Shown here: positions 1-64,000 of the stretch, piece by piece | Layout of the letters: the number at the start of each line of letters is the position of its first letter | Position numbering within the stretch: the first letter of the stretch is position 1 | Origin: Flaccisagitta enflata | Lineage: Eukaryota | Assembly (NCBI GenBank): GCA_965153355.1 | Contig: OZ231126.1 | Coordinates: forward strand, 3,100,001 to 3,164,000 | DNA: 64,000 nucleotides | Reading direction: 5' to 3' | Position numbers and translations under genes: made by a program | The notes under the pieces: model-generated | Told to the model about the DNA's origin: nothing | The model's database searches: none | Seen by the model: only the letters and a program-made list of their open reading frames with translations

Positions 1-519
1 TTACAAAATTGATCTACTATCTCTAGAAGCAAAGTTATGTCGTTTTCTTTTGTATCATTTGGCGCGGTATTCCCTGTATTTCCCCCTTTTTTTTCTCAGT
101 CGAAAACTAACTGTTTGGTGACTAGACTTGTCATGTTTTTAGGTGCGACAACGCTCCTCTTTTAAAAATGTCTGTGTCCGTTGGTCGGTCGCTCGGTGGT
201 TTGTCGGGTAACGCATTTGTTCGACGTCGCACGTCGCACCTTATTGGCCTACTTGGCCTGCTTGAACCTATTTGTTACCATTAATGATTTATTACCATTT
301 TTAACATAGTTGCTCACTTTGGCTGCGGCCCCAAAGGGCCCATGTCCTGTAGGACAGGGGCAAATTCCATATATAAATTATATATGTTCTTCCGCACATC
401 TGCCCTCCCCCACCTCATTTAGCCAGAAATTTTAACCCCTATTGAATGACATAGAAAATTGACAAAAACTGAAGAGTACAAAAATTCAAATTTAATAACA
501 TGAAAAAAAGTCAAAAATT

Positions 520-972
520 GCCGCAAAAGCGTTAGATGGTCAGCGGTACCCGTGCCCTGCTTAAGTAGGTTGTGGTTGAAGTTGAGGAGGCAAGAGCAGC
601 GGCCCCCAAAGGAGTCGATGACCTATGCTTTCAAACATATAGGGGATTTTCTCCTCCCTTCTCTATCCCCCTCCTCCTTCTCCACCTCCCTCCCCAACCT
701 CAGGCCCCTTATCCCAGCCTCTAGGCCCAAATCCCAGTGGAATCTGGGCTTTGGGATTCAGGATTTGGGCCTTGAGGGTCAGTTTGGGCCTCAAGACTGG
801 AATTTGGGCCTCAAGGCTGGGATATGGGTCTCCAGGCTGAAAAATGGGCCTCCTGGCTGAAAAATTGGCCTGGAGGCTGGGGGGAGGCTGGGGGGAGGAG
901 GAGGAGGAGGAGAAGGAAGGAGAAAATTCCCATATGTGTGGCATGGGTCATCAGCCCCTTTGGAGCCACTGT
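520..972 (+). mobile_element. Family A HINE/Helentron-like non-autonomous element, nested in a related element (~318-1178)
   Basis: GCAAAAGCGTTAGATGGTCAGCGGTACCCGTGCCCTG head, subterminal inverted repeats and inverted ~21-bp GGCCCAAATCCCAGCCTC arrays. Relatives at about 5158-5990, 28158-30423, 29304-29707, 38176, 41780-42290 and 50770-52278. Confidence 0.7.
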
Positions 973-1229
973 TAACTAGAAAAATCCCCATTAAATAACA
1001 TGAAAAATTGACAGAAAATGCATAAATTCCCATTGAATAACTTGGAAAATATATAAAAAATGAAAAAAATCCATTAAATAACATAAACCGCTGTCCTGCT
1101 TACTCTCAACTTTCATTAAATCACTCCCAGCAAGGCATCGGGTACCACTGGCAATGTGCGATCCTTGGATGATTACTTTCCATTATTCGCTCATTTTTTG
1201 TTCATTTTTTGTAATCTCTTTTTAAGCTA

Positions 1230-2423
1230 CAGTAGATGTCGTCTAGACTTGGAAACACAGAATTCATTTACAGGAAGATAAAAAAAAGTTAAGAAGTGCA
1301 AATATTTGGAATATAAACTAATAAAGGATGCTTTATTGCCCAGGGGTGTTGGTTGCCATGGAAACACATTTCCATGTATTTACGCTAAAGTATCAATTTT
1401 TTGAGAAATTTTTAGAGGGAACATTGTTTCAAATAAAATTTTCCACAACTTTCCCTGAATATGTTCTGTAAGAATATCGCTGGTTGGCGGTTGCTGTTAG
1501 GGAGCATCACAGGGCTGTCACACATGTTGCCTCCCTAGCAGCGGCTAAGCAGGCATGTTCTTGCAGAACATACTGTGGGAAAGTTGAATAAAATTTTATT
1601 TTAAGCAATATTTTCTTTTTTTTTCTACTGCAAATGGAAAGGTAAAGGCAACATGTAAGCAGCAGACCAAAACTGATCTTGGATAGTTGCAATACACAGT
1701 GACAACATGAGCAATGTTAATCAACATTTCAATAACAACACAGATGAATGTTACAGAGAGCAAAAAAGCTTTCGCGCAGTGATACAGGATACGGCATGTC
1801 GCATGAGAAGTAATCTTTGCTGTACAGTCATTCAGTGTATATTTTTCTTTTGTTTTCTTTTTTGTTTTTTTTTGTTTTGTTTTGTTTTGTTTTTTTTGTT
1901 TTGTTTTGTTTTTTTGCGACAGCGGACAATAATAATTTAGGTTATGAATGTCACAGCCTAATAATGGGAAGCGAACCGGAAGCAATAAACTATAATTCGC
2001 CAGAAGTTTTCAGATGAGCCAAGAGAAAAAAAGCCCGAAGTTACTGGCCCACGTTGCTTGGCTTCCTATTGAGCACAGACCCGGCAGTTGCTCTTCCGAC
2101 AGACAAACTACGCATACTCCGAGAGAAACCCCCCCTTTGAGCCCCTCCTGAGGGCCCCCACCAAGGTGGCCCCCCCTCAGCCCCTCCGGCACTGTAGCCC
2201 ACTCCTTGGGCACCCTGTAACCCACCGTTGTTCCCTAAAAAAAATTCTCAAAATATTGATACTTTAGCGTGAATACATGAAAATGTGTTTCCATGGCAAC
2301 CAACACCCCATGGGCAATAAAGCATCCTTTTATTAATCTATATTCCAAATATCACTCTTTTAACTTTATTTGTCCTCATGTAATGAATTCCCCTGTATTT
2401 CCAAGTCTAGACGACATCTACTG
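1230..2423. mobile_element. Tc1/mariner-type non-autonomous element with ~200-bp inverted arms
   Basis: TA|CAGTAGATGTCGTCTAGACTTGGAAA ... TTTCCAAGTCTAGACGACATCTACTG|TA; the arms at about 1320-1424 and 2228-2352 are also complementary. Confidence 0.85.
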
Positions 2424-3116
2424 TATCTTGAAGCTATTTAATGACACCAGTGGTTGTGAAAGGCTGGTTATCTTCTTCACATATTTAAATAGAGATAAAA
2501 AGTTTGTTCATTCAATGATATTTTTATGAGATTATTACCAAAAAAATCTAGATAATAATAATCCAGATAACGATAATAATCTAGATAATTTTCTCGCTGA
2601 TTTAGCAATTTGTGGGGCCTGAACTAGCGAATTTTAAAAATTATACGCCAGAGTTCCCACCAGAGCAGTCACAACCGGCAGTTAGAGCGTGATGTGCGTC
2701 AAGGGGTCCTGCTGTTGCAAAGCGCGCGTCGGGTACTTCCTAATCCTAATGCGCTGCGTTCAGCGGCAATTTATTGATCCAAATTTGGATTGAAACACTC
2801 ATTTTTCCCCTTCGAAAATCTACGGACGAATGTTTTTGATGCCGGAAGTGTATCAATGAGGTTTCTTTTTAGTCGCGGACTAGCGACTCTATAAGAGGCT
2901 TTGTCCGTCCGTCCGTCTGTCGGTAATGATCGAGTTCGAAAGTACGAAAACGCGCATTTCCGCCCCTGCCCACCCGTCCGCGACTGGTATTGGCCGTGTA
3001 TCCGGCCTTGTTGTCCGAAAATTAAAAAGCAAAATCTCCCTTCATCATCCATGCAAAATCTCTCTTCATCGACATCATCCATGCAAAATCTCTCTTCATC
3101 ATCCATGCACCGACAG

Positions 3117-3293
3117 GCGTAACGTTGGAGCACAACGTCCCCATGCAAATGATAACCTACCGAAACAACTTCCCCGATCAAGTGTGGAACTTCCACGATT
3201 TCGATTCGGAGAAAATCTCCATTCTTAACTTTGATATTCAAAGTTGTTTTCGCGCCTTCCCAGTCAGAAAACACTTCCAATTTTCCATCGCTG
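3117..3293 (+). CDS. Internal exon (first visible) of a spliced cell-surface protein; upstream exons not identified
   Basis: acag|GC acceptor and G|gtaact donor, phase 1-1, 177 nt. Encodes VTLEHNVPMQMITYRNNFPDQVWNFHDFDSEKISILNFDIQSCFRAFPVRKHFQFSIA and splices in frame to the next three exons. Confidence 0.8.
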
Positions 3294-3470
3294 GTAACTA
3301 CTTCGACAAATAGATGATGCCGCACACTTAAGCGATGATCGCATCTTCCCTCAGATTTAACATACATGGATAACTCAGGACTGATGTTATTCAGTCATCA
3401 TGAATGAGCTCATCGCAGTCCACTTACCCCGGATACAATATTGGTCTCATGAAACGAACCTTAAAATATA

Positions 3471-4002
3471 CAGTAGACTTATAACGGGGGCAAGCATTAT
3501 GGAAAAACAAATAAAGGAAGGGGACTGATATTTGAAACTTAAAAAAATAATTTATTACCCATAATGGTCGGTTGCCATAGAAAGAGGTTACCATAGATTC
3601 CCGCAATAATATCAATATTCTGAGAAATTTTTTAAGGGAACATAGCTTAAAGTTAAATTTGCTAAAACATTCCCATATTGTTCTACAAGAATGCCGCTTG
3701 TATAGCCGTCACAAGGGGTTGTCACACACGGATACGCTCCCTAGCAACAGCTAAACAAGTGATATTCTTACAGAATCTGTTATGGAAAAGTTGTAGCAAA
3801 TCTGATTTTAACCAATGTTCCTTCAAAAAATCCCTCAAAATATTGATATCTTAACGTGAAAACATGGAAATGTGTTTCCACAGCAACCAAAACCCATCAT
3901 CAATAAAGCATCCTTTTAATAATTTATATTCCAAATATCATTATATTTACGTTTTCCTCATGTGAATTTCCCCGCATCTTCAAATCTAGACGACATCTGC
4001 TG
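3471..4002. mobile_element. Degenerate copy of the CAGTAGATGTCGTCTAGA MITE family (intronic)
   Basis: Starts TA|CAGTAGAC, ends TCTAGACGACATCTGCTG, and the interior is similar to 1230-2423. Confidence 0.7.
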
Positions 4003-4101
4003 CAGCAAAAACAATCATTTACCCTTTAGAACCGTAAAGACAGTGACCAACCAGATGCATGTAACCAACAATGTATTAACACCGAGTCAAATACTGTCCA
4101 G

Positions 4102-4290
4102 GTAACGACGGGAAACTTGTCGGTCTCATCGACGACAACATCAACGCCTTCAAGGAGGCCTTGATCGAGTCTATCGGGGTTGTGACGGAAGTCAGACCCG
4201 TTCGTATCTCCAACATTCTCATCGATGACGACGATGAATTCGTCTACGTTCTCTTTTCCATGACAGAAGCTCCCCTGCCAGGCACCGGAG
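4102..4290 (+). CDS. Internal exon, SEA-like domain N-half
   Basis: ccag| acceptor and G|gtaagg donor, phase 1-1, 189 nt. Encodes GNDGKLVGLIDDNINAFKEALIESIGVVTEVRPVRISNILIDDDDEFVYVLFSMTEAPLPGTG. Confidence 0.85.
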
Positions 4291-4405
4291 GTAAGGCGAG
4301 ACACTGTTTCCCATTATGTACGAACGAACGAATAAACAAATGAATGTGCGAACCAACGAACGAATGAATTTGCGTGTTCAATATCTACTGGTACCATTAC
4401 TAATA

Positions 4406-4671
4406 CCGTATTTTCTCTAAAAAGCGCCCCGGGCGCTTTTGATATTGAAATAAAATTTTGCTTTTTAACCTACTAATGAGAGCCCTTTTGATATCATAAA
4501 TGACATTCAATGCATAAAACTGTTTGAAAGTCTCTAAAAATGGTTTCTTGCGTTGTGTTATTCTATCATTTTACTTAGTATTTTTATTCAAACCTTTTTT
4601 AAAAAGTGTAATTCTAAAAAAAAAGGGGGGGGCGCTTTTTGGAGGGGGGGCGCTTTTTAGAGAAAATACGG
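4406..4671. mobile_element. pogo/Tigger-like MITE (CCGTATTT termini)
   Basis: TA|CCGTATTTTCTCTAAAAAGCGCCCC ... GGGGCGCTTTTTAGAGAAAATACGG|TA. Confidence 0.85.
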
Positions 4672-4717
4672 TATATATTGCCACCATAACAGAATAAGAA
4701 TGATCGTTCTCTGTCAG

Positions 4718-4890
4718 GTATTGGACAACTCGGATACCCAGACATACAACTGGCCAACGCCACAGCCAAGTTAGAGGAATCTATCATGGAAGGACAATTT
4801 GTCATGAGACTCGTCATCGAAGATTCAAACTCAATTTTCATCAGTCCAGTCAAAGATAGTCTCGTCGAAACATTTCGCCCCGGGGGCAAG
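4718..4890 (+). CDS. Internal exon, SEA-like domain C-half
   Basis: ctctgtcag| acceptor and AAG|gtgagg donor, phase 1-0, 173 nt. Encodes GIGQLGYPDIQLANATAKLEESIMEGQFVMRLVIEDSNSIFISPVKDSLVETFRPGGK. Confidence 0.85.
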
Positions 4891-6959
4891 GTGAGGTTGC
4901 ATCCATGTAACACTGATTTAGCGCCAACTCCATGGGTGCACGGGGAGGGCCGTCAGGGACGTCGCCCGACGTCCCTGTTTATCAGACTTATACCCCTGCC
5001 AAACTCAAGCCACTAAAAATGATGCCAAAAACTGGAAAAGAATGAGAAAAAAAAAAATAAAAACAGGAAGAGAAAACCAAACTTTGGGGAAGAATGAAAG
5101 AGAATATGTGTTTTCCCTGTCAATTGAGAATATAATTTAAAATTAGAAAAAATAGGAGCCCAAAGGCAATAAGTGGTTAGCGGTACCCGTGCCTTGCTTG
5201 AGGAGAAAGTGATTAAAGTTGAGAGGGAGCAGGGCAGCGGCCCTGAAGGGGATGAAGTCCAGTAGAACACAGGGGGAATCTGTCCATCCTTCCGTCCGTC
5301 CGTCCTTCTGTCTGCCTTCCTTCTGTCCAGGATGCCCTGTTATTCAAATTTTCATTGAATACCATGGAGAAATGACAAAAGGCAGTATATGGACAATGGT
5401 ACCCTTGCCCTTATTGTATAGTTTGTAGGTTAAGTTGAGGGAGGAGCAGGCCAGGATCTGGGTCTCTGAGGCCAGAATCTAGGTCTCAGAGACCAATTTC
5501 TTAGTCTCAGAGGCAAGGATTTCAGTCTCTGAGGCCAGGATTTGGGCCTCTGAGGCTAGGATTTGGGTCTTTGAGGCCAGAACCTAGGTCTTGGAGGTCA
5601 GAATCTGGGTCCCGTAGGTCAGGATCTGGGTCTCTAAGGCTTGGATGTGTGTTTTGGGAGCCAGAATCTAAGTTTAAGGGGCCAAAATGATAGAGCTAAA
5701 GCCAGATTTGGCCCATTTTACCTGGTCATGAGCTATTTTGCCTGGATTTGGCCCATTTTAGCTGGATTTAGGCCATTTCCCCGGGATTTGGCCCATTTTG
5801 ACTGGATTTCGGCCATTTTGCTTGGATTTGGGCCATACAGTTTGGATTTGGGCTCCAATGGGCAGAAGCCCTGAAGGTGGGGTGAGGACGGACGGGCGTA
5901 CAGACATGTGAGCGTGCATGCGGGCGAGACAGAACGAATCTCCCTGTGTTCTACAGGACTTCGTCCCCCTTTAGGGCCGCTGCCCAAAAAACTGAATCAG
6001 TTATTAACCCTGTTGAGCTTGAAGCTCTGTTGGACTTGTAACTGGTTGCTGACGGCCCTTTGAGATTCCACGCCATACACTTATGGCGCCAACTGAAATT
6101 TCCCCAGTTAGTTGACCTCAAGTTTGTATGCATGTGTTGGCACATAAATTGCTGGCACTGTATTAACAAATAGTGTTGGCACATAAATTGCTGGCACTGC
6201 TATTAACAAAAATGCGCGGATGCACACGAGCACGCACACTTTCGACACCAATATAATCAGTGCTATTTCTAAAATTTTTTTTGTCATAGTCACAAGCCTG
6301 GTCGGTCTATTGAGTTATTCAAAAGAAGTGATGCCTAGTAGGACTTCGCAGGTGGATGTGTTAGCAGCTGCATACGTTTGTTCGTTTTTGCCTTATCCAT
6401 TTCCTTTTTTGTGAAACGTGACATTTGTCGACTTAAGTTAAAACTATTATCTAGCTCAAGAGTATAGACACAAGATCGGTATTTATTTATTCAATAAGTC
6501 ATGCATAATTCCGGAATATGATTAGTACTTGACTTACCGACGGACACAGCGATGTATGGCAGCTTAGAGCCTAGGGATTTCAAAGCCAATTCCAAGCACG
6601 ACAGCAAATCTAAGCACGACGGCCTTTTAATTGATTTTCTATGATTCCTATGCTTTTTAAGCCAATGGTAGACAAAAAGTAAGAAGAGTGATTCTCATCT
6701 AGATGGGTATTTCTTGATGAAATAGATCTGTTTTTTTATTGATTCATACAATTTAATGTATGGTGCAAAAAAAAAAATCTAAAAAAAACTGTATAGCAGG
6801 GAGAGGCAAGGCATACTAATGATCAGCACATATCAATCAAGCCCTGGCCTCATTTTGTTTTGCAAACTCGTTTATTATTCCCCCCCAAAGGATTTGATTT
6901 AGTAAATTACTTTGTTATTTTTATCTGTCTGTCTGCATATTTGTTTGCGTGTCTGTCAG

Positions 6960-7004
<45 letters not shown>

Positions 7005-7293
7005 TTTCACCCTTCCTTCAAAATTTTTCTGCAACACATTTTCAAGACCGACATGCTTTCAAGCCCGACGGCAGGGACGTCACGTGATGTCCCTGAAGTC
7101 CCTTCCCATACATCGCTGGACGGACATGACCTTTTATAGAAGTGCGAGGAAGCACTTAAAAACATATTACTGTAAGTAGGGACAGGACGCGATGTTGCCC
7201 CATTGGTACTGTTTTGTAATTCAATTGCGTCTGTAGACAAGACATGAAATGGTGGATCAAACAATTCATGGAGTGTATGTTGAATTGTCGCAG

Positions 7294-7512
7294 GTGCCAT
7301 CAACGCCAACCGCCCCACCGGTGACTGACTCTACAATCTCAACCACAAGTTCAAAGCCGACGCCAACCGCCCCACCAGTGACTGACTCTACGGCCTCACC
7401 CACAAGTCCAAAGCCGACGTTTCCGTCAAGTTTGCAAAACGGCATAACAATGTCTGTCCCAACACTTCTTGCCTTGCTTCTTATGGCTCCCATTTTTACC
7501 GCCGGTCAGTAG
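7294..7512 (+). CDS. Terminal exon: Ser/Thr/Pro mucin-like stalk plus hydrophobic GPI-signal-like C-terminus
   Basis: gtcgcag| acceptor, phase 0 matches the previous exon. Encodes VPSTPTAPPVTDST...PTLLALLLMAPIFTAGQ*, with the motif TPTAPPVTDST present twice. Confidence 0.8.
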   Translation: MPSTPTAPPVTDSTISTTSSKPTPTAPPVTDSTASPTSPKPTFPSSLQNGITMSVPTLLALLLMAPIFTAGQ

Positions 7513-7998
7513 CTTTTCTTTAAAGAATGTCTAATTTGTATATCTTTCCAATTTGATTTATAGTCGCGGGCAGGCGACTACACATCTTGCTTATTTGGTC
7601 AATCCGCCCATCCGTAATATCTTTGAATTGCAAGTGAGTTTCGCATTATTGCCCGCGACGGGATTGCCATGTATCCGGCCTTGATACCATATTACCTGCC
7701 TTACCAAGTAAGGACGTACAGGATTTTCTGAAATTGTTAACCTCTGCTCAGGTCTAACTGTTGCAGTGATTTTCACGGTTATCCGCCGTTTCTCGGCACT
7801 GCCAAGATGACTTCTATCTCTTCCAAAACGATATACAGAGCCAGGTCATTGTGAAGGAGAGACGAAGGGGACACTACTCCATTTGATCAAATTCCAAACG
7901 ATCTCGATAATCTAATTATAAAAAGTGTGTGTATTCAAAGGCACTGTCTGCGTTATCTTTTGAAGTTGTCTACTTCTAGAAATTGTTTTCGATGTTTT

Positions 7999-8004
7999 AA
8001 TAAA
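7999..8004 (+). terminator. Candidate polyadenylation signal of the surface-protein gene
   Basis: AATAAA about 490 nt downstream of the stop codon at 7512. Confidence 0.4.
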
Positions 8005-8561
8005 ATCCAACATGTATGAAGCTGACAACAAGTAAACATGATCAAAATTCTCAAACAAAATGTTATGAAATATGCGTTGCAATAGTTGTGTTGTTTTTGT
8101 ACGCAGCGTCGAGGTTAATTGGAAAAAGTAATTCGACTTTTTGAAACATTTTTTGATTTGTTTTTGTTGGAGAAATCTGGTTATTCATTTTCGATTTGAG
8201 GCACTTGGGAAAGTTGGGAAAGTTATATCTTGCCTGCGATAATACAAGTTTAGTTGAGGGCAGCGATGTATAGCAGCTTGAAGGTTAAGGACTTCACAGC
8301 TAATTCCAAGCACGAAAGCAAATCTAAGCATAATAGCTTTTTAATTGATTTTCTATGATTCATATGCATTCTAAGCCAATACTAAACAAAAAGTAACAAA
8401 TAAAAGAGTGATTCTCATCTAGACTGTTATTTCTTTATTAGATAGAGCTGTTTTTGATTGATTCATACAATTAAGTGCATAGTGCAAAAAAGGTATCTAG
8501 AAAAATTGTTAAGCAAGTAGATCAATATCAGAAATATTTGTATGACCAGCACTCTTAGATC

Positions 8562-8697
8562 TAGGGATGTGGAAGCGATTGACCGCTTCCATTTTGGAGG
8601 ATGGGATAGCTACTAGTATTTGAACTACAAAATGGAAGCGGACGCGGAAGCGGAAGCGGCGGAAGTGGCACTAAAATCGACCGCTTCCACATCCCTA
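8562..8697. mobile_element. hAT-type MITE with perfect 8-bp TSD
   Basis: TIRs TAGGGATGTGGAAGCG/CGCTTCCACATCCCTA, with TSD CTTAGATC on both sides (8554-8561, 8698-8705). Relatives lie at 28958-29091 and about 15697-15975, the latter with (GCGGAA)n expanded. Confidence 0.9.
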
Positions 8698-8933
8698 CTT
8701 AGATCCAATCAAAATATAAACACGGAATTAGATTGAAATGAACATATACTGAACGTGATGAAGACGTATGTTGGATTTTAAATTCATACCATTTGATGTG
8801 TGTCCATCTCTGTTCTCCATATTCTTTCAATTCTTGGAGATTTTTCGTGAATAACTTCTTTCCCTTTGGCTTCATACGCGAGGCAGCTGGAAAACAACAC
8901 CGAATACACGGCTATCTCAGTTGCACATGACTG

Positions 8934-9005
<72 letters not shown>

Positions 9006-9602
9006 TGCTTGCGTGCTGATTGCGTGCGTATGTGTGTTTCAACTTTCAACGCATGACAAACTGCATGATTATAAGAAAAGTCAAATCACCATCGGTCGTG
9101 CGGTCATCGCCCAAATTTGGAGCGAGGGAGTTTCCATCGACGAGTGAATGAGCTCGCTCAGCCACCTCATCATGGACTTCTGATTGAGCTGGCTCAGCCA
9201 CCTCATCATTGATATGCAGATGAAACATCCCAAATACTCCCATGAAACTGAGGAAGTAAAAAACAAGGAACACTGGGTTACATTATTGTTGTTGACAGGT
9301 GGGCAGGGGCTCATAGCCCGCCTCCACACCCACAAATACACGCAAGAAATGCGCGTTTCTACACCAATTGACTTATTCATCATGAATAATTGAATCAACG
9401 GACTGACAGACTGACCAACGGACAGCTGAATGGACCGACCGACGGACAAAGCCTCTTGTAGAGTCACAATTTCGCGACTGAAAACAGAGTAGAGACATGT
9501 TCATACATGTATTGCGAGGAGAAAAAAATTTTCATTTGGGTAATACATTTACAGTGGAGCACCGCTAGAGCGCACCCGCTAATAAGGCATACCCGCCTAT
9601 AA

Positions 9603-10152
9603 TGGGGGGGTCGGTATCAACCTACTTTGGAAATGCCAATCGGACATATCCATTACAGTTTTTCCTGTCTGGCTGGCTGAAACCGGAAGTAAACAAAGCT
9701 AACTAGCTCATAGAGCAAAAATGCTCGTACCGTTCTCCGAACGGACTTATGCATTTTCAATGAAATTTGTCCTACTTAGAATAAAGCGTCCTCTGTCGTT
9801 CCTATTTATGAATTATGACTGTAAACTATTCAGACATTAACTGAGGGCGTTTCTGCCCACATTGACAACACACTGACGTGCACAACTGTGTGCATACAGA
9901 CACTCGATCGAGGACGCTTGAGTGATAAGTTTTGTTTCGTCACATTCGGGACGAAACCCCTCTGACTGCATTTAATAAGCAATTTTCATGAGAAAAGAAA
10001 AAAAAACAAGATGTCGATCATAAATCATTTCAAAAGAACAAAATATTCGTAATAAAAAGTATAAATCAATCAAATGAATCACAAGCTTTTGCAAATTAAA
10101 TGGCGACTCAAGCCAATCTCAATCTATCAATGACCACCACTATCACTGCTCT

Positions 10153-10207
<55 letters not shown>

Positions 10208-10591
10208 TTGTTGTTGTTGTCTGTGGTCGTAGCTGTTGTCTATTGCAAGTTGGTTGGAAGTAGTGGATGCCCCCTCCTTGCAATCATTTTTTCATGCGTA
10301 GCTCCGGATGTAATGGTTTGTTGGGTGTCAATAATTGTTGGTGTTGTTGCTGAGTCACAGTGGCTCCGTTGTAGCTGCTGTTGCCAAGAATCCAGCGCCG
10401 CGAGCTCAAGTAAAGCTGCTTCAGTTGCTCTAAATGGTCCTTTGTCGTGAACATCACCCAAATTTTGTCCATACAGTCTCGCTCTTTAAATCGACTAATT
10501 CCTCCAGCTGATAAATTAGGAAGATGAATGAGAAGTGTTGCATGTTGTGCGTATGTCTCTCTCGTTTTTTTTACCTTTCTTTCTTTCTCTC

Positions 10592-10640
<49 letters not shown>

Positions 10641-10759
10641 GAGTCAGAGACACAGACATACAACAGGAGCACAGACACACGCACGAGCGCGTGCACATAC
10701 CCACACACACACACGCATGGAACTTGAATCGTATACTAATTACTATGTAGGAACACACA

Positions 10760-10790
<31 letters not shown>

Positions 10791-11000
10791 GTGCATGCAC
10801 AGACGCACGCATGCACATACACCTGAACACCTTTAGCTGGAATTGCCGGGAGGCCGACGCCCGACGAATGTTGCCCCGGTTGCTGCTATGTTCATGAAAT
10901 TTTCCAACTTCCTTTCTCCATCTAACAAATGAAAATGTTGAATATTGACGAGTGTTGTACGTATGCATAAATATCATTTCTAACATGCAATTTTTCATCG

Positions 11001-11068
<68 letters not shown>

Positions 11069-11831
11069 CTCTCTCTCGCACGCACGCACGCACGCACGCA
11101 CGCATGCCCACACAAGCATGCACACACAAGCAAGCACACACAAGCACGCACACACAAGCACGCACACAGACAAGCAAAAACACGCGCATAAGCGTGCTTG
11201 AGCACGCATATGTACACGCATACCGTATTTCCTATAATTAGCGCCCCTCCTCTAATTAGAGCCCCCCCCCTCATTTGATAAAGTTAATTTCATTTCCAAG
11301 AAACTTCTTGATTATTCTTAGCTTTAGAAATATCAGGTTTTCAATGTTTTTTTATCTTTTTTTTGCTTGTTTTGCATTTTGCCTACTTCCTTTGTAGATC
11401 TTTCATTTGAATGCACATTCCATATGTATTTTAACCAATATTTACTGTTTAATTCTATTATTCAACATTTTATTCTCTTTCACACACTGAAGAGGGGGCG
11501 TTAATTAGAAGGTAGAAAGGCAATGTCATTTTTGAATTTTGCAAGCGCCCCGGGCGCTAATTAGAAGAAATACGGTATATACATGCATATGTTCACGCGC
11601 CTGAACGGTCTAGCAAGTCTCCTACCTTTTATCTTTTCTCCTTGGCATTCGTTTGCTCGAGTCTTCCGTTCAATTGTGACGCACATCCCGCGGCTACTTT
11701 TTTCCTCCGAGCAATGACGGTACCTAGCGGAGATATTGTAACATGACACAAATTCGTTCGTATCAGCGTTTATCTTTCAGTTTGCAATTGCATGCCCGTG
11801 TCTGTCTCTTTGAGCGCTCTCTCTCTCTCTA

Positions 11832-11930
<99 letters not shown>

Positions 11931-12644
11931 CTCTCTCTCTGGCTCTCTCTCTCTCTCATTATTGTCAATTTCGCGTATCATAATTGTTGTGTTTTGTTAC
12001 CGGCGATGAGCGCAGCCGGTGGTGATTTCTGATGACTTCCGCAGGCCAAGAATACAGTTTGGAGCCGCAAAACAGTGTAATTAGCTTTCAGTTTCGTCAA
12101 TCCATGGTTGGCCAGAGAGTCAATGTCCCTTCGATACGACTTTCTTCTTCAAAATGTCGCTTGAGCCCAATGCGACGGTATATGAGTGAAGTTTGTTTTT
12201 TGTAGAATACGGGAGTCTTAACAGGAGAATTCCAGACCAGTTATTTTCTTAAGAAAAAAAATAAAAACTTCTTCGCGTGTCCTGGCGGACCGAGATTAGT
12301 CAACAAGCAGCAAAAGTAAGGCGATCATGTTCTGGCCCTTGTTTACCGATATGCACCACACCATGCGCAATCACAAAACAACCTGAGAACTAGAAGGAAA
12401 AGTTCATGAGATTTTATCATCTATAGTCGTGCCAACCCTACCTTTCCCATAGTAAAGTATAGGAGCTTCCTCTTCCTCTTCCTTCTCCCTATTCATTACA
12501 ATGTAAATAAGTGGTGTGGCACGACTGTAAATGATATGGTGTGACTCCTTTTTCCTTTCAAATGTGTTTATATATCGTTTTTGTGCACACTTTGGTCATA
12601 TGTCCGACTGGCATTTCCAAAGTTCGTTGTTACCGACCCCCCCA
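9603..12644. mobile_element. 3.0-kb TIR element with 8-bp TSD (hAT/P-like) carrying exon-like cargo
   Basis: ~45-bp imperfect TIRs TGGGGGGGTCGGTATCAAC...TTTGGAAATGCCAATCGGACATAT, with perfect TSD GCCTATAA (9595-9602, 12645-12652). Confidence 0.88.
11223..11575. mobile_element. pogo/Tigger-like MITE nested in the 3-kb element
   Basis: TA|CCGTATTTCCTATAATTAGCGCCC ... GGGCGCTAATTAGAAGAAATACGG|TA. Confidence 0.85.
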
Positions 12645-12896
12645 GCCTATAAGGCAATTAACTTACTGTCCCATGAGAGATTTTGTTATTTCTATACTGG
12701 CAATAAGGCAGCTTCACTAAAAGGCATAATTTTGCTCAGTCCCTTGAAATGCGGTCTAGTGAAGCGCAACTGTATGACTTTGCAGTTATAGAACGATATG
12801 CTTCGGCTTATAATCATTGATACAAAATAACCGCGTTATCTGCTAAATCATAAAGTCAAAACATTTGCGCATGGATGTCATTTCTTCTTATTTTTA

Positions 12897-12929
<33 letters not shown>

Positions 12930-13819
12930 TTTTGTTACTTACGTGAGATAATTTCTGATCATAGAAAAAGCACATCTTGATTCTGATGTGATTGGAGGCT
13001 TCTCTGGAACCACCTCAAGCGCAACTGTGTTTTGATGGTCACAAATTTTGTCTGACATTGCGCGCTGTGGCCTTTTCTTGGACCAAATAATCGGAACAAT
13101 TTTTGTCTTATCTTGTTTTCAACTACCTGAAGATGCTTTCAAAAAATTTGATTTATACTATTATTGATTATTAGAATTGATGATATTAATATCAATCAAT
13201 TTGATATCATTAATATCATAGTATTAACAACCGTCGATTGGAAAGACAAAATGTGGAAAACAGCGATCAATTTGTCGTCCCTCTGCCATTGGAAGTAAAA
13301 GAGGTGTGACATTGCATTTGATGGATAATTCATTTGGGTGTGCCATTTTTCATTAGTTCTTTTGATCTGACCCCTCGAATCGAAGAATAAATAGATAGAA
13401 ATTATATGTATGTTAGTGTTTTGTTTGTTTTTTTTTTTTTTTGTTTTTTTTTTCTTTTTTTGATGTTTTGTTACATGCTACACAATACTAAAAGCTATTT
13501 TTTGTTGGTTGGTAGGTCAGTCTTTTGGTTGAACGGTCAGTCAACCAGCTAGGTGACCTGCCTATTGTTCTTTTTTTTTACTCTTATTATTAAGTCTTTT
13601 TTTGTCAAGATCTCCAACGGATGTCTTGTTTTTTTCATCAGTTTCATTCATTCATTCATTCATTCATTCATTCATTCATTCATTCATTCATTCATTCATT
13701 CATTCATTCATTCATACAAACATACAGGTGGTTAGTTAATATTGTTTTTATAAGGGCGCTCAATTACTTGTTAACTATCATATTATCTTATATACTAAAG
13801 AAAGAAGAATGGGGGCATC

Positions 13820-14548
13820 CTCTGAATCACGAATTTCATGCTTAAGTTAGAGTTATTTCCACTGAAGCACACCCTAGTGCTTCAGTGGACTGAGAAATAA
13901 CTAGTGTTTTTTGCAATTCGAGTTTCAGTGGAATCGAACATAACTGATTTTGTCACAGTAGATCAAAGTTATCTTTTTAGCCAAATAAATCAATAAATCC
14001 ACTGTTTTTTTTTCTTTACTTAAGTGTACTTACTAAGTATATGAAAATTGAAACAATATCCCTCACTATACTCAATCTAAACAAATGGAAAAGGGCCTTG
14101 TGAACCCTCACCGGCTAGTGACTCCTTACATCACTCCTAGTTTTCTACAAAACAGAACCTGGAAAATCTGTAAATACCAAAAAGAGAAGATGTTTTGACA
14201 TCAACTTAGTTATTATCCCTTAAAAAAAATTGCAGGTGAGAAAATTTTTTAATTTGACAACATAAAACTTTAAATGATAGTTAAAAAATCAACAATAAAA
14301 ACAATATTCATAAGGTAAAAATTTGGAGATATTTGAAGATGAAAAAAAAAATTTTGTTTCAATTCAAAAAAATCAAATTAGTTTCTTACTTCTCTGAAAT
14401 ATTTGCACTCAGTCATTGCTGTATAAAAAGAGGTCAAGAATCAATCCACTAAAGCACGAATTTCAATTCCACTGAAGCACGAAGTAGTGCTTCAGTGGAA
14501 TAGGCCTTGACTGGCCTTATTTTTAGATCAGAGTTCGTGATTCAGTGA
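13820..14548. mobile_element. Non-autonomous element with subterminal CCACTGAAGCAC hairpins
   Basis: CTGAATCACGAA / TTCGTGATTCAG inverted ends, and hairpins CCACTGAAGCAC-n-GTGCTTCAGTGG at about 13859 and 14469. Confidence 0.55.
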
Positions 14549-15044
14549 ATAGGCTAGAAGAATGTTTGAAGAAAGTTTTGGATTAATACAAATTCTGGGG
14601 TTAGTAACTTTTATCAATCAGACCCAAAAAAAAGGTAATATCATATCATATCATTTTAGACATTAGTTCTTAGCGAAGGATACCTCAGATTAGACTTAAT
14701 TTTGAATATTGGCTGACCCAATTGATTCTTGTTATGTGCTATATTTGTCTAGCCTGTTGGCTTTCGGAGTGGCATGCTCCTTTGTATTTGTTTGGTGTGT
14801 GTTTCGTCCCGGCCGTTCCCAACTGGAGAATCTATTTTCCAGCTCAGAATCATCACTTGGTCGGTTGCTTTAATAATACAATGGTTGATTCGATAATACC
14901 TTGGTTGGTTTGATAACATGTTGGTTGGTTTGTTGGTTGGATCATTTCAAATCATTTCAATCAAACTCTACGAATTCATCCTATTCTTTGTCTCCTACAG
15001 CGAATATATAGAATTTATAGTCTCTTGGAAATTGAAATGATGTA

Positions 15045-15635
15045 CTATATAGAGCAAAAGTATGGAAACACTTAAGTTAATGCATAGTTTATGCAAAAAT
15101 TTTCTATAAAAAAAACTTAAAAATATATCAGATATCTATTTAAACATCTTGGGGGTTCAACAAGTCATTGAGTATGGGTTTTTGAACATTTTCAAATAAA
15201 TGATAGAGATAAATGCATTATGTATCTTCCTTTCCATGAAAACTGTTTAGGATCATTCTTTAGTCCGTATTTTGTACTTTTTTAGCTTTTTTTGCAACCA
15301 CAGTGATTCAGTGGGGTTGGAATTAGCCAATAAAATACAATGAGTCCATGGCACTGTAGAAGGGACAAAAGATTAGATAATTCAATTTATCTTTAAAATC
15401 ATATTATCACTTGAAGCAGAAATCTCTTAATAAAAATTTATATATTATTCAGTTGAGGTACATGTTTTGTTTTGCTTGTCATTTCTTAACAGCTTGAGCT
15501 AGACAAATGCGGTTTGCGGCATTGAGTCAGAAACTTTAAGAAGTTTCAGAATCTCTCTGATTTTGATATAAACTTGTTATTTTAAGCAGAGTTATGGCTA
15601 TGAATTGCGTGTTTCCATACTTATGCTCTAGATAG
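15045..15635. mobile_element. Tc1-type MITE
   Basis: TA|CTATATAGAGCAAAAGTATGGAAACAC ... GTGTTTCCATACTTATGCTCTAGATAG|TA. Confidence 0.85.
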
Positions 15636-18067
15636 TAAATCCAACAATGACAACAGCTCAAATCTTTTAGTCCCTTGTGATCGGTTTTTGCGGAACTTGG
15701 AAGCGGTAGACCACTCCCGATTTGATGTGTGGAATAGCTATACCAGAATTTTCACTCATTCATGTCTGGGCATCGGGTACCGCTAACCATGTGCGGTCCT
15801 TGGATTACTTGTTAGACTCTCCCAGCGGCGATCATTTTTACACATGAATTGTAAATTGAAAGTGGAAGCAGAAGCAAAAGCGGAAGCGGAAGCAAAATCG
15901 GAAGCGGAAGCGGAAGCGGAAGCGGAAGCGGAAGCGGAAGCAAAAGCGGAAGCGGCATGAAAACCGACCATTTGCGCAGTTGCGGATCTTTCATGACTGT
16001 AACCCTCTAATTTGGGGTGGTAACTCGTCTAAATTCAATAAAGAGTTTGCTATAGCAATGAAAATGACACTTTGTGATGTGTTTATGCATCATAGGTTAA
16101 TTCCATCCAGGTTAGGCAAAAAAAAAAAACATTGGATTTCTACAGTATGCTTGTTTTCGTTTGCAACTTTACAGGAGAACGTAATTCAAAAAATATTTAA
16201 GATAATTAAATTCTGAAAAAAGCTCTAAAAAGATCAGGAAAATACATTTTATGATATATCAGTCAAAGGATCTCTTTAGAGACAATTGATACTCTTAACA
16301 TTAAAGGAACCATAAAACTTACTTGACAAATTGGCAAATTGATAAATTTGGCAAAATTTGACAAATGGACTGTTTATCTTGAAATTTTTCTTATTTCCAA
16401 ACGGTTTGAGCTACAGATGCCAGATTGGTCTCAAATGAAAGATAATTTGGAGTAGTTTTTAAGTCTTCTTAAAACTAAGCTCTGATTTGATGTCTTGAAT
16501 ACATTTTCCACACTATCAGCAGGAACTCTTGCTAGAATTTCAAAAAAGATCCCATTTCTTTAACATTTTCTATGATACATGTTTCAAAATAGGTTTCTTT
16601 CTTTTTATTTTCTAAAACTACATCAAATTTTCTTTCATTTGAGACCAACCTAGTATCTGTAGGTCAAATTGTTTAGAAATCTAAAGAAAAACAGTACATC
16701 TCAAAACATTAAAAATAGTCAAATATGCCTTACAACTAACAATAAGATAATTGGATCAAATTTTCATTAAAAAGTCTTAGGAGTTTTATATCATGAAATG
16801 TATTTTCAATATTTTTCAGTATCTTTTTTTAGAAATAGATAATCTCTACAACTTTTGGAGTTATGTCGTCATGAAATGTTGCAAACAAAAACAATCATAC
16901 TGTAGTTGAGTTTCCCCCTCCCCTCTAAAATAAAAGGGTTTGGAGATGGGGAAAAAAATTAAAAGCTAGAAAAGAAGAAAAAAAAATTTTTGAAGATTTA
17001 ACACTTTTGATGGTTCTAAAAAGTGACATTTGATAACTACAACACAATTTGATACTATTCAAACTCAAATTTTACCATATGCTGTATGGGGTAGAAAATC
17101 AAACAATTCTTCGACCGGCCGGAAAAGAAAATCAGGGGGAATGAAAAAAAGCCACTCAACTTTATACACCCCTGATTAGCGGTCTTTACCTCCAAGGGTC
17201 ATCTCTACTATTCATTAATGTAAAATTACGCGAAAGAATGCCCTCAAATTCAAAACAACTTTCTGACAGACGGATGGACGGATGGAAGGACGGATGAATG
17301 GACGGACAGACGTAAAAATGGTCGGACTGATGGATAGACTGATGGACTGATGGACGGACAAACGGATGGATGGACCAACGGACGGATGGACGGGCGGACA
17401 GGGTTGCAGGTTTTTTGTTGATGAGAGAGTCACATCATTTGAAACAAGCCCAACAGGTCAACAATCGCGTGCTCCATTTAACAAGTACACACACAACTAC
17501 ATGCATACACACTGCTTCCTTCCTTCCTCCCTTCTTTCCTCCCTCCCTTTCTTCCTCCCTTCCTTCCTCACTCCCTTCCCTTCTGTCTCCCTTCCTCCCT
17601 CCCTTCTTTCCCTCCTTTCTCCTCCCTTTCTTCCTTCCTCCCTCCCTCCCTCCCTACCTTCCTTCAGAAAAAAACAACTTATTTTACCTTATAATACTCC
17701 AAATTTTATCACTTTCACTTTGAAGAGCCTTCATGAGAAGGCCATCCTATTTCGTCAATCTAGAGAGGGTGACTGATCAATCATAATTGGCTGCATTTTC
17801 CATAAGTGTCATTGGCTCCCTTTTCCAAAAGGGTCATTGATTCGGAAACCTGAACATTATCATTTAGGTCGTAACCTTTTTTCCTAAAATACCAGACAAT
17901 TGATGAAACCTGCTTCTAACTAAACTTTCTATGATTCTCTCTATCTTCAAAAAAACCTGTTTAACTTTCAAATCATTGATTCAAATTCATAAAAGTCGGA
18001 ACAGAAGAAAAGACAAGGAATGGAAATTTTTATTTAATGAGGTAGAATCAACAAAACATCAATTTAT

Positions 18068-20017
<1,950 letters not shown>

Positions 20018-20260
20018 CGAATGCTGATTCGGGAGATCCTTGAAGGGTTTTTAACATTTTTATCGAATTGGTTTTGGTTTTTCCTTTTTAGTTTTTTTGG
20101 GGTCCATTACAAATTTGAATAAAGACTTATCACGTTCATTATCTTTTTTCGTTCATTTTGTGTTTCGTTGTAGATTTCTTTTTTTTTTTTTTTTTTTTAT
20201 CTCTGTTTTGTTTTTTTTCGATGCTCGGCAAACGCTTGCTATGAAAGGCAGAGTAGTAAG

Positions 20261-20915
20261 ATGAATTCTGATGTCGTTTATGGTGTCATCTCACTACCCA
20301 TGTCTTTCACGGCACACGCAGCAAAGATGAATTCTGATGTAGTTTATGGCGTCATCTCATTACCCATTTCTTTCACAGCACACGCAGTAAAGATAAATTC
20401 TGATGTCGTTTATGGCGTCATCTCTCTACCTATGTCTTCCACAGCACATGCAGCAAAGATGAATTCTGATATTGTTTTTGGTGTCATCTCACTACCTGTG
20501 TCTTTCATGGCACACGCAGCAAAGATGAATTTTGATGTTGTTAATGGCGTCATCTCACTACCCATGTTTTTCACGGCACATGCAGCAAAGATGAATTCTG
20601 ATATCAGTTGTGGTGTCATCTCTCTACCCATGTCTTTCACAGCACACGCAGCAAAGATGAATTCTGATATTGATTCTTGTATCATCTCACTGTCCATGTC
20701 TTTCACGGCAGGCGCAGCTAAAATGAATTCTGATATTGTTTCTGGTGTCATTTCACTACTCACGTCTTTCACGGCACATGCAGCAAAGATAATGTCATTT
20801 ATATTGTCATCTCGCTACCCATGTTGTTCACGGCACATGCAGCAAAAAAAATGTTGTTTATGGTGTCATCACACTACCCATGTCTCTCACGGCACACGCA
20901 GCAAAGATGAAAATT
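20261..20915 (+). repeat. 66-bp minisatellite, about 10 copies
   Basis: Unit ATGAATTCTGATGTCGTTTATGGTGTCATCTCACTACCCATGTCTTTCACGGCACACGCAGCAAAG; the last copies carry indels. Confidence 0.95.
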
Positions 20916-21760
20916 GTAGGAAGCAGCAAACATGATGATCATTTGGTGGTACAAGCAGCAAACAAGATGATCGTTTGATAGTTGTGTACTAACAGCAAAC
21001 ATGACAATCGTTTGATGATAATTGGACTTAATTCGTTTTGATGGTATAATCAGCAAAGATGATAATTGCAACTTATTTGTTTAAACTTCCAAGCAGCACG
21101 GTACTACGATTGCGCTTGATTCGATTGACAATATAACAGCAAGATGATTGTACTTAGTAGCAAGAAATTATGATGCATTTAGTAAAAAGTATATGCCTAA
21201 GGAATTCTGATAGTGTTTCAAAAGACCATATTTTAGGTATGTATGTGTATGTAATGGAAGCTTACACTGTATAAATGTCCATATTATTTCCGGATTTTTT
21301 TTAATTTCTGTTTCCTTTTGATTAAGTGTATGAGTTTTATGTAGGATGAATTGTTGCACATGTCACGTAGCAAAACAGCACATGATTTGTATGATGGTAA
21401 AAATCACAGAAACAATGGTTTGATTCTAAAACCCGCTATCTCGGTCCGTCGATCGGTTGGTCCATTTGTCGGTTAGTAGCAAAAGGCTTTTCTGGCGATT
21501 TTTAAAAAAAAATCATCTTAGATTTTGGACACTAAACAAAAATATTCTTTTTACAGAGATGCTACATAAAGAAATTGTCCAGAACCAACAATCAAGGTAA
21601 TTTCTCATAGTCATAGCACCCATGTCAAGTCGCCCAAAAAAAAAAAGATTGTTTAAGTGTTAGGGTAGAGAGGGTTAATTTGAATCACCAGGAGTTATAG
21701 GGGTCACCTACTTAGTTCGAAGAATCTGAGGAAAAAATTGGCAATTTTGTTGATCAAGGG

Positions 21761-22048
21761 AGATTTACATTTAGTTTAGATTTTCATTTAGTTTAGATTT
21801 ACATTTAGTTTAGATTTACATTTAGTTTAGATTTACATTTAGTTTAGGTTTATATTTATCAAGATTTACATTTACGGTTTAAATTTACATTTACATCGGC
21901 AATTTTGATGATCAAGGGAGATTTTGATTTTGGTATTTGTATGAGTTTTCTAGGATGAACTGTTGCACATGTCACATTTAGTTTAGATTTACATTCAGTT
22001 TAGATTTACATTTGATTTATACTTACATTTAGTTTAGATTTACATTTT
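21761..22048. repeat. 17-bp minisatellite (TTTAGATTTACATTTAG), two blocks
   Basis: Direct tandem copies at about 21761-21895 and 21975-22048. Confidence 0.85.
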
Positions 22049-22381
22049 GTTTGTCTATTTCTCGATGAAAACGGAAATTTTGCAGAAACTCATACTAGGG
22101 CTGAATAAAGTAGGTTACCATATTTACCACATTGCCCTCTGACAGGGATTAATACTGTCTGCACAGTTTAAGATACTGAATATAAGTTGACTTATTGTGA
22201 AACACACTCGCATCATTCCGTTATATGCCACCATGTGATTTGGTCAGAAGCCCCAAACTCCACTCGCATCATTCCGTCTTTGCCAATCATTTTTAGTTGC
22301 GTGAGTGATGCTTTCTTGGGTTTGTTTTAATCCACGCGATGATATGTTGTAATCCGAGGTCGCTGGTTCGAGCTGGTTCGG

Positions 22382-22470
<89 letters not shown>

Positions 22471-22644
22471 GCTGTCATTGTCGTTGTCGCTTTTATTGTC
22501 GCTTTTGTTGTTATTGTTATTTATTGTTGTTGTTGTTATTGTTGTTGTTTTTGTTGTTTATTGTTATTGTTTATTTATTGTTGTTGTTGTTGTCATCCTT
22601 TTATTTATTGTCATTTTGTCATTGTCGTTTCGTTGTCGTTGTCG

Positions 22645-22685
<41 letters not shown>

Positions 22686-23006
22686 GATGATTTGTTGTTG
22701 CTGTTGTTGATTTGTTGTTGCTGTTGTTGTTATCATTGTTGACCATGTAATTTCATCCATATTCTTTCTTTTCAATTTCAAAGGAACCTTTTGGTTATTG
22801 ACAAAATCGGCGTTTGTAAGTTTTCTTTCTTCATCAGAAAGAAAAACTTTTAATCTTGCCTGAGATAGAGACAGAGACGCTCTTAGGTGGTAAAGTGGTA
22901 AAGTGGTGAAGTGGTAAAGTAAAGGCTGTAGACGAGGAGGAGGAGGAGGAGGAGGAGGAGGAGTGGATCAAAAAAACAGAGAGGTATTAGCATGCGTTTG
23001 TGGCAT

Positions 23007-23100
<94 letters not shown>

Positions 23101-23105
23101 CAGAG

Positions 23106-23150
<45 letters not shown>

Positions 23151-24084
23151 GACACAGTGAGAGATAGAGAGGTGACAATGAAATAACCGCAAGAGGAGAA
23201 TTGCAACTTGAAGAGATGCAAAGAAAACAAAGAAAGCCGAGCCTAAAGGGCGTGTAAGCAGATTAGAATCGAGAGAGGGACGGACGGACAGATAATAGAT
23301 GGACGGACGATCGGATAAACGAACAGATTGATCAACGGACAAGTAAGCGTACTTGCGACGAAAGACGGGAAGATTGATGTTAGATTCAGACGTACAATCA
23401 ATGAACAATAACAATCAAGTCGTCAAGCTCTAGTTTTCTTGGAAATCCTTTTTTTTCTCAATTCTAAAAATTAGGAATAAAACTATTGTCACTACATTTT
23501 GTCATCCTGTGACTGCCTTATCCATCAATGAGAGTGCTAGCCCACGTCTATATGCGGTCGTAACTGTCGGTCCTTTGGTCGGTCGCTCATTCGTTTGGTC
23601 GGTTAGCAGGTCCGTTGGTCGGTTGGTCGCGCAAACGTCAGATGACCATTGACCATTGACCAACCCAGCGAAACTACTGGCCTACTAGGCTGTTTTATCA
23701 TATTTTTGCCTGTACCGAAAGTTAAAGAGAATAAAGACAGTTGAATACAGATAGACAGAAAAGGAGAGCCAAGTGAAAGGCCAAAAATTGAAGGCAGTTG
23801 GACGGAAACGGGGAGACAGAAAAGGCAATAGAAAGACAGGGACGAATGCGCGGATAGGGGAGGACAGATACCGATGTACGGGCATGAATAAAACTAAATG
23901 GGAGATGTACGGACATGAAAGGCCGGAGAGATCTGTGCGGACTTGGAATGAGAGCGTCAGAGGTACGGACAAATAAGAACCGATGCAAGAACATGGATAA
24001 TGGATTAAGAGGAAGAGATGCACGGAAAAGATGGAAGGATGGAATCAAAGACAGAAACAGATGGAACACGGTGGGACGGAATCA

Positions 24085-24255
24085 GATATACGGACTTGGT
24101 GAGGCAGAAATATGACAAGGCGGAAGCCAATGTACGGACTCGGTAAGGCGAGAAGAGAAGGGAGGACACTGACAAGGCGGAAGCCAATGTACGGACTCGG
24201 TAAGGCGAGAAGAGAAGGGAAGACACTGACAAGGCGGGGGAAAATGTACGGACAT
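24085..24255. repeat. 57-bp tandem repeat, about 3 copies
   Basis: TGACAAGGCGGAAGCCAATGTACGGACTCGGTAAGGCGAGAAGAGAAGGG... is repeated. Confidence 0.8.
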
Positions 24256-24403
24256 GGAGAGATGGTTTGTCTGTACAGAAAACTTTCTCCTTGGACGTTG
24301 GGTCGGAGAAGAATACTTCAATTAGACCCAAATGGAATGATTGGACATGAACTCAGTTGAGTAAACAAAATGGATGTGCGTAAAAATTAACCGTTAAACA
24401 GGA

Positions 24404-24460
<57 letters not shown>

Positions 24461-24787
24461 GAAACCGACAGACAGACACACAGACAGACAGAATTGCAGA
24501 ATGACAGATAGACAAAAACACAAAAAGAGACAGGTAGAAGGGATATGAAAGTGAATTCTTCGCATTGGTAGCAATACAACTTACAAGGGTGAATCAAATC
24601 AAAATAAGCTAGAGTGAAAAGAGATTAAAGTAAATTAAACTTAAGTAAAATGAATAACTTGGCCTTGGATTGGCTATTCCTTGGTCATGAGAGCATCCAT
24701 CGGTATACTGGCCTAACTGGGCAATGATCAATTCAGTCTTTTAGTTCAGTCACTCTCTCTCTCTTTCTCTCTCTTTCTCTTGCTCTT

Positions 24788-24888
<101 letters not shown>

Positions 24889-24889
24889 C

Positions 24890-24997
<108 letters not shown>

Positions 24998-25198
24998 GAA
25001 GCCTGTGAGCATCCGCATTCGACTGCTCTTGAACAAATGGCCCAATACCTTTTTTTTTTATTCTTTTTTTTTTTTTTGACAGTTTTTCTTCTTTTTTTAT
25101 TCTTTTTACTCGTTCGACCCAAAGTATATCTTTCTATCTAACATCCTTCCTTTCTCTCGTATGTTTGAACGAATGTTCGCGAGTGCGTGCGTGCGCGT

Positions 25199-25298
<100 letters not shown>

Positions 25299-25571
25299 AT
25301 GCTTTTTTTGCAACCTTTTTTCGCAACTTACTTTACTCCAATTTCTCTTTGTTTCTTTTTTACCTCTTCTTTATTTTCTTCCTCGTCATTTCTAGCCCGT
25401 CAGTTGGTTGGTTGGTCGGTTGGTCCGTCGGTCAGCCACGTTTGAAAAGTTGTGCGTTTTAGATGTCGCCGCTCCTGCCTAAGTGCCTGATGAGACTCCT
25501 ACATCACTGCTCCTGTCCACGTAACTAAGGTTGCCGAGCATCCTGTCTTGTTATATTTCTACATCTGTTCG

Positions 25572-25632
<61 letters not shown>

Positions 25633-25678
25633 ACTCACTCACTCACTCACTCACTCACTCACTCACTCACTCACTCAC

Positions 25679-25775
<97 letters not shown>

Positions 25776-26611
25776 GTCTTGTCCCACGGTCAGAAATTTC
25801 GATCAATGAAAACCAAGTGACGCAGGGACACAATATCGTTGCGGACGGGTGGGCAGTGGCACACAAACCCCATCCATACCCGCCCATACCCCATGCACAC
25901 TCACACACACATCGACAATCATAACTGCAGCATCATTAATGCACGTTCTCACACTTGTCGACTCGATCATCATGAAAGGACCAAAGATCAATCAGTAAAT
26001 AAGTAAATTGCAGCCATGTCATTCATTGATTCAGTCATTCATTCAGTCATTCAGTCATTCATTCATTCATTCATTCATTCATTCATTCATTTATTCATTC
26101 ACTCATTAATTCATTCATTCAGTCATTCATTCATTCACTCATTTATTCACCAATCAACAGTCATGTTTGTTATTTTTCTATTAGTTCAATCATTCATTTA
26201 TTTATGCATTCATTCATTCATTCATTCATTCATTCAGTCATTCATTCATTCATTCATTCATTTATGCACTCATTCATTCATTCAGTTATTCATTCATTCA
26301 GAGCTCTGAGATCGGCGGATCAGCGGCTATCAGCAGCTCTGCTCATTCATAAAGACTTTCATTTACTTGCATCAAAACCGAAAATTAAAAAAAAAAACGT
26401 TTTCTTTAAAATCAGAATCGCGAAGGAAAAAAATAAAAAGAGGGAAAAAAAATTCAAACATACACACGAGAGAGAGAAAGAGAGAGAGAGAGAGATTAAA
26501 GGAGGGAAGCAAAATTTAAAAAAAAAATGGACTTGAAAACGTAGAAAGGGAAAAAAATTAAAGAGGAAAAAATACTGGTTATATCGTGCAAAGAGGAAAA
26601 CCTTAGTTTTA

Positions 26612-26689
<78 letters not shown>

Positions 26690-26826
26690 CAAACAGATTA
26701 ACAAAGTTGCGGATTGAGAATCCAAGATACAGACAAAGATAGAGGCTCTGAGAATCTGTCAGAGTTGATTATGGAAAAACACGGCCAGGAATCTCGATGG
26801 AGAAAATCTCAATTTTAAGGGTTATG

Positions 26827-27843
26827 AAAAAAAAAAAATGGACCCATCCCAGATTTTTGCACAGGGGACCTAAAAAGGCTGTAGAACAAGATTCTGATGT
26901 TCATTTTGACCTAACTTGAGCCAAAAAAAAAAGAAACGGGTTTTAGTGCAAAAAACAGCTATTTTTCCTAAAAAAATGGCATTAAATGAAATATTTTGGC
27001 CCTTTTTTTTGCAGAAACATAAAGTACCAATAGTAATTGATATTTGAGTGAATGTAGAACAATTTCTAATAGGTCTATGAGGTTCAAAAATAGCATTAAA
27101 ATGCTCAAAAATGAAGAAATGACCTAAGAATTAAAAAATCGTCAAAACTGATGATTTGGAACAGTTTCTTAGGGAAAAATATGCTGTCAGTATGAATTTT
27201 ATCGATTTACTTAAAAAAACATGGCCGTGATAAGCGAAAAACACAAAACCGCAATATGCAAATGAGATCAAAGTGCGGTTTTTGCAAAAAATTGCTTTAA
27301 AGCAAAGAACAGTAAAAAACATGTTTTATAGAAGCTAAACACAATAAAAAATTGAGTTTACCTTTCCAAAGCCATTTTATGCAAAAACTGCACTTTGACC
27401 TCATTTGCATATTGCGGTTTTGCGTTTTTCGCTTATCACGGCCATGTTTTTTTTAGTAAATCGATGAAATTCATACTGACAGCATATTTTACCCTAAGAA
27501 ACTGTTCCAAAACATCAGTTTTGACAATTTTTTAATTTTTAGGTCATTTCTTCATTTTTGAGCATTTTAATGCTATTTTTGAACCTCATAGACCGATTCA
27601 AAATTGTTCTAGAGTCCCTCAAATATCAATTACTATTGGGACTTTATGTTTCTGTAAAAAAAAGTCAAAAACATTTCATTTAATACCATTTTTTAAGGAA
27701 AAATAGCCATTTTTTGCAATAAAACCCGTTTCTTTTTTTTTTTGGCTCAAGTTAGGTCAAAATGGACATCAGAATCTTGTTCTACAGCCTTTTTAGGTCC
27801 CCTGTGCAAAAATCTGGGATGGGTCCATTTTTTTTTTTTTTTT
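26827..27843. mobile_element. ~1-kb foldback (long inverted repeat) element
   Basis: The left arm 26838-27298 is the near-perfect reverse complement of the right arm 27368-27828, around a ~70-bp spacer. Confidence 0.92.
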
Positions 27844-28309
27844 AAGAATTTTGAAAGTGAGGATCCTGGCCGAACAAGGCCAAGTGAAGGCCAATAAGTG
27901 CGCCTCACTTTATTAAGAATTTGTGAATGAACGTTTTTTATGAATGAATGAATGAATGAATGACAATGAATGTGGTGAGGCATGAAAGGTGATAGGAATG
28001 AAGAAACACGTCAGAATCAGCCGTATTGCGCATTTCAAACGTTTGCGTGACCGACCGACCGACCGACCGACCAACCAACCGACCGACCAACCAACCAACC
28101 GACGGACATGACCTCTTATAGAAGTGCGAGGACGCACTTAAAAATGAATAATTGTAAAAGCATGAGATGGTCAGCGGCACCTGAACCCTGCTGTAGTAGT
28201 TTGTGATTAAGATTGAGAGAGGGTGCAGGGCAGCGGCCCCAAAGGGGTTGATAACCTATGCTGTCACACATATGAGGAATTTTCTCCTCCTCCTCCGAGA
28301 TGCTAGGGG

Positions 28310-28463
28310 CTGGCCTGGATCAACCAATAGGCTAAAAAGGCTTAGCCTTAGGCCTCGCGCTTCAGGGGGCCTCGCGCTTTGAGGGGAAAAGGGGAGAGAA
28401 AAAAAAAGGGGAAAAAAAGAAAAAGAAGGAGAAGAAGAAGAAGAAGAAGAAGAAGAAGAATAA

Positions 28464-28498
<35 letters not shown>

Positions 28499-30135
28499 AG
28501 AAGAAGAAGAAGAAGAAGAAGAAGAAGAAGAAGAAGAAAAAGAAGGAGATGAAAAAAAAGAAGAAAAGCTCCCCCATCATTAGGTTATGACTATAAGATT
28601 ATAAGACTATAAGAAGAAAAGAAAGAAGGAAAAAAAGAAGAAGAAGAAGAAGAAGAAGAAGAAGAAGAAGAAGAAGAAGAAGAAGAAGAAGAAGAAGAAG
28701 AAGAAGAAGAAGAAAAAGAAGGAGATGAAAAAAAAGAAGAAAAGCTCCCCCATCATTAGGTTATGACTATAAAGTTTATAAACTGATGAAAGAAAAAAAA
28801 GCGGGGAAATTTGCAGTTAGGAATATTAAAAGAATAGTTTGGAAAAATCATATAACCATGCCCCTATAAAATGGTGCGTAGCTTTTATGAATCAGCTCAT
28901 AAAAGCAACAAAAAAAAAGATACATGACTTTGTAGTGGTGTCTTACTGTAGTTAGATTAGGGATGAAGAAGTGATTAACTGCTTCTGTTTTGATGGGTGG
29001 GATGACTACTTGTAGAAAAATAGAAACAGAAGCAGAAGTGGGAGCAGAAGAAGTGGAAGCAGCATAAAAACTGACCACTTCCACATCCCTAGTTGGCCTG
29101 AAAGTTTATTGATTTACATACGAAAACCCAGTTACAGGGAAAAGTGATTTTGGTTATCATGATGTGTTTTTTATAACAACAGCCTTTAAACTGATTAAGC
29201 AAAAAAGAAAAAAAAAACATTTTCTTTCATGAATTTTTTTGGATCTAAAAAAATCCCATTTTACTAGGGAGGAAGAAGGGATATCAACTTTGTTGAGATG
29301 TCTTTTTTGGGCAGGGGCTCCAAAGGGATCGATGACCTATGCTTTCACACATGTGGGGAATTTTCTCCTCTTCCTCCTTCTCCTCCTTCTTTGTCCCCCC
29401 CTCAAATCCCAGTCTCATGATCTCCAGGCCAAAATTCCAGCTTATAGGGCAAGGTCCCAGCCTCCAGGCTAGGATTTGGACCTCAAAACTGGAATTTGGG
29501 CCTTGAGACTGGGATTTGGGCCTCGAGACTGGGATTTGAGGGGGGATGGAGGAGGAGGAGGAGGAAGAGGAGGAGAAAATTCCTTAAGTGTGAAAATATA
29601 TGTCATCGACCCCTTTGGGGCCGCTGCCCGGCTCTCCCTTAAATTTCAAGCCCAAACTATTTAGGCAGGGCACAGGTACCGCTGACCATCTAAAGCTTTT
29701 GTGCCTATTAAACCAAAAAAATTTAACTAAAAATTATATATTAATAAATCAAACTAAATGATTATGATTTCTTCCCTGGTCTTGTCTTGAAGATTTGTTT
29801 GAATATCTTTTAAATAGTCACTGATTCTATAGTTTTTAAGTCGCTCGCTAAGCGACTATACAAGAGAGTTTCCGTTAGCAGGTCTGTCTGTCTGACTATC
29901 TGGAACGCAAAACTTAAGATGACGTGAATTGGCTGGAAAAGCCATTTCTGAGCATAACTGTCCCTGCCCTGCCACAGCCCACTCATGCTGTCCTCCCCAC
30001 TTATATCACTGCCCCTGCCCACCCACAAATGACTACTTTTTCGCCATGTCGGCCTTATTAAAACTGTAACAGTCTTTTTCAGGGGCCTCGCGGCAACAGT
30101 AGCCTTGGGCCTCGCGCAAGGTTGATCCGGGCCAG
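28310..30135. mobile_element. hAT-like element with 8-bp TSD, containing further insertions
   Basis: TIRs CTGGCCTGGATCAACC / GGTTGATCCGGGCCAG, with TSD GCTAGGGG at 28302-28309 and 30136-30143. Confidence 0.85.
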
Positions 30136-30443
30136 GCTAGGGGGATGGCCAAATTTGGCCAAATTTGGCAAAAATTGACAGAATTTGATAGAAATCAGCA
30201 AAGATTGGCAGAATTTGGCTGCATTTGGCTGCATTTGGAAGAATTTGGCCAAATTCAGCAGAATTAAGCAAAATTCAGCAAAATTTAGCAAAATTTGGCA
30301 GGATATGACAGAATCTGGCAGAATTTGGCGAAAAGCTGGGGGTAGGAACGGAGCAAAAGAAAGAAAATTACCCATTTGTTGGAAAGCAAAGGTCATTGAC
30401 CCCTTTGGGGTCGCTGCCCAAAAGGATGTTACCCCATGACATA

Positions 30444-30953
30444 CAGTAGATGTGGTCTAGACTTAGAAATACGGGGGCCCTCATATCTTAAATACCATTT
30501 ATGTAACTGTAATGAAACTGTGTGTGTATAATGCTTAGGACCTGAAGGGTTGACGATGGGGTATGGCAGCTCTGTGGATGGAAAACTCTCTTGAATACAC
30601 TCAATCAAATTCTCTTCGTCTAATCAGCTTCAGAAGTTAGTCTAGTGGTTAACTCACTTGCCTTCAGATTTATCAGAAACAGATCTTTTCATCTAAGGTT
30701 CTAGGTTCGAATCCTTGGCTGGTTTTGCTATTTGAGCGAATAGATTAAGCTGAAATTCTGCAAAAAAAAATGATTGTTCCTATGGTTTTATACTAAAAGT
30801 TTTTTTCCTAAGGTAAGCCGTAGGGGGATACGATACCCCATCGTCAACCCTTTAGGGTTTACATATTACACCTGCAAAATATCAGCCCCCTCACTTTACC
30901 AATACTCAGGTTATGAGCTCCCCCGTATTTCTAAGTCTAGACGACATCTACTG
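30444..30953. mobile_element. MITE of the same TIR family with a different interior
   Basis: TA|CAGTAGATGTGGTCTAGACTTAGAAATACGGGGG ... CCCCCGTATTTCTAAGTCTAGACGACATCTACTG|TA. Confidence 0.85.
30636..30722 (+). pseudogene. tRNA-derived relic (A box/B box) inside a MITE
   Basis: TAGTCTAGTGGTTA (A box) and CTAGGTTCGAATCCTTG (T arm/B box); the acceptor and anticodon stems do not pair well. Confidence 0.45.
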
Positions 30954-31094
30954 TACTAAAAAAAAAGCACTTGACCGTGTGCATATTTCATGATATTTGG
31001 GTCTAGTATTTGTGTGTCTTTTAATGTTGATTATTGTTGTAGATACCTTTTGTAATTGCTTTTTGTCGTTGCTTTTTGTTTTGTAGTTATCATT

Positions 31095-31265
<171 letters not shown>

Positions 31266-31335
31266 TATAGAGAAGAGAGAGAGAGAGAGAAAGAGAAGAA
31301 AGAGAAAGAGAGAGGAGAAAGAGAGAAAAGGAGAA

Positions 31336-31368
<33 letters not shown>

Positions 31369-32939
31369 GAGAGAGAAAGAGAGAAAAGAGAAAGAGAGAG
31401 AAAGAGAGAGAAAGAGAGAGAAGAAAGAGAAAAAGAGAAGAAAGAAAGAGAGATGAGAAGAGAGAAAAGTAGAGAGAGAGAAGAAAGAGAGAAAGAGAGA
31501 GAAAAAAGAGAAAGAAAGAAAAAGAGAGAGAAGAAAGAGAAAGAGAGAAAGAAAGAAAGAAAGAGAGAAGAGAAGAAAGAGAAAGAAAGAAAAAGAAAAA
31601 GAGAAAGAATAAGTGAAAGAGAAAGAGAGAGAAAAAGAGAGGGAGAGAACTGCTCCTCAATCCAATTCAATTAATCATCATATCTAACTCAACTCCACAC
31701 ACAATTTTGGCTTCTGCCTTCTCTTTTAAATCATTTCCTCACCTATCTTTTCTTCTATCCCTCTTTTTCTTCTTCTGTCACTCATTTTTCTTCTTCTTTC
31801 AATCTTTTTTCCTCTATCACTCATTCTTCTTCTTCTTTTATTTATTTTTTCTTCTTTCACTCACCTTGTTTTATGTCACTTTTTTCCTATCTTCTCTCTC
31901 TTTTTTTCTTCTATCACTCTTTTTTCATCTTTCAATCTTTTTTTCTTTCTCCTCTTTCAATCTTTTTTTACTCCCATCAGTCTTTTTTTTTTCTTCTTTC
32001 TCTCTTTTTTTCTTCTTTCAATCTATGGTTTTCTTCTTTCACTCTTTTTTGCGCCCATTTTCATGCATTTGTATCTTTTTTCCCTCTTTTTTATTCTTTC
32101 ACCTCTGGCGCTTTTTTTTCCTCTTCAATTTTTTCATCTATCTTCTATTGTATATTCTAATTTTTTTGATAAGACACAGACAGACACAGACCCTATTTTG
32201 AGCACTCACATACGGTTTATGACATGAACAGTGTCCGTCTATCTTTCAAGTCAACTATCGGTAAAGAAGAAGGGTAAGCTCCGTTTTTCTTTTTTTTTTC
32301 TTTTTTTTTTTTTTAATTTCATTCGTAATCTGATCTTTGTCTTCTAAATCGGCTTAAGCCACAACAACCCCATGCAAATCGATACTCATCCTCATACCTC
32401 TTTTTGAACATACACACGCACAAACTTTCACACACGCATCCTCATACCTCTACATGCACATACACGCATCCTCATACCTCTTCACGCATATACACGCGGT
32501 TAAACACGCATCCTCATACCTCTACATGCACATACACACATGAACTTGCACACACGCATCCTCATACCCTTACACGCACATACACGTAAGCACGCGTCTC
32601 TGCTCACAAATACTCTGGCACACGTGCACGCAGTTCCACATGCATGTTCATGCACATGTACACTCAGTTACGCGCGCATGAACTCGCACACACGCATGCA
32701 CTTGCACACAAATGCATTTGCACACGCAAGCGCACATTCACGCTCGGAATTGCACACAAACGCACTTGCAAACGAATCCGTTTTCTTACTCAAGCAACAA
32801 AGCGTCTTGCCTCCTACAGAGGCCAAACTTGCGCTCACGGAGAGAACAAAAACAATGCTTTCACTCAAAACCAGATTCATTGATCCGAGTCAAAGAAAAT
32901 AACGGACAAAAAGTTTCAGACGGCCGGACATTCCATGAG

Positions 32940-33440
32940 CCTCCTCATGTATGGTATCTCGTTGCTCATTTTTGCTCCCACTGCTCATTTTTGCCCACGT
33001 TGCTCTTTTTGCTCTCATGTATGGTATCTCGTTGCTCATTCTTGCTCCCACTGCTCATTTTTGCCCCCGTTGCTCTTTTTGCTCTCCTCATGTATGGTAT
33101 CTCGTTGCTCATTTTTGCTCCCATTGCTCATTTTTGCCCTTGTTGCTCTTTTTTCTCTCCTCATATATGGTATCTCGTTGTTCATTCTTGCTCCCACTGC
33201 TCATTTTTGCCCCCATTGCTCTTTTTGCTCTCCTCATGTATGGTATCTCGTTGCTCATTCTTGCTCCCATTCCTCATTTTTGCCCCCGTTGCTCTTTTTG
33301 CTCTCCTCATGTATGGTATCTCGTTGCTCTTTCTTGCTCCAATTGCTCATTTTTGCCCCAGTTGCTCTTTTTGCTTTCGTTGCTCATTCTTTCTCCTGTC
33401 GCTCATTCTTGCTCATTTTTGCCCCCATTTTGCTCTCGCA
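32940..33440. repeat. 73-bp minisatellite array 1
   Basis: Unit CTCCTCATGTATGGTATCTCGTTGCTCATTCTTGCTCCCACTGCTCATTTTTGCCCCCGTTGCTCTTTTTGCT, built from TGCTC subrepeats. Confidence 0.92.
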
Positions 33441-34443
33441 GTTTTGAAAGATTAATAGAACGACCTTGGTTTGATATCAAACGGAAATATTATCATGCTT
33501 ACTCAAGGTAAAGCTTAATACATCTAATAGCCGTGGTGCCTATTTCGTGTGTCAGAGGGCCGAAAACGGGCTAAACTGGCTTTCCCCTGGCGATCACCTG
33601 TTTCCTTTGCAGAAATCCTGGCAAACAAGCCCTTGCGCGACTTTCAATTTGATCGGGAACCATCAAGGTTGGAGTTTGTATTGAATAAGCATTTGCATCT
33701 GTTTTTCTGTTATGTATATTTTGTTCCTGCCATGTATCTCTATGGAAACTCAACAGTCACCCTAACGATGGTTCCCGACTGATCTGATAGTCGTAAGACA
33801 GCTTATTTGTAAGCATTTTTGCGAAGGAAAAACTTTTTTTTCCAGGGAAAGTTCAATATTGGCCTTTTTAGGCCCCCTGGCTAACGCAGTGCCCATGACT
33901 GCCCATGGTGAATTCTGAGGCCTGTCAATGAAAACAAAATTTGGATGGACGAAAGTCAGTCGTGCCAAAAAAAGATCACATCTGACAATTTTACACCTTA
34001 TACAAAAAAAAGCATTTATTTTATAGAATATGAATGGCAATCAACAATGATAAAGAATCTTTAAGTCCACAAAGATAAGAACAGGATGAGAACATTTGAG
34101 TCTGAAAATGCGCTTAGAAATAAGAACGCTGAGCCTCACTTAAAAAAAACTTAGTTCTTGTTAACAATGTCACTGCAGAGTTGCAACTAACTCTTTTATC
34201 CATAACAAATAATGAACCGGTGACCGTTGATAGTATAGAAAGGCTAAACAAGGTACTTAGGCTAAGGCGGGCTAAGGTAAGATAATGTAGTATTGAAAGG
34301 CAGCAAAGGGTATTTGAGGTAAGGTAGGGTAAGGTAGTATTGAAAGGCTGCAAAAAGGATTTGAGGTAAGGTAAGGTAAGGTAAGGTAAGGTAGTATCGA
34401 AAGGCTGCAAAAGGTATTTGAGGTTAGGTAAGGTAAGGTAAAG

Positions 34444-35100
34444 CTCTCCTCATGTATGGTATCTTGTTGCTCATTCTTGCTCCCACTGCTCATTTTTGCC
34501 CCCGTTGCTCTTTTTGCTCTCCTCATGTATGGTATCTTGTTGCTCATTCTTGCTCCCACTGCTCATTTTTGCCCCCATTGCTCTTTTTGCTCTCCTCATG
34601 TATGGTATCTCGTTGCTCATTCTTGCTCCCACTGCTCATTTTTGCCCCTGTTGCTCTTTTTGCTCTCCTCATGTATGGTATCTCGTTGCTCATTCTTGCT
34701 CCCACTGCTCATTTTTGCCCCCGTCGCTCTTTTTGCTCTCTTCATGTATGGTATCTCGTTGCTCATTCTTGCTCCCACTGCTCATTTTTGCCCCCGTTGC
34801 TCTATTTGCTCTCTTCATGTATGGTATCTTGTTGCTCATTCTTGCTCCCACTGCTCATTTTTCCCCGCATTGCTCTTTTTGCTCTCCTCATGTATGGTAT
34901 CTCGTTGCTCATTCTTACTCCCATTGCTCATTTTTGCCCCCTTTGCTCATTTTTACCACCGTTGCTCATTTTTGCTCTCGTTGCTCATTTTTGCTCGCGC
35001 TGCTCATTTTTGCCCCCATGGCTCATTTTTACCACCGTTGCTCTTTTAGCTCTCGTTGCTCAGTCTTTCTCCTGTTGCTCATTTTTGCTCTCGTCGCTCA
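34444..35100. repeat. 73-bp minisatellite array 2
   Basis: Same unit; it resumes at about 36295-36350 after an inserted element. Confidence 0.92.
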
Positions 35101-35116
35101 TTCATCGTATGAAATG

Positions 35117-35599
35117 ATCGCCAAGCCCCGCCCCTACTAAGCCCATAAAAAGAACTATAAGCCCCATTAAGCCCACCTTATCTAGCAATGATATGTATCA
35201 AATGATTGTTTCAAACACTTTTGCTGAGGTCATGCATTGCTTTGAGTATCAGATTCTTGATACTTTAAGTCTGGATGTGACAAAAAAATAGTTAAGCCCC
35301 TTAATTTTAAAACCAAGCTCGGGGCTTGATACAAGCCCCATTTTTTTCAAGTATGTCAAATTTCTAAGCTGCCAAAGTTTCCGATTGGAAATGGTGACAA
35401 TGCGTCAAAGAGTAAATGAGTCTATGTTAAGGTGGGAGGAAGATGAAGAGGAAAGGAAAGTGAATTGAGATTGCTGATGTAAAGAACAACCTATTAAAAC
35501 AGTTCTTTCTTTCATTATATATGAAACTAAGTTTAATTGTTTAATGCAGAAATGGAGTAACAAACAGGCACACAGTCTAACACACATACACGCGCGCGT

Positions 35600-35677
<78 letters not shown>

Positions 35678-35778
35678 CTTGAGTACTGAGGCAACAAAAT
35701 ACACAAATGTGTATTTAAGTGGAGTATACACATATGCACATGCAAACACATTCATGCACACACACGCAAACGCAGGCA

Positions 35779-35846
<68 letters not shown>

Positions 35847-35849
35847 CAC

Positions 35850-35884
<35 letters not shown>

Positions 35885-36261
35885 CACACTTGAAACAACT
35901 ATGTTCAAGTACTGAACGAGCCACTCACTCTCTCTCCAACACTAATAGCAACATCTGCATTGACAGTGATTCAGTTTTCAAATTGGAAACTTTTACAACC
36001 TGTAAATTCCTCATACACTAAAATGAGCCTCATAGAAGGAAAACTGGGGCTTGCCTTATTTTTTGGGGGGCTTAGGCGTTTTTTTTGCGGGCTCCGCTAT
36101 TCTATCTTTGCAACTAGGTCATTGTAACCTAAGGTCTGACTCTATAAGTAACAACGGACCCTATAGGAATTCTTTGAAACAGTTTTCAGATGGTTATGGT
36201 AGCTCAATGAGGCGGGCTTGATGGGGCTGAAGCAATAAAATTTGGGGCTGGGCTTGGCGAT
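35117..36261. mobile_element. TIR element with AAGCCC subterminal repeats inserted in the 73-bp array
   Basis: ATCGCCAAGCCC ... GGGCTTGGCGAT inverted ends; TSD not resolved. Confidence 0.6.
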
Positions 36262-38938
36262 AATTATATTACGATTCATACAGTGTCATTCTTTTTCCCG
36301 TCGCTCATTTTTGCCCCCGTTGCTCATTTTGCTCATTTTGCTCTCGCAGTTTTGAAAGATTAAAAGAACGACCTTGGTTTAATATCAAACGGAAATTTTA
36401 TCATGCTCGCTCAAGGCAAAGCTTAATACATCTAATAGCCGTGGTGCCCATTACGTGTGTCAGAGGGCCGAAAACGGGCTAGACTGGCTTTCCCCTGCCG
36501 ATCATCTGTTTCCTTTGCAGAAATCCTGTCAAACAAGCCCTTGCGCGACTTTCAATTTGATCGGGAACCATCAAGGTTGAAGTTTGTATTGAATAAGGAT
36601 TTGCATCTGTTTTTCTGTTATGTATACTTTGTTCCTGCCATATATCTCTATGGAAACTCAACAGTCACTCTAACGATGGTTCCCGACTGATTTAATAGTC
36701 GTGAGACAGCTTATTTGTAAGCATTTTTGCGAAGGAAAAACATTTTTTCCAGGGGAAGTTCAATATTGGCTTTTTCTAGGCACCCTAGCTAACGCAGTAC
36801 CCATGACTGCCCATGGTTTATTCTGAGGCCTGCCAATGAAAACAAAATTTGGATGGACGAAAGTCAGTCGTGCCAAAAAAAGGATCACATCTGACAATTT
36901 TACACCTTATACAAAAAAAAAGCATTTATTTTATTGAATATGAATGGCTATCAACAATGATAAAGAATCTTCAAGTCCACAAAGATAAGAACGGGATGAG
37001 AACATTTGAGTCTGAAAATGGCCTTTAGAAATAAGAACGCTAAGCCTCACTTAAAAAAAACTTAGTTCTTGTTAACGATGTCACTGCAGAGTTGCAACTA
37101 ACTATTTCATCCATAACAAATAATGAACCGGTGACCGTTAATAGTATAGAAAGGCTAAACAAGGTACGAAGGGTAAGGCGAGCTAAGGTAAGATAATGTA
37201 GTATTGAAAGGCAGCAAAGGGTATTTGAGGTAAGGTAGGGTAAGGTAGTATTGAAAGGCTGCAAAAAGTATTTGAGGTAAGGTAAGGTAAGGTAAGGCGA
37301 GGTAGTATCGAAAGGCTGCGATAGGTATTTGAGGTTAGGTAAGGTAAAGTAAGGTCAGGTTATGTAGTATTGAAAGACTTCAAAGGGTATTTGAGATAAG
37401 GTAAGGTAAGGTGCGGCGAGAAGGAAAAAAAGCATTGTCGCGCGATTAGACCAATCCTGTCATTAGCGGAAATCTAAAGAGGGCTCTCCAGCCCGTCCAG
37501 GGTTAAAAAAAAAAGGATCCTGTACAAGCAGAGAAAGATCTCTTAGCCAGGAAATAAAGAGGACAGGGTAAAGGGAGATCGAGAGAATTTGTAATTGATA
37601 TCTTCAGAATGAGAAGATGTATCATGAACTATTGTGGCGGTAGTACAGTGTTAATGCGGTGGCAATGAGGTGTAAGTATGGCGGTAATGTGGTAGTATGG
37701 TGATAATGTGGTGGAAGTGAGGTGTTAGCGTGGTGGCAAGGAGGTGTTAGTAAGGTGATAGTATGGTGGTAGTGTGGTTTTGGTTTTTATATGGTGGCCA
37801 TGAGGTGGTAGTGAGGTGAAAGTATGGTGGTAATGTGGTGTTAGTGTGGTAGTCGTGGCAGCGGAGCAAAAACTGATTAACGGCTCGTTTTTAAGGCTGT
37901 TGGGTGATCAGATGCTGTTGGTGCTGTTGATGATATTGGTGCTGTTGGTCTTGGCTGTTACGGGGTTGGTCATCGAGAGCCATTAGCCATGAAGTCGTGA
38001 AGGCTTAATAAACCATGATGGTATTGAAGAGCGTTGCAGGTTGGTGAACTTTTCTGTTAAAATACTACGGTACACGAGACTGATAGAACAAAACTCAGAA
38101 CTATCAAGACAATTTCTTTGTCATAACCAAGACTTCCCGTTCCATTGAAATACTTAAAAATCATTGGAGACTGCTTTTTGGGCAGTGGCCCAAAAGAGCC
38201 GATGTCCAGTAGGACACAAGGGGGAATTTCGAGACTTCCGTCCGTCCTTCCTTCCTTCCGTCCTTCCGTCCGTCCTTCCGTCCCCCCTCCCTTGGCCATC
38301 GGAGCCTCACGTCTGCAGTCTCCAGCCTGATTTTTGCCTTGTGAGCCCTCAAATTAGCTCTTTCAGACCTCAATTTAGCCCTCGAGAGTTCAAATCAGCT
38401 CTCCAGACCTCATATCTACCCAACCACAAAACATGTCTTGGAGCATAAAGGTGCAAAACAATTCTCAAACCCTCTCGTGACCTTCTTTTTGGACAGCCAA
38501 ACATCTTTCTTGAAAGGCAGAGACGCAAATCAATTCTTAAGCCCGCTGATGCCCTTCTCATTTGACCACAACCTGTCTTGAAGTGCAGAGATTCAAAGAT
38601 ATTCTCAAGGCCTCTCAAGCCCTTTTCTCATGACTGCTTCCAATGTCTTGTACAGCAAAGAGGCGCACAGCAATAATCAAGCCCACTTATGCCTTTCTCA
38701 ATTAACCAAGTCCAATTTCTTGGGGCACACAGACGCAAAGGCCCGACCCCCCCCCTCCATCTCAAATCACCACGTATCATGTCTTAGCGCATCATGTCTT
38801 AGCGCATCATGTCTTAGCGCACCATGTCTTAGCGCACACATATACAAAGCAATTCTTGAACCCCCTGACGCTCTAATATCCACTTTGCGCGCCTTTTAAT
38901 GCGATAAGATGTCAAGTAAGTAGAGACCATATGAATGA

Positions 38939-38973
<35 letters not shown>

Positions 38974-39217
38974 CTTTACCTCGAGCTTGGAAAATGCGCA
39001 GTTTTATCCAGTGAGACTGAGAGAGAGAGAACTTTCATAATAAATCTTTTTTCATTCTTGTTCAGTGAAGTTATGAAAGATCCGCTTATTTTTTGCGTTC
39101 ATAGATGTAATTCCAAAGTAGATCATTCTCTGATTGGGATTAGTATAGTGACGTTATTGTAATGATATTGAGGTATTGAGTAACGAAGGTGACAGAATGT
39201 TGAAAGAAACGGTGGTA

Positions 39218-39541
39218 ACAGGGTGTGCAAAAAAATTTGCATGGGTACTCTAGCTCATATAACATAAAAATCCTACTTTCAGATGTCCTACTATAATAAA
39301 ATTTGAATTGAAGTATCCCTGCAGTAACTATATACTATGATAAAATGTTCGTAAAACTGAGCCAAGTAGAAGCATGTTTTTTAGGTGCGACAAAGCACCT
39401 CTATAACTGGCTGTGTCTGTCGGTTGGTTGGTCGGGTAACGCATTTCTGCGACGATCCACACGTAGCACCGTATTGGCCTAATTGGCCTTGTTACATTCT
39501 GTATGCTTTAGCATCATTGCAAAAAATTTTGCACACCCTGT
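39218..39541. mobile_element. TA-flanked MITE containing a family B insertion
   Basis: TA|ACAGGGTGTGCAAAAAAATTTGCA ... TGCAAAAAATTTTGCACACCCTGT|TA. Confidence 0.8.
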
Positions 39542-39841
39542 TAGTGCAATGAGTGTGTATATTCAAATTGGAAGACAGGGCTGAGTTCTTTAGAGAGGAA
39601 ATAGAAATTGCATATTTTTGATCATTTTGCAAATGTGAGCAGTTTGGAGGACTATTGGCAATATGGAGTAGAGTACATGTAGGTAAATAAACCATTACAC
39701 AGACATGATGGTTAGCAAAACGCGCTCATATAGCTGTCAGGGCACATTCTTACCCAAATAGAGAATTGGGAAAAAAGGATATATCAACTATGTCTTGATC
39801 CGATCCACATGTAGTGACAAAAAATGACGCTTAGGGGAAGA

Positions 39842-39908
<67 letters not shown>

Positions 39909-40497
39909 TGATCAGCCATGAAAAGAGTCGCATTGCTGCCACGGCTTGGGTCGAGAGAGGGAGAGAGAGAAAAAAGGCTAAGAGATAGAGAGAGAGACGT
40001 GTAAATTAAAGGCGGAAGAGACAGAGAGAGCAACGAAGCTTTTTGGAGGCAGAATTGTAGCGTGGTTGCATTGCATTGCTTCTTCCTACACACACAGAAA
40101 AACCCTAACCCTAAGCAAGAAAAAGCAGTTAGATAAGGAAGCGGGAAGTGATGAGGAGGAGGGGGAGGAGGAGGGGGAGATAAAGAGGAAGAGGGGGAGG
40201 AGGAGGACGCGAAAGAAGGAAAAGCAAAAAGAGGGGGAAGGGCGGGATACGGAGGAGGGGGAGGAGGAGGAAGAGGAGAAGGAAAGGTGCGAGAGTATAG
40301 AGCCAGAAAGAAGAAGGGAAGAAAAAGAAGAGGGAAAAGAAAAAAGAGAAGGAAAAGAAGGAAAAGAAGAAAAGGACTGAATCGAAGAAGAAGAAGAAGA
40401 AGAAGAAGAAGAAGAAGAAGAAGAAGAAGAAGAATTGAAGAAGATTATCTGCCGCGGCTTGGTACGGATATGCTGCCATTTTGAAATTCGCACGCGA

Positions 40498-40560
<63 letters not shown>

Positions 40561-41059
40561 TAAAAGGTGTAGGAGCGTGTGTATATATAACGTAGTAAAA
40601 AATACCAGAGGATAACGTTTTAAAGAATGAAATGGACATGGAAAGAGAGGAAAGTACTGAAGATCGGAGAGAGTAAAAAAGAGGTCGAAAAAAAAAAATC
40701 TTCGCTTAACCGCGCAAATTCTCTTTTAGCAATTTAATGTCTTACTTATAATCTTGAAAATTCCACCTTAAATCATCGTGGATTTAAGCCAGTTCAGTAG
40801 AAAATGTAAATGATTAAGTAACGTCCCCTGAAATATACTTTTAAGTATCGGGGAAAATACATGCAGTTGAGTAATACTTTTTTTTAAAAAATGTGTACAC
40901 GGACAAAAAAAAAGGAGGGAAGAAGAAATTGTTTAAAAAAAGAAAGAGAGGATGGTCGCTTTACGCATACAGAAGGTAGAAAGAGAGAGACAGAGATAAG
41001 GAGAGTAAAATGAAGAGTGAGAGAGAGAGAGAGAGAGAGAGAGCAAAAAAATTCTTCTT

Positions 41060-41235
41060 TGGCGAATGTGGGTTTCGGCGTGTCGGACTTGCAGCGGCGG
41101 AACAGCAGCCGCGGCAGGAATCCTTCTCCGTTGTGACGACATTTTGCTCTGGATCTCTGATTGGCCGAATCCATTGGCCCGCGATCTCTGATTGGGGCGG
41201 GTGGCCGAAGGCGGCAAGCAGCAGCCAATGAAAAT
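41060..41235. promoter_or_regulatory. CpG-rich promoter-like island with multiple CCAAT boxes and a GC box
   Basis: ATTGG at 41160, 41173 and 41191, GGGGCGGG at 41194, CCAAT at 41225. GATCTCTGATTGG is repeated at 31-bp spacing. Confidence 0.55.
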
Positions 41236-44200
41236 GCGTGTCCTTAACCCTATTCGGCCAGCAGTTCATTTAAACCCTGTAACCCTATTTGGGGTCGGGA
41301 AGGGAAGGGGAATAGCATTTCTTGGCGCCAAAAAAAGAACTGCCCATCCGGATTTTTCAATTTTTTTTTTACAATAAAGCAAATGATAGATGAGAGGATA
41401 AGCAATCTCCATCATGCAATCTCCATTATGCAAATAACATTTATCCTCATTATCAAATTATCGGCGATTGAAACGAAGATTGTACTGTTTTCTCTCCCTT
41501 TTGGGAATTTAAGGTTCAATTTGAAAAATCAATTCTCAAATGATCAGAATGGGGATGAGATTGTACCCCCTCAAAATAAATTATATTGAAGATGTAAAAT
41601 GTGACAAACTAATTGGAAAAAAAACTTCAGTGGTATCAAAAACAATGTTTTGTGAATTTTGTTTGGTTTGATTAAAAATGGAATAAAGATGAAATAGTTA
41701 TCCTGGATGATTTGAGTATGGCCATAGATATGGTTACTTTTGTCACATGTGGCAAATCGCCCAATTTCCCACTCATATTGAAATTTCTCCTCCCTCTCCT
41801 CCTGCGTTCCCCCCCCCCCCCCCCCCGGCCGTGAGAACCAAATCTCAGCCTCAAGGACCATATCCCAGTCTTGAAGCCCTAACCCAGCCTCAAGACTCAC
41901 ATTATCAAGGCCCAAATCCCATGCCCAAAGCCAAAATCCCAGCCTTTAGGCCCAAGTCCCAATACCTAGCCTCAAGGCTCAAATCTAAGCCTCAAAGCCT
42001 AATTTCCAGCTTCTAGCACAAAATCCAGCCCAAAGACCCAAATCCTAGCCCCAAGGCCCAAACCTCAGCCTCAAAACCTAAATCCCTGCCTCAAGTACAA
42101 AATCCAGCCCCAAGGCCCAAATCCCAGCACCATGGCCCAACCGCTAGGAGGAGAAGAGATTTCCCCATGTATGATTACATGGGTCATTGGCCCCATTGGG
42201 GTCACTACCATGCTCTTTCCCTCAACTTCAATTACAACCCACTTTAACAGGGCACAGGTACCATTGACCATCTAATGCTTTTGCAACTATTTGACTTGTG
42301 CTCATGGATGGACCAACAGACCAATGGATGGATTAGATCATTTTATTTATGTACTATGTAAATTTGAAATAAAATAAAGGTCAATAGAGCATTTGGACAG
42401 AAGCAGGTTACATAACAAACAAGGCTGGATACACGGCTACCCTAGTCGCCTGTGGGCGGGCAGGAGCAGTGCTGGAGAAGGTGCCGTATGCTCAAAAAGC
42501 TCAAAAACGCCGAAAAAGTAAAAAGGGGACCAACCGACCAACCAAACGACCGACCGATGTACCGACCTAGCGTGGTATAGTCGCGTAGCATGCGACTAAA
42601 AAGAAGTAAAAGTGGGACAGACCGCCCAAACGACTGACTAATGTATGGACAGAGGGATGGACAAAGCAGGGGGTTGTGTTGCGTAGCAAGTGACTAAAAA
42701 CATGGAAGCCCCTTGTTTCTGTTCAATGTCTTTTTTTTTTAGTCGCGTGCACGTGACTCTACACCCCGCTTTGTCCGTCCGTCCTTTGGTAGGTTGGTTG
42801 GTCGGTCACACTTTTATTTTTTCTATCAGTTTTATTTCTCTAGGTCATTTTGGGTCATTTTAGAGTTTACTAAGTCATTCTAAGTCATTTTAAGTTTTTC
42901 TAAGTCATTCTAAATGTAAGTCTCGCACGCGAATTATAGGTGTTGGCCTTGTTTAAATTGATTTTGAAATTCTATAAGAATGATACTTTCCTTTTGAGTT
43001 TTTTTCATCATTCTGGTTTCCCGATGATTGCAAGATACCCAGATTCTCCCCTTCCCTTCTCCCGTAATCCTTCCTTTCCACTCACTACTCAGGCTCAGTT
43101 CTAGACTTTTCAGTTAAAAGAAATTGTTCAAAGGTTTTTAGAGTCATTACATCACATTTCCCACTATTACATATACTATGGCTCATGTTCACGATCTATA
43201 TTGTTATGGATTTTGCTACCACTTTGGTCGACGAAAGTTGTATCCAACATAAGCAGGTTTTCCAAAACAATTTTCATGTTCCATTTGCCCAATTGAAATC
43301 CAATCTACTTACAAAATCAATTTGGACGCAATTAGGACACCGCATCATCTAAGCACCTCATCATCAATGCTGTAGTTGTTGTTGTAGCTAAAGTTGTACA
43401 CAAATGCAAGTAAAAAAAAGAGCGAAAGAGCAAGAGAAAGATCAAGGCCGGATACACGGCCACCAGTTGCGGACAGGTGGGCAGGGGTGGAAATGCGCGT
43501 TTTCCCACTTTTCAACTCGAGCGTGACAACTCGAGCGTGACGGACCAACGAACGGACGGACGGACGGACAGACGGAAGGACGAACGGACGGACGGACGGA
43601 CAAAGCCTCTTATAGAGTTGTGTGTCCGCAACTAAAAATGCAAGAAAATAGGCAAAACAGTTACATTTGCTTATAACAGATAAAATCTGTTGGTCTTTTC
43701 ACTTCCATTTTTGCAGGGTACTAATAAAGTATGAGTTAAAAATGTTTAAGTTTATGTTTAAGTTAAAAAAATACAAGTATAAGCATAAATGGAAGTCTGA
43801 AAATGTAACTAAACATTATTTGTTAGTTTCTTATGATCTTATTTGAAAGTAAGATTTGACATTGCTTGCAGAATTTTTCTTTCAAAAACCTGCTGCTTGT
43901 GAGAAGGATCACTTAGTGAGTTAAGAATTTCTCAATGACACTTTTTAATCAGTTCTCAATCATAAAGAGAAAATTTCATCAACATTAGGGTTAGCATAAA
44001 ATCACATTCCGCAATCAATCAAAATTTTACCATCAACTCTGAAGCTAAGATTCCAATTATTCAATTATTCAAAAGCATTACATTCATGATCATTTTCAGT
44101 TTCAGACGCGCAACTCTATAAGAGACCTTGTCCATCTGTCTGTCAGTCCATCAGTCTGCTGGTTCATCTGTGGTGATAGGGTTGAAAAGTGCGAAAACTC

Positions 44201-46505
44201 AAATATTTGCCACTGCCGTTTTGATTGTCTGTGTGTGTAAGTGTGTTGTATGGGTGAGGATGTGGATGGAGGTTGTATGCCCCTAGGTTTGAGTGCTACT
44301 ACAGGGCCCTAGGCTTGTGTGCTACTGCGGGGCCCCCTTAAGCCCCTTCTCCTACCACCCTCACTTCTGACCTCCATTCCACTGCACCATTCCAATATTC
44401 CTATATTTTCTGGTAAAAGAATCATTTTCGATATCCACTTTGGGATCTGATGATGATTCCCAAAGTGGATATAGAAAATTTTGGCAAAATTGTTGTATTT
44501 TGCGAACTTGCACTGTAACCTCCATAATGCGAATAAACACTGTTTTGAGGAGTGATCCATTTTACAACTCTTGATGTAGTTCATAAATAGAAAATTCATT
44601 CTGGGTGCAACGTATTAGCCTTTGAGTGCAAAAAGACCTTGAAAGTGCAGCTAAATGACTTCTATGAAAATGGTGCCAAAAACACCCCTTTTACTCTCAT
44701 ATTAGACTTGAAAAATTACGGGTATTGTGTTGATTCACTAAAAAAAAAACAACTATGGATTGAAACCTAATAATTTTTAAAGGATAGAAAAAGATGCAGA
44801 AAATGTTTTACAAAGATTTCCTGGTTTGTGTTGCAAATGCCTAATACCAAGTCTTGGAACGGTGACTGGAGCAGGTTTAAATTTAAAAGTGAAAAGGCTG
44901 AAGCTTATTTGGACAAAACAATCATTGAATGGTTACAATTTTGTTGTTGATGTGTGGGTAGGGGCATACAACCCCCTCCCATAAACACACACACATACAC
45001 AAGCATTCACTATCATAATGGGACCTCAAATGATTTCTTACACATTTTTCCAATCAAGCATCTTGTAGGGACAGACCGATGGATGGACCATCAGATGGAC
45101 AAAATCTCTTATGGATTCACAAAAATACATCTTTGAAAAATGCTATAAACAATATAATCAGATGCTATTGATTCAGTGGAGGGGCTCGCCATTTCACTAA
45201 ACATCTCTGACCACATCACACCTTACCGGAACCCTAAAACAGGATCCAACCGCAAAACTAAACCTAGCCCAAATCTTAAAACCACACAGACCCCTCATAC
45301 CACCCCTAACCCTAAATCCATATTGGCATGTTTTGTTCAAATTTTGGGGATCTAAAGTAACAAGCCCAAGACAGGGCAAAATTTGTGTTTGTTTGGCAGG
45401 GGTAGTCTTGGAGGAATACAAAACTACAGTGCAACAGTATTTTACACTCACATGCCTTACAATGATATAAAGCACTATGAAAAGACAAAATACAACAGTA
45501 ATTCAAAAATATTATGGCTGGAAGAACTGACCAATGGACCAACAAATCGTTGGACCGACCGGCACACCAAGGTGTATAGTCCCATGTTTGTGGTTTAAAA
45601 AAAACAAGGCTGGATACACAGCTACCCCAATTGCGTGCGGGTGGGCAGGGGCTGTATTTGAGGTCACTTGATTACTTGGGCAGGAGCAGTGAGGCCAAAG
45701 ACCGCAAAAAAAAACAAAAAAAGTAAAGTGTGATGGATGGATGGATGGACTGACGGACTGACAGACAGATGGACGGACGGACCAACAGAGGGACCAACAG
45801 AAGGACCAACGGATGGACGGACCGACAAAGCAGGGTGCAGAGTTGCGTAGCACACGACTAAAAACAAATGACCAAAATACAAAGGAGACAGAATTCAATT
45901 TTTACCATCAGCTCATTTTTTAATAAAAGAAAGATAGGCAGGAATCTGTGTTGCTTTTTTTTTTCTGTGAGTCCTCATTAGACAGATTTTTTTCCACCTC
46001 CTTCCACATCCCACGAATCGATGTTCAAATGTTGGCAAATTGAGAGAGGAATGTACCCGTTTGCATATGATGCTATAGAAAGAGACTGGTGCTGCCTCTA
46101 GTGTTGATATCCGAAATCTCTGAGAGCATGTACCAGGGGACAAAGGAAATCTTCAACGGATAAAGTTCATAGTTGTGAACTTATGAACGGTTCTTTTTGG
46201 GGAAAAAGACTTTTACAAACTTTTTTTATTTTTGTATTTTTTTTTTTTTGTTTTTTCGTTTTTTTCGTGTTTTTTTTTTCTTCTTTTTATTAACATTTTC
46301 TTTAAATTTGTATTCCGAATTCTAAAATGGATAAAAGATGACTATCATTCGGAAGCTGAAGCGATATATGGGGAGTGTTAGGAAGATTTGAAGACAGAGA
46401 TGAGATGAGGTGAAATTTTGTGACCAGAGAGAAAAAGGGAGAGATAAAAAAAAAGAAGAAGAAGCGAAAAAAAAGATAAAAGCGAAGAAGTGAACCAATA
46501 CAACG

Positions 46506-46561
<56 letters not shown>

Positions 46562-46705
46562 TCTCTCTCTCTCTCTCTCTCCCTCTCTCATCCTCTGCGA
46601 GAGAGAGAGGAAGAGAGAGAAGGAGAGAGAGAGAGAGAAGCCAGCATCAAGGAAGGCGGCATCCCTCATTTACGCAGAGTGCAACAAAAGAAGGAAAATG
46701 TACAT

Positions 46706-46776
<71 letters not shown>

Positions 46777-46968
46777 GAGAGAGAGTGATCAGGGTGAGGG
46801 TTCAAGCGTTGACCACAGCCTTTAGAGGTAGACCACACTAAAAGGTAGATAGATGTATAGACCGATAAAAAGATAGACAAACAAAAAGACAGACAGATAT
46901 ATAGAATTACGGTTAGACATTTAGGAGAAAATGATTGGAAAAGAAAAAAAAGAAAAAAAAGAAAGAAA

Positions 46969-47035
<67 letters not shown>

Positions 47036-47038
47036 GGA

Positions 47039-47094
<56 letters not shown>

Positions 47095-47122
47095 GAAAGA
47101 AAGAAAGAAAGAGAAAGACGGA

Positions 47123-47193
<71 letters not shown>

Positions 47194-48942
47194 AGGAAAG
47201 AAAGAAAGAATGAACCGAGAAAAAAAAAAAGAAAAGAAGGCAGGAAGAAACACAGAAAGGAGATGAATGAATAAATGAATGAAACAAATGTATTTGAGAT
47301 GAGAAGGAAACAAGGCCGGATACACGGCCAATACCAGTTGCGGACAGGTGGGCAGGGGCGGAAATGCGCGTTTTCACACAATTCGACTCGTGTTCACGGA
47401 TTGACCAACCGACCAACCGACCAACCAACGGACGGACGGACGGACGGACAAAGCCTCTTATAGAGTTGCGTGTCCGCAACTAAAACGAAAACAAACAAAT
47501 ACAGAAAGAGACAAACGAGCATGGATTTAGGAGAAGAGCCTTTAGGGCCGTCTTACAATGGCTTGTTGTCAGACTCATTTTTCGAAAGAAAACAATCCCA
47601 ACAGACCAACAGTCACGTGCTCCATTTCAAAATTACACATACAACGACATACATACTCTCTCCGTCCTTCCTTGCGTCCTTTCCCTCCTTCCTTCCTCCA
47701 TTCTTTCTTTCCTTCCTCCCTTTAGAAACAAGGGCGGATACACGGCAGGACAGTCGCGGACGGTTTAGCAGGAGCAGTAATGCAAGAACTGCCCGGAATT
47801 CAAGAATGTGACGGACGGACGGACGGACGGACGGACAGACCTACCGACCGACACAGCAAGGTGTAGAGTCCGCGACTAAAAACATATTTTACCTGAAGAT
47901 AAAAAAGTCAATGGCAAAAAAGCAGAAATAGTTATCAGGGACGTCGGACTAACATTAGCTGTCGGGGATTTGAAATTGCCCCCCCCCCTCCTAAATTCAT
48001 GCAAACTTAAGTAGAGAAATATTCACGACTCGCCCGTTTAACATTGCTGAGGCTTGCAATTGCTCCGTATTTTTATTTTTTTTTTAGGATACATGATACA
48101 ATTAATGTATTGAGCATTCGTTGTTAAAATCATTGGTCATTGAATTTGTTGCTCAGAGGCCTAAGTCTCATTGTAAATCAACTACAGAACGGTGGAAGCA
48201 ATAAGGGCAGTACAAAGAGGGCCTTCTATATTCTTACTGTTTGAAGGAAGAACCTAAAGCTTTAGTTTTTCTGAAAGCTAATGGTCCATGGTATTGAGTG
48301 AACATAAAATTCCACACCAAGTGATTCAAAACAAAACTGACAATTGATTTGAATTCATTTCATATGGCAATAGCTCTGTTGGTAGAGTGCTGTATTTGAG
48401 AGAAACAATTTCTTCTCTTCGTCATGGGTTCAAATCTAGACACCCAACCCCCATTCACACCCCAACCCACCCCCAACACTCAAACATACATAAAAAGTAT
48501 CGAAAACGCTCGTTTTCCCATTTTTCATCTCGATCACCATGACGGACCGAGGGACCAACAGACGGACGGACAGACGGATGGACAAAGCCTGTTATAGAGT
48601 TGCGTGTCCGCGACTAAAAACCCTAGTTCATGCTACTTCATTAAGATAGTGCAGAAGGAAATAGCCCTCCATCTGAGGTCCTCATTGCTCCCATCGTACT
48701 GTGCCATGCTTTACCTTTTTATTCACAGGATACCGTAGCGGTAGGTATAGAGAATATGGAGAAGAAATATGTATGTGGTGCCATAATTCAATGGCTGTTA
48801 TTTTGGTCTTGATCTCACCACAATAGTTAGCCCCATATTTTTTTCATTCAGTTAAGGCGCCTTGAAATCAAGATACTCTGCATACACAAGAACAGGGTTA
48901 CCCTGATCGGTTTTGGGTGGGCGTTTGGGCGGGGACGGACAA

Positions 48943-49282
48943 TGGGGGGGTCGGTATCAACCAAGTTTGGAAATGCCAATCGGACATATCATCAGACCAT
49001 GCGCAATCACAAATCAACCTAATAACTAGAAGAAAAAGTTCATGAGACTTTAACTTTTACAGTCCTGCCAACCCTACCTTTTCCATAGTAAAGTATAGGA
49101 GCATCCTCTTACTGTTCCTTCTCCCTGTTCTTTATAATGTAAATAAGGGGTGTGGCATGTCTGTAAATGATATGGTGGGACCCTTTTTTCCTTTCACATG
49201 TGTTTATTTATTGTTATTGTGCACACTTTGGCCATATGTCTGAGTGGCATTTCCAAAGTTTGTTGATACCGACCCCCCCCCA
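48943..49282. mobile_element. 340-bp short version of the 9603-12644 element
   Basis: Same TIRs; the interior matches 12360-12644. TSD ACGGACAA/AGGGACAA (7 of 8 identical). Confidence 0.88.
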
Positions 49283-49293
49283 AGGGACAATGT

Positions 49294-49545
49294 ATATTGC
49301 AAGCTAATCAGGTAACATTATATTGCAACAATATATTGCAAGATAATCAGGTAACAATATATTGCAACAATATATTGCAAGCTAATCAGGTAACAATATA
49401 TTGCAACAATATATTGCAAGCTAATCAGGTTACAAAATATTGCAAAAATATATTGCAAGCTAATCAAGTTACAATAATTTGCAACAAAATATTGCAAGCT
49501 AATCAAGTAACAATATATTGCTACAATATGTTGCAAGCTAACCAG
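49294..49545. repeat. 39-bp minisatellite, about 6.5 copies
   Basis: Unit ATATTGCAAGCTAATCAGGTAACAATATATTGCAACAAT. Confidence 0.9.
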
Positions 49546-50184
49546 GCAACTTGGCAGCGACGCGAATAACGCGCTTTGGTCGCGACTAAGAATTCTAATT
49601 GGGAAAAAAATCGAAAAACGTTTTTCGATTTGAGTTTCGCTTAGGAATTAATTTTTCCATTTTGCGTATGCCTGTTTCAATGACGACTAGGCTCGCCCAA
49701 GGCTGGGGTTGAAATTGGTACAGGGTGAAAGAGGGCAGTTTTTTACACCTTCTGGAAAAAAGCAGGGCACTGTCGGATCAATACTTTAGGCGCTATGAAT
49801 TTTTTAAGTTTTTTTTATTTTCTCACAATTTCTGCATATTTCTCAAAGATCGATATTTTTCATTGATCTCAATTTTTGGCACTACGTAACAACAAAAATC
49901 AGTTCAGCAGAGGGCAGAGGGAGGGAGGGAGAGTGAGGGAGGGAGAGGGAGGAGGAGAGGAAGGGTAAGTGGAGGATGGAAGAGGGGAGAAAGGGAAGGA
50001 GGAGAGAGAGGAAAGGGAGAGAGGGAGGAGATGGAAGGAGGGAGAAGGAGATAAGAAGGGAGAGAAGGAGAGGGGGAGGGTGAGGGAGGGAGGGAGAGGG
50101 AGGGGGAGAGAGAGGGACAGAAAGGAGGGAGAGAGGGAGAGGAGGAGGGAGGAAGAAAGTGAGAGGGGGATGGAGAGAGAGGGA

Positions 50185-50366
<182 letters not shown>

Positions 50367-50795
50367 CATGAACACACACACACACATGAACACACACACA
50401 TAAACACACACATGAACACACACACAGACAAACAAACAGACAAAGAGACAGACCAGCAGGAAAACAAAAAAAAATCAAAGACAAACTGAAACAAAAACCT
50501 TACGATTTTTTTCCGGACGGCGAGAGCCGCCATTACTGGTAAAGCTTTTCATCATTGCAGATCAGTCTTGCCACTTTGTAGGCCCCAGAAAACTGCTTCA
50601 CGCTTCAAAGACTTTAAATAAGAACAACTTGAATAACTTGACAATCATGGAATCAAAAACAAACTTGACATTCGTCATCCAATCATCAAATCAGCGACCA
50701 CGAGATATTTATGAATACATATTCAATACCTTCTCATACATTAATATTGCAATTACTGTTGATTGATTAGCCCCGAAGGGGTCGATGGCCTATGC

Positions 50796-51770
50796 TTTGT
50801 TCACTATAAATAATGGGGATGTGCTGACTACTTTGCATCTTTTTATTTTGGGTTGACATGGAATGTTTGAGGGAATGGTCTCAATCAGTGGAAAGGATTT
50901 TGATTTTAGGTTGTGGGTTGCATGAACCTTTTACAATGGGAAGATCAGATGGATGTGTGGTCCAAAACAGCACAATCGTCTGGTACTCTTTCTTGTCACT
51001 GGTACTTGTAGCAAACAGGTTAGAATTATTGATTTTTTCCTGGTTGGTTCCTGGTTGGATTGTTGTCTTGAATTATTTCATGATTATGTTGAGATAGACT
51101 TAGTTATCTTGAATACTAAGGATAGTTGTGATGGGTCCGGATTAAACACCAGTGAGAGCTCCAAAGGCTCTCATCCCAAGTAGTAGGGTTGAGTAGTAGT
51201 GTTGTCCAACTTTCATATATCCAGTGTTATGGCATAGAATGCCGGCGATCCCATATGGTTGATTCTCGATTCTTGCCTCTAATGGTATGGTTTTTAACAA
51301 CATTGCCTTTTGATATCTAGATTATCCTGGATAGCTACATCATCATTTGGTTATTTGTTCACTATAAATAATGGGGATAATTGACTACTTTGCATCTTTT
51401 TATTTTGGGTTGACATGGAATGTTTGAGGGAATGGTCTCAATCAGTGGAAAGGATTTTGATTTTAGGTTGTGGGTTGCATGAACCTTTACAATGGGAAGA
51501 TCAGATGGATGTGTGGTCCAAAACAGCACAATCGTCAAGTACTCTTTCATGGAATTGGCAAGCAAAAAAGGTTAGAATTATTGATTTTTTCCTGTTGGTT
51601 CCTGGTTGGATTGTTGTCTTGAATTATTTCATGATTATGTTGAGATAGACCAGTTATCTTGAATACTAAGGATAGTTGTGATGGGTCCGATTAAACACCA
51701 GTGAGAGCTCAAAAGGCTCTCATCCTTAAGTAAGGTAGGGTTGAGTAGTAGTGTTGTCCAACTTTCATAT
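50796..51770. repeat. 558-bp-period direct repeat (1.76 units) interrupting a family A element
   Basis: 50796-51218 matches 51354-51770; host element sequence resumes on both sides. Confidence 0.9.
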
Positions 51771-52400
51771 GGGGGATTTTCTCCTTCTCCTCCTCCTCCT
51801 CCTTTCCTTGCCTCCCCACCCAGACTCCAGGCTCAAATTCCAGCCTGAGCCCAAATCCCAGTCTTGAGGCCTAAAGCCCATCCTTTAGTCCTGAACCAGC
51901 CAAGGCCCAATCCAGCTGCAAGGCCCAGATTCCAGTCTTTAGGCTCAAATCTCAGCCTCCAGGCTAGGATTTGGGCCTGGGCCCAGGATGCCTCTTGAGG
52001 CCCAAATCTCAGCCTCCAGGCTAGGATTTAGCCTTGGGGCAGGATCAGCCTTGAGGCTGGGATTTGGCCCAAGACTGGATTGGCCAAGGCTGGAATTTGG
52101 CTCGAGGCTGGATTTGGGAGGCATGGAGGAGGAGGAGGAGGAGAAAATCCCCCATATGTGTGAAAGCATAGGTCATCGACTCCTTCGGGGCCACTGCCCT
52201 GCTTCCCCTTTAAATTCAAGCCCAAACTACTTAGGCAGGGAACGGGTACCGCTGACCATCTAACGCTTTTGCGACTATTTTTTGTCTACAGCTGTTTCCC
52301 TTTAACTTCCCCTGTACCACAATGGTATCAGATCATCTATCATCTATCTTAGGAACGCAAAAAAAGCCAGAAAGAGCAATATATTGAATAATGGACAAGG

Positions 52401-52507
<107 letters not shown>

Positions 52508-52783
52508 CCCTGTTTAAAAAGGTTAGGATTTAGGGTATGAATCTTTTCCCTTGCCTCGTCAAATGATATGCGTTAGCTTAGCCGAGGTGCGAATTCTGGA
52601 AAGTAAACATGAAACAATCACCACATTTTACCAAACTGAGACTCAACCTCCAAATTTCAGATTGGATCATAACAGGAAATTGTTGTAACTATCTTTACCC
52701 TCGAATCAGCGCGAAAAATTCATAAGACAACTCTTTACCAATATAGGCGGCTAATCGCCGTAGGAAAAAAAGTCGTAAATGCT

Positions 52784-52875
<92 letters not shown>

Positions 52876-54492
52876 GACAGAGAGAGACAGAGAGAGAGAC
52901 AGACAGAGAGAGACAGACAGACAGACAGACAAAGAAAGAGAGAGACAGAGAGAGGGGAGAAAAAGACACAAAAAACAGAGGGTTACATGTGCGCAGGTGG
53001 ACAAGGGCTTCCAATTTCCATCCACACCCCAACCCCCACACACAAGCATCTAGACCACTTTTTTCCACTCCAATGGACAGACAGACCAACAGACTAATAT
53101 GGACTGACAGACAAAGCCTCATAGAGTCCGGAGTTGAAATGAGAGAGAGACTGTGCCGCCTGGATGCACAATTATCACCTGGGACATTTCAAAGTTCAAA
53201 TAGACTCGATTCCTCGGTTTTTGGGAAACCGCGAAAAATGCGGAAAAATAAAAAAAGATTCAAAAAATCACAGCTCCAAAACTATTGATCGCACAGAATT
53301 CTGCTTGGTGTCATCTGAAAGAGGAGAATTAGCTCTTTCTTGGCTATTAATTTCATGCGTAGTCCCATTCTGCCCCCAAAATGCATCAACTTTCTCAAGC
53401 GCTTCATGAGAAAAAGGGAAATCCAAAAAACTCTGCAGGACACAAAAAGACCGAAGGGACTTCGTCTCTTCGACTTTTTACCAAATAATGACACCAATCT
53501 GGGGTCTATGGCTCCATTGTTTAAGGAGTAGCGCTCCCATTAAGTTGATTTGAACTACAAAGCTAGTCGAGAATTCTTCGCACACGCTGGTCCCTGGAGT
53601 CCCTTTTTTCGGCATCAATAAGTTTTTTTACATTGCTCACTTTCACTTGAAGTACATTGGGAGAAATAGGGCCAATATAAAGAGGGTTTGAATGAAGACC
53701 CACACACATTGGTTTATGGTTGCGAACACGCAATTCTTTGAGTTGCTTTGTCCGTCCATCAATCCATAGGTTTGTCACGCTCGAGTTCAAAACGCGAATA
53801 ACGCGCATTTATGATGCTTCAATTGTTTTTATCTGTATGTGCTTTTAAGTAAGTGGGAGGGGGCTTGGGGGTGGGTTGGGTTGAGGCTGAGGGTTTAATT
53901 CCGCTGCCCAACCATCCGCAATAATGTCGTGACCCCGCGTCACTTGTTCTGAAAGCTGATGGTCCAAAGTTGGGTGTGAATAATTGAATATAAATTCTAC
54001 ATCAAGTGATTCAAATGAAAACTGACAATAACACCCTTTTAATTGCATAGTGGAATGATAGTTTGGTTGGTAGGGCATTGCTATTGAGTTCAATTTCATC
54101 TTCACAGATAAAATCTTTCCGCACATTTTAACATTTATCTCTGGTTATTCTTAACCAATCCTAAAAAATTGGTGACAAAATTAAAGCTCTTTAAATTTGC
54201 AAGCAGTCTGCGCAAACCGCATCTCTGTAACTCAACGCGTTCAAAAGTTATTCAACTTTGAATGAAATATTTAAATTTCTCTTTTGCCATTCCACACAAT
54301 TTTCAAACAATATCACTTCACTTTTTTTTTAATTACTTCTAAACGAATTGAGCTAGACAGATGCGGTTTGCGTAGTCCGCTTGCAAATTCGAAGGGCTTC
54401 ATTTATGTCACCTATTTCCCACGATTCGTCTTTTAAGAGCCATCACTCTAAACGTAGAGAAAGAGAGAATCAAGAAAATGGTGTGAACGGGT

Positions 54493-54587
54493 TGGGACAT
54501 CATCACTCAAGAGTACCTCAAGAACCTCTAGGAATGCCTCCTTGAAAAATTGGTGGCCGTGGTTCAGTCAAGGGATGCACACACTTA
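54493..54587 (+). pseudogene. Tc1-family transposase C-terminal relic
   Basis: WDIITQEYLKNL*ECLLEKLVAVVQSRDAHT, continuing as *Y* at 56278-56284 after the insertion. Matches the Tc1 C-terminal pattern W..I....L..L..S...R...V....G..TKY*. Confidence 0.7.
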
Positions 54588-56275
54588 CAGTGCGATGCAT
54601 AAAAAGAGATACACGCCAAAGATCATGTTAGAGGTACTCAAAATCAACTTTTTTAGGTTTTTTTGAGAGTATTTAAACGAGCCTCAAAAACTGAAGACAT
54701 TGCCACCATGCCCAACGAGTTTGATCAGTTTGTTTAGATTCAATGATAAAACAAAGACAAGGTATCAAAAACAACAATGAAAATTATGACCTTTTTTAGC
54801 TGCTGTCAAGAAAGGAATGTTTTTACTTAATTTAACATAACTCTTAAACGAATTGAGCTACAGATGCCAGATACGACTCAAATGGAAGCTATTTTGAAGG
54901 GCTTTCCATATGTCATGGATTTTTATTAGCTGAAAGTCAATTCAAAGACCCTAGATATGATTACAGGGGTGTATATAATTGAGTCGCTTTTGATTTCCCC
55001 CCCCCTGCCTTTGATTTTCTTCCCCACAACGCGACGCGTTGCGTTTTAAAATCTATGTTTTTCTTCCCCATATAGCTATAAAACTATGTAGTTAAGGCTT
55101 AAATAGTGTTAAATTGTGTTTTACTAACTAGTTTTTATGATTTGGTACTGTCGAAAGTTATATTTTCCCCAAATTTTCTTTTTTTCTCTTTTTTCCCTGT
55201 TTGATTTTCTTCCCCATCTCCAGACACTTTGATTTTCCCCCCCCCCCCTACTGGGGGGGGGAAACTCAATTATATGCATCAGCGATTGCTTTGGCCGATT
55301 CTTAAGATTGGGTTAAAGATCGAGCAAATATCCTCAAACTGCAAAATAGTGTTAAGCTTGACTCGAAATTTTTTTTCTTCTGTTTTTTTTTTTTTTTTAA
55401 GTTGAATTCCATTAATCCCTTTGTAATGCGACCAACGGGAACTTGAGAGGAGCAAACATTTCTCCATGATGACAGTTGCTGTCGATGGTGAGATTAATAC
55501 TCCCTAATCCCCAGCGTTCGCAAAATAAAGTCAAATTACAGACCTTACTATTAAGCTTGATAATGGCCTAGATCAGCCTTTCTTAAGATCTGACTATACT
55601 TGAAACTGTTTATAAACATAAATTCTTAATTTCTACACATCCAGTTCGTCTCAACACCGATCCAGACAAGGGAGATTCAACATTATTAAAGAAAATCAGT
55701 ATAAAGAATTCATTGTACGTCATTGGTGATGACAATACTGACGCTGAAGACCTTTAAGACAATGAGCACTACAATTGCAGTGATGATTATCATTTGACTT
55801 CATATAGCAATGTTAGATTAAAGAAAAACCCTTCCTATATTTGAATGCCCTCTGATCTTTTTCCATAAAAAGAGCTTTTTAGCGAACACTGAATAGGGAA
55901 ATCTGCAGATCTCTTGCATGAAAGGCATCGAAGAAGTGTAAATGACAAAGCGCGGTACAGCTGAAATAATTTCATGAATATTTGTGAAACGAAATTAACG
56001 GGAATTGATTAAACCGGCTTTGCTAAAGTCCAATGCAGGCCTGTATGATTAAAGTTAATTTTAAGAGTCATTTGAAGATCATGCATCAATTGCCAACACC
56101 TAATTTTCAATTTATGATACAATCTAGTCAAATTGGCCAAAATGTCTGCGTTTGGTGCCAATTACTTTATTTCTTCCAACTGTATGGATTTCTTATTAAA
56201 AAAAAAATTTTAAGTGATTTTTGGGCACAGATTTCTTGAATATGAAATTTGTATCTTTTTTTATGCATCGCACTG
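54588..56275. mobile_element. Tc1/mariner-type non-autonomous element with a nested CAGGGGTGTAT element (~54964-55280)
   Basis: TA|CAGTGCGATGCATAAAAAGAGATAC ... GTATCTTTTTTTATGCATCGCACTG|TA. Confidence 0.85.
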
Positions 56276-56372
56276 TAATATTGATTGACTTACGATCAAC
56301 TGGTATTCCTTAACTAGTCAATAAACACGCATATTTTTGAGATGGAAAGATTTTTTTGTGAAGATAGTAGTA

Positions 56373-57315
56373 ACCATAGCGACAATAAAATAGGCCGCCA
56401 TGTTCAATTTGCTGCTGTGAGTTTAATTTTTGGACTAGATTCATAATTTTTGAGATGGTGATAATATTTTGAGTTTCTGACTTGGCAAAATAATCAGAAT
56501 TTAAAAAAGTTCATTTTTGTGTCTGCAGCATTAATTTTTGTGAACAGTATTTTAATACAAATTGATCAATAACTTTTTACAACTATTTTTTTAAAACTTT
56601 AAGAAAGGACTTTTTTTTCATCATCACTTCTGAATTTTTCAAAGATGAAGAAAGTATTAATAATATTCGACTCAGCAAAAAAATCAGAACTCAAAAAAGT
56701 TAATTTTTGTGGTCACAGTAATGGTTATGAAACAAGGGGGTAAAATCAGTTTTTGATAAGATTTATTTACTAACTTCAATTTTTTACAGTGAGCTCATTT
56801 TTTCAACTAGTCTCACGATGTTTTAGGTGGAAATAGTTCATCCAATTTCCGACTCAATCAGAACTTAAAAAAGTTGATTTTTGCACTACTTTTTGTTGAT
56901 TTTACTGAAAATGTGCAAAATTATCTCTTAAACACCTCTCGTCCCACCTCTTTAATGAAATAATTTTTTGAAACAGGGGCAATTTTCTTCAAGTGTGTGA
57001 TAGTTTTACAATTTATTGACTTGCTGCAAAAATCAGAACTCGAAAAAGTTTATTTTTGTGCCTGTGGCATGAGTTTTTGTAAAACATTACAAAAACCAAG
57101 AAATGTAAAAAAATGTGATTTGGCAGGTCCATATTTGGATACCTTTCACAAAAATTGATGCCACGGGTACATTTGTAAACTTTTTTGAGCTCTGATTTTT
57201 TCTCTAAGTCAGAAATTTAGAGTTCTATTACCACCTAAAAAATTATGAAGCTAGTCAAAAAATTGAAGTCAGGGGAGGGGTTTGTATAGGCGGCCATTTT
57301 TATTGTCGCCATGGT
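56373..57315. mobile_element. Degenerate element with inverted ends and internal AATCAGAACTCAAAAAAGTT repeats
   Basis: CCATAGCGACAATAAAATAGGCCGCC versus GGCGGCCATTTTTATTGTCGCCATGG. Confidence 0.55.
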
Positions 57316-57603
57316 CGGGAAAAAAGTCGAAGTCAGTCTTCGACTTTTTGACATATTCCAGAGAAACAGGGTTTTCATTTTCTTATGAGAAAGTTGTGCA
57401 TCTCATCCGGCTGATTGGGGCCTCCAATGAAATTTATAAGGTAAGTAAATTTGATTATTCTCTTTCATTTGGCACCAAGCAGAATTCTCTACGACAAATA
57501 TTTTTCGCGCTATGATTTTTTAAAGATTTATTTATGAAAAATTCAAATGAAAATTTTTTTGATTTTTTACGATTTTGTGTAGGATCAATAAAAGAGTATA
57601 TTT

Positions 57604-57990
57604 ATGTTTGTTTGAGCATGCAAATACAAGAAAACATGATTATGAGCACAGCTGCTCATCTGTGAGGGTGTTTTTGAGCATTTTAGCTCATTTAGCTCAT
57701 TTAGCTCAGTCTGTTTTTCTGATTTAAAATGCGATAAGTGAATAAATGTTTTGATACATGTTTGAGCTTGCAAATATAAGAAAGCATGTCAGTGAGCAGA
57801 GTTACTCATCTGTGAGGGTGTTTCTGAGTATTCTAGCTCATTTTGCTCATTTAGCTCATTTTTTACTGATTTTTTACTGGATAAATATTTTGATAGGAGC
57901 ATGTATTCACAAGAAAGCATGTCAGTGAGCATAGCTGATTGTCTGGTTGAGTGATTTTGAGCATTTTAGCTCATCTAGCTCATTCAGTCC
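57604..57990. repeat. ~135-150-bp tandem repeat, 3 copies, with (TTTAGCTCA)n
   Basis: GAGCATGCAAATACAAGAAA...CTCATCTGTGAGGGTG... is repeated. Confidence 0.75.
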
Positions 57991-58106
57991 TATTTTTCTC
58001 TGATATTCAGTGCAATCAATACATACAATTGCTCTTGATTTAATCTAATAGAAAAAAAGATTTGCAATGACTAAAGACAAAAGCTTGGTGAAAAGTGACT
58101 AATGCT

Positions 58107-58145
58107 TACGACTTTTTTCCTCACGGCGACAGCCGCCATTACTGG
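58107..58145 (+). mobile_element. Helitron-like 3' terminus; copies at 50501-50539 (+) and 52738-52777 (-)
   Basis: TACGA(C/T)TTTTTTCC..ACGGCGA.AGCCGCCATTACTGG|T: a GC-rich short hairpin followed by CTRR and T. Confidence 0.55.
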
Positions 58146-58151
58146 TAATTA

Positions 58152-58711
58152 ACAGTGTGAGCAAAAAACTTTGTACTTCTCATCAAATCCAAAGAGAAGA
58201 CACCAAGAACTGAAGATATTCTCTCAAACTAATGTTCAAAATTAAAAATCAGGAAATTCTTAATACTTTAGATGAGAAAAAAGGAGGTATGGGAGACAGC
58301 AGAATACTTTTAAGACAAACAGAGACAAAAGTAGAAGGTTACAATGATTTTTTTTTTGATTAGTCCTTTATCTCTTGTCAAAATTTGATAAATGTATCAT
58401 TTTTGATTGACTGAAACCCCCTTCTAATTGACCTTACCAACTCCCTTTGATGCATTTCTCCTAAAACAGTCCATGTAGGGGCCAAAAAGTTGCCAAAACC
58501 TTTTTCTTTGAATAAACACAGCTCAGCAAATAATGTCATGTCAGAATCTGTTTGTTTTTCTTTGATACATGTCATGGCCATGTATGGAAACTGAATCAGC
58601 TGCTCTTGATTTCTACCTTTGATATGACCAACTAAGATACTCTGGTTTAAATTTTATCCCCTAAATCTCATCAAGCTAAAGACCTAGTACCAAATTTTTT
58701 GCTCACCCTGT
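58152..58711. mobile_element. Related TA-flanked MITE
   Basis: TA|ACAGTGTGAGCAAAAAACTTTGTACT ... AGTACCAAATTTTTTGCTCACCCTGT|TA. Confidence 0.8.
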
Positions 58712-60334
58712 TATGAAGTTATACTTACTCAAAGCCTATCTGCTTTCAGAAAAAAAAACATAGAGTTAATTTCATTTTTCTATCGACGTTATATCAATTA
58801 TTTTCGATTTTCGCTAATGTGTTAGTCAACCGCGGCACAAGATATGAAACCTGTTCGGAGGCGTCCCTCGATGAGGAAGGGCGTTTTTAGTCGCGTGCTA
58901 CGCGACTCTATAAGCCACTTTGTCGGTCGGTCCGTCGGTCGGTCCGTCGGTTGGTCGGTCGGTCGGTCCATCACAAAGTCGTTTTAAAGGCTTTTTATCA
59001 CGTTTTTGATGGCTCTAAATAGCAGAGAAGAAACTTGGAGGAGTAAAAAGTGTTTATAAAGTGCTTTTGAAAAAAAAACTTTTTGTCCGTCTGTCTGCCT
59101 GACATTTTTTGAAAGTGTTGACGCACGCGACTTAGGTCTAATGACCTTGTTCAGTATGCGTCAGCACCGAATTGAACCTCTTGACAATCGAGTACAAAGT
59201 CGAGTAACTCCTTTTTTTTAAAATTCAACCTTCAATGAAGTTTTTCTCTTCTTCACTCCAGACAGCTTAACTTTTTATGGAATTCAAAATACAGAGAGGT
59301 AAGGTTACATCATCTAATTGGATACTGAAAATTGCGTGTTGTCACTCTTAAGTCCCAAGAAGTATATTGGCAACATGTGGTTTGTATCTTAGTCGCTCAA
59401 AAACGGCTTGTTTATTTTTCTTATGGCTAAAGGAAAACCGGAGACATTCTGAGCTACGGACACATTGATTTCTTTATTGCAGGGTTCTGTTGGCGAAGTT
59501 ATCCATTTTTATTTTTCCTGTCTTCTTCATCAAGCCACAGCCTTCATTCTTCCACCATCATCAATCTAATCGATTGAAATGAAAAAGATATGCAACTCGT
59601 CATAGTGGAACCCCTTCTTCACTTCAATGGTAGGATGTCTATCATTTCTTTTGATTACTAAACATGTTTAGATGTTTCTGATTGGGCGTAATCTCTTAAA
59701 TCGCGGATGAGCAGCTCTGTCGGTTAGATGATTATCTAATTCTACGATCCATGTGTCCATCCCCAACACAAAATAAAGCTCCAGTTCCTTGAGATTCACT
59801 CTGAGAATGGCTAGTTAGTAGTGCTTTTGGGTAAATTTTGTTTCGTTTTGATTCACATAATGCTCAACTCAACCATGATAGTTAAAATGTTACCAATTTT
59901 TCCCACATCTATGTTTCATTGCGAGACATTTTAAGCTCCGAGAGAGGCAAAAAAGCTGTCAACTCGACAGATATTTACAGGGTGAAGTATCAAAGAGTAA
60001 ATCCAGTGAGAAGGTGGGCAGTTTTTGGACCAAAGGAATGATGTTGAATGAAGTAGTAAAAAATTAGTTCTTTTTTTGCCACCTGTGAAGAGTTACCAGC
60101 TCATCATCATTTAACAAGGCCGAGACAGTTAGAGTCGTTACCATGGCATGTGATGTCCCAAATTCATGACAATAAGCTCATTAGTCAATTTGGGGAAAGT
60201 TAAAGGACTTAAGACGGCAGCTATGATATTTCATTCCTATTTGAATAATCCTTTACCGACTAGATGTGGGGTATGTGTTAACAAAAAGTTACGCTCAGAC
60301 TTGTCACCAACGTCCATATACGCATATACGTATA

Positions 60335-60977
60335 CACGCTTTTGACTGAGTAACAACGAGGTTTTTTTTCTGAGGCTCAATGTTGTTATTTGAATGATGA
60401 TATGAGGCTCAAATTGTTGCTAAATTGTTATCATTTTTTCTATCACTATCTTTTATAGCAAGAATTGATTGCCTTGTCTATGACAGGTGGAACAATATCC
60501 CTCACTATGTAATACCATCGTTCTTTTTGCCACTTTCTGCGGAATACAACGACGAAAAAAAAAAAACATCTTTAGTCGCGTGCACGCGACTCTACAACCC
60601 GCTTTGTCCGTCGGTCGGTTGGTTGGTCGGTCACACTTTACTTTTTTTTATGATTTTTTTTTCTGACCACACTGCTCCCGCCTAAATGGTCTGGTGACTT
60701 CAAAAACGGCCCCTGCCCACCCGCACGCGACTTCGGTAGCCGTGTATCCGGCCTTGTTTATAGAACCGCCGCATGTGACAATTAAAAATAACGGAAATAA
60801 CAACAAATCTGAAAGAAAAAATATCATTGGTTGGACATGAGACAGAAACGTCTTTTCGTTTTCTGAGGCTGACAATGTTGCTAGTGCTGTTCTTATTTTT
60901 CTAGTGATGTTCTTATTTTTCTTCCAATTTGAGCCTCAACGTTGTTATAAAAAGGATGTTACTCAATCAAAAGCGTG
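60335..60977. mobile_element. TA-flanked MITE containing a family B insertion
   Basis: TA|CACGCTTTTGACTGAGTAACA ... TGTTACTCAATCAAAAGCGTG|TA. Confidence 0.8.
60570..60758 (+). mobile_element. Family B HINE/DINE-1-like element (representative copy)
   Basis: TTTAGTCGCGTGCACGCGACTCTAC 5' hairpin, (GGTC/GGTT)n microsatellite and GCCGTGTATCCGGCCTTGTT end, inserted in T-runs. More than 15 relatives, e.g. 137-262, 2866-3012, 18375-18522, 42417-42600, 43443-43637, 45603-45863, 47309-47485, 58885-59150. Confidence 0.75.
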
Positions 60978-61039
60978 TATGCATATGCAGTAGTAATAGT
61001 AAGTAATAGAAATAGTAATAGTAAGTATGCAGTAGTAAT

Positions 61040-61630
61040 AGTCGCAAAAGCGTTAGATGGTCAGCGGTACCCGTGCCCTGCCTAAGTAGGTTGTGCTTCA
61101 GGTTGAGGGGGAGCAGGGCAGCGGCCCCGAAGGGTTCCATGACCTATGCTTTCACACATATGGGGGATTTTCTCCTCCTCCGTCCCTCCCCCCTCAAATC
61201 CCAGTCTCGAGGCCCAAATCCCAGCCTCGAGGCTCAATCCCCAGTCTCAAGGCCCAAAACTCAGCCTCAAGGCCCAAATCCTAGCCTCAAGGCCCAAATC
61301 CTAGCCTGGAGGCCCAGATCCCAGCCTTGAGGCCCAAATCTCAGCCTCGAGGCTGGAATCTGGGCCTTTTTGCTGAGATTTGGACCTTGAGGCTGAGATT
61401 TGGGCCTCAAGGCTGGGATCCAGGCCTCCAGGGTAGGATTTGGCCCATGAGGCTAGAATTTGGGCCTTGAGGCTGAGTTTTGGGCCTCGAGACTGGGGTT
61501 TGAGCCTCGAGGCTGGGATTTGGGCCTCGAGACTAGGATTTGAGGGGGGGGGATGAAGGAGGAGAAAATCCCCCATATGTGTGAAAGCATAGGTCATCGA
61601 CCCCTTCGGGATTGGGGCCACTGCCCAAAA
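61040..61630 (+). mobile_element. Family A element, most intact copy
   Basis: GGGCAGCGGCCCCGAAGGG...GACCTATGCTTTCACACATATGGGGGATTTTCTCC and its reverse complement flank a palindromically arranged ~21-bp repeat array. Confidence 0.8.
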
Positions 61631-61721
61631 ATTAAATGAGCTTTTACATGAGTTTGGGTTCAGTTTAAGTATCAAGGTCTATGTAACATGCGGTTTTAAC
61701 CCTCTCTCTTGCTTTTCACAG

Positions 61722-61864
61722 GTCCTTCCAACATCGATTCCCTTCCATCTTCTTGCTTAATCAACTTGATGCAAGAATTGTTAAATTGGAACAGTAATGG
61801 AAAAGGATACCCATGGACATAGGACAAGATACATGTGATACAATTCATTTGTCCTGATTTCAAG
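61722..61864 (+). other. Candidate non-coding 5'UTR exon of the NACHT gene
   Basis: Strong acceptor ctctctcttgcttttcacag| and donor CAAG|gtaaga, with stops in all three frames. A downstream acceptor gatttttcag| at 62610 precedes the ATG. Confidence 0.5.
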
Positions 61865-62038
61865 GTAAGATGGTGACTTGAATTTTTTCCTGATACGCGA
61901 TGTCAAATGATAAATAGTGATAAAAAGAGACTTGATACAATATTCAGTTGTATGTTTACGTTCAGGTGGACATGGGCCACTATGCAAAGATATTCATGCA
62001 GTTGGGAAGCGGTCATGACGTAAAATACAGAACATGAC

Positions 62039-62113
62039 CAATTGGCCAGAGAAAAGTCATGATTGAGAGAAAGATGGTCCAATGAGCGGAAACAGTTGTT
62101 GAATAATTATAAA
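62039..62113 (+). promoter_or_regulatory. Possible proximal promoter of the NACHT gene
   Basis: CCAAT at 62039 and 62079, GCGGAA, and TATAAA at 62108-62113, about 600 nt upstream of the ATG. Confidence 0.3.
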
Positions 62114-62712
62114 TCCCAGCACCATTAGGATGACTGTTCAGACAAGAAAAGAGAATGAGCACTATTGAAGACAGGATTTTACGTTTCGCTTAAGCATCAG
62201 GCACATAAACAAGATACTCTCATACAGATGAGAATACGGTCATAATTGAGAACAAATGTGCGCAGCTTTCATTGACCACGGGAATGGGTGTGCTTGTATG
62301 ACAAGCGGATCAATATTCCTCACCATACCCAAACTGTATAAGATGGAAGGGGGCCTCCATGACTAGTTAATACGAGCACCACTTCTGGTTTTCCATAAAA
62401 CTGAATCTGAAAAACATTCAGTTTCCATCTAGCCCAAAAGCAAACTGCTTACCAAAAGTAGCAAATGAGTGTTACCTGTTTAACCAAAATTGTTATGTCA
62501 CACAGATTTGATAAAACATTTGAACACGGTGAATAAAAAACGATGTTTTTGTGACGACAAACCTGATGGCATATTTTTGCTAATGCTGAAGACCCTGATA
62601 GATTTTTCAGTCCACGGTTTGTGCTCTCGGGTCAGCATCAGTTTTGCTACTCGGTCTATGCGATTTTGTATCTAAGATTCCCTTTGCCCTGTAACGGTAA
62701 GCCATATTCGAG

Positions 62713-64000
62713 ATGGAGCCGACAGATCCTAACTCCGCGGTGTTGATGCTGCCAGCGGATCACTTTCCATTTGGAGAAGACTGCAAACTATCGCGCTTGT
62801 TCCAATCGGTCCTTTTCCATCATGATGTTCAACCCAAGGTTGTGGATATCTTGCAAGAGCAGGAAATCTTTTCACTTCAGGAGATACGTCTCGCCGACCC
62901 GGATGGCAATCAGGAGAGCCAGAATCTTTTTCAGGAGATTGCAAATCAAGTTTCTTCTCCCGTGCGTTGTCTCAGATTGAAGAAAGCCTTCCGTCGAATG
63001 CTCCGTCCGGATCCATTGGCGGCCATCAATGACTTGCCGTCTGTCGCTGGCCATACTTCCTCTGCTGTGAATGCTATTACCACGGGCGCCACTGCCATCG
63101 GTGATGCCACTTCCACTAATTTGGCATCTGAGAGGGTGGCAAACAACATGAATGTTACGGTCAAGGAGTCAACTGTTCAAGAGCAGATTAATGCAAGCAC
63201 AGTCATTAAAAATGTAAATGTGACAGATAGCACCAAGGAACTTGGGAAAGATGATTTGAATGAATTAGAAAAAGAATTTCGAGAATATCTGAAAGAAAAC
63301 ATTAAAAATCATCATGGAGAAATCTCCATTCCGGCTTCCAAACAACGAGCAAAGTTGAGTGAAGCTGTTCTTAATTTGAAAGTAAAACTAAAGAGAGAAG
63401 CCGAGGAACCGCATTTTGTCCAAGAGACGAATGTATCAAACGAATCAGAATTCGCTCAAAATTCTGATTCTGATTCTGATTCTGATTATTTCGATTATTT
63501 TCATTTATTTTCTGATTCTGATTCTGATTCTGAGTCAGAGATGCAAGGTGCAAATTCTGAATCGGTGCCAGATACTGAAACCGACATGCCATATCAACTA
63601 TCAGCATACACACCAGATGAGGACCTTGATGAAGAGAGTTCTGATGATTTTCAGGAGCCAGTTGAGTTCATTGAAATATGTTCCACCATTGAAAGTGGTA
63701 ATAGGCTTGTGATAATAACAGCTCCCGGAGGAAGAGGAAAAACCACAATTGCCAAGAAGATAATGTGGTGTTGGGGAAATGATACCTACTTTCAACTCCA
63801 AGGCTTTTCCATGGTCATTTGGATCGATGCAAAGTACATTGACAATGATAGCAACCTCTTTGAAAATTTTGTGAAGCAATACAACTTCATCGAGGGAAAA
63901 TTTTCACCATCTAAATGGAAGAATTTACCCGAAGTGATCCGACAAATTCAAGAGCGAATCGTTTGGATGGTGGATGGCCTCGATGAAAGCGCAAATCATT
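62713..64000 (+). CDS. NACHT-domain (NLR-like STAND NTPase) protein, 3'-truncated by the window edge
   Basis: Stop-free for 429 codons from ATG 62713, with an in-frame TAA upstream at 62698. Walker A LVIITAPGGRGKTTIAKKIMWCW (core 63721-63747), FSMVIWID strand, and NACHT-type Walker B IVWMVDGLDE (63958-63987). Confidence 0.92.
   Translation, partial: MEPTDPNSAVLMLPADHFPFGEDCKLSRLFQSVLFHHDVQPKVVDILQEQEIFSLQEIRLADPDGNQESQNLFQEIANQVSSPVRCLRLKKAFRRMLRPDPLAAINDLPSVAGHTSSAVNAITTGATAIGDATSTNLASERVANNMNVTVKESTVQEQINASTVIKNVNVTDSTKELGKDDLNELEKEFREYLKENIKNHHGEISIPASKQRAKLSEAVLNLKVKLKREAEEPHFVQETNVSNESEFAQNSDSDSDSDYFDYFHLFSDSDSDSESEMQGANSESVPDTETDMPYQLSAYTPDEDLDEESSDDFQEPVEFIEICSTIESGNRLVIITAPGGRGKTTIAKKIMWCWGNDTYFQLQGFSMVIWIDAKYIDNDSNLFENFVKQYNFIEGKFSPSKWKNLPEVIRQIQERIVWMVDGLDESANH

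Follow-up and report, generated by a model that had tools for sequence, protein, structure and literature searches.

A Probable Protostome NACHT Receptor Gene with a Predicted SAM-Like N-Terminal Head

The Open Frame at the Edge of the Window

The window (the whole 64-kb stretch of DNA that was analyzed) ends within an open frame on the forward strand, 62713–63999, which encodes 429 residues without a stop codon and reads off the window's right end (Table 1). Measured from stop to stop (62701–63999), this is the longest high-complexity frame in the window (433 codons, versus 257 for the runner-up), and the chance expectation for open frames of this length, over six frames at the window's base composition, is approximately 2e-9. 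A Pfam scan of 98 other window frames of at least 84 residues yielded no gene, giving low-complexity, sub-threshold matches only. The ATG has G at both −3 and +4, and just 5′ of it lies a pyrimidine-rich stretch with its AG end at 62700–62701, which could be the 3′ splice site of an intron in the 5′ UTR. The frame is missing from the ORF track because open-ended ORFs are listed only on request; once these are included, it appears with an open 3′ end. Retranslation of 62713–64000 (+) agrees with the 429 stop-free codons of the preliminary description, which had also seen that the gene was absent from the ORF track and had assigned it to an invertebrate.

The latter assignment agrees with a mir-71/mir-2 cluster located elsewhere in the window, in which mir-2 hairpins lie beside mir-71. 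The available text of Marco et al. (2012; PMC3384581) is the basis for reading this cluster as a protostome mark, and its presence in the window indicates a protostome invertebrate host. A deuterostome host, considered from mir-71 alone, was dropped when the mir-2 hairpins were found alongside.

Table 1. Features of the open frame at the right edge of the window.
Feature	Residues	Position	Strand	Remarks
In-frame TAA		62698..62700	+	four codons 5′ of the ATG
ORF, 5′ part of NACHT NTPase gene	1–429	62713..64000	+	429 complete codons, open at the window's end
N-terminal domain	1–110	62713..63042	+	conserved extended arm (1–27) and predicted five-helix SAM-like bundle
Head helices	28–36, 41–49, 55–60, 67–77, 83–96		+	predicted structure
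Ala/Thr/Ser-rich linker	111–143	63043..63141	+	A 24%, T 18%, S 12%; pLDDT <50 from residue 112
N/V/T/Q-rich β-prone motif	144–173	63142..63231	+	aligns to the opening residues of NACHT relatives
Conserved pre-NACHT helix and strand (ELEKEF...ISIPAS...AKLSEAVLNLKV)	184–224	63262..63384	+	invariant I..IP and V columns, 6 relatives
Acidic Ser/Asp/Glu tract	229–318	63397..63666	+	30 D/E, 0 K/R
Hexanucleotide microsatellite ATTCTG		63461..63533	+	12.2 copies, in frame; encodes SDSDSD runs
First half of NACHT domain	331–427	63703..63993	+	Pfam model positions 1–94 of 167
Walker A	337–345	63721..63747	+	APGGRGKTT
Walker B	416–425	63958..63987	+	IVWMVDGLDE

The NACHT Domain

The C-terminal part of the frame matches the Pfam NACHT family (PF05729) with 32.8 bits (E 7.6e-8), above the curated cut-off of 26.7, and the match stops at model position 94 because the window ends there. 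The P-loop is defined as [AG]-x4-G-K-[ST] and the NACHT-type Walker B as hhhhD-G-h-D-E; both patterns occur in the frame, as APGGRGKT at residue 337 and as IVWMVDGLDE, respectively. The NACHT-type gene of the preliminary description, against which the lack of a NACHT hit was to have counted, is thereby recovered with both of its Walker motifs, and at the level of sequence the gene is confirmed as a NACHT STAND NTPase fragment.

The best PDB sequence matches of this part are the NACHT domains of NLRC4 and NAIP, which are weak (E 0.011–0.27), and comparison with NCBIfam gave noise only. Among the stored relatives, P0002 (763 aa), which combines NACHT (Pfam model positions 10–162) with NPHP3_N, is 48% identical over residues 319–429 of the window protein. 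It is the sole match of the window protein in a word-index search for longer proteins, and a word-index search for near relatives of P0002 recovered P0002 alone. P0125 carries Kelch repeats, P0002, P0079, and P0113 have a putative winged-helix/helical module of ~450 residues and no Pfam repeat, and the 25 most frequent families over 143 scanned relatives include no LRR family. The gene has in common with animal NLR/NACHT STAND NTPases (NLRC4, NAIP, NLRP) the PF05729 match, the P-loop, and the hhhhDGLDE Walker B, whereas it differs from animal NLRs in having a long acidic Ser/Asp tract and in having no CARD, PYD, DD, or BIR head.

The Region between the Head and the NACHT Domain

An acidic tract is present 5′ of the P-loop in 9 of the 12 family members with at least 60 upstream residues, the window's protein included, and this tract and the Walker motifs are family traits. 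The window's helix–strand element and linker 5′ of the P-loop sit where NLRP3 and fish NLRs have their pre-NACHT (FISNA) extension, a resemblance confined to placement and to the succession of helix and strand. FISNA is described in a preprint (bioRxiv 10.1101/027151), the available part of which reports none outside vertebrates, and Pfam FISNA (PF14484) had no match in the whole protein (E up to 1) or in residues 111–229 (E up to 10).

The motif between the linker and the pre-NACHT element (N 19%, V 19%, and T 16% in residues 144–175) begins at residue 1 in P0002, 7 in P0005, 15 in P0125, 17 in P0095, and 31 in P0061. P0002 is 40% identical to the window protein over residues 145–223, and its own first residue falls at the beginning of the window's motif. 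The gene probably belongs to a receptor subfamily marked by four shared features: at or close to the N-terminus an N/V/T/Q-rich motif, then a helix–strand element ('I.IPAS...AKLSDAVLNLK') and an acidic Ser/Asp tract, and finally NACHT, whose two motifs read A-x-G-G-R-G-K-T and h-h-W-h-h-D-G-L-D-E.

Residues 144–173 might constitute an amyloid-type signaling motif of the fungal NWD2/HET-S, bacterial NLR-associated, or RHIM type, in which case the NACHT oligomer would nucleate a β-arch fold that templates the motif of a partner protein and the receptor would have two polymerizing modules, as the preliminary description had proposed; this reading is considered unlikely. The composition, with alternating β-branched residues, and the low-confidence linker flanking the motif are consistent with it, as is the placement at or near the N-terminus in related NACHT proteins, which is that of such motifs in fungal and bacterial NLRs, but in the window's gene it lies inside the protein, starting at residue 144, and six of 32 residues are charged. 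Order-specific similarity among the motif pieces exceeds that of shuffles in 6 of 28 pairs (z >2; mean z 0.93), whereas similarity in the other 22 pairs stays at the level of shuffles. The RHIM core tetrad is (I/V)-Q-(I/V/L/C)-G, and it is missing from the window's VQEQINAS. Eight motif pieces had no match to RHIM (PF12721), HET-s, or other amyloid-motif families at E up to 10, and a PDB search with a profile of these pieces returned no RHIM chain. With an HMM of the motif, only the motif itself was recovered in the six frames of the 64-kb window and none in the other 167 stored proteins; no motif-bearing partner was seen in either set. Alternatively, the motif may belong to a folded regulatory element preceding NACHT.

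Two known architectures bear on this reading. The RHIM–NACHT–repeat proteins of Branchiostoma, as presented in the available part of Kajava et al. (2014; PMC4262963), likewise have a short non-globular, β-prone motif in the place of a death fold, directly 5′ of NACHT, in an invertebrate, and their publication favors the amyloid reading; however, the motif of the window's gene matches no RHIM model or chain, a SAM-like domain stands in front of it, and its host is a protostome rather than a cephalochordate. Systems of the fungal and bacterial NWD2/HET-S type resemble the relatives of the window's gene in that these carry their motif at the very N-terminus and then NACHT, but the window and the stored proteins contain no motif-bearing partner, and the motif shows no kinship in sequence with known motif families. 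According to the available text of PMC9815663, amyloid signaling associated with NLRs seems to be restricted to fungi and bacteria.

The SAM-Like N-Terminal Domain

An AlphaFold2 model of the head, built with 81 sequences, has a mean pLDDT of 86.7 and a pTM of 0.76. When this fold was searched against 48,161 chains, the top 16 rows were all SAM-domain entries, with Z scores of 4.2–5.6, a range (4–5.6) that is common for small helical bundles. The best structural neighbors are LEAFY (4ude; Z 5.6, rmsd 2.3 over 67 residues), SARM1 (9l2g; Z 5.0), and the SAM domains of EphA2, BICC1, CASKIN2, and tankyrase. Foldseek found nothing at E ≤0.001 and listed SAM rows at E 3–8, and a protein atlas gave weak SAM leads with scores of 0.76–0.80, below the trust level. 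In sequence comparisons, residues 1–110 had no match in Pfam, SAM families included, at E values up to 10, and a profile of the head family against PDB sequences gave low-complexity matches outside the domain only, with no SAM.

The head is therefore best described, from a model with modest Z scores, as a predicted SAM-like five-helix bundle and not a death fold. It would share with the SAM oligomerization heads of SARM1, tankyrase, and LEAFY the five-helix bundle and the long last helix, and differs from known SAM heads in an extra conserved N-terminal arm of 27 residues, in the lack of a SAM sequence match, and in its modest Z. A SAM family (SAM_Ste50p) at the N-termini of fungal NLRs has been published (PMC9815663, available text). 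The layout given in the preliminary description (helical head, Ala/Thr/Ser linker, motif at ~143–172, pre-NACHT helix/strand, acidic insert, NACHT) holds in its order and borders; its helical effector domain at residues ~25–98 stands as to the helices, predicted at 28–96, and is refined to a SAM-like rather than a death-fold domain.

The Head Family and Its Junction with NACHT

Among 143 stored relatives, 119 have the N-terminal domain (counted among representatives clustered at 50% identity) and 22 have the NACHT part, and none has both. The head family comes from metagenome assemblies and is large and diverse, with >100 diverged clusters, and look-ups of 14 of its clusters returned no name. 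P0074 joins the head to a GDSL hydrolase (E 4.8e-7; at 30.9 bits slightly short of the cut-off of 32.9), whereas P0058 and P0139 share a C-terminal domain, and P0058 has a CCHC knuckle pattern at residue 478 (zf-CCHC E 0.7, below the Pfam cut-off). The occurrence of the head on proteins with different tails fits a portable adaptor module. Many family members look as though a first exon runs on into an intron right after a conserved '...LF..V..EV'. A word-index search with the head alignment found none among proteins of 792–2260 residues, which is weak evidence against the head being common in long proteins. Viral contigs contained no relatives of the head family, and PHROGs gave nothing meaningful for it.

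Two candidates were rejected. A metagenomic locus found with a 9-sequence head alignment (L001) was a false positive, the match being antisense within a bacterial gene on a 348-kb contig. Kinship between the head family and the receptor family, suggested by a resemblance of '...DL..LF..V..EV' to '..F..LC.AIES', was dropped at a profile–profile probability of 0.1%.

Several related NACHT proteins have the N/V/T/Q-rich motif at, or close to, their first residue, which suggests that the SAM-like head was added on the 5′ side of a motif-first receptor. The junction is seen in one other copy, P0003, a 168-aa fragment that is 90% identical to the first 155 residues of the window protein, ends before any NACHT, and breaks off 13 residues past the point of divergence; its divergent tail, compared by eye, fits none of the window's other frames and may stem from an intron, a rearrangement, or an assembly join. 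Since the fusion of head and NACHT is seen only here, it would be young or rare.

The frame could be a young chimeric or decaying copy that is not expressed as written, either a pseudogene from a receptor cluster with fast turnover or a gene whose translation starts at Met146, two residues past the position matching P0002 Met1, with the SAM-like part an accidental in-frame extension; we regard this as quite improbable. The early end of P0003 and the microsatellite within the coding frame are in line with this reading, but all 429 codons are open and the period of the microsatellite is a multiple of three. The SAM-like part also argues against decay: it has lost none of the columns invariant among its closest relatives (P3, L13, P14, P19, C24, L26, R28, Q31, L34, H36, L47, P63, D64, L72), its starting Met is spaced from the domain as in relatives, and it scores 166 bits against a family HMM from which the window sequence was left out, which marks it as an intact family member. 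Expression, which the preliminary description had proposed as a check, was not observed in the single poly(A) RNA run examined, of the same organism label (0 reads on 61618–64000 among 12.2 million reads, ~6% of the run), and none of the sequencing runs listed as containing the stretch is recorded as RNA. Such receptors are often expressed at a low level and inducibly, however, which weakens the case for decay drawn from these reads. Zero depth on 62623–63225 and 63628–64000 in X3, a second DNA sample of the same organism label, leaves most of the frame uncovered and is compatible with decay, though such a hole proves nothing. In DNA run X1, the depth over the frame is ~80, equal to that of neighboring unique contigs, which indicates that the frame is not a high-copy element.

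It is very improbable that the SAM-like head serves as an integrated bait (as are the integrated domains of plant NLRs) copied from a Gag- or ORF1-like mobile-element or viral family, with which the receptor would co-assemble and so detect the invader protein: the size and diversity of the head family, the joining of head to NACHT in the window's gene only, and the retroviral-type knuckle at the end of P0058 and the GDSL/SGNH hydrolase of P0074, esterase and knuckle modules being known in LINE ORF1 proteins (PMC3905857, PMC4120745; available text), are compatible with it, but such features occur in 2 of 119 carriers and under the Pfam cut-offs in both, the 25 most frequent families over the 143 proteins scanned include no reverse transcriptase, endonuclease, or capsid, first-exon-like members with intron read-through are unusual for retroelements, viral contigs and PHROGs hold no relatives, and the DNA is single-copy in run X1.

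A Model for the Receptor

The frame is probably the first coding exon (or its 5′ part) of a NACHT STAND NTPase gene with an added SAM-like head, from a marine protostome. According to this explanation, a motif-first receptor would have gained ~143 residues in frame at its 5′ side, comprising the SAM-like domain and the Ala/Thr/Ser linker, from an otherwise NACHT-free family. By analogy with established NACHT/NLR switches, from which the steps are inferred, a C-terminal sensor located past the window's end would keep the NTPase closed, and activation with nucleotide exchange would lead to oligomerization via the NACHT domain. The NACHT oligomer would bring the N-terminal modules together, and the SAM-like head could then recruit proteins with the same domain by like-with-like contacts, while the motif and the pre-NACHT element may represent the subfamily's own N-terminal signaling or regulatory piece. 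An immune or cell-death role is suggested by membership of the family alone.

Implications for Protostome NACHT Receptors

Drosophila and C. elegans lack NACHT receptors according to the available text of PMC2575513, and the heads and downstream wiring of protostome receptors are therefore poorly known. What the present analysis adds is a confidently folding, predicted SAM-like family that has no name in any library searched despite its many diverged clusters, and a candidate case of domain shuffling in which this domain was put before a motif-first NACHT receptor. The receptor subfamily places a short N/V/T/Q-rich motif where fungi and bacteria place amyloid signaling motifs. That a protostome NACHT subfamily signals through a non-RHIM, amyloid-like N-terminal motif, coupled here to a SAM-like, polymer-forming head so as to give two nucleation modules, is a speculative proposal to which we give little credence; if true, it would provide an animal counterpart of the NLR-associated amyloid signaling of fungi and bacteria. 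If either the motif or the head polymerizes, the gene would offer a tractable case for signal relay by animal receptors outside the death-fold world.

Reading Frame and NACHT Domain

The locus at the right end of the window is a real gene for a NACHT receptor, from a protostome invertebrate, and is truncated by the window end. Translation of the forward strand from the ATG at 62713 gives 429 stop-free residues up to that end, with the Walker A and Walker B motifs in the places previously described. The stop-to-stop frame starts at 62701, and an in-frame TAA lies four codons 5′ of the ATG. About 2e-9 such frames per window would be expected by chance from the base composition, and the second-longest high-complexity frame of the window has 257 codons. 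The gene had been said to be missing from the ORF track; this is so because the default list leaves out frames running off the sequence, and the frame appears, with its 3′ end open, once open-ended ORFs are allowed. Pfam NACHT matches residues 331–427 with 32.8 bits, above the curated 26.7, which upholds the NACHT identity. The match covers positions 1–94 of the 167 in the model, and the domain is therefore halved by the window end. The top PDB sequence matches are NACHT domains of NLRC4 and NAIP, all weak (E 0.011–0.27).

Positions of the main sequence features (nucleotides of the window unless given as residues)
Feature	Position	Strand	Details
P-loop APGGRGKT	residues 337–344	+	motif
Walker B IVWMVDGLDE	residues 416–425	+	motif
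microRNA cluster	18884–20315	−	
mir-71 hairpin	20235–20315	−	59 bits (gathering score 50)
mir-2-like hairpin	18884–18959	−	45.5 bits (equal to gathering score)
Weaker mir-2-like hairpin	19386–19456	−	29.7 bits
66-bp tandem array	20258–20911		10.1 copies
73-bp tandem arrays	32941–33375; 34443–35030		6 and 8 copies, 92% matches
(GGTC/CGTC)n-like repeats	58900–58972; 60584–60632		
Palindromic element	61126–61610		outer arms 61126–61192 and 61544–61610, 93%

Relatives of the Receptor

HMMER, run exhaustively against 1.84 billion representatives, returned 142 hits at E ≤ 0.001. When the query was divided into three parts and each was searched locally against 143 stored proteins, the N-terminal part (residues 1–125) matched 119 of them, the NACHT part 22, and the motif-plus-helix part five; none of the 143 combines the N-terminal domain with NACHT. 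By Pfam, 16 of these proteins contain NACHT and 10 contain NPHP3_N. Relatives with receptor features of the window include P0002, P0005, P0061, P0079, P0125, P0034, P0103, P0104, P0113, and others, and the Walker motifs are repeated among them as A-x-G-G-R-G-K-T and h-h-W-h-h-D-G-L-D-E. P0002, a 763-residue NACHT and NPHP3_N protein, is 48% identical to window residues 319–429 and 40% identical to residues 145–223. Six sequences share invariant columns in the helix-strand element ‘I.IPAS...AKLSDAVLNLK’. Of the 12 members with 60 or more residues ahead of the P-loop, the window counted, 9 have an acidic tract there. Kelch repeats occur at the C-terminal end of a single relative, P0125 (1332 residues).

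SAM-Like N-Terminal Domain

From an alignment of 81 sequences, AlphaFold2 predicts for the head (residues 1–110; mean pLDDT 86.7, pTM 0.76) a conserved extended arm (1–27) followed by five helices (28–36, 41–49, 55–60, 67–77, and 83–96); confidence drops sharply from residue 112 on. Foldseek against PDB gave no match at E ≤ 0.001, its weak rows including the SAM domains of tankyrase, BICC1, LEAFY, and EphA2. A second structural comparison, made independently of Foldseek against 48,161 chains, has SAM-domain entries in each of its top 16 places, among them LEAFY (4ude; Z 5.6, rmsd 2.3 over 67 residues), SARM1 (9l2g; Z 5.0), EphA2, BICC1, CASKIN2, and tankyrase, although Z-values of this size can stem from a common helical arrangement. 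For this reason, and because no SAM profile matched the head by sequence, the predicted domain is termed SAM-like rather than a member of the SAM family. The helical N-terminal domain of the preliminary description is retained as a predicted five-helix bundle.

The domain belongs to a large, unnamed family found in ENA, JGI, and Logan assemblies (metagenome-derived), and no family in Pfam, NCBIfam, or PHROGs covers it. An HMM built from 79 relatives, with the window excluded, scores the domain of the window at 166 bits, and all 14 columns invariant in the nearest relatives are retained. Its sole partner in a 136-row tree is P0003, a 168-residue fragment that is 90% identical to window residues 1–155, diverges after about residue 150, and terminates 13 residues past residue 155.

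In this family, the initial Met lies a few residues ahead of the domain, which is followed by an Ala/Ser/Pro linker and an acidic tract, and then by the conserved ‘...LF..V..EV’; past this point many sequences become noise, as at an intron. To judge from sequence, most members look like a first exon ending there. Two longer members, P0058 and P0139, have an additional C-terminal domain in common, and P0058 terminates in a CCHC knuckle pattern (Pfam E 0.7). P0074 couples the domain with a GDSL hydrolase, which scores 30.9 bits against a cut-off of 32.9. Given these differing tails, of which there are at least three kinds, the domain is a portable module at the N-terminus. Additions of the hydrolase or of the shared C-terminal domain are rare among members. 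The sole metagenome ‘relative’ of the domain (locus L001, 10001–10120) was rejected as a chance match, antisense inside a 566-residue gene on a bacterial 348-kb contig.

N/V/T/Q-Rich Motif

The amyloid-like motif proposed near residues 143–172 stands as a stretch at 144–173 (NNMNVTVKESTVQEQINASTVIKNVNVTDS), but not as a match to an amyloid family: neither RHIM nor any other such family matched its pieces at E up to 10, and a profile of the pieces matched no RHIM chain. The stretch aligns with the first residues of P0002, whose Met1 falls on window residue 144, two residues before window Met146. Similar stretches start at residue 1 in P0002, 7 in P0005, 15 in P0125, 17 in P0095, 31 in P0061, and 67 in P0132. 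Order-specific similarity beyond composition is modest (mean z 0.93), with z > 2 in 6 of 28 pairs, including the window with P0095 (z 4.3) and with P0005 (z 3.0). A motif HMM recovered no further copy, either in the window or among the remaining stored proteins.

The motif-first NACHT relatives P0005 and P0061 start with Met-Gly-Asn, and position 4 of P0061 is Cys. The P0005 N-terminus agrees with the N-myristoylation pattern. Such starts hint that some members of the subfamily are membrane-anchored.

Host Group and Repeats

Both mir-2-like hairpins lie downstream of mir-71 in the same orientation. Marco et al. (2012, PMC3384581) place mir-71 in protostomes, cephalochordates, hemichordates, and echinoderms, and describe mir-2 as originating in protostomes and usually linked to mir-71. 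This arrangement, typical of protostomes, indicates that the window is from a protostome invertebrate, in keeping with the invertebrate host proposed earlier. The 66-bp array begins within the mir-71 hairpin, and its unit contains the reverse complement of the miR-71 5p arm; Rfam recognizes a hairpin in the first unit only. The array may consist of arm-derived units.

The remaining 62.7 kb is rich in microsatellites and tandem arrays, and no gene emerged when 98 other frames of at least 84 residues were scanned with Pfam. The two 73-bp arrays share one unit and are open in several frames, yielding many of the long low-complexity ORFs of the window. The palindromic element is built from tandem units of 20 bp that run in opposite orientations, with arms of 177 nt that are 92% complementary and 14 nt apart. 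Its word depth in the DNA runs is very high, and some RNA reads fall on it as well. Located some 1.1 kb upstream of the gene, it resembles a high-copy foldback or MITE-like repeat. The (GGTC/CGTC)n-like repeats have flanking sequence in common. The left one carries about 160 poly(A) RNA reads per strand with loose ends on either side, and is therefore assigned to an expressed repeat family present elsewhere in the genome.

Expression and Variation

Expression of the gene, to which the preliminary description had looked as a check, was not seen in poly(A) RNA of the same organism label: none of 12.2 million reads (about 6% of one run) fell on 61618–64000, the matching reads being located on repeats. 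DNA run X1 gives identical unique contigs over the frame at a depth of about 80, similar to unique flanks. In X3, another DNA sample under that organism label, upstream positions 61610–62412 are covered with 30 differences in 806 bases (3.7%), and there is no depth on 62623–63225 and 63628–64000, which make up most of the gene; coverage holes prove nothing by themselves, and these may reflect presence/absence variation or strongly divergent alleles. A 225-base piece of the region, with 15 differences, occurs in a marine metagenome run. These data fit, but do not prove, a gene that is single-copy and polymorphic and may vary by presence/absence.

Proposed Origin and Function of the Architecture

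The simplest account is that a motif-first NACHT receptor was extended in the 5′ direction by about 143 residues, comprising the SAM-like domain and part of the linker of its family. By established NACHT logic, activation would lead to oligomerization and clustering of the heads; recruitment could then proceed via the SAM-like domain, and the motif might show amyloid-type behavior. Amphioxus RHIM-NACHT-repeat proteins are on record (PMC4262963). A 2022 survey (PMC9815663) states that NLR-associated amyloid signaling seems specific to fungi and bacteria, and lists SAM_Ste50p on fungal NLRs. No animal SAM-NACHT receptor was found in a search of titles and abstracts. The combination of SAM-like head, subfamily motif, pre-NACHT element, and acidic tract is an N-terminal architecture new in detail, with proposed signaling properties.
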